Part shown: piece by piece, positions 1 through 64,000 of the stretch | Layout: each line of letters opens with the position of its first letter | How positions within the stretch are numbered: position 1 is the stretch's first letter | Assembly: GCA_025201805.1 (NCBI GenBank) | Contig: MU619253.1 | Location: 188,202-252,201 of the forward strand | Length of the DNA: 64,000 nucleotides | Reading direction: 5' to 3' | Source: Parasitella parasitica NRRL 2501 | Taxonomy: Eukaryota > Fungi > Mucoromycota | The notes under the pieces: generated by a model | Databases searched by the model: none | What the model saw: only the letters and a program-made list of their open reading frames with translations | Told to the model about the DNA's origin: nothing | Translations under genes and position numbers: made by a program

Positions 1-1988
1 GATTATATTATCTAGACTACACGATTGTTGCAAACTAGTGGTTTTACATGTGTAAATGCTTACGCTATGATTATAGCTTTCACTGTGATTGAGGCAACTT
101 CACTTGAGTGTTTAATCGCGTCTTGATATATTTGAATATCACAAATAATCACTCTAAACTTTGGTTTCTTGATACTGTACGGTCCAAAATTAGTTGGCAC
201 GGTTTATTTATTTGGATTTGTCCATAGGACCATACTAAATAAAGTCATCGTTTGTATATATATAAATGATCTTATCTGATATGCTTGAATGGATCAGACA
301 ATTTTAAAGGGAACAATCAAGTTTTCAATAGGCGGTTTTGAATTAAGATTGTCTAGTTATCATGCCAATGACATATAAATTGTATAATATTTTGTTTTGT
401 CAATTAAAAATAGATACCCATGTATATGCGGAATTAATCTGCCTATGTTTGGAGAGATTGCATATGCATAAATACACATTGATCCAGGCATGTTGACAAG
501 TAGAGCAATGCATATACACATTGATGGCTCTTTTCACATGTTTTCGCACAAATTATCCCGAAATCTGCCTACAACCTTGGTTGCTTTGTAAATCAAGTGT
601 GTCTGATAATTGTAGCATTTATGAAACAAGCAACTAAATTTTTACAGGCCGGCTTCATTTACAACATCTAGGTGTATAATAATGGTTAAAGTACAAGATG
701 TAAAAGGGTAGTAATGCTGTGTTCAGCAGTGACATTTTCTGTGATTCTGGATTAGCAACTTGTCTAGTTTTCTTCCGATAATGAGGTACAAGCCTTTCTG
801 CATGGACATCTACGGCCAATCAAGAAGCAAGACCAGGAGACGGATAGTGTCCACGTAAAAAATGCGGTTGTGGGAGATCTGAAATGTGATCTAGCTGAAA
901 GGTCATAACACAAAAGATGGCGGATGTAAACTAAATTTTCTAGAGTATAATCCTCCGTCAGTGCAAAGAACATGGTCGAAATTCAGGGTTTTAATTCTGT
1001 CATGTGTTTTTTTTTTTTTTTTTTTTTCGCCCAAAGTGCATTGTGCTTTCAATGCTGTATTATATGCAGATTTTCGTTTCTTGTTGTTTAAATAAAATTA
1101 TGACCTTTTGTGCGACAAATATTGCGTAACGTAGCAGTATCAATGATTAGGATTACCCCGCTTTTTTTCATGGCCCATTTGCAGCTGATTGGATTTGCTA
1201 GATCAAAGAAAAAATCTTAAATGTTCCTGTATCGTGGGTAAATTTTTCATTGAGCAACAAAAAAAAATCCCTTCTCTCTCCTAGGCCTTGTACTGAATGT
1301 TCCTGTACTTGCACTTTATTGATTCAAAGAAACTGCTGCACAATGACATGCAGAAAATGTTGCTATTGGTGTACTCGGCCTAGCTTTTTAAATATGCCAA
1401 ATAAAGAGATTTTAATCTTATTACATGTAAATTATGCGTGTATTCTCCATTGGTCATCAAAAATTGGAATGTTGAAAAGGAGAAAATGTAAAACTGTCTT
1501 TGGCCCTCCATATTCTTTATCCGGCGCATGTACGGAGCCTCAATCATTATCGTTTATACCCTTTTGCACAATCAGTATTTATACTGTACGTCATGGAGGA
1601 TATCGGTATAAACCGATTGTTATTGGTGTACAAGCGATATAATGGAATTTGAAATCGCTGGTTTAGATCTGCGAGCTGATGTCCCGGATGGATCCAAAGC
1701 GACAGCGTCAGCAAGGAGAAGAAGCAATGTGCAAGGCACAGGACTGATACCAAGGACATAACCGTAATCCATGGTCAATTCCTTCCGTACTTCCTTGGCC
1801 TAGTCCATGTGAATATGATAAAACAAGCATGTGATACCATTAAAAAAAAAAAAAAAAGCTTGTAGTTAACTCGGTGGACTAGCAGTCCTTAATATAGATT
1901 AGAGAGACAAAAGGTGTAGAAGCTCTAGTATAAATACAAGTCCACATGCCAATTCCTTTTTGTTCCTCTTTTCCCTTAACAATTTCAA

Positions 1989-3917
1989 ATGTCTGTCTTG
2001 TCTCAAACCGCAAAACTCATCAAATCCAACGTCCCTGGTGTCGCCGTCTTGGCACCTGTCAATGCTGCCGAAGCTGAAATCCTCTCTCCTCAAGCTTTGC
2101 AGTTTGTTGCAACCCTTCAACGTATCTTCAACCCCACCCGCAAAACATTATTGCAAAAGCGTGTGCTCCGTCAGCAAGAGCTTGATCGCGGCGTCCTCCC
2201 CGACTTCTTGCCAGAGACTGCCTTCATTCGCAATGACCCCAACTGGCGTGCTGCTGCTCCTGCTCCTGGCCTTCAAGACCGCCGTGTTGAAATCACCGGT
2301 CCCATCGACCGCAAAATGGTCATCAATGCCTTGAACTCTGGCGCAAAGACTTTCATGGCTGATTTCGAAGGTAAGCGCCATTAATTGACATTTTACGCAT
2401 TGATTCCAAATTATACTCATGATGCTTTAGATTCTACCGCTCCCACTTGGGAAAACGTCATCTCTGGTCAAGTCAACATGCGCGATGCTGTTCGTGAGAC
2501 TATTGATTTCACTAACCCCAATGGCAAAAAGTATGCTCTTCGCAAGGACGGCAAATTGGCTACTCTTCTTGTTAGGTAAGACACCACAAATTTCCTTTTT
2601 TGGGAGCCGTGTGTGGAGTAAAAAAAAAGAATCATGTGTGTGTGTGGAATGAACACGTCCACAATTGATGGGCTTCATCCACGGCGAATTTGAAAAGCGA
2701 TATGATTGGGCTAACTCGTGTATAATAGACCTAGAGGCTGGCACATGCTTGAGAAGCATATCCTCGTTGATGGCGAGCCCTGTTCTGCTTCTATCTTTGA
2801 TTTCTCTCTCTACTTTTACCACAACGCAAAAGAGCTTGTCAAGCGTGGTAAGGGCCCCTACTTTTACTTGCCCAAGATGGAGTCTCACTTGGAAGCCAGG
2901 TAAGATTTTAAGGGTTTGCCTATGGCTTATTTGCAATGGGGAACTAACACATCAGCGCCTAGACTCTGGAACGACATCTTTAACACTGCCCAAGATATGA
3001 TCAACATTCCTCGTGGCACTATCCGTGGTACTGTCTTGATTGAGACCCTTCTTGCCGCCTACGAGATGGACGAAATTATCTACGAACTTCGCGACCACTC
3101 CTCTGGTTTGAACTGCGGTCGTTGGGATTACATCTTCTCCTTCATCAAGAAGCTCCGCAACCACCCCGAATTCGTCTTGCCTCAACGCTCTTCTGTCACT
3201 ATGACTGTGCCCTTTATGGATGCCTATGTCCGTTTGTTGATCCAGACTTGCCACAAGCGTGGTGTCCATGCTATGGGTGGCATGGCCGCTCAGATCCCCA
3301 TCAAGAACAACGCCGAAGCCAACGCTGCTGCCATGACCAAGGTCCGTAACGACAAGCTTCGTGAAGTCGCTGCTGGCCATGACGGTACCTGGGTTGCCCA
3401 CCCTGACCTCGTCAAGATTGCGCTTGAGATCTTTGACGAACACATGCCTCAACCTAACCAACTGCATATCCGCCGCGACGATGTCAAGGTCACAGCTACT
3501 GATTTGATCGACATCAACTTCAAGGGCACTATTACTGTCGACTCTATCCGTGAAAATGTTCAAATCGGTCTTGCCTATATGGAAGCATGGCTCAGAGGCG
3601 TCGGATGTGTGCCAATCCACAACTTGATGGAAGATGCTGCTACGTACGAAATCAGTCGATCACAATTATGGCAATGGGCCCGTCACCAGCCTTCCACTGT
3701 TGACGGCAAGAAGGTTACTGGTGACCTCTGTTTGCAGGTGCTCAACGAGGAAATTGAAAAGATCAAACAACAACTTGGCTCCAAGTACGCCAACACAAAA
3801 TACGACGCTGCCAAGGCTGCATTTGCCACTAATATCACTGGTGAAAGATACGATGACTTTGTAACTACCATGTTATACGACTCTATTGTCACCGTTCATA
3901 CCAATTCTCGCTTGTAA
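1989..3917 (+). CDS. MLS1: Malate synthase A (glyoxylate cycle), 4 exons, C-terminal PTS1 (SRL)
   Basis: Spliced ORFs 1989, 2385, 2718 and 2916 give [45 protein letters not shown] and [16 protein letters not shown] introns start at about 2371, 2576 and 2900. The protein ends TNSRL*. Confidence 0.97.
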
Positions 3918-3940
3918 TATAATCAAATTATTTGCTTGTA

Positions 3941-3982
<42 letters not shown>

Positions 3983-4126
3983 AGCTCATGGAAAATAGCT
4001 GTTGTAACATAAAAAGTATTATAAACTGCCTGCCTTTTTTAAAAGTGTAATATGGTCTTCACTGATTTATCAACTCTGATGAATGAGTGCACCAGTGAAA
4101 AGAAGTTTATTTGGTGGATGATATTA

Positions 4127-5580
4127 TTACAGTTCCTTCTTGTCTTCAACAGTGATGGGCTTGTCCTGGGTAGGTGCAATACCAAGAGCCTTCAATCTCT
4201 CTACTAGGCTAGGATGAGAATGATTCCAAGCAGAATACCAGGGATCTACGTTGAAACCACCCAGATTCTTGACACTAAGCTTGATCAAAGCGCTTCGCAA
4301 GGTGGAAGCATATCCCAGCTTGAGAGCATAAGCATCAGCTTCGTACTCGTTTTTGCGCTGGTAAACATGCTGCAAGAACCCAATGACGCTTTCAACGGGA
4401 GAGTAGATGAACTGGAACAACAAGAAGCCAATCAGAGTGGGCATAGTAGTAAATCCAAAGTCTTGATAGAGCTGTCTGTTGTGGATAAAGAATGAAAATA
4501 GCCAAAAGATGGTCAGCAGGTAGACTTGATTCACAGCAAGTAGTTTGAGCGTGTGGCCCATCTTCCAATGGCCGAGTTCGTGGGCTAACACGGCACAAAT
4601 CTCGTCAGTGTTAGAGTGGTCAATCAGGGTATCATACAGGACAATGTGCTTGTTCTTGCCAAAGCCGTAGAAATAGGCGTTGCTGTGGCCAGAGCGCTTT
4701 GATCCGTCAATGACGTACAGTTTCTTGAGAGGAAAGCTGATACGGGCTGCCAATTCTTCAATGCGTGTTCGCAGTTCACCTTGTTCCATGGGCGTCAGTT
4801 TGTTGAACAGGGGCTGGATATAGGTCGGATATACGGTGATGATGAAAAGCTGGAAAACGATGACAATCAGCCAAACGTAAAAGTAAAAGTTGTCGCCAGT
4901 CGATTTGATAATCCACAAAAACGCAGACATGAAGGGGAACATGAAGACTGCCATGACCAGTTGAGATTTCACGAGGTCGGCAAAGTACAATCCAAGCGTT
5001 TGGTTATTGAACCCATGGCGCTGCTCCACGACAAAGGTGGAATACAGACTGAAGGGCATTTGAGTCACAGTCGAAATCAACGAAAAGAGCGTCAGAAATA
5101 CGAGCGATTGAAGAATCTACCAATTTAGTAAGACACCCGTTTGCCCGTCCTTTCATTCATTTGCCTGACAAACCTCGAATTCAGTGCCGTATCCAGAGAC
5201 CTTGAGTAAGATTTGCCCGGAAATGTCCCAAATTTTGGGAAGCGCATCGTAGTGGAGCATCAAGACAGTTTCAATCTGCTTGTATACACCCTCCACAAAG
5301 GCAAATCTCGACTTGTCATAGTTGTAAACTTGAGCCTTTTTAAAGTCTTCCTCGCTCACAATGTCTGCGAGTTCGCTAGGACGCTTGGGCATCAAGTAGC
5401 GAGTGTATTGACGGTAGCTAGGCAGCATGTAAGCGCATTATTAATCAAGGGAAAAAAAAAAAAAAAAAGGGGATTTTTGGCTTACTTGAGATACTGCTCA
5501 AACACATAAACAATACATGAAAATGCCAGTACAAACTGCTTGTAGTCTATTCTCTCCAATTGGGCAAATATACCTTCCAT
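4127..5580 (-). CDS. STE24: CAAX prenyl protease 1 (peptidase M48 zinc metalloprotease), 3 exons
   Basis: HELGH zinc motif, DGSKRSGHSNAYFYG, EYEADAYA, HSHPSLVERL and several TM segments. ATG at 5580. Confidence 0.96.
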
Positions 5581-5731
5581 TTTGATTAACACACAGGGAA
5601 AGGGAGAGAAACAAAAGGCACTGACGCGTGAATGCCTTGTTAACTGCCCCTGTGACTCTTGAAATGCCTCAACTGAGCTCAATAACCTCGTGTATATTAT
5701 AATGTGTCTTCTTTTCTGATGTGTAATCACC

Positions 5732-7104
5732 ATGGCAGAGAATTCGAGTGTATTTGGTCTTCGACGTCAAGTAAGTTGGATCCAGGCAAGGGTAGCTTGA
5801 AATTGAGCTGGTGTTTTTTTGTGCATTTAGGCAAGGTGTCTGACTCCAGTTATAAGCAGCACCGAGCACAGCAAATTTCTTGCAGGCACTGTGGGGGCAA
5901 AAGACAACGTGGTATGTCTGTTGGAATATGATGACGATGATACCACAATCACCCCTACAATGTACAGCCACCCCGAGGAAGTATGGGATATCGTATCCTG
6001 CCCTGCAGACGAGCATCTACTGTTCACTAGCCATAGTCCTGTCTCGGGCGATCCTTTGAAGAAAAGAGCAACTCTGTGGAGAAAACCAGCTACCGACACA
6101 ACAGAAGACCAGCGCTATGAGCTAACTGCGCTGGCGACGCTCGAACAAGAAGGCATAAGAAAGTAAGGACTGGATGCATTGAGCGATATGCAGGACCTAA
6201 CTGTCGAGCAGAGTCTTGTGGGACCCAAAAGACGAAGGTCGCCAGATCATATCAATAGACGCCAGCAATATACACCTCTCATCCATACACGGTGCCAAGT
6301 GCCAGGTATATGAAATTGAGACAAGCTACGTCAAACTCCGCATATTGGCTCACTATAATTCGCATATACATCATAATATAGAACACACTCACAATGGATG
6401 CATCACCCACATTCTCGACAGAGACTAATTCGACTTCACTAAGACAACTGCAAAATGCCGTGTGGAATCCACATCAGCCAGAAATCATCGCGGTGGGTGA
6501 TCGCACATTGTCAGGCTGGGATTTGAGGTCAGGAAAGAGCAGCTTTAGTCGAGCAGACACGCACAAAAGCACCGTTCGTGCTGTCGACTATAATCCCAAC
6601 AAGCCTTACTGCGTGGCCACAGGTGGCGATGATGCTATGGTAAACATCTGGGATGTTAGACAGTTGTCGCAGCCAACGATGGTGGTAGAGGGCCATTCAC
6701 ATTGGGTCTGGTCTGTCGCATTCAATCCGCTGCAAGACCAATTGCTACTTACGTCTGGATCCGATACGCTAGTGAATCTGCATAACGTGGTTTCTATTTC
6801 CTCTGCTTCCTATATTGATAGTTCGAGTGAGGATGATGAAAACGATGCAGATGCCGGTGATTACGGACGAAATGCGTAAGTTTCCCTGTTGCATAATGTT
6901 TGATCTGTACTGAAATACGCACTTTTACATAGTAAGAAACCTACAGATGGCTTGATCTGTACATACGATCAACATGAGGATAGTGTGTACAAGGTTGCTT
7001 GGAGCCCAGCAGGAATATGGACATTTGCCTCTATTTCGTATGCTGGACGAGTTGTTATTAGCCAGGTTCCAATTAGCGAGAAATTCAAAATACTAGGTGT
7101 GTGA
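5732..7104 (+). CDS. EIPR1: WD40 protein, EIPR1/TSSC1-like (EARP/GARP-interacting)
   Basis: N-terminus MAENSSVFGLRRQ|ARCL..FLAGT. Also DYNPNKPYCVATGGDD, HSHWVWSVAFNP..DQLLLTSGSD and a last exon with HEDSVYKVAWS..WTFASISYAGRVV. Confidence 0.88.
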
Positions 7105-7455
7105 TAAATAAAAACGCTAGATGCCACATCTTGAACGAGAGTTCTCTTTTCCCGTGAGGATGTGTATATACAGTATGCAACTGGTCTTTTTTTGTTTTTT
7201 TTTTGTTTCAGTTAAACGTAAAGAAAAAGGCGGCCCCGGCTTGAGCGAAGCCTATTGCGAGCCGCCAAATCAAAAAATTATGCGTTCGATATGTCTTGAT
7301 TGCCATACCGCAGGAGTAAACTAGACTCCCGCCATATCAGCCTTCTCAAGAGAAGGAATCATGGCACGCCCTTTTTTAAAGGTCACATACAGCAACTTCA
7401 GATAGCACCTTACATCTTTACAATCAGCTTGAACGACTTGTGGGAGTCTTTCGCA

Positions 7456-8797
7456 ATGAATTACCCTCCCTTGCATAATGAGATTCAAGCGGATGACTGG
7501 ACATATGTGGGTGAAGGCAACCAAAACTTGGTGGTGAAATACACGGGTTTATCGGAAGCATTTGTAAGATTTTGCCAGCATTAGGAGTCCAAAGCAATTA
7601 ACACCACCTTGAATAGTCTGGAAAAGTGCTGCGCCTTGTCAAGGGCAACAGTAAAATCAAGCACGTCGATGAGCAGGCGCTACTTTTACAGAAAGCGTTT
7701 GTGGACAGAGTAGTTGGGCCACTTTTGGGAAAAGAATACATAACAAGCATGGTAAATAGACAAATAACACTGTTGCCATTCTTTACATTTTGAATTTCAT
7801 CAAGGAACCTGTTTCCACTTCTGAACTATTCTTGAGCCGATTGGCAGCAAACATTCGCAATAGTCGACCATCAAAGCGTCTTGAGACTGAGATCATTGCT
7901 GATGCACCAGTTTCCTTTGTCATGGCAGACTTGACACAAATATGGCCAGGGAGCCCCACGCTCACGTTTGAACTCAAGGTACGGACGGCATAGCCATCCC
8001 AGATCACTTGCCTTGTGCTAATCAACCTCAAATAGCCTAAATGGGGATTCAAGCCCTCTTCTGATACCGTGGCCAAAATCAAATCCATGTACTGCCGTTA
8101 TTGTATGCATTCTCATATGCGCCAGATAAACTTAAATGGCTATTGTCCCTTAGACCTGTACTCGCAGAATCCGCCATCGCTTCTCAAGGCACTTGATGTG
8201 CTGCTAAAAAAAGCGCCCGTAGAAAAAACACTCAAGGTATCGATCAATGGAGAGTATACCTCTTTAACCAGCAGAGATCCAGATGCAGAATATAAATCGC
8301 TACTGGACATTCGCTGGCGGGAACCATTGCTTACTCAAATACTATGTGCTATATTGCTGCAAGATCCTATATTGCCGAAACTGAAAACCCTACAAGCAGA
8401 TTTAGATGAACTGGATGTGGAGAATATATTGCCTCTCTATCTCCAATTAGACAATGTACAAGCAGACATAGACTCGCTTATAAAAGTTATGGAAAACTAC
8501 AAAAGGCGAAAGTTGGACACCAATACCCCTATAACAAATGTACAAAGAGTGCTTGAATATGTGCTCTCCATGACATTTAAAGATTGCTCAATCATGATAA
8601 ACGTAGTGCCAGTAAAAGAAGAGGCTCAAGATAACAAAATCGTTACTCTAGATAACGGGCTTATTTTCAACTATGATATAAAAGTCATTGACACTGATTT
8701 GAAAAGCTTGAGTAAAATACCTTACTGGCATGAATTAGACAGATCAATCGCAGTGCATGCCATGAAAACAGGTTTTTCAAAGGATAGGGCATTTTGA
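7456..8797 (+). CDS. IPK1: Inositol-pentakisphosphate 2-kinase
   Basis: YVGEGNQN, ELK|PKWGF, CRYCMH, YCPLDLYS, LSMTFKDCSIMI and IDTDLK motifs across 4 exons. Confidence 0.9.
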
Positions 8798-8902
8798 GGT
8801 TCCTATGCTATAATAAACTTTCATTTTTGCCGATATAAAACGTCTTGCAGGTCAATAATGTAAAACACACACTATACGCTTTTTTTTTTTTTTTTTTTTT
8901 TT

Positions 8903-8912
8903 NNNNNNNNNN
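8903..8912. other. Assembly gap (10 N) next to a poly(T) run
   Basis: N run visible in the sequence. Confidence 0.99.
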
Positions 8913-10219
8913 TTCGATCTGCAAATCTTTATGTGCACTCACATACAAGCATACATTTCTACAAAACGTCTGTATGTTGTGCTATAACTGAGGCATCATT
9001 GGAAACCGTGGTCAAGCAAGAAATGCGACATAGAACTAGCATAGTTTGAAATATAGATAGATGCCTCGTCGAGTTGAAAATCGACATTAAGGCACTTGTG
9101 CTAATCTACATCTTCATATTTATGCTGTTTCTATATTAAATGTACATATGCATAGTAACACCTTGTAATTAAAATTTTATATTTATAACACCCATGTACA
9201 AACGTCAATAATTATGTACATATTTACATAGCATTTCTGAATAGATGCAATTGAATAATAGTCTCGAGGGATCTATATATAAAATGAATTAATCTGACAT
9301 TAATATACTTGGCATTTTGGTTTTTTAGTAAAATGATATCATGCGTCGTCCGGATGATTCCTTTTTTTTTTTTTTTTAGTTGCTTGGTAGATTAGTTGTA
9401 TTGACAGTGTTTCATCAAGTATATTGAGCTTGTGATAATCGATAATGGGGTTTCGCTTACTCAGTCTTTTCCTAAATTTATCTAGAAGCTTCAGCAGCAA
9501 GCCGATAAGGTTCTCTTCTCATCCGTCATTTCTTTGTCTCCACAAAAAGGTGTGTTTGATATAATTAATATCATGACGGGAACGTGTTCGGTTTGTGATG
9601 AAATTTGAAACATACATTATGCTAATAATGCCATTTCTCGCCTTTTTACGAATACAATAACATCATATTTAAATTTCTCGACGAAACAACAGTTTTCTGG
9701 ACATTAAAGGATCCATCTCATGAGGCTGACATATAGATATATAATCTTGTATTATCTATTTAGTGCGAACAAGGTGCATGATGTGGACCGATATTTTGTT
9801 GAGTGAATTATATGGTACGATTTTCCAAACGTGCGGCACTTTTATTCCCCTCAGCTATGTGTACCTGCGTACATTTACATTACTTTATAGCGCTCTCTTT
9901 TCGTATTTCGGTCCAATCGTCTCTATAGGATAGTGCATGATATCGTGGATTTTCAATATCAGGACGCTACATGCATATTTTAAACTGTAAGATATCCTTA
10001 AATCAACAAATTCCGTTAGAATAAGCACTTGTACGTGCAACGGAACACTGCAAACAAACAGTTACACAATGCCTACATATCAGCAATACTGCCCGCAAAT
10101 TAGATAATAATCATCTCATAAAAATCATCAAACAAATCATGCCAATAATGCAATTTTGTAATATTAATCTACCACAGTTTAAACAGCAATATATACACAT
10201 GGAGTGAAGCGGCAAAAAA

Positions 10220-10229
10220 NNNNNNNNNN
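10220..10229. other. Assembly gap (10 N) inside a poly(A) run
   Basis: N run visible in the sequence. Confidence 0.99.
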
Positions 10230-10598
10230 AAAAAAAAAAAAAAAAAAAAAAAGATTTTATATGATCCGGGTGAAATTGGCGAAGCGTATTAAAGTAATCA
10301 GATGCAACATATATATTGACTCAAATCTAACGGGTAAATGTGTAGCTGCGCATTAAAAAAATGTCTCAAACCAAGTGAACATGGCAACAAGTGTGCATTA
10401 TCTGATTGGCTTTTAGTCGATAATCAAATGTCGTTTTTGTTGGATGCTCTATTACTCATAATTGACTGGGATAGAATGCTGGTATGACTAATTTTGAGTA
10501 TCGGACAGCCATGAATCATATAAATAGACAGATTTACCATTAATCACTCGTTCCTTTTCCAACATACCTTTACATACTAAAGAAAAAACAAAACAAAA

Positions 10599-11013
10599 AT
10601 GGACCTTTCCTGGTGTATTATCTGTGATTGTCACTGTATTGACAATGATGTAAGTTTATCTTTGCTATATGAATAGTAGTATCGGTATGCTGACAACCAT
10701 CATAAATCAGCTTTACTGCTCTGAATCCTGTCGCTTTCAAGACAACACAGATCAACCTCAACTTTGCAAAGCCAAGAAGCCAAATGATAAAACCGACATG
10801 TTCAAATCTTCACCTTCTCTTGTCTCACCGCCTATTTCTCCTGTTCTTGGCCCGTTTTTGTATTCATTCCAATCTTACGACCGTCGTCGCTCTGCTGGAA
10901 CTATAATGCATGCTACTGCAACCATCTCGACTCATACAAATTACCAGTATTATCCCTATCAGTTCACTCCTAGCTCTCCCTCTGAATCTTCGCTTTTTGC
11001 TGATGACACATAG
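10599..11013 (+). CDS. Ecl1-family (chronological-lifespan extender) small zinc-binding protein, 2 exons
   Basis: Exon 1 MDLSWCIICDCHCIDND, intron 10650-10710, then LYCSESCRFQD followed by a Ser/Pro-rich tail. CxxC...LYCSxxC is the Ecl1 signature. TATAAA about 75 bp upstream. Confidence 0.75.
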
Positions 11014-11723
11014 TTTTCTACCTTTTGTTTCCACAGATAATCGAAATTGCATTGTTTTCCTTAATTAATTTCCACGGGTCCAGGCTGTATTTTATCCCTA
11101 GACCAAATAGGACGAAGAAGATCCAGCACAACCCGCCCACTCCGGATGTTTCCCGAATGCACAAATTGGTCGGAACGCCCGTCTCTGAAAAGGGCGCACT
11201 TGCTACCACATTCCTACCGTTTTACATCCACCTTGATAATATAGAACTTGCATTGTATATATACATATAAAAAGTAGTAAAAAATTAACATTAATAAAAA
11301 TTGAGATTAGTAGCTATATTATTGTTTGTTTGTCAAAAAAGAAAAAAAAAAAAAAGACCTAATGGGCGAGTGCGGATGCAGGTGGTGGATCCAGGTTCCA
11401 GAATGCAATCTCAAGGGTGTCCTTACTTTAATGCACACACGAAATCGGCCCACATTCTGCCGCATGCTCGTGCCAAACAATTTAATAAAGTTTAACCCTG
11501 TTATAAATAATATCTGCTCGATACCACAGTACACAGCAGCAGCAGCAGCAGTGCGATTAGTTGATTATCAAAGCTCTGCAAGATAAAAAGAGGAGCTAAA
11601 GCAACATCAACCCTCCTCCAAAAACGAGACCCTTCTTTATGGTTCAGCAATAAAATGATCGGATTATCTTTTTTTTTCCATTCTTCTCTTTTTCCTTTTT
11701 CTTCTTTTTTTTTTAATTAAATC

Positions 11724-12682
11724 ATGCAAGAAGAGGATAACTTGGTATTGCATTATCATGATGTCGTTATTCGCCAGTCCGTAAGGTTTGTTGTCAATTA
11801 AAGATGAGGCGCTTAATTGACTGCCAGATAAATAGGATCTAGACACCTTGGCGCCAGGACACTGGCTAAACGACACAATGATTGCATTTCATATGGAGTT
11901 TCTGGAAAGGACATTTGTTCCCAAAGATGCCAAATACCTGTTTTTACGGCCTGGTATAGTGCATCTGATAAAATTTGCACAAGGTGAGTCATTTGCTTCA
12001 ATGCATGTCGTGCAAGTCAAATCGTATTCATTGCGAAAAAAAAAAAAAAAAAAAAAAGATGTCATGCAGCTAGAGCCAGCATTGCCGCCTCAAATGGACC
12101 AGTACGAGGCCATCTTTATTCCTGTCAATGATGGTGACCCATACCAAGCTTATAGCGGGACACATTGGTCCGTCATGGTATACGTTCGACCTACCAATTC
12201 GTTTTACTACTACGACACGCTCAAGTTCAACAATCTACGGGATGGCGAAGTAACGAGCAAACGCATCCAGCCACTTTTGAAACAGAACAAGCCTGCTCAG
12301 TTTATACCCAGTAGCACTCCTCAGCAAATTAATGGATCCGACTGTGGAGGTATGTGTATGTATATCGGATGTGGTTGCTAGGCAGTCTAAACAAGCATGT
12401 GCCGTAGTGTCTGTAATCAGTATCATCGACTACACGCTGCATCAGCTCCTCAAAAGTCGAGACAAAAAGGACGCTGTCGAGTACAGCAAGATCATGATCC
12501 TCAAAAGCAAACATCTTTCCACGCCGAAACAAGTGCGAGACAACATCAATGGCATGATTAAACGGCTCCAGCAGCGCTCCAAAGCTGACAGTAGCACTCC
12601 ATCTTGCGCATCATCTTGCGCATCATCTTGCGCATCATCTTGCACACCACCTTGCTCATCATCCTCGGCATCAAACAAGTAG
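11724..12682 (+). CDS. NEDD8-specific protease (SENP8/NEDP1, Ulp1/C48 family)
   Basis: LHYHDVVIRQSD, WLNDTMIAF, catalytic GTHWS, YYYDT and QQINGSDCG. The C-terminal tail carries a 12-bp (SCAS)x3 repeat. Confidence 0.88.
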
Positions 12683-13236
12683 TAGTCATAAATAATAAAA
12701 ACTCCTCCTTGCCCTGCTACTTTAGCCAATGATGACCATGTATTCGACATAAATTTTTTCAAAAGAGAAAATTTTTTTTCGTGCACAACAAAAGTTTGAT
12801 CACGACAATTCGTTGCTCTTTCTTTTCTCCCTCTTTTTGTTGGAATAGGTGCGTACAGCTACGTTGCAGAGCTTTCTTTTTCTCTCTTGTTCGTCGCCAG
12901 ATGCTCCCGTTGTCGCCCTGTATATTAGATCGGCAAAAATTCATGGACATTCAACCAACATTTTTCACACCAGCGTCTCGATGGACGATCATTTTTTCAA
13001 GGGCAATGGAACATCGTACAAGCCACCCAATAATGGAATTGCAATGTTGGACATCCATGTGGACCGAGTGCATATACAAAGAAAAAAAAAAGAAAAAAAG
13101 CAAAAAACAAAGGCATGCAGACTGTGACAAAGGACAAGAGAGATTGAGAGAAACTGTCGCGTACATGATTAGATTTGCAATCCACTGACTTTTTTTTTTT
13201 TTTTTCTTGCAAATATTAGCTCTGTATAAAAGTAAA

Positions 13237-13807
13237 ATGAACGCTGACAAACTCCAAAAGCTCCAAGCTCAAGTCCGTATCGGTGGTAAGGGCTCTCCCC
13301 GCCGTAAGGTCAAGAAGACCCCCAACAAGTCTGGTTCTGGTGATGACCGTAAGCTCTCTGCTGCCCTCCAAAAGTTGAACGTCCAACCCATCCCCAATGT
13401 TGACGAGGTCAACATGTTCAAGGATGACGGTAAGGTTATCCATTTTGCCAACCCTCGTGGTAAGTCTTCCGTTTATGCAAAGCTGTACGCTCCTGTGTAT
13501 TAAAGCCTATCGTGTAGTCCAAGCTGCTGCCAACGCCAACACCTACGCCATCCACGGTCGTTCTACCGAGAAGGAATTAGCTGAGCTCATCCCCGGTATC
13601 TTGAACCAATTGGGCCCTGATTCCATGGCTGCCCTCAAGAAGCTTGCTGAATCTTTCCAACAAGCTCAAGGTGAATCCGCCGGTGCTGACGATGACGAGA
13701 TCCCCGATTTGGTAGAGAGCTTCGATAAGGCTGAGGTTGAGGATAAGGCTGAGGCCGCTGAGACCACTGAGGCCAAGACTGAGGAGAAGAAGGAAGAGTC
13801 TGCTTAA
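13237..13807 (+). CDS. EGD1: Nascent polypeptide-associated complex beta subunit (BTF3)
   Basis: [46 protein letters not shown] and DDEIPDLVE. One coding intron at about 13460-13517. A probable 5'UTR intron at about 12849-13219. Confidence 0.96.
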
Positions 13808-15718
13808 GTTTTCTGAAATACACCCCAAAAAACTCGTGCTCATCTTTTTTTTGTTTTCATATAACAATCATAACGACAAAAATAATACACAACTATCGAA
13901 AAAAGCTGCAATAAACTTCTTTTTTTGATTTTTTGAATCTCTTTACTATTGACGCATTAAATGGATGCTTTGACAGTTTTGATTGCTGGGAACATGGAAG
14001 AATTGCCAACGTTTATTTGGGGGGGGGGACGCGGTTTCCAATAGGGTACCACGCTGATGGCAACCCCTTGAATAGAGCTGATTAAACTTCATTTTATTAC
14101 AGTAAATGTTGGCTTAATATAGATACTGGCTACATTTACTATACTCTTGCACGCACTTTCAAAGCAAAACATTCCAAGCAAAGACGTGGCTGCACACTTT
14201 CTTTAAGCATCATTCGTAATCAACAAACCAGCCAAGTTTGTATAATGCAATTGCTAAGTACAGTTACGGTTGAACAAGTTGTTTACCTCTTCATCAACTT
14301 TAACACCGAGAGTTTAGATTCTACATGGTGTCTTTCCTAAACCATGAATCAACATTGGATAAAAACAAGTAAATTGTAATAAAAAATTTATTTTAAAAAG
14401 CAATCATGAAACTATTTTAATGAAACCCAAAAGAAAAGTCTGTAAAAAGAAAAAAGAATTAATAAAAGAGTTCAAAAATATAATAGAGAACAGTTTTTGT
14501 TCAAATTGCCATGCAAATTTCTTTTTTTTTTTTTCAGAAGTTATTATAAGGTAGCTAGGGTTTTATCGTCATAGTCATAACGACTAAAGTCAAATGCCTG
14601 TATCATCCTTTGAAAAGAAATTTGCACCGCAAAGAGACAAGAAAACTCTACAGCGATTGTACTTACCAAAACGTTTACTGATTACCTAAATGAATAAAAG
14701 AACAACAACTAAATCCGTTGAAAATTCACGCCTTTATATAGCTTTACAGATGTTTAATAAATTTTTTTTTCTTTTTTTTTTTTTTGTGTCTGCTCTTTTC
14801 AACAAGAAGATAAACAGTCTATCGCTGAGATGTGGCCCTGTTGTCCATGTTTCGAGATGGGGTAATCATGTCAAAAATTTCCATTTGCAGTCATAGAATG
14901 TGTAGTGTTAACTTGAGAGAATACTCGCAAAAGCGACTCCTAAATCAAGCCATTAGTAATACATCGAAAATAGATTGGAAGACAAGTTTTCTTTGGTGCT
15001 TATTTTATCAATTTGACCATCATGACATTGTGCAAAAATTTTGTTCGTAATTTATATTTGCCCCTGAATTAGAGTTGAAATGTCATCAAGCTTTCTTTCC
15101 CGCTACAGTAGCTTGGACGAAATGATGATGACAAATTACTCGATATATCCTACAATTAAGGCTTACACGCATTGATTGCATGTGTATGTGCATGTAAAAT
15201 TTTCTTGTAAAAGATACCTCCGAATCAGATTTTCGACATTCTTGTATTGGATGGTCGATTTAAGTTGGTTTTGACTAGAAGTAGCATTCATGAACCACAC
15301 TAACCTTCTAAACTCTATCGCACATGATTCAGACAATGCTATTTTATTAGTGTAAACTCTTAGTCAGCCCATCAATAACCATGGGATGTTAATATATTTG
15401 AATCAAGTACTATGCATATATATATATATATATACATATATAATAGGGCACAGTGATAAACAAAATTTTACATACAAATCTTGAATGTAAATGCAATGAT
15501 ATTCATTCACGAAAACAAACACGAGGAATACACTGTATATAGGAGCTAGGATATACAAAAACACTCTATTTTGGTACTCTGGATGCCTTATTTCACAGGT
15601 TTACGACCAAAAAAATCATTCAAAAGGGTATCAAGCAATTGCTATCAGATAATAGATTAATTCTGATGTAAATCAGCAGTTTTTTGAGAAACTTCTTTTT
15701 ATCTCGTTTTTTGCCTTA

Positions 15719-15935
15719 TGGTACCTCGTCTCAAAACTCGATTTTGACAGAAATCAAATTTTCGGTCGTAAAATGAGACATTTTACTAACGTATATATTA
15801 GAGACATTTGTTGCCAGAAGCCGTCTTCACACGATGATGATGTTTAGTAGAAGCATTCAAGCAACTTTTTTTGACTTTTTTACGACAAACTGAAAACCCA
15901 CTTTTTCAAAAATATTGTTACATTTCAAAGTACAA
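15719..15935 (+). repeat. Degenerate dispersed repeat, copy 1 (homologous to 19835-19985); probable DNA-transposon/MITE relic
   Basis: TGGTACCTCGTCT(C/G)AAA and AAACTGAAAACC-...-TCAAA.ATAT..TACAT.TC blocks are shared, in the same order, with 19835-19985. Confidence 0.5.
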
Positions 15936-16040
15936 TTTGAAAAGTAATTATTATCAACGCATAGAGCACAGCAGGTTCCAAATTTTTTGTTAATATGTCT
16001 TTGGGTATTGATAGTCCATTTCAAGCAGTAAAAATTCTTT

Positions 16041-16392
16041 AAAGAACATTTAGTTTTTTTTTTTTTTTTTAGGGAAATAAGGGTTTTATTTCATTGTTTA
16101 AAGTCCTTCAAACGTACCAAGGAGGAAGAGGAGAGAAAGACTGAGATCAGAGGTAGGGGGAGCGTAGAAGAGAGAACGACAGAAGAGAGAACGACAGAAG
16201 AGAGAACGACTGAGATCGAAGGTTGGGGGAGCGTAGGTGAGAATATCAGGTGTAAAATGTGTTTGGGGAAGAAGGAATGAAACTATTGAATATATTTATG
16301 ATTGATAAGAAACCTATCTCTTAATGTCTCGAAAGACACAAGAGTTCCCATTGTCTCGAAAGACGTAGGAGGTTCGCAAAAAGAACATTTAG
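16041..16392 (-). mobile_element. Short non-LTR retroposed insertion (SINE-like or 5'-truncated LINE) with poly(A) tail and 13-bp TSD
   Basis: AAAGAACATTTAG at 16041-16053 and again at 16380-16392. T17 at 16054-16070 directly inside the left copy. AATAAA on the minus strand about 15 nt before the tail. Internal (AGAAGAGAGAACGAC)x3 at 16166-16210. Confidence 0.82.
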
Positions 16393-16912
16393 TGTCGGGA
16401 AATGGTAGATTGGAACAAAAAAATCAAGCCAAGTAGGCGATTGATTTCAGAACCCGCCAAGTTTAGTTTATTCACCAAAATTCCAATCTAATTTGCATTA
16501 TCATGCTGTATGCACATCGAAAACTAGTGTTGCGTAGTTCATGGAACTAAAATTACCTCGCGTTATGATTTTTTTCTTGCAAAATCCACGTCCTATAATC
16601 CCTTTCTGCCTGATTTGATTATTTTGGCGACTGGGGCAACAGTTTCAATTTTTCGAGCCAGAGAACAGGTGCCTAGTTTTTACAAGTTATACCATGCATC
16701 CGCAGTTTCCAGTGACATTAAACGGAAGAGTAACGGGAAGTGAGTGTTTTATTGAATATGACGGATATTTTATTTATATGGTAACATCACCACCTATCAT
16801 TCGTTTCAGCTCATGCAAGAAGCAAATTTACTCAGCCCAAAGTTGGCAAGTTTATCTTGCCCCATGTCAAAAGACATGAAATGTTTGGCCCCCTTCTCAA
16901 TTTTAAACCGTA

Positions 16913-19681
16913 ATGAAAGAATTACTTGATTATGTCAAGTACAATCAAGTCCTATGCTTCGGTGAGATAAATACTCACAGTTTATTGCTGAAATGAAGTA
17001 TATTCCCTAATATAATCAATAGATTTTCATGAAAGCGGATGGCTTGATATTTATCTAAGCTCCAACAAATTGGTCTTAATGGAATCTGTAAAAAGGGCAA
17101 ATGTTTATACTCGCAACTTCAAAAAATACTGGATACTTATATTGCACACATACAGGTTGTCAGCAACATCTTTTCAGGTTTTTCTATAAAAGAATCTTTA
17201 GAGAAATATGTCGAGATATACTCAAAGGACGCAAAACTTCGTACAAAAAAGGAAACACATCTACTATCATCAACAATCGAACGCGCAATCAAACTAAAAC
17301 AAGAGATAATACAAGATGATACAGTACAATTTGACAAATCACAGTTCCTCTTCTGCTTGCCTCCCGAATGGACTAGAGAAGATTACGAAGCTGCACTGCG
17401 AGCATTATATCTGAGAGCGGGATGGATGACTAAAGATGACGACAAAAATCGTTTGATGCTTTCAACTCACACCGAAAATGCTGTGAACTATTTACAGTAT
17501 ACACAGCCTAATAGCTTCAGACTTCAAAGAGAAAGAAAATATGTTCTTGCCTACATGAGTAAATCTATCTTGAAGGTGACCTGCTTTCAAATGCAAACCG
17601 CAAAAGAATTGGTTACAGTATCCAGAAAACTAGCAGCAAGTGATTTTCTTCTTGTGCCTACTACATTGAATGAAAAAATTATATCTCTCCCAAAACTCAA
17701 TGGCATCGTTTACACGGAAGTGAAACGCATTATCATCAAACGCATAATTAATGGACTGAAAAGCAAAATATACCTTAGAAAAAGGGCCAGAAGCTCCGGT
17801 TTATGGAGAAATTCAAGATACCAGAAATTAGGTGTACAAGAAATAGTTCAAACAATCGCCTACAACATTGATAAGTTTGACTATTTTGTAAGTATATAGA
17901 TGATAGATGCTTATACTGTATTGCCGGTTTAAAAATCATTGACAAGATAAATTATGTTCCTGTCATAGGATGAATATAAACCTATAAGCAAGTACATTGT
18001 TTGGGACAACAAGGCAGCGAAAAGACTTTTGAAAGAATGGACTTGGAGTGATATAATAACAAAAATCCTAAAAAACGCAGACATCCAGGAATTTTCGTTA
18101 CTTGCGGATGCGTGCAGAAATATACATGTCGATTACAACTTAACGAAAGACTCTCCTGAAGGTATTCAAAGTGTAATCATGCTTGGTTGGAGCAGCAGTG
18201 TATTCCAAAAATACATCTTCCAGCATTTCGACAATACTGTATCTTGTAGTATCCCTACCACAAACCCAAATTTATATATTCGTGACGAACTTGAGTCGTG
18301 TTTATGTGTAGGCGCCATGCAGAAACCATACAAGATGATCCAAATTGCAAACGCTCTGTTACCACCATCGATCTGGAACGGGAATAGTGTAGTGAATATC
18401 GACTTGCCTGTAAAAGACAAAGAACTAGATCTAATCCCACCCAATTCATTTTATCTCCAAGCCTATATTCATGAAGATTGTATCGATTTCATATTAAACA
18501 AAGCTGTAGCAGTGTCTCTTGTAGGTGAAGTCGCTCAAAAGTCATCATTCACTGTTCAAGAAAAGGCAGTAAGCATAGACAGTCTTGGTGATTCTGTTTG
18601 TAATAAACTATGGGATTACTTGGAAACGATGGATTTTAAAGAATGCAAAGAGAAATACTGTTCTGGTAGGCTCTCAATGGAAAATTATCAATGCTTTCGA
18701 GCAAATGTAAAAAAATTGTCTTGTAATTGGGTAAGTCCCAATCTTATCGAATACTAAACCATATCAACACGCCTCTATTGTAGCTACGAAACAGCGACAT
18801 CTTCACAGGCAAAGATTCCTCCAAATGGCAACAAATTTCAATCAGCAATAACTGTAAATGCGCACTGAATATACCGAACCGTGTGCTTCTGGATGTAGGA
18901 TTAAAACCTTCGATTGGTAGTGTTGGTACAATCATAGCGTCAACGCTCGCATCAAATAGTTTTTTCGGCCTCTACAATGTTTCGGCCTTGATTGTAATCA
19001 GTGATTATGAATATGCAGGCAATAGCATCATGAAAGAGATAATACAGAGACGTTTACAAATTCATCGAAAGAAGCCCGTAGTTTTCTTTGGCGAACAAGA
19101 ATTAGCTGCATGCATGATGTTGGGAGAATGGGCGATTGAAAAGAAACAAATCTTGGGCAAAGGGAGTTATTCGCAACTCTCTAATTCAAATTATTTAGTC
19201 AAATTCCATTACTTTCCAGGTCGACAAAAAAAAATGTACGAATGCGATAGATACTCGTACAAAATGGCAGAAAGAAACCTTGAGAGTGTTGTTTTAAAGC
19301 AACATGATTGCTTGGGTCATGAAGGAGTAAGTACTTTTTTTTTTTTCAAAGACACTTTTATTACTAAAGCAGGTGAGAAATCCGACGAGAATTACAATAC
19401 AGAGGCAATACTCATTCCTTCTTTTAACAGAATTGCATGTCGAGTATTTATCTCACGAAGTTGGCCCGCCTTCGTACCATCGTGTTTGGGTTTGTCCTAT
19501 CATCAGTAAATCAGATAGATGCCCTTTTGCTGTTAGGGTCTCACCACAACATCATTCATCAACTTTAAAAGTCGAATTTTCATATACGAAGATTTTTGAT
19601 TTCAAAGAAACTCGTTTTTTGCCAATATACACAAATGAATCCATCAATATACACGAGAAATTAGTGTTGAAGCAGCAATGA
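16913..19681 (+). CDS. Divergent Hsp70/HSPA12-like actin-fold (ASKHA) protein, about 6 exons, likely non-catalytic
   Basis: Frame-preserving introns 17888-17968, 18731-18783 and 19327-19372 join the ORFs. FLFCLPPEW...ALYLRAGWMTKDDDKNRLMLSTHTENAVNYL resembles the HSPA12 TVPAxW..AGL..DRL..EPEAA segment. The 5' exons are less certain. Confidence 0.55.
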
Positions 19682-19834
19682 AACCCATTTTTGTATGTCT
19701 AGTCTCAACTGAATAGTAATAAACTTTATCATCGATTATTCCAAATCATATAATGTAATGCCTTTATTTATAATACATGTACAAGGAACATAATACTGCC
19801 AACATGAGATTAATTACCCATTAGTCATCTTAAG

Positions 19835-19985
19835 TGGTACCTCGTCTGAAATGTACACTAGAAGTATGTGTGTGTGTGTGTGTGTTTTTTTTTGACTTTT
19901 CTGTAGAAGCTTGTCAAGAACAATTTAACAACTCCAGTAAACTGAAAACCTATGTTGTCAAAGATATCAATACATGTCTAATAGA
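19835..19985 (+). repeat. Degenerate dispersed repeat, copy 2 (homologous to 15719-15935), interrupted by a (TG)n microsatellite
   Basis: Same sequence blocks as copy 1. Preceded by TTAAG. Confidence 0.5.
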
Positions 19986-20291
19986 TAGGGCATATTTGAT
20001 TTCATGTCTTTTGTTATTATACCAATAGTTTTTGATTATTCATTTAAGGTGTGTAAATTTTTTTTGAAAAGAACATTTTGATTGTCGAGTTCTGACCCAC
20101 TCACAGGAAAAATTAAATAAACTTGTACAGTCTAAATTTACAATTACAATGTTCCTTTATCTTGTTATCTATTCACTCCAACAGGCCTTAAACGGTCCAA
20201 CAATGATGAAGCATCAACCAACTAACAACATTTGATGCCCAAGCCATAAATTTTCTATCTCTGACCGCTTTGTTTGCAAGTGTGATGGTGG

Positions 20292-20325
<34 letters not shown>

Positions 20326-21365
20326 TTAAAATTTATTCTTACCAAATTCCAGAGATTTTTTTTTTTTTTTTTAAATGTATGTGATTTTCTCCTTTAAATA
20401 TTCTATCCATTTGAAACAAAAATACGCAAGTTCATTCGCATTAAACACTTTACTGCTTTTTCCATAGCTTTAAAGTGTGCCGCTTATGTAGCGCTTGCAA
20501 TATTAATGGCCTTCACGGGCATGGCAATCGTTTGAGGACTAGTGTTTCTGTCTGTAATGCTAGACTATAGGTTGATTGTCAAAATTATCTGTTACCATAA
20601 AATATAAATGAAAGAAAAATCTTGCTGTTATTGATGCCCCTGCTCGCACGTAAAAACAAAGGCTTTCCTTGCCAAAAGATTTGGCAAATGACAGATTTGG
20701 CTTGTCGTTATGGGAATGAACAACCCCATGGCAACGAGATGGAAATATGCTTTTGCCAAATAAGCGAATAAAAACTAATGATGTGGCGTACACAATATTT
20801 TCGTGTAGATTTATCGCTCGGAAAATCAGTCCGTGCACTCTGTATATTGAATCCAGATCTAAAAAAAAAATTGAGTGATCATCTCGATTCTATAGCAACA
20901 AGGGTGACAGATATTGTCTTGTTCATGTTACACGATTGTATCTTGAGTCATTGGCTTCTCCCTTGTAATGATCTGTGTCTTGAAATGCTAGCCCTTGAAA
21001 AAAATGCTCATCATACGTGGATTGGGGCTGTTCCTGTGATCTATTAACTCATTGCAAAGCAAAGCCGCAACAGCAGCGAAAGTCTACTTGATGCAATAAG
21101 ATGGCTGCATTCCAATTCTTGGAAATCCTTTGACGGATTGTGTGAAGCAATCCCTTTGCTAGTGTCTAGCTGAGTTGCTTTTGAGTGATGCTCTTTCGAT
21201 TTATCGCGTTAATCTTTGCTGATTTCGTGCTCACAGCACCTAATTATTGGATGGATTAATCAAACCAACCAAGTGGCGTCATCAATATTATGATGGTTAA
21301 ATACCAAGAGAGCGACAGGAAAGCCCTTGCTTTTCTTTTCCTTTCTTCATTGACTTATTTTGAAA

Positions 21366-22675
21366 ATGGCTGACATTACTACACGCCAAGTTGGCGCCCT
21401 CAACTCCCTTGAATACGAGCTCTACTTTGGTAAGAATTATATAGAATGAATCAGCAGCCAAAATGTACTCATGTCTATGACAGAGAAGAACGGTGTCCCC
21501 GTATCTCCTTTCCACGACATCCCCCTCTTTGCCAATGCCGAAAAGACTGTCTTCAACATGGTTGTTGAAATTCCTCGTTGGACCAACGCCAAGCTTGAGG
21601 TGAATATCTGCAAGATGGGAGGAAGAAAAACGACGCGTTGTGATATTAACCTGACAAATACATGTAGATTTGTAAGGAAAAGTCCATGAACCCTATTGTT
21701 CAAGATACCAAGAAGGGTAAGCTCAGATTTGTCCGCAACTGCTTCCCCCACAAGGGTTATATTTGGAATTATGGTGCCTTCCCTCAAGTAAGTTTTGTTT
21801 GTGTGTGTTTATACGAGTTTTGGGCTATACATACTCATAAAAACTAAATTAGACTTGGGAAGATCCCAACTATTCTCACCCTGAGACCAAGGCTCGCGGC
21901 GACGACGACCCCATTGATGTCATTGAAATCGGTGAGCAAGTCGCTACTCCCGGTCAAATCAAGCAAGTCAAGGTCCTCGGTGTCATGGCTCTTTTGGATG
22001 AAGGTGAAACTGACTGGAAGGTCATTGCTATTGATATCAATGATCCTTTGGCCTCCAAGTTGAATGGTAAAGAAAATTTTCACAGTTTTAGGAGTTGGAG
22101 TAGGAGAACGGGATATATATATATATATTTATATATATATTTATATATATATTTATATAAAGCTAATATAACTGCATGCTGGGATTTGCTTATTGATACA
22201 CCTTGTTACTTTATAGATATCGAGGATGTTGAAAAACATCTTCCTGGCCTTGTTCGTGCTACTAACGAATGGTTCCGTATTTACAAAATCCCTGATGGTA
22301 AGCCTGAAAACGTTTTTGCTTTCAGTGGCGAGGCCAAGAACAAAAAGTATGCTACTGATATTGTCCTTGAGACCCACGAAGCCTGGAAAAAACTCATTAA
22401 TGGTTCTGCTGAGAAGAAGGATATCAAAGTGTAAGTGTTTTTTATTATGGTGCTTTGCCCAAAAGCTAACATCTTTCAATATAGTAAAAACACCTCTGTT
22501 GAGGACTCTCCTTACTACGATAATGCTGCTGAAATCCCTGCTGTAAGTCTCTTATGTGTTAAATATTGTGTAACTCATGTTTATCATTCTAATGTTTTAG
22601 GCTTCTCCTCAACCCGCTGCTCCTATTGATGGCTCCTTTGACAAGTGGTTCTTCATCTCTGGTCACAACTTGTAA
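21366..22675 (+). CDS. IPP1: Soluble inorganic pyrophosphatase (family I)
   Basis: [53 protein letters not shown] and [14 protein letters not shown] across 7 exons. Confidence 0.97.
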
Positions 22676-22980
22676 AATTCATCCTAATTTTCAGTTTTAG
22701 TTATTTGTTAGTCTCGAAATAAAGCATTTATAAAAAGCATGGCTTGCAGTCTTGGAATAAGGGTAAAACTTTATTGACATATTTAGTAAACCAGCAGCAG
22801 GGCCTGATGATTTGTTGCAATGCTTGATACAAGCTTTTTTATTTTTACTCCTTTTTACAACTAATATATATAAATACGCATAACTCCTCCATTCTTTCTT
22901 TTGCTCTTTCTTTGTTCAAGAAAGTAAGATTGCATTGATTGAATTCCTTTACTCAGTTCCTGAATTGACAGCATTAAAAA

Positions 22981-24345
22981 ATGGGAGTATGTTTGTCAGC
23001 AGAAGAGAGAGCAGAACGAGAAAAAAGCCAGCGCATTGATCGTGAATTGGAAGAAGATAGCAAACGCCTGCAAAGAGAGTGCAAAATCCTGCTGTTGGGT
23101 AGCGGTGAATCAGGCAAATCAACCATCGTCAAACAGATGAAAATTATTCACCAAAATGGATATTCGCAAGACGAACTGAAAAGCTGGAAATTGACCATAT
23201 TCAAAAATATAGTTGAATCGATTCAAGCAATTATAGCTGCAGCGGAAAAGTTTGAATACAAATTCGAGACATTAGATGACCAAGTAATGCATACATCCTT
23301 AAGTATACTACCCATCTCCTTATCAAACTAACATCGTGCAATAGGCTGCGTTGAGTAAGCTTGCAAAATACAATGTGAGCAATGATGGCTTGAAAGCGTT
23401 CGATCCTGAAATTGCGCACAGCGTGATTCAAGTGTGGAGCGACCCTGTCGTTAAAGAGCTGATCGAAAAAGAATCCGGCAAATTCTACTTGATGGACTCA
23501 GCACCACAGTAAGTTGCCAGTGATCTGCTCGTCATCATGCACGTATTCATGACGTTTTAGCTTTTTCGACAATGTCGAAAGAATTACCATGGATCAAGCC
23601 TATATACCGACTGTCCAAGATGTCTTGTTTGCTCGGTCCAAAACCACTGGAATAACAGAAACACGGTTCGATGCTGGAAATCAACTTACGATACAGTGAG
23701 TTATTAACACTATTTGATTTATTTTCTCCTTAACTCATAAGCATATGTAGCATGTTTGATGTCGGTGGACAGAGATCAGAAAGGAAGAAATGGATTCATT
23801 GTTTTGAAGCAGTGACGAGCATCATATTTTGCGTTGCCCTAAGCGAATACGATCAAGTGCTATTGGAAGAAGGCCGCCAAAACCGAATGCTTGAGAGCTT
23901 AGTGGTTTTTGAATCAGTGATCAATAGTCGCTGGTTTTTACGAACCTCCATCGTGCTATTCTTGAACAAGATTGATTTATTCAAAGCAAAACTTCCAAAG
24001 GTCCCTTTTGGTCAGTTTTTTCCTGATTACATGGGTGGAAATGACCTTGCAAACGCAATCAAGTACATTTTATGGCGATTTAATCAAATGAATAGAGCAA
24101 AATTAAACATATACCCACAGTGAGTGTTTTTTTTTTTTTTCAATGTGCTTTTTCATGTAGACTAACATTTGCATGTCTTTAGCCTCACTCAAGCTACTGA
24201 TACAGATAAGGCAAGTTCGTTTTATGCATACAATTAACCCAAATTTACCAACAGCTCATCCCTTTATTTACAGATTCGCGTAGTGTTTGCAGCCATAAAG
24301 GAGACAATCCTGCAAAACGCATTAAAAGATTCTGGTATTTTATAA
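22981..24345 (+). CDS. Heterotrimeric G-protein alpha subunit, fungal group III (Gpa2/cAMP type)
   Basis: MGVCLS acylation site, [35 protein letters not shown] and C-terminal LKDSGIL. Includes a GC-AG intron at 24211-24273. Confidence 0.95.
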
Positions 24346-24417
24346 TTTATTTCTCATTGTATCAAATAAAAAAGAAATCAAGTGGTATAATACATGTTGC
24401 AGACCTATGCAAAAATT

Positions 24418-26146
24418 TCAGCCAATGTTTTCCAAGCCTGCAGTAAAATCCAGCTTTACAAGTGCCATCAGTATATTCTGAAGCACATGAATCATGACAA
24501 GTATAAATCCAATAATCATCTCGGGGTATTTCTCAAATTCTCGCACTGCTTGTTGTGTGATTGAATGATTAAAAGCCTTTTTAAATGTATGTCGAGTGAT
24601 GAAGGCGCTTGTTAATTCACTTGTCCATATGATTATGGCCGCAATCACTGTAAGCTGATGGTTGTACGGATTTCCGTCTTTATCATCCATGTGAAAATAG
24701 GGATATGCTGCTCGATTTGGTCCATAATGTAGAATATTCACCCAGCATAGGAACCCAATCATTGTGGTATTCTCTGCTAGATTTCGAAGATAGAACGACC
24801 TGCCTAGCTTTTCTTTGTATTCGTCATATGTCAAAGTAACTCCAATATATCGAACCAGGCTTTTGTGAACTTGTCGTGTCATTGCAATCGGATAGTATAT
24901 GCAAACCCATAGAAAGGATCCAAGTTGTACGATGGCGAATTGATCCACAGATCGAAGTCTTGCAAACAAATTTCTGTAGAATATAAAGTATATCATGAAA
25001 AAATAGAGCTTGAATATGCTTGCTAGTGGATGCGATCTTATTTTGCGATAAAGGATATAGTCTGTTATTGCATCCATGATATAGATAGCACCAACCCAGC
25101 TGTATACATAGATAAAAGCATCCAGCGATGTGTGGGGCATTGTTGATAAAAACAAGTATGCGTACATCTCTCCTCCAATCAGTGCAAATAACGCAACAGT
25201 TAAAGCTGTACAAAACCATAAAAACCGTCTATACGAAGCAGGCGCTCTTAGTCGTGGTAGGTCAGTAGGAATCCATCGCATAATCGAGCTTTTTCGCCTT
25301 GCTGTAACTTGTCCGTCCGTTGACAGTAATACACCTACCACTCCCCTATGGCGACGATCCATTCTTTTTCTGTGAATGATCACAAGTGCTATTATAACAG
25401 GCATTGACATGGTGAAGAAAGTAAGGCCAACCCAAAATACAGATTCGTTGTTCATGATGGGGACAAAGTAAAAGAGAATGCCTATAGATTGGCTGGTCAT
25501 CCAAAACAACCCAAACGTCGTTTTAGCACCGAGAGATGTTGGATACCACTAGCATTAATCAAGTTAATAGGTGCATTGGTTGTTTGACAAACTTATTAAC
25601 AAACATTTAAAGCATATATACTGAATAGCTTTGTCATAAGAAATAGCGCTACAGCATTGTAGATCCCATAATACCAAAAGAGAAAAAACCAAAAGTTTAT
25701 TCGACTGGGTGGTGATAGCAATGCGTTGCTGGTAAAATCAGAGTATTCGCAAAGGATAGTTTCACAATCATCAAATGGGATAGGTACGGAGCACCATATC
25801 AGAACCTATAAAGCCATATTAGTTGCCACCTTGTGAGATGTATTCTTTCTAGTTTACCACTAATACTGGTAATATGTTTAATACACAAGCGCGCTTATAA
25901 AACGATTCGGTCCATTTACTCACTCTTGCAGCCGTTGGAAGGATAAATTTACTTAGCAAAGGAGTTCTTTCGTCCGTGTTGTTATTGTTGTTTGAAAACG
26001 CAGCTACAGAGCTTGACCTCCATAAATCATCTGAACTATACTATGTCAATTTAAATTGTTTCAGATCATATCTTTTCATACACCCAACGAAATACACATA
26101 CGCTCCAAAGGTCTTCACTATTTCCCTGCTCAAATTGTACAAGCAT
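24418..26146 (-). CDS. Uncharacterised polytopic membrane protein (about 10 TM)
   Basis: 363-aa hydrophobic terminal ORF plus upstream exons (MLVQFEQGNSEDLWS|..ERTPLL..|..FWFFLFWYYGIYNAVAL). No catalytic motif recognised. Confidence 0.7.
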
Positions 26147-26815
26147 AAAATAAAAGAAGAAGCAAAGAGACGCACAAGAGTGTTACAAGAGAAAAGAAAA
26201 AAAAAAAAAATTATCGTGCCACTACCATAATGTATATATTCAAAGGAGGAAATATTTTTTTCTTTGAATCAAGCATACGATTCCCCTGTTTTTAATTTTT
26301 TAGATTGGCAAATGTCGTATCACTCAAGCATAAGAAATACTACTACGCTATTCTCAATAAAAAGACAAGAAATTGGTACATCTCTGCGCGTCTATTTTCA
26401 AGAATATCAACAGCTATTTATCTGCACTGTATTGGATCATTGCCAAGGGCATACTCGGTTGAAGAAGTTTGCTCGATCAAGTATGATATAATTTTTGAAA
26501 ACCAGTGTATATTCAAATTCTTTTTTATATGAGAGTGCAGCAATACTATGCTATGTCCAGGAAAACAATCATCTCTGTGGTGCATTTGAGATGCAGTTTA
26601 CCGAATTGTGAATACTGTAAAGTTGCAAGAGGTTACTGATGGCATGAGAAACTTGCCAGCTATCAGGCTGCAATAGAAGAGCAGAGAGCGCTGAATAAAT
26701 TAATCTAGACATTTGGTGAAATCTGGGAAGGCACCGACACAAGGTAAATTTGCTATTTAAATACAACTAGGCAAGCTTATCGCCTTCTTTTTTCTTCCAC
26801 GCTATTCAGTCCACG

Positions 26816-27621
26816 ATGTCTCGCTTTAGTATAACCGCACTTCTTGTCACGGTGTTTCTAGCACTCACTACATTCAACTATGTCTCTGCTGCTGTCGGTC
26901 CTCTCATCACAGATAAGGGTAAGTTTATTCTACATCAATAAACATGAAATAATCCAACGCGTGGCATTTTATAGTTTATTTTGATATCGAGCAGGGTGGT
27001 GAAAAGCTTGGCCGTATTGTAATCGGTTTATATGGCAAGACCGTCCCCAAGACTACGGATAACTTTAAGGCTTTAGCTACTGGAGAGAAAGGCTTTGGTT
27101 ATAAGGGTTCTACCTTCCACCGTGTCATCAAGGATTTCATGATTCAAGGCGGTGATTTCACTAACGGTGATGGTACTGGCGGAAAATCCATCTATGGCGC
27201 CAAGTTTGCTGATGAAAACTTCAAGTTGAGACACACTGGTCCCGTAAGTTGGGTGTCTGTCTGAAGGAGCGTTTCAAAACTAAACATATCAAACTTAGGG
27301 TGTTCTTTCAATGGCTAATGCTGGTCCCAATTCTAATGGTTCTCAGTTCTTCATTACAACTGCCAAGACTTCTTGGTTAGATGGTAAGCACGTTGTTTTT
27401 GGCAAGGTACTCGAGGGTATGGATATCGTTTCCAAGATTGAGAACTGTGAGAAGGGGTAAGTATTGTATTTTTTTTATTTTTTATTTATTACTATTCATC
27501 TATATCATGGTTATTCATACTGTCAAATTACTTTAGCCCCAGAGACAAGCCCAAGAAAGATATTACCATTGCTGACTCAGGAGCTTTGCTTGTTGATGTT
27601 ATTGAACACGCCGAGTTATAG
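26816..27621 (+). CDS. ER cyclophilin B (peptidyl-prolyl isomerase) with signal peptide and C-terminal HAEL
   Basis: Not in the ORF track. [67 protein letters not shown]; ends EHAEL*. Confidence 0.95.
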
Positions 27622-27848
27622 TCTATTTTATACGGTAATAAATTTCAGAATAGTTTAACGTTACATTCCTTTATTGGACAACGCTGATTACTCTATAAAC
27701 ACCTTTAATTGACACACCATTGTTGAGTAATTTATAATACATGACGTACATTCTGCTGCGAACGGCATTGTTAAAAATCTCTGGCACATTCTACTAGTTT
27801 TTTTTTTTTTCTCTTTCCTTTTCTCCTGCAACAACTTATAAATAAAAA

Positions 27849-30800
27849 ATGACTAGCATGAATATCGATTCTGAGCAAACAATCGATGAGGGATTATACT
27901 CTCGTCAGCTGTAAGCTACCTTATGTAAAACCCTCACGCAATGCGTATTGACATCACGCGTCTTTCTTTGTAATAGTTATGTCCTGGGCCACGAAGCTAT
28001 GAAAAAGATGAGCGTTGCTCACGTTCTGATTGTCGGGTTGAAGGGCCTTGGTGTTGAAATTGCCAAGAATGTTGTCCTAGCTGGTGTTAAGAGTGTCACA
28101 CTCTGGGACCCTACACCTACTGAAATTTCGGATTTATCTGCTCAGGTATTGTTCAAATAATGAAATCCTTCAATGGGAACTAACACAATAAATCTAGTTT
28201 TATCTAACAGAGCAAGATATCGGCCAACCTCGTGCCAAGGTCACTCAACCTAAATTGGCTGAATTAAATCAATATGTCCCTGTCCACCTTTTGGAAGGAG
28301 AATTGACTGAACAAGTGCTAAAGAAATACAAGGTTGTTGTGATCACTGAGATGCCCTTATCCAAGCAATTGGCTATCTCCGAAATTTGCCATGCCAACAA
28401 CATTCATTTTATCTCTACTGAAGTTCGCGGTCTGTTTGGGTAAGTGAAAGAGGGGGGGGGGTGTTGATACATATACAACAGAGAAGCTGTTTTGCTCATT
28501 CAACTACAATTTAGTCGTATTTTCAATGACTTTGGGACCGAATTTGAAATTATTGACGCCACTGGTGAGGAGCCTCTGCATGGCATGATTGCTGCTATCT
28601 CCAAGGTAAAAGGAAATCGCTTTTTTTTTTTCGTGAGTGTAGCATCTGGTATTCAATGCATAATTTAGGAAAAGGAAGGAATTGTTACTTGTTTAGATGA
28701 AGTCCGTCATGGCTTGGAAGATGGCGATTTTGTTTCCTTCAAGGAAATTCAAGGAATGACCGAATTGAATGACATCCCACCTCGTAAAGTCAAGGTATTT
28801 GGTCCCTACAGTTTTAGTATTGGTGATACGTCTTCATTTGGCGATTATAAAAACGGTGGCCTCTTTACTCAAGTCAAGATGCCTAAATATGTTGATTTCG
28901 TAAGTAAACTGTTGTGTGCAACAAGTAGATTGCCGTACTCATCGATATTTTAGAAATCGTTCAATGAATCTCTGACCAAACCCGAATTTTTGATATCTGA
29001 TTACGCCAAATTCGACCGTCCTATGCAATTACATCTTGCTTTCCAAGCCTTGTCTGCATTCGTTGAAAAAAATGGCCGCTATCCTAAGCCTAGAAATGAA
29101 CAAGACGCCAATCAAGTTTATGAACAGACCAAAGCTCTTGTTGCAACTGTTGATGAGAAGCCTGAATTGGACGAGAAGTTGATCAAGGAACTAGCTTACC
29201 AATCATTTGGTGAGCTTGCTCCCATGGCTGCTGTCTTTGGCGGTCTGGCAGCTCAAGAAGTGCTGAAATCAGTCAGTGGAAAGTTCTGCCCTATTCACCA
29301 ATACATGTACTTTGACGCGCTTGAAGCACTCCCCACCAAAAGCCCTTTGACGGAAGAGCTTTGCGCTCCAACTGGCTCTCGCTATGATGGCCAGATTGCT
29401 GTCTTTGGTAAGGAGTTCCAAGAAAAGATTGCAAAGACTAGGGAGTTTCTTGTCGGTGCTGGTGCTATCGGTTGTGAAATGCTCAAAAATTGGGCCATGA
29501 TGGGTTTGGGCACAGGTCGCGAAGGTCACTTGACCATCACTGATATGGACACTATTGAAAAGAGTAATCTGAACAGACAGTTTTTGTTCAGGGCTGGTGA
29601 TGTTGGTGTAAGTACATGAATTTTTGCTGAATACATGCATTTTATTTGGTGTTAACATGGTTATTTGCAAACAGAAATTGAAATCCGAGTGTGCATCAGC
29701 AGCTGTTAGCAAGATGAACCCTGATCTGAATGGCAAAATCACTATCCATCAGGAACGCGTTGGTCCCGAGACCGAGAATGTGTACAACGATGATTTCTTT
29801 GAGGCTTTGGACGGTGTCACGAATGCTCTTGATAATGTCGAAGCTCGCAAATACATGGATAGACAATGTGTTTACTATCGTAAGCCTCTTTTGGAATCCG
29901 GCACCTTAGGTACAAAGGGCAACACGCAGGTCATTCTTCCCTTCATGACCGAGTCCTACTCGTCGTCTCAAGATCCTCCAGAGAAATCCATTCCTATTTG
30001 TACTCTCAAAAACTTCCCCAATGCCATTGAGCACACCATTCAATGGGCCCGTGATTTGTTTGAAGGTTACTTTAAACAGCCTGCCGATAATGTCAATTTG
30101 TATCTGACTCAACCTACCTTTGTCGAAACTACTCTCAAGCAAGGCGGCACTAGCAAGGACACAATCGAAACAGTTTACAATTGCTTGACCTCTGATAAGC
30201 CGGAATCTTTTGCCGATTGTGTCGCATGGGCTCGCTTGAAGTTTGAAGATCTTTTCAGTAACAATATTCGTCAACTGCTATTCAATTTCGCTCCTGATGC
30301 TGTTACAAGTACTGGACAGCCCTTTTGGTCTGGTCCTAAACGTGCTCCCTGTCCTCTTGTTTTCAATAGCAACAACCGTACTCATCTGGATTTCATCATT
30401 GACGCTGCCAACTTGCATGCTTTCAACTATGGTATACAAGGAGAGACCAATGATGACTTTTTCCTCAAGGAGCTTGACAATATCATTGTTCCCGAATTCA
30501 AGCCCAAGGAGGGTGTCAAGATTCAAGTACAAGAAAACGAAACTGTGGAGAATAGTACTGGTAATGATAGCCTGGATGATGTGATTGCTAAGCTTCCTGC
30601 TCCAGCCAGCGTAGGTAGTTTCCGTTTACAGCCTGCAGAGTTTGAAAAGGACGATGATTCCAACCATCACATTGATTTTATCACTGCCGCATCCAACTTG
30701 CGTGCCATGAATTATGGCATTACGATCGCTGACCGCCTCAAGACCAAATTTATCGCCGGTAAAATTATCCCTGCCATCGCCACCACTACTGCAATGGTTA

Positions 30801-31312
30801 CCGGCTTGGTGTGTCTTGAACTCTACAAGATTATCGACTGCCAGAATGATTTCACTAAATATGAGAATGATTTCGCTGAAAAAAAGGACGATTTCGAGAA
30901 AGACATGGCTCGATTCAAGAATGGCTTTGTTAATTTGGCCTTACCTTTCGTTGGTTTCTCTGAACCCATTGGAGCGCAACGCATGAAATACAATGGCAAA
31001 GATTTCACTTTGTGGTCTCGTTTTGATATTGATCGTGATATGACATTGAAAGAATTTATTGATTATTTCAAAAACAAGGAGAATTTGGAAGTGACAATGG
31101 TTTCTTCTGGTGTCTCCATGCTTTACTCCTTCTTTATGAACAAGAAAAAGGCCGAGGAAAGATTGGCTATGCCATTGTCCAAAATTGTCGAGACCGTTTC
31201 CAAGAAACCTATTCCTCCTCACGTCAAATACGTGATCTTTGAAGTTTGTGTCAATGATGCAGATGACGAAGATGTCGACGTTCCTTATGTCAGAGTCAAA
31301 ATTAGAGAGTAG
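27849..31312 (+). CDS. UBA1: Ubiquitin-activating enzyme E1
   Basis: [31 protein letters not shown], catalytic [18 protein letters not shown] and a C-terminal UFD. Confidence 0.98.
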
Positions 31313-32131
31313 AATAGCATGTTACATATATTTGCATTACCCTAAAATAGCATGAATAAATAGTGTGTTATGTATGTTTATTTTAACCAACAACTCACCA
31401 TTAAATGGATGTGGCTATTAATTTCAAGCATGGCTGCATATCGATAGCTCTCCCAAGTTGAAGATGACCCATTCGACGATACATAAGTATCTACAGCAGC
31501 TCACTGAAATCCTGAAACTATCAACCTACCAATTTTTATAACAATAGTCGTGGTTGTTATGGTTCTTTGCATAAATTACATAATAGCGGCATTGGCTTAA
31601 CATTTTCAGCACTCTACACTCACTTTGACTAGAGATTGGAGGATTGAATCATCTCTATAGGCAAAATCAGTTGTATGATCATCATGGGCATCTCCCAAAA
31701 TCATGGAAGCTACGGTCCTTGATCAAACACATCTTGAATAAACATTGTTTAGTTATCATTTAAAAGGTTAAAATATGGTAAAGTTTGTTAGCAGGGACGT
31801 CAATGTGAAAATTACGCCATTATCCTGTAGTTGACAGTAAAATTGTAATAGCTATGTCAAACACGGTTTCTTCTCATCTTAAGGGAGACTATTCAACTAG
31901 GTAAAGAAACCGTTTGTTGTATCAAGTTGTGATACTTTGTACTGCTATTCGAATTGAGATAGTAATGTGAGAATGATGGTGAGATCTAGGAGAAATAATA
32001 ATTGTATCGTGTCATGATATTGATTTGTTGATGATTCATCTTGATTGTCAAACGTTTTTTATTTTTATTTTGTTGTGATCTTTTCAAATTCAAACTATAA
32101 TGCTACATTTACAATGGATATTTGCAATAAT

Positions 32132-32350
32132 TTATTTCTTCAACTGAGTTCCGGGTTTAGTGGTATCCTTGTCATCACTGGATTGAGTGGTAAATCCTCT
32201 TGCGGTAGCCTGCTTAGCGGCATCGAGGTTCTGGTCACCGAAACTTTGGGCCTTGGCAGTAACAGAATCCTTACCGCTATCAAAGCCTTGTTTAGAAGCC
32301 ATGGATTGGACATTTTGAGCGTCGGCTTTAGTAATAGGTGTGTTAGACAT
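32132..32350 (-). CDS. Small hydrophilic SMP/LEA-like (seed-maturation-protein repeat) stress or spore protein
   Basis: ITKADAQNVQS...SVTAKAQSFGDQN resembles the SMP motif (T.EDA..IQS..A.AQS.AD.N). Good AAAATG context, upstream TATA and TGACGT sites. Confidence 0.65.
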   Translation of the reverse strand: MSNTPITKADAQNVQSMASKQGFDSGKDSVTAKAQSFGDQNLDAAKQATARGFTTQSSDDKDTTKPGTQLKK

Positions 32351-33940
32351 TTTGAATTAGTTCTCTTTTGTAGGTTGAAAGATAAATGATTTCATTCCAG
32401 CGTCAAATTCAATCTTTATATATGACAGCTTTAGAAATAGAGGGTAGTGAATCATCTTGACGTAGGTGCAGACTGCATAAATGTAGACGAAATTCCTTAG
32501 CACACCAACGTTGTTAGATCGAGTCGCTATGACGTTATTCGAACATAATATGATGAAGTGGTGTCAAATCAAAACGATGTTTTCTACAAACAAGAAAAAA
32601 GTAATAATGCCAGTATAGGTCAGAGTAGCTTGATTAACGAGCACATATTATATGTAATCATGCATCGAGACACACTCATGACATTCTTTTTACCGCATTA
32701 ACTTACAAACATACCAAGATGGTGTTTGACATTGATTTTACATTAGTTTGACCTAAAATTTCTAATAAATAAGGCTTAATGATGTAAGCTTTCTGAAACA
32801 AGCGAAGAGAGTGGATATTCTGGAGTATTACTTCATCAAATTGAGTCTTAAAGAGTTGCTCTAAAACCACATCTGTGCTAAACAAGGTTATGAGTCTCTC
32901 TCACATGTTGCTCTGGGTGCTAAAACGCTATGATTGGCAGGACCAGCCAGCCCAGAGGATGGGTATTCGAGATTGTATTTATTGTCTTGACCTTCTTGCC
33001 AATGAAGCAACAATATACACTGAAATTACTGCAAGGACTAAGCTTTATACAAAGGATCTATGCCACATAAATGACCACAAAAACATGTTTCAAGACAACT
33101 AGTTTTACAAAAGAGGCAGCTTCAAAAGTTTAGCATGACTTAGGAAATATAAGAATTAGAATAACCATAAAAGCATACATTTAATGATGGCTAAAATTAA
33201 ATGACGAGCAAGAATGAAAAATTTGAATTTGTAAATATCTCATCCAGCTATTGTAATGGTCATTTGCTATGTGTACCATCAGTTACTTGCCAATTGTAGC
33301 ACTAAACTTTAGATTGGCCATGAGTTGCTCACGTCTGTTACCAAAAAAAAATTGTGATGTGATTTTACACTTTGAAAGCAAATATTTTTATCAAGTGTCT
33401 ATAAGCCCACAATTGTGGTAAAAGTTTTTGGCTACACATTGATCGTTGAAACTTTTTCAAATCTATAAAAGAAAATAAAAATAACAGTTGTAAATAAACC
33501 AACCAAAGTAAAAATGATTGTAGTATTTATTGAGCTTATTCTTAATATTGTACAGTAATTAACGCTTGAAGAACGATTTTGTTCTCCAAAATTCGTAAAG
33601 CGGTGCTGCACAACGAAAAAATCATCCTGCTTGATGGCTTGGGCACAGATGTACTGGTTATAATGCCCAAAAACATATGTATACGTCCAAACTTTTGACC
33701 ATGGGTAAATATTATTAAAAGTATACAGTATACCAACGATACTGAAAGACTTTACAAGGTGAGAGTAGTCGTTTTTCTTTAAATAACAAGTGTGATAATG
33801 CTGGTAGGATTCGAGATGTCAAAAAATGCTGGTTTCAGAGTAGAAGCAGACAAAGCTCCGAAATGCTACAATATCTTTAGCCATGAAGTTTGTTTTCTTG
33901 TTCCTTTTCTCTTTCCTCTCTTTTATTAAATATCTTGATT

Positions 33941-34249
33941 ATGCCTTCAAACGAAGTAGGATTTTCGCTATTTCCATATCAATATGTAAGCTCACGAGTG
34001 ATTGCAGCGGCAGCAGCGGCAGCATCAACATCTACCACACCAAACGCTTTATTACAATCACCATCGTATTTTGGAAACATTGTTGTTCAATTTACAAGAC
34101 AAGTGATGCGACCCAAGGTAGTTTTGCCCATGCTATTCATAATCGTCTTGTTGTTTGACTTGGAAGATGCCTTTGACTTGGACGACGATTTCTTTTTATC
34201 TGATGATGAACAGCCATCGACAGAACAAGACGAGCAAATATTTCGCTAA
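33941..34249 (+). CDS. Putative small single-pass membrane protein with acidic tail (102 aa)
   Basis: Intronless ORF after a pyrimidine-rich leader. Poly-Ala stretch, one hydrophobic segment VVLPMLFIIVLLF, Asp/Glu-rich C-terminus, AATAAA downstream. Confidence 0.5.
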   Translation: MPSNEVGFSLFPYQYVSSRVIAAAAAAASTSTTPNALLQSPSYFGNIVVQFTRQVMRPKVVLPMLFIIVLLFDLEDAFDLDDDFFLSDDEQPSTEQDEQIFR

Positions 34250-34504
34250 AACAATGGCATCCTTTATTTAACCTGTAATTATTATCACATCCACACATAT
34301 CTCTCTCGTAAGCACGTTAATACTATCCCTCTTATTCGAATAAAAACATTTACCATATACTAAACATCATAGCCTAATCGAATGTGAAAAACTACACCAA
34401 GAACCAGTTACACAGACGACAGCCGAAATCCCCACACAGTCATGTATTGCTTTGAAACATCTTTTCTTTTTTTTTATCTCTCTCACATCTTGCAAACAAT
34501 AAAC

Positions 34505-34741
34505 ATGAGCAACAGCCAGCCTACTGTCATTGCAATTTTGAATAAACCTCCATCTGCCCAGCAGAGTAATTGTCAATCTCAAATCCATCCTGCCTTTCAA
34601 GGAACCAACGTTTTTCGATACCCAACACATATGATATCTCAGCAGCAACGGCAACAGCCGCAACAACAATTCAATGCATCCACCACAAGTCCTATATTCT
34701 ATGGCTATTCGCTTAATCCATACCAACATAGCCGATTATAA
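34505..34741 (+). CDS. Putative Gln/Pro/Ser-rich microprotein (78 aa) ending in SRL
   Basis: AATAAACATG start context after a CT-rich leader, low-complexity composition, AATAAA shortly after the stop. Confidence 0.45.
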   Translation: MSNSQPTVIAILNKPPSAQQSNCQSQIHPAFQGTNVFRYPTHMISQQQRQQPQQQFNASTTSPIFYGYSLNPYQHSRL

Positions 34742-34809
34742 TGTTTGATATTAATAATAAACACTGGGGGGGGTTTTTTTTTATTATTTTATGTTATACA
34801 CTATATATG

Positions 34810-37800
34810 TTATTGTTGGGATTTCTTCTTCCACCATGTCTTGCTTGCAGTCAGTTTGGGTGTAGTTGGAGATCCTGCCTGTGTCTGTCCAGTGGTCGGC
34901 TGCGACGATTTTCTTGCGTTGATCACTCTCATGTATTTCGAATCGTTGTCAAAAGTGTTTTGCTTCTTGCTTTCCTTTTTTCTAAAAATGCTTGTAAGCT
35001 GGGTGGAGATAGAACCTGTTGGCTTGGGTGCTATGGGAGAAGGAGCAGGAGCTGGTGCATATGCAGTAGCACCAAGTGAATGAGGACATTTGTCCATCAA
35101 TGCAGGGTTTTTGGAGGTCCTAGAAGCAATAAGGCACTCTGGACATTTTCCTTGGGCCTTGAGCTACATATGCAGTGCTGTTAACAGGTGTTTATACAGA
35201 GGATACATGTACATACCACGTTCTGCTCAAAGCATTTAAGATGGCAAACAAGTCCACAACCAGAAGTACACATGGAGGCAGTATCATCAGTACCCTGCTT
35301 GCAGATGGGACACATTGGGCCAGATCCTAGCATAACCTATCAATATCACCTTTCATCAACCTCTGTAAAGATGTTGTTTATACCTTCTTCGAATGTAATT
35401 TTGACCATAGCGTGGCTATGGCCGATAGGAAATGAGATTGTGCTTTTGGGAGACGACAGGCTGATAGAAGAAGTTTTGCGTTTTGGGACTCGATGACTAG
35501 TAGTATCCAACATGGTAAAATTTTCATCCTTTTTCACACTCTTCTTAAGATAGCTCTGCAGTATGGTGCTGTTATTATTGACGACGGCTGTCGGTGAGGA
35601 TGGCGTGTTTGGTGGTGGCACACTTCTTTCTTTGTGCAATACCCAAGGATGATGCATAAGGTGTATTGCTTTTGGTCTTTCTACTGGATTTTTTTTGAAG
35701 CACAATTTCAAAAAGTCCTTCAAATCCTGCGATGATGCATTCAGTGTTATATGCAAGTATACAGCAGTAATTGAGTGGACTTACATCTGATATGTTCTCA
35801 GGTAGAGGAGGACAGTCGTCTTCGACAATCTTGAACATGGCTGTCATTGTTAATAGATCTGCATAGGGCGGTTTTCCTGTGCATAGTTCGATGACAGTAC
35901 AGCCCAAAGACCTGCAGCACATGATTGAGTATCTGTATCATAGATGCCTATGCATTACAACTTACCATATATCAGACTGAACTGATGCCCCTTTAAGTTC
36001 GATGACCTCAGGTGACACTAGCAAAAGATTGTGTTATATTAGCAGCTATATACGCTCGCAATCAAAGGAACTCACTCCAAAATGGTGTTCCAGAAACTAG
36101 GTTCTCCTCATGGTTCTTCAGTTTCAAATTCAACGAAACACCAAAATCAGACAATTTGACATCACCGGCTTTTGTAGTAAGGATATTAGCAGCCTTCAAA
36201 TCGCAATGAACAACGTCTTGCTGGTGCAGATAAGCCAGGCCTTGCAAGATGTCATGGCAGTACGAAGCGACGAGGTGCTCTGGCAAAGCGTTTCCAAAAT
36301 GTTTAAGCGTGTGTAACAAAGAACCATTCTCAACGTACTCCAACACAATATTCATGTGCTCATGTGTCTGAATGAACCCTTCGTATTTAACAATGTTGCC
36401 ATGTGTCAGTGAGCTGAGTAAAGAGGCTTCTTGCATCATGTCTTCGATATCAGCTTGTCTTGAATCTTTCAGGTTGATCTGCTTTACTGCAACGGTTTTA
36501 CCAGATATTAAATCAAGGGCCCTACACATATCATGTCAGCATGGAGAGATGGTGATTACACGCATTCATACACACCTGAACACTGTGCCAAAATGGCCTT
36601 TTCCAATCACATTTCCTAGTTTCTAGCAGAATAAACGGGTCAATGACTGTTGCAATGCTGGCGTTACAAATCATACTTACATAACGGGCAATGATATTAC
36701 CGTCTTGATCGCAATGATCTAGTATATTGCGGTTTTCGATAGTAGGCGAAATTAGCGAGGGCGGTATGTTGGGAGATAGCAAGTCCAGCGAGCCGATTGA
36801 TTTGCAACGACCATGGTGTGTGGATTTCGGTAATTCGGATGTTGGTGTGGTGACAATAGAAGGTGGTGTCATTATCTCTGACTTGACTCGCATTAATGCA
36901 GCATCTGTTCGTCTTCTAGCTCTTGGCTGCAGTGAGGTCCTCTTTGAAGAAGGTTCCTGCACCTTGATGGTAGGCGGTAGTGTCTCCTCTTCAATTATGT
37001 CGTTGAATTTAAACAAGTTTTCTTCGTGAGGTCTGCGCATACTTGAGCTTATTGATGGCGAAGGCTTCTGGCTGTCGTTGCTGTTGTTGATGGACCAAGT
37101 CTGGTATTTAACAAAGTGCGGCTCATTACCCTGCTGCTGATGGCTAGCACGAGATTTGGAGAATAATAAAGAGAGCTTCTTTGTAGGGCTTTTGTTGCTG
37201 TGTCTGCTGCTTGTAGTGCCGGTTGAAGAAACGGTACTTTTTGAGCTTGTTGGATGTATTTTTAATGATGGGGGTGATGAGGCTGTTGTTACAGGAGCAA
37301 ACAGGGCTTCAAACAGATTCTGAACCTTGTTTCCATTGGGCGTAGTTGCTTTTGATTGCGGTTGAATAGTCGAAGATCTTTTTCTATTCTTGCGTCTTGT
37401 ACCGTAACCACTGTCGCCAGAAGATGAGTGCGTATGGCTTGGCTTACTATCGTAAAAGTCGTTCTCTTCATCAAGATCGACGGTGGAAAAAGTGTTGTTC
37501 AAGAAGCTCTGCACAGACATTTGGTCTTCTTCGTCGTCGCTTTTGAAAGTTGTAATATCAAAAGGGCCAAAACCAGGTACGCAATTAGGTCTTTGAATAT
37601 CAAACGGTGGTTCACCCCACGTAGGTTCTGAAAGAGAGGAAGATGTAGAAAAAGATCTGTAATGTCCTGATTTTCTAGTAGAAGGAGGAGTGGGACAGCT
37701 AGGCAGCGCTTTATTGCTGTAATGTTTGCATAACGAGTCTGGCGAGAGTATCGGGTCGTGTTGCTTGATGGCAGTGTCAGACGTTTGTATAGCTATGTTT

Positions 37801-38307
37801 TCCTCCTCTTGATCTTCCCTGATTTGATGGTGCTGCTGCTGCTTATGCTCCTGATAATGCCCCTGTTTATCATCCTTATTGATATCACCTGTCTTTCTAG
37901 CAGGAATTGTCAAGTTAGCATGTAGATTATGATTAGCAAGACTCTTCATTCTTGTGAGTTTTTCTGGTTTTGGCATTAATGCAGTTTCACTATTAGATCT
38001 TTGTTTTCGAGTGTTTGGTAAAAGTAGATCAATTGTGTATGATTGTGATCTTGTGGGTTTTGTTTGTTCTATAGTCGATTCGCCAGCAAATCTCTTGCAA
38101 GAATAAGTGTGTGCAAATATCAAAATGGTTGAAATAACCTTGGAAAGAGAAAGTGGAAAGAAGAATGAATGTAAGGCGATATCCCTTTTTTTTTTCTTTT
38201 GCTATATACAAAAAGATTGAAATAATTACTGTATTCATATTTTCACCATTCATTAAATCACTAGCAGTAAATAAGTCGTGCGATTGTAGACCAAACTGAT
38301 TATCATT

Positions 38308-38384
<77 letters not shown>

Positions 38385-38919
38385 CGTAATTATGCAATTT
38401 AACAACTTACATCTTTTGCAGCTCTCAAGAACAAATTAATTCGATCTTCCTAATAGTCAAGTTGAATTTTGGCTTAATTTCCTTTATTGTCTGGCAACTC
38501 CCTTTTTGAATTACTCCTTCTATTTCATCCCATCTCCCTGCTCTATCTCTCTCTATTTTCGGTACTCCTAATATCCCAATTCACACCCACCCCCTCTATT
38601 GTATTATATTTATATTTACCGGGTGCTTGTCATCATCTTGCACTATATTATATTTATCTGTTAAGTATTCAGTATCGACCAGAAACTGAACGATTCTATT
38701 ACATTTAAATTAGTCCATTTGACCATAAATATTGCTATAAACAACAGACTTGTAGAGAATAAATCCATCTTTAAGACAGAAATGAAGGTCATTGGAAGCA
38801 AGCCGAAGATCCAGTATTGACTCTATCCAATATTTTGCTAATAGTGTTTGTTTTTGAACGGTATAAAGGTGCTGGTGTGATAGCTGTGGTAGGTATACTG
38901 AACGCGAGATCGAGGTCAT
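34810..38919 (-). CDS. Calponin-homology domain + STE-group (Cdc7/Cdc15/SepH-like) Ser/Thr kinase + Cys/His zinc finger
   Basis: CH: [43 protein letters not shown]. Kinase: [42 protein letters not shown]. Zinc finger: CPIC..CTSGC..CHLKC..CPEC. Confidence 0.8.
38314..38384. repeat. 71-nt poly(T) homopolymer inside a kinase intron
   Basis: Direct count. Length may be unreliable in the assembly. Confidence 0.9.
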
Positions 38920-40196
38920 GTAGTGGTTGATGTATGGAATTTGAATGGGAATAAGGAAGAAGGGGGAAAATAAAAAAGAACAAGTTGCCTGAAAGAGTAG
39001 AAAATCTTTGATGCCTCTCTTTCCTCTTGTGTGTGGGTGTGGCATGGCTTTCTCAATATTTCTCGACGAGTTTGAAATTGCAATGCATAGTTTCATTGGT
39101 CAAAGATGGACAGGGTCAATCAGGTAATAACTATAAACATTCTCATCAAATAATATCTGTTGTTGATGTCCAGTAGCAGTACTGCGTACCGGCAGAAATA
39201 TTCTGTGGAAAAATAAGGCAGGGTTTAGCTTTACCATTGAAAATGAAACCTTCCCCAATATAATCTATTCAAATATTAATTGCGTTGAAGGATATTGATG
39301 AGGATAATTACAAAAACAAAACTAAAATGAGATGCTGCTAAAATTTTTAAGACGTTGGTCAAATGCTTATTTACAAAAGCTCTGAAAGTACCTCGACTTT
39401 TAGTGTGGCATATTGATGTATCTTGCGTTTTCGAGAAAACCGAATAGTATTTTGGAGTTGACCACTCTAAAAGTGTTGTCTGATGAAGAAACGGCCGATA
39501 AATTGTTCTGGGTAATAGTAAGCAAGCGACGATCATTGTGCCCGTCTTCTCGATTTAGATTTTTTATCAAAATAGAAAATCTTTAAATATTCGTGTATCG
39601 TGTGGCTCATGGATAACATGTCTTCTACACATATTATTATATGGTATTTACTTGTGGGAAAGATACAGTTTTCGGTCTAGACAAATACGACATCTCACTC
39701 AGCCTTGTTTTACTACGCTAATTTTGTTTCGATTAAAAAGATCTCATATCCAGGCACGGATGGTTTTGAAAATATGATTCTGGATTATTTAATTAAATCG
39801 CTGAATTCTCATAACAAAAAGATGGTTACTTCTGACAGCTGCGAGTAATCTAGAAACCAAAATGCTATGTTGGATAAACAACTGATTAAAGCTTAGACAA
39901 CAGTATTGTATAGTGTAGATAGGATGCTATACGCTGTTTCGATAGTAGGTGCGTCAAAAATTGGATAATATATAGATGATATACAGTTATAGCCTTATTT
40001 AAGCTTTTTGCCAAGGAAACGAATTTCATCATAAATTAGTTTATTTTGTATCAAATTATCTGAAGATGATTGTCGTTCCGCTTTAATCTATATATATGAA
40101 ATCGAATGATCCATAAATAAACTTCTTATTTGGAATTAGCTTCCTTTCTCTTTCTCTTTCTCTTTCACATTTTTACTTTTCCTCTTTGTTCATCTC

Positions 40197-41337
40197 ATGT
40201 ATATTTCATCTCTATCTATATTAGCTATTACTACAGCCTTCGCCTCGTTGGCTGTAAATGCTCAACAACTCTGTAATGGATATGCTGAATTGTGTGATAA
40301 ACCTTATAACACATTGACTTATGTCTTGACCCACAACTCATATGGTTATGAGGCTAATCCAGCCGCCAATCAAGCTTGCCCTGTAAATACACAACTCACA
40401 GATGGTGTTAGAAGTCTCAAATTATCAGCTATTAAAACTTCAAATGCGACAACTGCGACCATTTCGGCTGATAGTATTCAGCTCTGCCATACATCCTGCT
40501 CTATATTAGACGCAGGTGCTGCAGTCCATACCCTCAAAGTGATTGCAGACTGGGTAAAGAACAATCCAAATGAAGTTGTCACCATTATGTGGAATAATCT
40601 CGGTGAATTCACAACGGATGCATTTGCTGCCGCTTATAATGCCAGTGGCCTTACTGATTATGCTTATATTCAAGAATCTGGTAACTATACTTGGCCAACA
40701 CTATCTCAGATGATTACTAGCGGAAAGCGAGTAGTTAACTTCATGGACGAGGGAACCAATACCACAGCATTGCCATGGTAAGAGTGGCTCTTTGTAACGC
40801 ATATATCATTGTCTAATTAATTTCTACTCCTTTATTAGGCTTCTCCCAGAATGGAATTTTGTTTTCGAAACACCTTACAACAATCACAATGAAACAGCAT
40901 TTAATTGTGTCATTGACCGACCTTATGAGCCTCACAATCCAACTGAAGTAATGTATGTAATGAACCACTTTTTGTATGGCACATTGACTTTGGGCGCAAC
41001 TGTAATTGAAATCCCACAAAAGGGCACTGCCAATATCACCAACGGCGATTCCTCGCTTTTGAAACAAGCTGAAACCTGCTCGCAGACTTTTGGTCGCCAA
41101 CCCAATTTTTTGGAGATCGATTTTTACAACAAAGGCGATGCCCTGAAGATTGCGGCACAACTGAACAATGTTACCTACACGGCTCCATCTCAATTACAAT
41201 GCGATGTTTATGAGGCAACTGCTTCTAGCACACAGAGGGGAAGTAGCTCATCAGAAGCAAATAATCAACACATTGTCATGTATGGCACCACGCTGCTATT
41301 ATGTTTGGTGGCAACTGCTTTTTGTACTTTTTTTTAG
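40197..41337 (+). CDS. Secreted, probably GPI-anchored PI-PLC X-domain-like phosphodiesterase
   Basis: Signal peptide, CNGYAELC, THNS, QLTDGVRSL, LCHTSC, NPNEVVT, MNHFL, PNFLEIDFY, Ser-rich linker and hydrophobic C-terminus. Intron at about 40778-40839. Confidence 0.88.
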
Positions 41338-42620
41338 ATGGTTACAATTTACTTTATATTTTTCTTGTATTTCTATTTTTATATACACACCTGTTACATA
41401 TGTATACAGTAAAACAAGATCATGTTTCAGGCACACGGATAATTGTATTATGAATACATTATATAGTTGTCATTAACTTGAATGCGATAGATGCATGTCC
41501 TATAATAAATACCTGTATGAAAATTTGGCCGAAACCCCTCGTCTTACTTGGCTTGGATTAACAAATAGCAGCAGCTCTGAAAGTTAAGATGGCCTTTAAT
41601 AAAGCGCATATTATATATTTGTAAAGGGCAAATGTGATAGTATAGCCTTTGGTATCAAAGGAAAATGACCAAACCGGAAGAGAATATTGATGTTACAATA
41701 GAATCCACAGAACGATATTGGTAAGATACATAGTAAAATATTGGTAATTTATGAGAACGTGTTCTGTAGCATAATTAAGGAAACAAAACCGATTGTCTTG
41801 AATAACAATTAATAATATATGTAAAGAGAAGGCATTTGTCTTTTGTACGAGGACAAAGTAGTTTCCGCGATTATAACTAGAACAATCGGTTAGAGATTAA
41901 ACAATAACCTGAAGAATACTTGGCACCTAACAATTTATATATATACTTCTACTATTGTCATGTCGAACATGTATTGTTACAAAAACATTCAGTAATCAAT
42001 GATGGTAGCACCGTACCTAGAAATATTATTTCAGGCATTTACAGACAATCAAATGAAGAGCCTAAGCGTGCATACTATTGCTAAAATTGTATTTTTTATT
42101 ATACAAAATAACCAAATGCACGTGTTTTAAAGTAAGCAGATGTACAAAATATTTTGTACCATAAAGAACAAAAGCTGTTGCGAATTGTTTTGTATTATTG
42201 ATGTGCATTATCATCAACTTGGGAAAAAATCGACTTAAAACTTAAAACTAAGCCAAGAAGTGTACATTTGGAAGCAAGTAAAAAATATCCGAAAATATGA
42301 CAATATGATACATAATTGTGGTTACGGGCTATTAAGTTTTGTCAGACGGTTCACTTCAAAAAGCTAATATATGATGATCACTTGACGTTTTCAACATTAT
42401 AAAGAAGATCTGTGCGAAGGAGTTATTAGCCACACTGGTCAGGCATATTTTCTATTTTCTACTAATAAAAACAACGCTCAAAATTCAATGCGAAGTGTTA
42501 AGACATATGTTTTTGCTGCAAATGGTTAAAGAGAATCTCGAGTTGCTATTTTGATTAGTTAGATCAAAAGGGTATTAATGAGAATAATTCTATTATTAAA
42601 CCAGGTGTTCCAAAATGAAA

Positions 42621-42800
42621 ACATAACTTTTGATAAACACATCGCCCAGTGGAAATCAAGCTATGCGCAGATAGCGATGATCATACGTGCTTTAATGAAG
42701 CATAAAACAGGCTTTATGTTGCTCTTTATCATAGCTTATCAGCTTTTACATGCTAATTTTCATATGGCTTCTGCAGACAATTTTAGATTACAATGCAAAC
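42621..42800 (+). repeat. Dispersed degenerate repeat, copy A (homologous to 56687-56868 and about 56998-57110)
   Basis: ACATAACTTTTGATA..CGCCCAGTGGAAA..ATAGCGATGATCAT..ACAGGCTTTATGTTGCTC..TTTTCATATGGCTTCT is shared with the 56.7-kb copy. Confidence 0.8.
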
Positions 42801-43073
42801 ACATAAGAATGTTATCGCATTGCCTCCATGCAAAATTTGTTTATCCTAATATGGATGTTGCTTGGCTAGACTTTTGGAATCTCGAATGGAAACCTCGCAA
42901 TTGGACTAGTGTTGATATTACGAAATATCCTGTTCATAATTACAGGTTCTTTCCCATGACGATCTTTATACGTTTTTTTTGGCCAAGTTATTTTTTATTG
43001 TCTTTTTTTTTTTTTTTTTGGAAAAAAGATTAATGTGCATTATAACGATTGAGTAATCAAGTATTCAAGGGAA

Positions 43074-43703
43074 TTAAGCTACGCCATCCCAATAATCTCT
43101 GATCATATCAATAGGTCTCATGATAAGGCTACTAATAGCTAAGGGATAGCCTTGAGTAGGAGCACTTGGATGGGGTCTTGTAACAGTTACAGGTTTATGA
43201 GCCTTGAAAGAAGCACCCACACGTTTCAATTCATCTTCGGTGCAATGTTGAGTCAATAAAGGTAAAACCTCTTTCTCTTCTTGTTCCACATGCTTCAAGA
43301 CACCGTCCATAGCAATTTCAAGCTTGAAGTCAAATTGCTTGGGATTGGCCTTGATATCTGCATATCTGACACGATACATCAACTCACGCAACTCTTGATG
43401 TTCTGATAAACTACGGCGATATTCTTCTTCGCCGATTCCACCGCCAACTTTTTCTCTCAGTAAAGGATACATCAACAATTGCTCACACTCGTCATGTTGA
43501 ACCAGGACCTTGACCAAGCTGTTTCTCACCCTGACCTTTTCATCCAGATTAGTACAAGCTTTGTATCTTTCGAATAGAGCCTTGGCATGATTATGATCGG
43601 CAATAACCAAATCAACAATGTTTTCTGATTTTGTAAAAATGGGAGCTCCGGTTAAACCGACAGCGGCTCCAAATTTGCTTGCGGCGTTGCTAGGGTTTGC
43701 CAT
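43074..43703 (-). CDS. Hemerythrin-like HHE cation-binding protein (intronless)
   Basis: ADH, QHDECEQLLMYP, EHQEL and KHVEQEEKEVLP metal ligands, plus C-terminal TRPHPSAP. Confidence 0.88.
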   Translation of the reverse strand: MANPSNAASKFGAAVGLTGAPIFTKSENIVDLVIADHNHAKALFERYKACTNLDEKVRVRNSLVKVLVQHDECEQLLMYPLLREKVGGGIGEEEYRRSLSEHQELRELMYRVRYADIKANPKQFDFKLEIAMDGVLKHVEQEEKEVLPLLTQHCTEDELKRVGASFKAHKPVTVTRPHPSAPTQGYPLAISSLIMRPIDMIRDYWDGVA

Positions 43704-43999
43704 TTTATTTGCTTTCCAGGATGCGTTATGAAGATAAGAAGAAAAGCTGTACAAGCAGCTCACTTTATATATTTCTAAAAATTAAAATGATTATGGTATG
43801 ATAATATCATTACGAGACTCATTACAAGACAAATACGTAATGTTGATGAATCATTTACAATTACTTTTGATGGCATTTGATCTATTTCCACAAACCTTAT
43901 TGGCCATTGTTTTGAACAAAAGCATCAAAAATCCTGCAGCATACGAAAAAAAAAAAAAAAAATAACAACTGTACCTTTTTCTTTTTAGGAACCAAAACT

Positions 44000-46900
44000 A
44001 TGCCGTTTGCTTCACCATCTTTTGAAGACTTCTGCAACTTCCTCGACAAACTATCGTCTATTAAGAGTAATGAAAAAAGAAAGACATTGCAAAGCTTTAT
44101 CAACAAATGGGTGCGAGGATATGGACCTGATGTTTACGACGCGATACGCCTATTGTTTCCAAAAGTAAGGTTGAGTGCTATAAACTATATGGATGACTAC
44201 TAACTTGTAGAGCACAGGGAGATGACGAGAGAAAATACAATTTGAAAGAAGATAAGCTTGCAGCAGTCTTGATAAAAGCATTGGTTATAGACCCAACTTC
44301 TGCTGATGGTATTCGTTTGAAGAAATACAAGCAGCCAGTTGCTCATAATGAGGTAGCATTATACACAGATTTACATTGATTTATCAACTAAAACTATTCC
44401 GTAGAAAACTGCTGGTAATTTCCCTCTCATCGCATTTGAGGAAATTCAAAAGAGATCAATTGTACAGAGATCAACACAAACAGTAAGAGACACCAATAAT
44501 TATTTAGACAAATTAGCAGACAGAGAAAGCAAAGAAGATCAAACAAATATATTCAAAGAAATGCTCAACAAGTACACAGCACAGCAGGTTCAATGGATCA
44601 TTCGCATCATTTTAAAAGGTACGGGTATTAATGTTGTGTGAAAACGACGTACTGATAACAAGTTAATGCAAGATATGAAGATTCAATGCGGCGAGAAGCA
44701 GATATTGAACGCAATTTACGATGGAGCATATGACGAATGGACAGCCAACAAGTCACTGCATGCAATTTGTAAATTGGGGTCATACACTGTGGAAGGGGAA
44801 GGCGGTACAACGCTTCAAGTAAATAGACACAACGCAGACAATGCGCACTCTGAACTAAACGCTTGTACATTTACATAGAAGCAAAGACGCCAACGACTTC
44901 AATTATTCAACATGTTTATACCTCAAACATGCGATCCATTCAGCGAGAAATTATACGATCAACTAGAGAAACCTTTTTATGTAGAGAAAAAGCTAGATGG
45001 AGAACGAGTTCTTATGCACTTTGACAGGGAAAAGGATGAATTTTTATGGCATTCAAGACGAAGAATCGAAGAAAACTACTTGTACGGATCATCTTCAAAA
45101 GACATGACTAAATTGTCGGGTCATATTCACAGAGGAATCAATGCAAAAAGGTAACACGAACTACAGCTGTGTTAAAAGAAGAGATGGCTAAAAACTTTAA
45201 ACAGGATTATCCTAGACGGTGAAATGATAGCATATCACCCTGTTGAAAACATCTTTTTGGAATTTGGCACACTAAAAGATGCTGCGAAACGAGACATCAA
45301 TGATCCGGTACTTCCCCACCCTTGCTGTAATGTCATTAATTAATTAGTTTGCTTTTTCTCTTTCTCTGATCACACGACTAATATCACCCGTTGTAGTCGT
45401 TGTATTTGACATACTCATGGTGGACGACACTCCTTTGATTGAAAATAAGCTCGAAGACCGCTTGAAAGTACTTAACGCCGTTGTCAAAGAACAGAATATG
45501 CATCTAAGATTCATGAGCAGATTAGAAATGGAGACTCGAGAGGAAATCAATAGTGAATTGGAAAAAGTCTTACTGAATCGAGAAGAAGGGCTTGTTATCA
45601 AAGACAAAAGCTCCACATATCAGATTGATAAACGATCGTCGAGATGGCTGAAATATAAACCGATTTACATGGATTCTATGGTGGATACGTGCGACCTGCT
45701 ACTGGTAGGAGCAAGATACGGTAGTGGTCGTCTGGGTGGTAAATTGGGCAGCATATTATGCGCTGTTCGAGATGATAGAATTCCAGACACAGAGCCTCCA
45801 AAGTTTGCGACTTTAACATTAGCGGGCAGTATGAAAGGGGAAATCGTAAGAGAGTTGATGTGAGTAGTTTGATATCCTCCGCGTTCAGCATGCTGATACA
45901 GTATATATCACAGGCATTTGATGAAGACAGTATCAGATCATGATCCTAAAAAAATTCCAGATTGGATGGTTCACCCTAGACCAGGCGAATCGTTTGACAA
46001 AGTGGTTGATTATCAAGAGCAAGTGCTATGTATAGTTTATATTCAAGTGTGTATACACTAACAAAAAGGTGTTTTAATTAGTGGTATTGTGGTAGAGGTC
46101 AAGGGCACGGAAATTGTGGACTCCAGTAAGTGAATGACACGGGTGCACTATTCGAAATACTCATTTTTTGTATGTAAAAGCAAAGTTTGGCACACAATGC
46201 ACTTTACGATTTCCAAAATATGTTGGACTGAGATCAGATAAAGGGTGGCAAGATGTGATGACTTTTTCGGACGTGCTCAGGGCCCGCTCAGAAGGCGCTG
46301 TAGGCAAGAAAAGGGATGCTGATGACAGAATGTAAGTGTTAATGGTTCCTTTTACAGGGTGTGCATTCTGTTCTTACTATATATATAAGTGTCAGAGACA
46401 GTGGTAAAAGATCAAAAAGGGTGGGTTATCTTCGATGAAATATACACATGCAAACGTTAAATGGATTGCGTTTTCAGGGAGCATCGTTACTACCCAGTCA
46501 GCAAGGCATAGACTCGAGCAATGTCGTCCAAAAAACGTCGATATTTGAGGGCAAAGTGTTTTGTAAGTAGATTGAAAATGGATTAAAAAGTGCAAGTCTC
46601 ATATAACCATGCAGATGTCATGAATGGTACCAAACTGACGGATTATGAGCCCAGTGGCATACTAAAGAACGATTTGGACTTGCTGATTAAAGAAAATGGC
46701 GGCGAATACCGACAAAATAAAACGGCCGATGTAATTGTAGCAGGAGTTCACAGTAGGTAACGGCATAGGTGTACGGAAAAACTACTTAATTCTGATGAAA
46801 TAGACTCGCGAGTGGATAGCAGCATACAGGCAGACAAGGACCGAGATATACTACATCCTAGCTACATCTTGGATTCCATCGACGCGCAAAGATTACAGCC

Positions 46901-47562
46901 TATTGGCCCCAAGTACATGTTTTACACATCACCAAAAACTCAACAGGATTTTTTAAAAACCATGGATGAGTATGGCGATTACTACAACAAGAAGATAAAA
47001 GCTAAAGACCTGGTTGAGATTATGGACAGGATGCAAACAGAGGCGGATTTGGATAATACCCACTACCGAAATTTGGCTCTAGAAGCAACGGAACGCTATT
47101 TTCCAGAGAGTATCAACGATATGCTCTTTTTAAAATGTGTTGCCTACTTTGATTTAGATTCATCGATGCTAAATGACCAGCCTATCCCAATCACGCCTGA
47201 ATGGGTCACTTGGAAGCGGTATCATGAAGAGATAGAGTTGGGTCGATCTCTCTTTGAGTTTCAAGCAGGAAGGGTCACTACAGATACCATGGATCCAAGC
47301 ATTACACATGTTGTATTCAATCCACATGATTTATCTCGTTTGCCAAAGTTGTCAAAAGTGTTTAAACGGGAGCCATTGCCAAGATTTGTCACCTTGGACT
47401 GGGTTCATCAATGCTACAAAGAGGATGTTCATTTGGACGAGAAAGGTGAATACAGTTGTGGGATCGGTTGGAATGTGTGGACCATTCTAATTTGTAACTT
47501 TAGAGTTTGATCCAAAGTTCTGCACTCGTGTAGGCCAAGCAGCTCGTATCAATGCTATTTAA
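44000..47562 (+). CDS. LIG4: DNA ligase IV (NHEJ) with tandem BRCT domains
   Basis: EKKLDGER adenylation motif, DGEM, VVFDIL, EEGLVIK, WLKYKP, TLRFPK and BRCT segments (LIKENGG..HPSYILDSI; ITHVV..VTLDWVHQC). GC-AG intron at 46019-46081. Confidence 0.9.
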
Positions 47563-47804
47563 ATTCTGTACATTATCTTTTCCTCTATAGAAGATATGCT
47601 TTTTTTTTTTTTTTCGCAAACATGAATGAAAGGAAATTATATATATAAGATATCAAGTTGCTTTTTATTACGCTTTATATTCGATATATATATATATATA
47701 TATACGCTTAAAGTTATGTTTTATATATAGACTAAACGGGTTTTGGAAATTGGAAGCACAAGTGCTTGGGACGAGCATAGTCTTTGCTGCTGTTATCTTT
47801 ACGA

Positions 47805-48791
47805 TTATGTACGCGTACCGATTGTCCTGTGATAGTTACTTGTAGATGAGAGACATTCTCTTTGATACATGACCAAAAGCCCAACAATGAAAATTGCTAT
47901 AGTTAGAGGCTGTTCGTCGTCAGATTCTGCTATCGCCGTTGTGTTTGTTGTTGAGAATGACGCTGATGGTGTTTCTTGGAGACTTGCTGAACGAGGCCGC
48001 TGCTTATGCGCGGCTTTATGGAGAGATTGGGAAGATGAAAAAGACGGTGATAATGAATTTCTTGAGGATTGTTTGCTACATACTACTGTAGCAGAACCTC
48101 TCGCTCGGGTTTGAATGTTGTGTCTCTTTTCAACTAGCTGCTGCTGCTGCGTTGGTATCGATTGCTCATATTCACGTAGCTGGTATAAGAGCTCCATATT
48201 AGGGCGAATATTGGGAGCTTTGTCTTTAACAAATTCGAGAGCGCGATCCAAAGACCAGTTTTGTCCCGCAAAGATGCCACTGTCCATCATTATGGTAGTG
48301 TCAATTCTTTTCATGCAGCGAGTTGATTTTAAAAGGAAAGCCAATATCAATGCTGCAGAACGCTCGATACCTTGTTGACAATGAATCAAAACGATACGAT
48401 GGTGTTTGTGAGCACTGCGAATGGTGTCAACAGCTCGGTCAAACTCGGATATAGCTAGGTTGTGCTGGCTATGTGTCCATTTTATGTGATGGTAGTCGAT
48501 ATGCGGCAAGGGCGCGATGATCCTTATTTCACTGGCGACGTTAATGATACATGTGATACCATGGTGAGTCAATTGAGTGACATTGAGAGCATTGTAACAT
48601 GCACCTAGATATAAATTGGGCAAGATGCAAGCAGGGCCGTGTTGGTAAACATTGCTTGTGCTTTCTTGCATACCCGTATCTTTAGTACTATTGTAACTGT
48701 GTGGCATGCTAATGGTAGGATTTGGAGCAACATTGCCATTTCTTGGTAATGACAAATTTAGTGCTAGCTTTTTTAAATTTCTTTTACACAT
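47805..48791 (-). CDS. Dual-specificity (MAPK) phosphatase, Msg5/Pmp1-like, intronless
   Basis: GPACILPNLYLG, HCQQGIERSA active site, IRPNMELLYQL and N-terminal KRNLKKLALNL docking motif. Confidence 0.88.
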   Translation of the reverse strand: MCKRNLKKLALNLSLPRNGNVAPNPTISMPHSYNSTKDTGMQESTSNVYQHGPACILPNLYLGACYNALNVTQLTHHGITCIINVASEIRIIAPLPHIDYHHIKWTHSQHNLAISEFDRAVDTIRSAHKHHRIVLIHCQQGIERSAALILAFLLKSTRCMKRIDTTIMMDSGIFAGQNWSLDRALEFVKDKAPNIRPNMELLYQLREYEQSIPTQQQQLVEKRHNIQTRARGSATVVCSKQSSRNSLSPSFSSSQSLHKAAHKQRPRSASLQETPSASFSTTNTTAIAESDDEQPLTIAIFIVGLLVMYQRECLSSTSNYHRTIGTRT

Positions 48792-49209
48792 CTTTATCAA
48801 CGACTAAAAGAAGAAAGAGAAAGAGAAAGAGAGCGTGAGGAGGACAGAGGTAATCAATTATGGGATTTAATCAAACCATTTGCTGCATGAAGATCTTGTT
48901 AATTTAGTGTCGGCCAACCAGCGAATATATTGTTTTACAAGAGCGTATTAACTTTGGTTTTCCACTTGCAATTAATCAAACATGTCTCCTATATTTCAAA
49001 TATGTGATTTACAGCTCCTTTTTTTTAGACTCATTTTCAAGTAAGAAATGTCAAAAGCGAATGTAGACTTCGCTATGGACAAAGCTATTGTGTAAATAAC
49101 CTAATTTACATACGGTATAACGTCTGCTTGAATAGGACGGAGGATATCAGATCAACGATTTTTGAGACAAGCGTAATTTATTATTATTTCTTTTATAACT
49201 TAAAATAAT

Positions 49210-50405
49210 TTAAGCAGTAGCACCGAGAGTGGGGAAAGCAGAGGCATCTTGAAGGTTGACAGCGGGAGTAGCGGCGTTCTTGGTGGAACGGCGGTTGTTG
49301 TTGTTGCTCTTACCACCACGACCACCACGGCGATCATTCTTACGGACCTCAGGACGAGGCTTTTCCTCAAAACGTTGCTCGATTTTAACAAAGACCTTTT
49401 CCTTGCGGGTCTTCTCGGTAGTCTTTTTGACAGTCTTGGTCTCCTTGGAGACATAAAACTCTTCGAACTGCTCCTTGGAAAAGGCAACGGTGCCATTGAA
49501 AGCAGAATCATCGTTGTCGTTAGCCTTGCGGGCTTCGGGAAGAGAAACCTTCAAAGACTTGTTGGCCTTTTCAGCCAAATATTCATCCAAGGTCTTGACT
49601 TGCTCCTCCTCTTCAACGGGAGTAGCAACTTCAGCTTCAGGAGCATCAGGATCAGCAGGGCTAAGAGTGTCCTTGGCAGCTTCGGCTTCAGAAGTGCCTG
49701 CCTTACCCCAACCCTTGTTGATCTTCTTTTCAGTATCACTTTAAAAAAGATTAATGTCTCCCCTAATTGCCTCCATCCTAAGTATCATTTTTACTTACAC
49801 AACACCGGTACCGGAGTGACGATCGAATTGACGACCACGTTGAGGGCGATTGTTTTGTTGACGGGGACCCTTAGGCTTACCACCCTTGGCGCCACGAGCA
49901 ACTAGGATTGATATTAGTATTAGGTTATGTCGTGATAAAATTTTTAAATTCTTTGAAAATTGCTCCAGACATCTTTTAAAAGCCTAATGAAGAAGAAGCA
50001 CTGCTAAATGATTGCTCAATTCCAAGACTGGATACAAATTCCGAGAAATCAACAGTTAAGTCAGCAATATGTCCAAATAGCGTTTGTCCACACAGCCTAT
50101 CAAGTAAATGTGCCCTGATTATTGAAAAAATAAAAAGGTTCGATCATTTGCACATTTGACACAGACAGCTATCTGGAATGTTCAAAGTTTCCATTTGTAC
50201 GCTATGTTGAACTGCTTCTTCTTCATCAGAAACTCAAAAGATTATATAGACTAAAGAATTAGTTGCAAAAAAAAAAGAGAGATATCTTACCATCCTTGTT
50301 GGCAGCCTTAATGTCAACGACAGGAGCCTCCTCCTTGGTGGGAGCAGGGCGAGGGGTCTCACCATCACCAAGGATGTCGAAAAGGTTCTTAGAGTAAGTG
50401 GACAT
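49210..50405 (-). CDS. Stm1/SERBP1 (HABP4/PAI-RBP1 family) ribosome-binding RNA-binding protein, 3 exons
   Basis: MSTYSKNLFDIL, RQFDRHSGTG, GWG, KTLDEYLAEK, RGG box and C-terminal AFPTLGA. Introns at 49902-50290 and about 49739-49798. Confidence 0.9.
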
Positions 50406-51960
50406 TTCTATAAAAGAGCTTGTATGCGATGGATGCCTCGATCGAAGGGATGGATGGATATCGCAAAAACACAAAGGGAAGGATTCTTTTAAATGACATG
50501 ACTGATTCCAAATTTTATACAATTAAAAAATTTCCCTTTTTTTTTTGCCCGGCCCCCCCTTCCTACATATACTCCCCTTTTTGCCTATCCGAATCAGAAG
50601 AACTGAAAATGGCTTGCAAAGATGCTCGGACTTGGGGGAGGGGGGTACTTGCATTACATGTCATAGAGGCTTGTTTTTCCACCTCGCTTTGACGGGATCA
50701 GTAAAATTAAATTGAACCAGATCCGATAGTTGACTATCCAGTACATTTAGGATACTGCTATTAACATGATCGCTTCTTCAGTCGCACCAGCAACAAGGAG
50801 AGGGATGCCAATGCGTATAGATTTTCAAGTGCACCATGTTAAAATGTATTTAGATAGCATTCCCGTAGCATATGCGTTGCTTCTCCTTTAGGCTTTAGAG
50901 TTTGCAAATTGCTCAGACACTGTTCACATGTATTTACATTGAAGATTCTTCTTTCAAGCATTTATCTCTGTTTTGATTAGCTATTCGCAGAGGGTATCGC
51001 TTTCTAATTTAGAAACTATTTCATGCAGAGCTACTGCCTGCAATATAATGACATAAATATCTTTCTAATATCGTTTTAAAGAGGGAAGTGCCAGATGCAA
51101 ATAGAATACTGTTTGGAAATGCGCTATAGATGGCTTCACCATCAATTTTTTGATGCTAGCTTTATAGAGACATACAGAGTAATATCGGAGGTTTTGCTCG
51201 TGAAAGGGTTTACTTGTAAAGAAAAGAAAGGATAAGAGAGTAATTGTACTAGATTGGTAAAGCTAAATACAGAAAATGGATATAAAAATATAATATAGAT
51301 ATAGGCAGCAATGTAAAATAAGTTATAGGCTTATATCTTTGACATTTGGTTGTTGTCATGGCAACGGGCATGGAATAAACATAGTAATGGATGAAATGGA
51401 GACGATTTACTAAGAGTGAAAACCAGCATTTTGTAGCCGATCATGGGTAGTCAATTGAACCAACGTTGTTTTCTTTCTTTTCCTTAAATAAACTCTATTT
51501 CTCAATATACTATAGCATAAACCCAGGACTGGGCTACTTGACCCCACTTTTATGATTTTGAATACATCAAACCCAATATAGGTTTCAGTGTTTTGTATTC
51601 GCCCTTGACAATCAGCAGCCGTACCCATTTTTTTTATGAAAGCTTTGGCAGCACGAGGTATAAGTATATCTGATTTATCAAATGGGTTCCTCGGTTTTTT
51701 TTTTTTTTGGGATAAACATTCCTTATCAAGGAGTATACAGAGCTGTTCGTAGCCGCATTTACTGATGGAAAGTATACACAAGAAAGCGAGGATAAAGAAT
51801 TATACAACTATCCATGTAGATAAAACTCTCTTGTTGCCAAACTGTTCATTGATGTGATGTGTCAACATTGTCGCACTGGGCAAGTTCTACATCGTGACCT
51901 TTAAAAGGTAACAAGCAATGGGGGAAAAGTTTTTGGCGTTTCTTCGATACTTAATAAAAC

Positions 51961-53723
51961 ATGGAAAACAGCAACTCAATTAATTACCTTAAGGTAACGG
52001 TTCCCGAGTCGGCGCAAGATACAAGAATTAGAAAATATCTATTAAACCATTACAGAAGGGTAGTGCGATCAAAAGAAAATGTACATCGAGCATTTGAAAG
52101 ACATGAAATCACTATAAATGGATGTCCGGTGGAAGAGACTAGACGTCTCAAGAAGGGAGATGTAGTAGAAGTCAAGTACGATAAATCTATAGAAGAGGCC
52201 AACAAAATGAAGATAATTCCTATAAGGATATGCTATGAAGACGATTATTTGGCTGTTGTGTGGAAACCTTCAGGACAGGTATGTTACCAAAAAGCATTGG
52301 AACGAAATCTATCAAACCTTAATTTGAGCCGCGTTTTTTTTATTTTATGGATCAATGAACCTGATAGCCTTTTGCCATTTTCGAAAAAGCGATACAATTC
52401 AACATTGCATTAAAAGATTTGGAAGGGAATCTGCGAAAAGTATGGTGTGTAAATGAGATTCAGAAGGCCGCTTCAGGGTTGATTATCGTGGCCAAAACTG
52501 AAGCCAGCAGGGATATACTGACGGAACAATACAACAGCAACCAAATCCAAACAACCATGCGCATCCTCTGTCATGGATACGTGACTACAACAGCGACAGA
52601 CGAGTTGTTCAAGCTTGATGTGAACAAAAAAACCGAAAGCATTGTTCCCGGTCAAGTATTGAATAGCATTGCCATTGTTTCACAAACACCCTCCAACAAT
52701 GCACAATATATATCCAGGCTCGATGTAGAATTATGCACACCCATATTAAGCACGCAGCTGCGTAAACTATTTTACTTTCACTCGGATCATCCCATCATTG
52801 GCAATTCTACGTTTACGAGGCCCTTGAAGACAAATAGGGACAAAGGCTTATGTGCAGCTTTGATAGCCGTCGCTTTTACTCATCCTGTAGAGCTAAACAC
52901 ACAAATAGCCGTGGAACAGCACGAGCCTGCCAAATTCGGTGTCATGTGTGAGCGTGAAGCAAGGTCTTTTCAGAGTAAACTAGACCGCGAAGCTGACGAA
53001 ATCAAGAAATCGAACGTGCCTTGTGCTGATGTGGAGCAAAGAAAACAAGGACAGTTGTTAGCCTACATGCTGGGACAAAAAGAGTTTTGTGGTTTGATGT
53101 ACAAAATAACGAGCGATTGTTTGATTCCAAGAACCAGCTCTGAAACGCTTGTACAAGCGGCTGTTGTAGCATCAAAATCCATAGATAGCGAGTCTATTCA
53201 TGTGATTGATGTAGGCACAGGCTGTGGAAATCTTTTGATATCTATTCTTGATCAGATTTCTTGCGCTACAGGCGTTGGGGTGGACATTAGCGAAGCTGCG
53301 TTGAACGTAGCCAAAGAAAATGCAAGTCGGTTACTTTCTGATCAACAGCAGCAGCAAAGAGCCACATGGCGCATCCAGGACATGACCAGCTTGAATGACC
53401 AGAATGCGTATGATATCTTGGTATGCAACCCTCCCTATCTTGATTTTGATAAGGCCAAAAAGAGCAAAGAGCAAATGATTGCGCTACGACAAGAGCCTGC
53501 AGAAGCCTTGTTTGCCAAGGACCTCGGCTATGAATGGTATCATGTGCTGAGCAAAGTAGCGCCTGTTGTTGTAAAGGATCACGGCTATGTGATACTGGAA
53601 TGCGGCAAGGGAATGATGGAAAAAGTGTTAGCAATATGGTCTGACTGGAAGCAAGTTGCCGTCTACAAGGACGCTCAGGGATGGGATCGTTGTCTCGTTT
53701 TGCAAATGAGATGGGTTGCATAA
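51961..53723 (+). CDS. Fusion: S4 + degenerate RluA-type pseudouridine-synthase fold + HemK/PrmC N5-glutamine methyltransferase (about 557 aa)
   Basis: Phase-0 intron 52279-52367 joins the two ORFs in frame. RluA-like: ICYEDDYLAVVWKPSG, VNEIQKAASGLIIVAK, HPIIGN. HemK: AYMLGQKEFCG, CLIPRTSSETLV, DVGTGCG, NPPY. Confidence 0.85.
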
Positions 53724-54021
53724 ATTAAAAAAGGCCCATCATTACTCCGCCTGCAACAAATATCGTCAAGAATTGCACGTTATTATTAAACCACACTGTT
53801 TTTTAGTGAATGAATAGCTGCATTACAGTCTTTTAAAGATGTTTAATACCATGGAAATAAAGAAATTGTATAGGAAATAGCTTCAAAACTTGATTGGTTA
53901 CATGAAAATCGTCGAATCTATTGGATCGATGAGACACAAGGGTTCATGCCGATGGTATAAAAATGAATGAAAAAACTAGTTTTTTTCTAGTTTCCCTTGT
54001 TATTATACAACACACTACAAA

Positions 54022-54543
54022 ATGGCACAAACTACCGCCACCTCGCCAGACATGTCCGATGTAAGTTGGTGGGTTCTCGAGCCACACACACCACATACTT
54101 ATTATTCTCGATAGATGGTCCATCGACTCAAAGCTCGGCTGGCTTTAGCAAACTTCAAACGTGAACACGGGTATGAAAACGTAGACTTGAGAACTCTAGA
54201 GTCAAGCCTATATGAGCATCAATTAAGACCTAGCCAAAGCTCACCCACTGCAGCAACCCGATCTGTGGCATCCCCGTTAATCCACGACAAGAAGAGAAGA
54301 AGAGTCCTCTCTCATCACCGATTTTATCCAACCTCGCCCCCTTCACAACACAGCGACTTGGATCGTTTAATAAAGAAAAACGCGTCCAGATCACCTTCCC
54401 ATATTCCCTTGTCAGAAGCAAGATCGCAGCATTCACCTCTGGTAGCCGATAACCGAAAATTGTCAGCGACGCTTTCTTCAGACGATGAAGATGCTGCACA
54501 TTTGTTGGTCCTTATGCACCAAAGCCCAACCATGTCTTCTTGA
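54022..54543 (+). CDS. Whi5/Nrm1-like G1/S transcription repressor motif protein
   Basis: RLKARLALANFKREHGYENVDLRTLE matches the Whi5-family motif. Multiple SP sites, C-terminal DAAHLLVLM, intron 54061-54114. Confidence 0.7.
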
Positions 54544-54773
54544 TAAACAAGATGCCAAGATGCCAAGATGCCATCTTTTGAACGAGATATTGAATTTTCT
54601 GTACATATTTTCTTACTGCCATTTACTATTTTCTTTTTCCAAATCAATTGTTTAACCTGCAAAACGGCTAAAGTTTTCCATGACATCCAATCAAATAAAC
54701 TAAACATCTCACATTTATAGAATTATTCCAATTTTTTTTTTCCCTCTTTATCCTTTTTCCATATTGCTACGAT

Positions 54774-55901
54774 ATGGATTTGTATGCAGCACATGTTACA
54801 GAGCCAAATGTCATGGGTTTCTCCAACCCTTCATTGGTTCCTGAAACTGCACTCTTCTCATTCCATCCTCTTGTGTTCCTATACTTTATGCTATCGTTTT
54901 TCATTGTCCCGTATCCGATCTATCGCTTCGTTGCTAAAAAGTATAGCTGGGAAGTGAACCAAAAGACCGTTGCAAGGCACTGGAGTGACGCTATGCTTGG
55001 ATTTAGCTACGGTTTGATTGTGTTTGTATTTGGCAACTACAGCAAAGCGTACGGGTGGATCACGGTTGTTGCTTTCTATCCTTCGCTATTTGGCTATGCC
55101 ATCATGGCTGAGCAGCCCTACACGAAAACTTCACTGCCCAGTATCAAAAGTTGGCCCAAAGGCATGTGGATTGTATTTCTGATTGCACTGGGGTATGTAT
55201 ATCGAATTCCCTTTTTTACTTCCTACTAAACCTCCCCCCCCCCCATTTTATTATATTCACAGAATCATTTTAGCTTTTGCTGGCATTCACATCTATTTCG
55301 CATCTCAGTTTGATTTGCCGTTTGTCATTTATTATGTCTGCGGGCTGCTGATCCCGGCCTTTTTCTTGGTTACATCCGTCTTGCTGATCAAGGAAGTCAA
55401 TTCAAATTGGATTAGAACCAAGTACCATACACGGCGACAACGAAAAGAAATGTCACCACCTCCTGCTTCTTTGCCAACTAATGATGTTGTAGATGAGGCT
55501 ATTATTGCTCATGAAGTTCAAAATAATCATAAGGAAACTGCCGTCATTGAGCATATGCCTGCATCCGCGCCGTTACCTCCACTTGTTAACCCATACACCA
55601 CAAAAGTCAGCCTACATATTCACCATTGGCAGATATTTTACGTTTTGGCGTTCTTTACAAGGTAAAACCCAAACATGCAATACCAAAGGTGCATTCCTTT
55701 TTAATGTCTTTTTCTTGTCAGATTCAAACATCCTGTCTCGCAGGTAGCAGCAGGTATCGTTCTTGCTTGCTACATGCAAGGAATATGTGCATGTAACTAT
55801 TATCTCTACTTGACAACACACATGTATTTGCGTTTATTGACTAAAGTTTGTTGTATTTCATTCCAGATGGTTACGACTCTTTGGTGAATGATGACAGGTG
55901 A
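54774..55901 (+). CDS. Uncharacterised multi-pass membrane protein with HxHH motif
   Basis: 4 exons, about 8-9 hydrophobic segments, HIHHWQIFYVLAFFTRF and C-terminal MQGICAYGYD. Confidence 0.75.
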
Positions 55902-56190
55902 ATCTTGTGGCACAAATAACAAATATATTATACATATACCACTAGAATTAGCTGCTAAAATTACCGCCACCTACCATACCCAACTTTCATTGTCGTACAC
56001 ATTGTATAAACAAGATCAATCAAAAGCTATCGTGTTGCCAGCTAGGAATAAATTTCTGAGTTTGTCTTATTGTGCACAACTTCTGTTTTTTATCTCCAAC
56101 TTGCAGACCAAATATCAAGATCAACAAACAAAGACTGTGGTAAGCAATCAAGAAGGAATTGGTTAAAGGGAAGAGCAGCCTAACACAGCC

Positions 56191-56229
<39 letters not shown>

Positions 56230-56686
56230 ATTCACCTGTTTCTTCAGTGAATATCGAAAAAACCTGCTGTGGCTGATAAACTCATTTCTACGATGTAAAA
56301 ACAAGTGCAGCCATCATCCAAAGCCTAAGGGTATGGTACTAGGGAGTGGTTTTAATGAGATTTTGAGGACACAATTTCCTCGTTATACTAGCAAAGGCAA
56401 AAACCTGGTCGTGCAATGAATTTCAATATGGACGTTCGTCCAAAATAATAAGCTTTTACTATGTTGTCTGCTCCCCCCCCCAATCATTAAATATGTTCTT
56501 ATCCAATTATAATCAACATATTTTGCGCCTGTCAGAGTTTATGTGCAATCTTAATTCCCATAGATGCCAATACTATTTTATTGAATCATCCTTGTGTTGA
56601 TGCAACATATTGTCACATTATTTTTATTGTATTTTCGTTTTCTATTTATAATTGATGATAGAATTGAAAAATAAAACTGTTTTTGC

Positions 56687-57110
56687 ACATAACTTTTGAT
56701 AGACGCAGCGCCCAGTGGAAAGCAAGTTTTGCTCGTATAGCGATGATCATGCCTAGTTTAACGGCACATAAGACAGGCTTTATGTTGCTCCTTATCGTAG
56801 CCTATCAGTGTTTATATGCGATTTTCATATGGCTTCTACGGATAACTTTATAGATATTAACAAAACATCGATACAATTGATTTCGCCAGATAGCACCAGA
56901 TCACCACTTTGTTTTCCAAGTTAGATCGCAATTCTTTGGTTCTTCTACCTGAAGTTATGACCAAATGTTTAATATTTATATGGTTTATGAAAAAAAAAAA
57001 CTTTGTTTTAATAGATACATCACCGAGTGGAAATCAACATGTGCCTATCAGGTAGCCTTGATTGTGCTTGTATTATTAATCAAGCTTGAAACAGGCCTAA
57101 TTTTGCTTGC
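56687..57110 (+). repeat. Dispersed degenerate repeat, copies B (56687-56868) and C (about 56998-57110)
   Basis: Copy B aligns closely to 42621-42800. Copy C is more diverged (CATCACCGAGTGGAAATCAA..AAACAGGC..TTGCT). Confidence 0.7.
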
Positions 57111-58610
57111 AGTATCAAAGATAGAGACGTTTAATATACTTTTATATGAAAGGTTGTATATTCTATATCTGTCGATATCTTTGAGTGCATCTCTGAGTTG
57201 GGACATGTCTAGTAAAAGTGGTATTTTGGGAATTACGATGTTGAGAGTTCCTCCAAGTTCTGTCAGTATAATGGAGGAAGTCATAATTACATGTTGTCCA
57301 AATGATCTCAAATAAAGCTCGCTATGACAATGGCTTCCTAAATGTGCCAAGGAAGCAGAAACTTTAAATACGGTGTGAAGGCCATCCTATGAACATTAAT
57401 AGTGCAGATATTGAAAAAATAATTGCTTTTTGCTATGAACTGAGGTTTAGTAAAAATGGTTTTATCTTTGATTATTGCAATACACAAGCAGTTCGATTTT
57501 CTTGACATTTGCATATACTACCTACCATGGCTTCCGTATTTATTAATAGTCTCAAGTATTGCTGTATTTCGTGTCACTAAAACATGTTTATATTTATATA
57601 AATCGAGGTAAAATACGGATCGTGCAGCAGCCATCTCCTAATTGTGGTCAATAAAAACACATTTTATCTGATATAAGATGTAAGACGAGATTCAGGATGA
57701 GCAATAAAATACAACAAACATATCTCCTTCCATAATGAATAAGTATAAGAGGAAATAAATGTTTTAAATGTTACAATTCAGGAACAACATTCTTCTAATC
57801 CAAAGCATAGGCACAAAGCAGCCGCACTATAATTAAAAATCTTTGGTTATTTGATATTATCCTTAGTGTTGTGTCTTTCACTACCATCCCCAGCAACAAG
57901 CATCATTTGTCTTTTTTGGCACTGAATGAACTATTACAGTTTCTGGTGCTGGTGTTGGTTGATAAAATTGAGCTAATAAAAAGTAAATAGACTAATTTTT
58001 CTGCGAAAACAAGTATAATTTGCATACCTGGCGGATCATTAGCAAAATTGGTTTCTACTAATACACCTTTGGTGAAGGATACACTTTGAATTTGACGCTG
58101 TCGTGGTAGTCTAGTAGCTTCTGGTTCGTCAACAGCTCGTTCCCCTTGCTTCATTGCATATTTAATACGAAAATATGATCCGTTATCGACAACTAGACAA
58201 AGAGAAGGAAGAGCTAAAAAAGAAGAACAATAAAGCTGTTGTCTTTCTCGGAGTTTTTCTTTGCTGTATTATGACGTTAGTAGATACTGTTCATAATGTT
58301 TATCTTGCCAGATCATCCAAAACATGTTTTATCGCCATGACGATGATTGGCATGTTAAAATTGTCGAGTGCGTTTAATTTTAGGGTTCTTTAAGTATGAT
58401 CAAATAAAGCGCTTACTTGTATAGTAGAATCCATTTATTTGATGGGCACATGCATATGTTGCATTTGATTTAACCTAAATGAGTGACATGTTCAATTTTA
58501 AAACTAATTTTAAATGTTCCAAAAAAATTTTCTCTTAAACGCGTCTTTTATATATCTCTTTTTTTTCTGTTTCCTATTTTCTTTTTTATAAACGCTTTCA
58601 AATATTAAAC

Positions 58611-59157
58611 ATGGCTACTATCGAAGCAATAGCTGCAAATTTTACCAGGTATTATTACCACACTTTTGATACAGCCAGAGCCAACTTGGCATCTACTTAC
58701 GTAAGTTGTATTTTCCTTAAACTGCTTGGGAAAATTCGATAATAACAAGTTGCAAAACAGAGAGATGATTCCAAGCTCTCCTTTGAAGGCCAATGTTTCG
58801 AAGGCGCACAAAATATTACCGAAAAGTTAATGGTAGGTAATAAAGGGTACATGAGAGCAGAAAAACCAAGTGTTTTTATTTTCAATCTGTAGTCTCTTTC
58901 ATTCCAAAAAGTTCAACATCACTGCGATACTGTGGATGTTCAACCTTTAGACCCAACAAATGCCAAAATTCTTATAGTAGTTGTTGGTAAACTTTTAGTA
59001 AGTCATTCTTATGAATTATTAGAGGCTTCGAGGTTACTAACAAAGTATAAAGATTGATGATAACGAAAACCCTTTGAACTTCTCGCAAGTTTTCCAGTTG
59101 GTCGCCCAGGATAACACTTTCTACATATCAAACGACGTTTTCCGTTTTATTTATTAA
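58611..59157 (+). CDS. NTF2: Nuclear transport factor 2, 4 exons
   Basis: Not in the ORF track. FTRYYYHTFD..RANL..Y|RDDSKLSFEG..GAQNITEKL|SLSFQKVQH..DVQP..VVGKLL|IDDNENPLNFSQVFQL..FYISNDVFR. Confidence 0.92.
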
Positions 59158-59308
59158 ACGGAAAACCACGAGTCCATGGTGTAGAAAATTGTGCTCCGTT
59201 GGGCATCATTTGTATGCGCCAATAAACAATAAACATCCAGATTTTCCCTATTGTGAATGAAATGCCATTTACACTTAAATCTTTATGATTTTTATAATAT
59301 GTACAATT

Positions 59309-60765
59309 TTAATTCTTTACGGGGGACGCTTTCTTGTCAAAAGCACCCAGAATATTTTGACGAATACTGAAATCATCCAACTTTGCAGAAGAAACATCAT
59401 CAGAGCCAGCAATCTTGGCAAGACGAGCTCCTTCAACCTCGAGGAACTTCTCACCGTTGGTCAGCATCTTTTCCATAATCTTGGCATAGTAAGTAGCATA
59501 ACGAGTACCGATTTCCTTTGCGGCTTCAGCAGCTTCAGCGTGAATCTTTTCGCGTTCGTTAGCGTTCTTGATGAAGCGAATAGCAAGCTCGTCTAGTTTA
59601 GCAATACGTCCAGCAATAGCCTCCAAACCGCCGCCAACTTTGCGTTGAGTACCACAGTGTTTGTTGAGGAATTCAACAAAGGCTGCTTCAGTACGGCCAC
59701 CTTCATATGCGATGGGTTCACTTTCACCAGCAGGGAAGAACTTGATGGTAGGGAAACCAGAAATATCAAATTCAGTGCCAATGTCTCGTTCTTGATCAGC
59801 GTCAATCTTTGCAACTACACACTATTGACATCAAGTAAGCGCGTGAGATGCTGCACAGGTGGGTTACTTTGATACAAGAACTTACGTTTCCTTCATTTGC
59901 AAAAGTGGAGCCAATCTTCTCCCAAATGGGCGCTTTAATGATAGTCCTATTTTAGCGTATCACCATAACATGCGTAAATTAGGCACTTACCAAGATTTTT
60001 GCAGTGTCCACACCACGAAGCATAGAACTCAACAAGAACATTTTTGTTGGGATTCAAAGCAATCTCGTGGAAGTTTTTGGTAGTTAAAGTAACAACATCA
60101 GACTTTTGAGACTTGATACGAGGAGAAACACCAGACTTTTCCTTGATGAATGCAGCCAAAGAGTTCAAATCACGACCTCCCTTGTAATCCTCCACGCCCT
60201 CAGGAGAATGAACACCCTTGGGGAACCATTTGAGTGTAGGGAAACCTTGGACACCAAACAAAGCACCAGTGTCACGGTGTTGATCAGCATCCAACTTGGC
60301 AACCAAAACTTTATCTTTACTAGAGGAAAAGGCATCGCCTAATTGAGCATAGACGGGAGCCAAGTTCTTACAATGACCACACCAGGGAGCATAAAATTCG
60401 ACAAGAGCAGGCTTGGAACCATCAATGACGCTGTTAAAGTTGGCATCCGTCAGAACGACAACATTACCCTCCCATTCGACTGCGGAACCGCCAGCAGGAG
60501 CGGTCTTTTCGCGAACCAAAGATAAGATATCACTAGCCGAATTGATGTTTTTCAATTGTGCAAACGCGTTGTTGACATGGCCAGCTAATTTCTCGGGTGT
60601 AGTGGATTTGATTTCGGCCAAGAAACCTTGTAGCTTATCGCCATTCAGCTGCTTGGCGTTTTCCACCAAATTGAAGGCAATGTTACCTCCTTGGTAGTAG
60701 TCGTAGCCAAGAAATGCAGCATTTACAGCGACAAGTAAGAAAAACAGCTTTTTGAAAAAAGACAT
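59309..60765 (-). CDS. Protein disulfide isomerase of TigA/ERp38 type (two WCGHC thioredoxin domains + ERp29-like helical domain)
   Basis: FYAPWCGHCK, FYASWCGHCK, GFPT twice, and C-terminal YYAKIMEK..ARLAKI..RQNILGAF. Confidence 0.93.
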
Positions 60766-61662
60766 TTTTATTACAGAAAGGGAAAAGAATGAAATGGTTG
60801 CGAGAAATTGATTCAGAAATAAATAGAAATCCTATTAGCAAATCAACTTGCTCCAAGTGGTGTAGGCCCTTTGCGCTTGGATATCAACTGCTTTGGATGG
60901 TATTCCTGTCCGGTGCCTTGATGCTCCATTGTCCGGATAGGACAGATGCGCTTGGGTTTACTACAGTTTGGGATTCTATAGATCAAGCAGTGCATTAAAC
61001 TTGTCTCTGAAGCAATAAAAAATCACTGATTTCTCCAAGCTTTAAATAAAAAATAAAAAAAAAGTCCTGCCAGACTTCATGTGCTTGATGCGTCTCTAGT
61101 TCATTGAATACCTAACACAAACGATAAAGTCTGTTAATTTTTGCATATTTGCGTTTTTGGCCAGTCTTTTGGTCAGCTAATTCATTGTGTAACCAGTGCT
61201 TATATATACATTACACATGTTTATTGTATCTCATGTGCATCCAAGGATTTTGAGGGATAGTTATGAAGCGTGTCAATTAAACTGTCGTTTTCACACACCA
61301 GTGGTCTTGATCGCACTGTGCTGTCTCCTGAAAGGATAAGTCCAGGGCAGCCATCGCTGAAGCTCCCTTTTTTATCATTTAAACATTGGATCTAACCAAG
61401 TAGCAACCAACGTCAAGTATTCCGTGCTTTTCGAAAAAAAAAAAAAAATACGGTAGAGCTAAACAGCCTGTCTGTGCACTTGAGTTGACATGCCGTAACA
61501 TCTTGAGCTCATACACTTCTTTTTCTAATTGGCCATACAAATCACCTTTCTAAAATTGAAAATTTATAAACCCCATTTGAATCTTGTTAAAGATTTTTTT
61601 TCTTCTTCTCTCTCTCCCTCTCTCTCTCTCTGCCTCTCTTTTACTCAGTTTGGCTAATTGAA

Positions 61663-63382
61663 ATGGTAGCTACTAAAGATATAGACGATGCTTTAGAGCT
61701 TGACAAGATGCTGAAGCACATGCAAACACTGGTCTTCAATTGTAAGATTGGATATTCTATGGCTGACCTGCTGTAACTGACTTCAAAGACGTTTGACAGA
61801 TGTTTGTCAAGGTCAAAATAAAACGAAGCCTGTGGTTATGTATCACGATCCACATCAATTGTACAAGGCCATGGACTTTTCACTACCTGTCAAGGGTGCT
61901 GGCATGGAAGGCAGGTTTCTATTTTTTTTTGCATTTCAGTATAGAATTTTGACAAGCTTATGCAGGCACCTTTGAGCTTATCAAGTCAACACTGGAATTC
62001 AGCGTCAATCCATGGAATCCTCGATTCCTGGACAAGCTATATGCTGGGACCAATCCTATTGGCGTTATTTCTGAACTTTTGCTGGCTGTACTGAACAGCA
62101 ACGTCCATGTGTATCATGTATCACCTGTGCTTACACTGATGGAGGTTGAAGTTGCAAAGGCTGTTGGGCGATTATTGAATATGGGAGAGGTTAATGCCAC
62201 TATTTCAATTGAAAGCTGCAATGAAAAGTAACCCCATCAAATATAGAATTCAGGTGGTTTACTATGCCCTGGTGGTTCAGCTTCAAATTTGTTGGCTATG
62301 GTCACAGCACGAAACAGGATGTTCCCAATGATAAAGTCAGAGGGCTATTTTCCGAAGCCAATGAATCCAGCAGCTACATACGGCAAATTAACAGTGTTTA
62401 CCTCGCTCCATAGCCATTACAGTATTGACAAATCAGCTCAGGTCATGGGGCTAGGCACAGATAATATAATCAAGGTGCCAGTTGATGACATTGGAAGAAT
62501 GCAAGTAGATGAATTGGGTAATTAAAAAAGCGAGCAAAAAGGATCTTTCTTTGCTAATGATTTGAAAAAGAAAAAATGATTCTATCAAGTATAGAAAAGG
62601 GTGAAACGCCATTTTTCATTAATGCAACAGCAGGCACTACAGTTTTGGGTGCATTTGACCCTATTCGACAGATATCAGCATTAGCAAAAAAATACAACTG
62701 CTGGTTACATGTGGATGGCTCATGGGGTGGCAGTGCTGTATTTTCGGATAAAGCTAGAAAAGAAAGAGACTGGTTTGATGGCTCCGAGTTGGCAGATACG
62801 TTCACATTGAATCCTCATAAACTGCTGGGCGTGCCATTGCAATGTTCCATGCTAATTACACCTCATCAAGGGCATCTGTTGTTTGCCAAGGCCAATTCTT
62901 TACGAGCAGACTATCTCTTCCATGGCAACCCATATGATCTGGGAGCAGGCACTATTGGCTGCGGTCGTCGTCCAGACGCTGCCAAAGTATTTTTGGCATG
63001 GAAATTCTATGGACAGCAAGGGCTCGGTGCTCGCGTAGATAGAGCGCTAGCTACTGCAGATGAATTCACACAGCTCGTTAGGCAAAGAGCCTCGTTTGTG
63101 CTAGTTAAAGACCCTAGTCCTTTCTTGCAAATCTGTTTTTGGTTTATGCCGCCAGGCTTGGAAGAAAAACACATTGATTTGTCTAAAGTTACAAGAGAAA
63201 TCCACCGCAGAGTGAATCAATCCGGTGAGTTCATGGTAGATCATTCGCCTTTGGCTGGAACGTCAGATTTCTTTCGCATCGTAGTCAATGCGCCCGCCGT
63301 CGGCCTGCATCGTGACCTTGAAAGACTCCTTGATACCATTGAGGAGGTCAATGCAACTATAGATTGGAAGAATGTTTTATAA
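61663..63382 (+). CDS. Group II PLP-dependent decarboxylase (GAD/CSAD/aspartate decarboxylase-like)
   Basis: FLDKLYAG, YHVSPVLTLME, PGGSASN, HSHYSIDK, NATAGTTVLGAFDP, WLHVDGSWGG, NPHKLLGVPLQCS (PLP Lys) and CGRRPD. GC-AG intron at 61911-61965. Confidence 0.92.
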
Positions 63383-63702
63383 TTATAAACTTTTTTTTTT
63401 CTTTTTCTGATAACGTGTTGGAGTCAAATGACTTGTTGAGGCATTGTCGAAACAAAATGTTGGACATTTCATTCAAGGCGGGGACTTAGTTCCCTTCTGT
63501 GTCCCCTCCCCCCCCCTTTTCTCCCTTTTTGAGTGGGGTGTTTATTTTGTTTTTGTTGTTGTTGTTGTTGTTGTTGTTGCTGCTCTTTCTGCTTTTTTCT
63601 TTTCTTTTCTTTTTTTTTTTTCCTTCTCATTGTCTTTTTTATTATCCTCGAGAAAAAAAAAGCGTCATTGTGTTTACATCAACAAATTGATAATATCTTT
63701 CC

Positions 63703-64000
63703 ATGGCATCACCTTCTCTGTTATGTAGAGTACAGGCGCTCTATTCCTTTGAATCAAACGACCCTTCCTCCTTGAAATTTGATGAAGGCGATTTCATAGA
63801 TGTCTTGACTAAATTACCCTCTGGTTGGTGGGATGGATGGTAGATGGCAAAATAATATGGTTTTTTCTAAACGCTAAAACTAACATGTCGTTAGGTGTAA
63901 TGGAAGTCGCGGCTGGTTTCCTAGCAACTATGTTACAATAATCGATGAGTATGGTGGTACAGGACCAGTGGTATGCATAAAATCAAAATTGGGAATTTCA
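63703..64000 (+). CDS. 5' part of an SH3-domain protein (Cdc25-type Ras-GEF-like N-terminus); runs off the window
   Basis: MASPSLLCRVQALYSF..SLKFDEGDFIDVLTKLPSGWWDGW|CNGSRGWFPSNYV. The GEF identity is inferred only. Confidence 0.75.

Follow-up and report, generated by a model that had tools for sequence, protein, structure and literature searches.

A conserved fusion of an S4-like and RluD-like module with a PrmC/HemK-type methyltransferase in Parasitella parasitica and other non-Dikarya fungi

In bacteria, RluD and PrmC exist as two distinct enzymes, and the genetics of both converge on RF2 translation termination. In Escherichia coli, RluD is the synthase of Ψ1911, Ψ1915 and Ψ1917 in 23S rRNA; its structures in the PDB are 1V9F, 2IST and 7BL5, and those of PrmC/HemK are 2B3T (E. 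coli) and 1NV8 (T. maritima). In E. coli K-12, the RF2-B variant alleviates the defects of rluD as well as those of prmC (PMC5373646). RPUSD3, which has no catalytic Asp, is considered a pseudoenzyme within a mitochondrial rRNA module (PMC12710931). The preliminary description of the locus analysed here knew of no characterised protein in which S4, synthase and PrmC domains are fused, and our literature search likewise found no description of this architecture, only precedents.

The window, a 64,000-nt stretch of Parasitella parasitica DNA, carries the gene on its forward strand. The start codon at 51961 is directly preceded by an in-frame TAA (51955-57). Exon 1 (51961..52278) comprises 106 codons and ends in KPSGQ, and exon 2 (52368..53723) comprises 451 codons followed by a TAA stop, adding up to a predicted protein of 557 residues. 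The exons are separated by a T-rich, phase-0 intron of 89 nt (52279..52367; GTATGT..TGATAG, with GT..AG ends), the GC content of which is 33%, versus 42.5% gene-wide. As read from the frame, retention of the intron would lead to a stop codon at 52411-13. The predicted spliced junction is colinear with full-length orthologs, with zero indels in the alignment, and the ortholog at locus L017 has an intron in the identical place. The single phase-0 intron that had been proposed to join all domains in one frame is thus well founded. Exons 1 and 2 were searched separately against profiles, and P0002, a full-length ortholog labelled as the same species and 83% identical across exon 2, served as a proxy for the fold.

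Two neighbouring genes joined in error, or a pseudogene in decay, might mimic such an arrangement, and the NCBI gene model (P0001, 509 residues) disagrees with the present model in exon 1. However, one uninterrupted open exon of 451 codons covers both the synthase body and the methyltransferase, the same fusion is found in more than 100 proteins across many phyla, both halves are encoded on one complete MMETSP transcript, and the overall dN/dS is 0.20. An artefact, which we regard as extremely improbable, is already contradicted by these exon, family, transcript and dN/dS data, and the locus is best read as one gene. The fusion of an S4-like and RluD-like module with a PrmC/HemK-type methyltransferase is real and conserved, as evidenced by matches to both TIGR00005 and TIGR03534 that greatly exceed chance expectation, by Foldseek matches and by the colinearity of the orthologs.

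The S4-like domain maps to about 52012-52185 and includes the segments TRIRKYL (52021-41) and FERHEITING (52093-122). Exon 1 further encodes the initial strands of the synthase fold (YEDDYLAVV..KPSGQ, 52234-52278), and the RluD-like synthase body, which lacks the catalytic residues, occupies the first part of exon 2 (52368..52937). In profile searches, exon 1 matches positions 3-90 of TIGR00005 (RluA subfamily, E 3e-9), and residues 22-190 of exon 2 match positions 117-290 of the same model (E 2e-4). The PF00849 model scores 21.1 bits on exon 2 alone, under the cut-off of 26.8, and 28.9 bits on the entire N-terminal half of P0002; it matches 22 of 30 orthologs. When a profile of the N-terminal halves of the orthologs was used, the best PDB match was E. 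coli RluD (E 1e-14), and exon 1 was aligned to RluD residues 6-105, S4 domain included. Among stand-alone proteins, the closest to the N-terminal half are of RluD type and about 320 residues long. The Pfam S4 model (PF01479) has no match on exon 1 or on 30 orthologous N-terminal halves, while the AF2 secondary structure is compatible with an S4 fold, and R22, R47 and N53 in this region are invariant among the aligned orthologs.

The AF2 model of the full-length ortholog P0002 has a pLDDT of 89.4. Foldseek matches its N-terminal half to RluD, RluC, RluA, RPUSD1 and RPUSD4, including the full-length RluD structures 2ist and 7bl5_7, and to synthase-like assembly factors located on trypanosome mitoribosome precursors (7aoi_XP and 6yxx_EC). 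Homology to the RluA family is therefore apparent both in sequence (TIGR00005, RluD profile) and in fold, and the assignment of the N-terminal half to the pseudouridine-synthase fold is borne out.

In contrast, the residues on which catalysis depends in this family have been replaced. Motif II (NEIQ-KAASGL, 52452-52481) features NEIQ (52452-52463) in place of HRLD, and the RluD profile aligns the Q/E column of the family onto the Asp of HRLD, so that a Gln codon (52461-63) stands in the Asp position, as had been noticed from the sequence. In the segment TMRILCHG (52554-77), the active-site Tyr (K-x-Y) is replaced by Met. Motif III, HQIR..GD in the RluA family, reads TQLR..HPIIGNS (52752-52808), again in line with the preliminary description: the Arg is retained, and GD has become GN. 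The segment DKGL (52839-50) lies further downstream in the synthase body. With Asp, His-Arg and Tyr lost, the synthase half of the Mucorales proteins is predicted to be no longer able to isomerise uridine. The synthase domain nevertheless has a dN/dS of 0.23, versus 0.14 for the methyltransferase domain, and within Mucorales the two parts are 45% and 54% identical, respectively; these values indicate that the dead domain is held under purifying selection.

The protein could still be a true bifunctional pseudouridine synthase and methyltransferase if a non-canonical residue supported catalysis. The conservation of the fold, of the motif III Arg and of many core residues would fit such an activity, and relatives with Asp, as in chytrids, or with Glu may have activity. 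Here, however, Asp has changed to Gln, His-Arg to Asn-Glu, Tyr to Met and GD to GN, and the Gln is common to all Mucorales. The motif II Asp is, to our knowledge, the invariant catalytic residue in all pseudouridine synthase families. Judged by these residues, an active synthase half seems very unlikely in P. parasitica. Since the Glu and Asp lineages might keep synthase activity, the reading of the N-terminal half as a dead module is secure only for Mucorales.

Homology searches revealed full-length orthologs in Mucorales, Mortierellomycotina, Endogonales, Glomeromycotina, Zoopagomycota, Blastocladiomycota, Chytridiomycota and Neocallimastix. A protist clade also carries the fusion, and the complete MMETSP transcript mentioned above belongs to it. 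No Dikarya or animal proteins were seen among the family members found, and the fusion may consequently serve as a lineage marker. The fusion is not confined to Mucoromycota: its range takes in nearly every fungal phylum outside Dikarya, as well as some protists. The distribution indicates an old, large family. HRLD is found in none of the members examined. The Asp column is occupied by Q in Mucorales, by E in Mortierella, Endogone and Kickxellomycotina, and by D in many chytrids (xLLD), the Blyttiomyces protein also having Asp; across the whole family it varies among Q, E, D, G, K, P and other residues. The best-preserved synthase half is that of Neocallimastix. Private decay of the P. parasitica copy was rejected on the basis of the ortholog alignment, the motif states across the family and dN/dS, as the change to Gln is set within a broad family in which no ortholog keeps HRLD. 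Because many chytrid members still hold the Asp, the ancestral fusion may have been a true bifunctional enzyme, the synthase activity of which would have been lost in steps (D to E to Q, and Y to F to M). The family would then have originated as a RluD-PrmC fusion, maybe bifunctional, in which synthase chemistry decayed stepwise toward Mucorales while the fold was kept by selection.

The C-terminal half starts with a helical linker and a remnant of the PrmC N-domain (52938..53120), a long helix followed by ..LLAYMLGQKEF..; in the AF2 model of P0002, the linker helices span residues 297-324, 328-332 and 340-344. The PrmC/HemK-type class I methyltransferase domain, identified by profile and motifs, extends to the stop codon (53121..53723). 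It features the PrmC hairpin motif LIPRTSSE (53121-44), SAM motif I (DVGTGCG, 53208-28, matching DxGTGxG), GVDIS (53277-91), the catalytic motif NPPY (53427-38), QEPAEAL (53490-510), which corresponds to the EPxxAL motif, and LECGKG (53595-612), which corresponds to LExG. SAM motif I, NPPY and the LIPRxxTE-type hairpin, by which HemK/PrmC enzymes are recognised, are therefore all in place. Residues 218-443 of exon 2 match TIGR03534 (PrmC, E 5e-49), and the claim that the HemK catalytic region is intact is confirmed. The score (167.1 bits, with model positions 33-252 aligned) does not reach the equivalog cut-off of 199.1; that of TIGR00536 (hemK_fam), 124.5 bits, is above its cut-off of 115.5. 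Foldseek matches PrmC (2b3t_A) with an E value of 7e-16 and a TM score of 0.71. Essentially every full-length member preserves the motifs, and the motif residues form invariant columns in an alignment of 34 sequences.

A Pfam search of this protein gave no match to PF17827, the five-helix PrmC_N domain, which is on record in 0 of 90 fusion proteins versus 29 of 30 bacterial PrmC matches. The normal HemK N-domain had been thought to be replaced by the synthase and S4 domains. Most of it is indeed missing, but the domain is truncated rather than gone, as helices still precede the hairpin. Because the N-domain is mostly missing, the known docking of PrmC on release factors cannot apply.

The substrate of the methyltransferase half might be an RNA, for example rRNA or tRNA receiving m6A or m2G, with the S4-like and synthase module binding the same molecule. 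Some class I methyltransferases of the NPPY type are RNA m6A enzymes, there are weak matches to TrmN, RlmF and the RNA methyltransferase family PF05971, TrmM and Bud23 are among the Foldseek matches, and both N-terminal modules are of RNA-binding types, while the domain that docks on release factors is largely absent. Yet the PrmC model scores 167 bits, versus 24 bits or less for any RNA methyltransferase model, and essentially every full-length member retains the PrmC-specific LIPRxxSE, EPxxAL and LExG motifs. Moreover, at 205 bits, the ortholog from Basidiobolus exceeds the PrmC equivalog cut-off of 199. An RNA substrate thus appears rather unlikely, and a protein glutamine is the preferred target.

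The same genome encodes a canonical Mtq1 (G000:C17, L002), which has the N-domain, the sequence LIPRWETEEW and a basic N-terminus, and an Mtq2-like gene (L014). Since this Mtq1 is only 22% identical to the methyltransferase of the fusion, the latter is a separate, old paralog, and the notion that it is simply Mtq1 was rejected. Next to these two genes, the fusion represents a third HemK-type enzyme. Its N-terminus does not resemble that of an Mtq1/HEMK1 ortholog with a presequence: it is acidic and enters the S4-like domain directly, within about 10 residues of Met1. Together with the stop codon just 5' of the ATG, these features agree with the earlier remark that a mitochondrial presequence is lacking.

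If it acted in mitochondria, the fusion would be an additional enzyme of PrmC type, anchored on the large mitoribosomal subunit, and would methylate a ribosome-resident GGQ protein (ICT1/Pth4-like or mtRF-R-like) or Mrf1, or act as a mitoribosome assembly factor. Both halves are of bacterial type (RluD and PrmC), and the closest stand-alone proteins are RluD-like; Foldseek matches synthase-like factors on mitoribosome precursors, RPUSD3 offers a precedent, and certain members from chytrids and protists are extended at the N-terminus. In the Mucoromycota proteins, however, the acidic N-terminus leaves no space for a presequence; in P. parasitica a stop codon lies just 5' of the ATG, and the canonical Mtq1 with its basic N-terminus is already present. 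Neocallimastix hydrogenosomes have neither a genome nor ribosomes, hence no mitochondrial translation; this organism nonetheless keeps a well-preserved copy of the fusion. We therefore consider a mitochondrial role unlikely, and slightly less probable than an RNA substrate. Inspection of the sequences and the Neocallimastix argument predict that the protein is probably non-mitochondrial.

The docking on RNA or the ribosome, the protein-glutamine substrate and the cell location that we infer can be combined in one reading, which has in our estimation about an even chance of being correct: the S4-like and dead synthase module would target RNA or the ribosome on behalf of an active glutamine methyltransferase, probably outside mitochondria. 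The module would have taken over substrate targeting from the PrmC N-domain. It would dock on structured RNA, most likely in and around helix 69, the LSU rRNA region recognised by RluD-type enzymes, or else possibly on a tRNA-like stem-loop. Docking would keep the methyltransferase close to a glutamine in some ribosome-associated protein, for instance a release or rescue factor of the GGQ type, or one of the ribosomal proteins. The fusion would work alongside the canonical Mtq1 (mitochondrial) and Mtq2 (eRF1), replacing neither. More speculatively, and on balance doubtfully, the family may constitute a third, so far unrecognised branch of eukaryotic glutamine methylation, in which the RluD-derived module docks near helix 69 of the cytosolic large subunit and a ribosome-bound GGQ factor (eRF1 or Vms1-like) or a ribosomal protein is methylated. 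The chytrid protein would also write pseudouridine at the docking site. The branch would date back to the ancestors of fungi and of some protists, and Dikarya and animals would have lost it.

An ancient natural RluD-PrmC fusion in eukaryotes provides a Rosetta-stone link, suggesting that both activities are exerted at one common site on the ribosome. The family defines a third, previously unstudied HemK-type enzyme over a large part of the fungal tree. It also offers a graded series, from possibly active synthase halves (chytrids and Neocallimastix) through Glu variants to dead ones (Mucorales), which illustrates how an RNA-modifying enzyme may turn into a pure targeting module. Its range covers the mucormycosis agents Rhizopus, Mucor and Lichtheimia, and it is tractable for knockout in Mucor, where P0003 is the ortholog in M. 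lusitanicus/circinelloides.

Among known systems, RluD, the best PDB sequence match, has an N-terminal S4 domain, to which the S4-like region of the fusion aligns, followed by an RluA-family catalytic fold. The fusion differs from it by NEIQ in place of HRLD (neither Asp nor Arg), Met in place of Tyr and GN in place of GD, and by being eukaryotic, nuclear-encoded and equipped with a C-terminal methyltransferase. PrmC/HemK shares the class I fold (TM 0.71) and the LIPRxxSE, DxGTGxG, NPPY, EPxxAL and LExG motifs. In contrast to PrmC/HemK, the fusion scores under the PrmC equivalog cut-off and lacks most of the five-helix N-domain (PF17827) that docks on release factors; about 295 residues of S4-like and synthase fold precede its helical remnant. 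Mtq1/HEMK1 is likewise a HemK-family member, and it shares NPPY with the fusion. The profile search also matched the bifunctional PrmC/TrmB model NF002421 (NCBIfam), in which a PrmC-type methyltransferase and an RNA-modification enzyme are likewise combined in one polypeptide. The partner in these bacterial proteins is an active, C-terminal tRNA m7G46 methyltransferase, whereas that in the eukaryotic fusion is an N-terminal synthase predicted to be inactive. Finally, RPUSD3, mt-LAF3 and the synthase-like factors 6YXX_EC and 7AOI_XP are RluA-family folds kept for RNA binding or assembly, as proposed here for the fusion; unlike the fusion, RPUSD3 and the synthase-like assembly factors are stand-alone, mitochondrial proteins that carry no fused methyltransferase.

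The fusion gene consists of two exons on the forward strand. Exon 1 (51961-52278; 106 codons, ending in VVWKPSGQ) starts at the ATG at 51961, which is directly preceded by an in-frame TAA (51955-57). It is followed by an 89-nt phase-0 intron (52279-52367; GTATGT..TGATAG), the GC content of which is 33% versus 42.5% for the gene, and by exon 2 (52368-53723), an uninterrupted frame of 451 codons terminated by a TAA at 53721-23. If the intron is retained, the frame stops at 52411-13. The exon codons add up to the 557 residues previously assigned to the product. The NCBI model of this gene (P0001, 509 aa), retrieved by word search, is 100% identical to the window protein where aligned and lacks a 144-nt segment of exon 1 (48 codons, 51994-52137). 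This segment encodes the S4 domain core, including four family-invariant residues (F45, R47, E49 and N53), and is present in all full-length orthologs in the alignment. Judged from these sequences, the 557-residue model is better than P0001; the 144-nt removal is probably a prediction artefact, although alternative splicing of the segment may account for it instead. An antisense ORF of 144 codons within the methyltransferase exon (53287-53721, minus strand), for which support is lacking, is most likely due to chance.

The two exons were searched separately, and the full-length ortholog P0002 (559 aa, labelled Parasitella parasitica, 83% identity over exon 2) was used as a proxy wherever the whole chain was required. 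Exon 1 matches TIGR00005, the RluA-subfamily model, at positions 3-90 (E 3e-9), and residues 22-190 of exon 2 extend the match (model positions 117-290). Residues 218-443 of exon 2 match the PrmC model TIGR03534 (positions 33-252, E 5e-49) with 167 bits, below the equivalog cut-off of 199, and exon 2 exceeds the cut-off of the HemK family model TIGR00536 (124.5 versus 115.5 bits). The model of PrmB, the ribosomal protein L3 enzyme, scores far lower (86 bits). An RNA substrate for the methyltransferase half is a rival explanation to be read against these scores, in which the PrmC equivalog cut-off is not reached and RNA methyltransferase models obtain at most 24 bits.

A profile built from the N-terminal halves of 30 orthologs matches residues 6-253 of E. 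coli RluD, S4 domain included (E 1e-14), followed by RluA, RluC, RPUSD1 and RPUSD4. In the profile alignment, a Q/E column corresponds to the Asp of RluD HRLD, Met to the active-site Tyr, and LR..HPIvGnS to HQIR..HPLVGD. In the window, all on the forward strand, HRLD is replaced by NEIQ (52452-63), the Tyr by the Met of TMRILCHG (52554-77), and HQIR..GD by TQLR..GN (52752-808), while the methyltransferase motifs LIPRTSSE (53121-44), DVGTGCG (53208-28) and NPPY (53427-38) are intact. The motif readings and domain matches therefore confirm in every detail the preliminary description of S4-like, RluD-type and HemK domains in one protein, with synthase motifs altered and HemK motifs preserved.

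The AlphaFold2 model of P0002 (34-sequence alignment) has a mean pLDDT of 89.4 and a pTM of 0.67. Foldseek searches of the PDB with this model retrieved RF1-bound PrmC (2b3t_A; E 7e-16, TM 0.71 by target), T. maritima HemK, RluD both at full length (2ist and 7bl5_7) and, like RluC and RluA, as the catalytic domain, the human proteins RPUSD1 and RPUSD4, and pseudouridine synthase-like assembly factors on trypanosome mitoribosome precursors (7aoi_XP and 6yxx_EC). The N-terminal half thus has structural matches among pseudouridine synthases, which favours the fold originally assigned to it. The synthase and methyltransferase folds are separated by one helix of 28 residues and two short ones. The Pfam search of the window exons returned no match to PrmC_N (PF17827), and among the matches listed this domain is recorded in none of 90 fusion proteins versus 29 of 30 bacterial PrmC hits. 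The N-domain, in place of which the S4 and synthase domains were proposed to act, is truncated rather than cleanly swapped. These data establish how the protein is built, that its synthase half has lost catalytic residues, and that an intact methyltransferase site is combined with a truncated docking domain.

The fusion is not confined to this genome. Full-length orthologs were found by word search across Mucorales, Mortierellomycotina and Endogonales, and an exhaustive profile search listed many further full-length members, including Funneliformis (Glomeromycotina), Calcarisporiella, Basidiobolus, Syncephalis (Zoopagomycotina), the Kickxellomycotina Coemansia, Smittium, Furculomyces, Mycoemilia and Dispira, Paraphysoderma (Blastocladiomycota), the Chytridiomycota Borealophlyctis, Quaeritorhiza, Blyttiomyces, Polychytrium, Chytriomyces, Podochytrium and Physocladia, and Neocallimastix. 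The family is wider and older than had been thought, and private decay of the window copy is contradicted by this large, old set of full-length orthologs. A quick tree tracks fungal phylogeny, which fits vertical descent. Further well-separated clades lie beyond the named fungi, the largest comprising 18 sequences, EukProt and MMETSP records included. S4-synthase-HemK fusions of microbial eukaryotes, MMETSP and EukProt records among them, form a separate clade (including P0289, P0290, P0162, P0179, P0211 and relatives) with the motifs MIPRKSSE and NPPYSS. The rival view that the fusion is an annotation artefact meets a complete MMETSP transcript here, P0289 (725 aa), which has both RluA and PrmC matches, so that at least one relative produces a fused mRNA. 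The domain fusion is real and conserved. Some members far exceed 600 aa (P0132, 780; P0205, 1039; P0183, 934) and may carry further domains or represent merged gene models. Dikarya and animals are unrepresented among the roughly 60 named members listed, which, because so many such genomes are public, suggests loss in both.

HRLD occurs in no family member surveyed. The Asp and Tyr columns read Q and M in Mucorales, E and F or Y in Mortierellomycotina, E and Y in Endogonales, and mostly E with a variable Tyr column in Kickxellomycotina; scattered lineages have G, K, P or A and a variable Tyr column, and many chytrids and Neocallimastix have D (xLLD) and Y. Residual synthase activity of the fusion is another rival. 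Asp and Tyr are both kept in P0131 (Neocallimastix), P0130 (Paraphysoderma) and P0138 (Blyttiomyces), the last with a near-canonical motif III (KQIR) too; these may be truly bifunctional enzymes. Their synthase halves score 110, 103 and 78 bits, respectively, against the RluA model, and the two window pieces 36 and 21. Methyltransferase motifs are kept in essentially all full-length members. The pattern reads as an ancestral RluD-PrmC fusion, possibly bifunctional, the synthase chemistry of which decayed stepwise towards Mucorales.

Mean identity within Mucorales is 45% in the synthase part versus 54% in the methyltransferase, and 31% and 42%, respectively, between Mucorales and Mortierellomycotina. 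Between window exon 2 and its ortholog at L017 (GCA_000938895.1, LN734014.1), dN/dS is 0.23 in the synthase, 0.32 in the linker and 0.14 in the methyltransferase (dS = 0.43). Across Mucoromycota, conservation extends to the signature residues of S4 and to a new invariant set (CHG, SN and DKGL). By these measures the dead synthase domain is maintained by selection, and purifying selection on all parts is established. L017 is also labelled Parasitella parasitica and differs from the window by this dS and by 17% of residues, a high divergence for a single species, and the two assemblies may therefore be distinct lineages.

A canonical three-exon Mtq1/HEMK1 gene lies about 181 kb upstream on the same contig (L002 1105-2100; G000:C17:6270-7265). 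It encodes a basic N-terminus, MSSKLISRKWIQKLL, the end of the PrmC N-domain (PLQYILG), LIPRWETEEW and NPPY. Identity between its methyltransferase exon and that of the fusion is only 22%, which rules out the fusion as Mtq1. An Mtq2/N6AMT1-like gene (L014, about 1203-1884; G000:C160), with LEIG, FNPPYV, ASWAGG and DGR, brings the predicted HemK-type methyltransferases of the genome to three. The fusion, by sequence an extra HemK beside Mtq1 and Mtq2, is their established paralog. It has an acidic N-terminus, and in Mucoromycota the S4 domain starts at most 10 residues from Met1, in keeping with the presequence reported as not obvious. Neocallimastix, in which the fusion is kept, has hydrogenosomes without genome or ribosomes, and no mitochondrial translation system. 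The rival placing the fusion in mitochondria is indirectly disfavoured because of the separate Mtq1, the acidic N-terminus and the Neocallimastix copy.

We infer that the S4 domain and dead synthase supply substrate targeting by binding structured RNA, most likely the large-subunit region recognised by RluD-type enzymes; docking would set a glutamine methyltransferase beside a ribosome-associated protein. This function is favoured because the N-terminal half has its closest stand-alone relatives in RluD-type proteins, about 320 aa long and equipped with an S4 domain, and because rluD and prmC share a link to RF2. In E. coli K-12, the RF2-B variant relieves the defects of both rluD and prmC mutants, and thus both enzymes serve RF2-dependent termination (PMC5373646). 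Fusion of RluD and PrmC is a classic Rosetta-stone signal, apparently undescribed so far and of solid interest for the translation and RNA-modification fields. What is new is the combination, as both source enzyme families are well known and one is now a pseudoenzyme in this lineage. Precedents for both elements also support the inferred function: RPUSD3, which lacks the catalytic Asp, is considered a pseudoenzyme belonging to a mitochondrial 16S rRNA module (PMC12710931), and in NCBIfam NF002421 PrmC is joined to TrmB.
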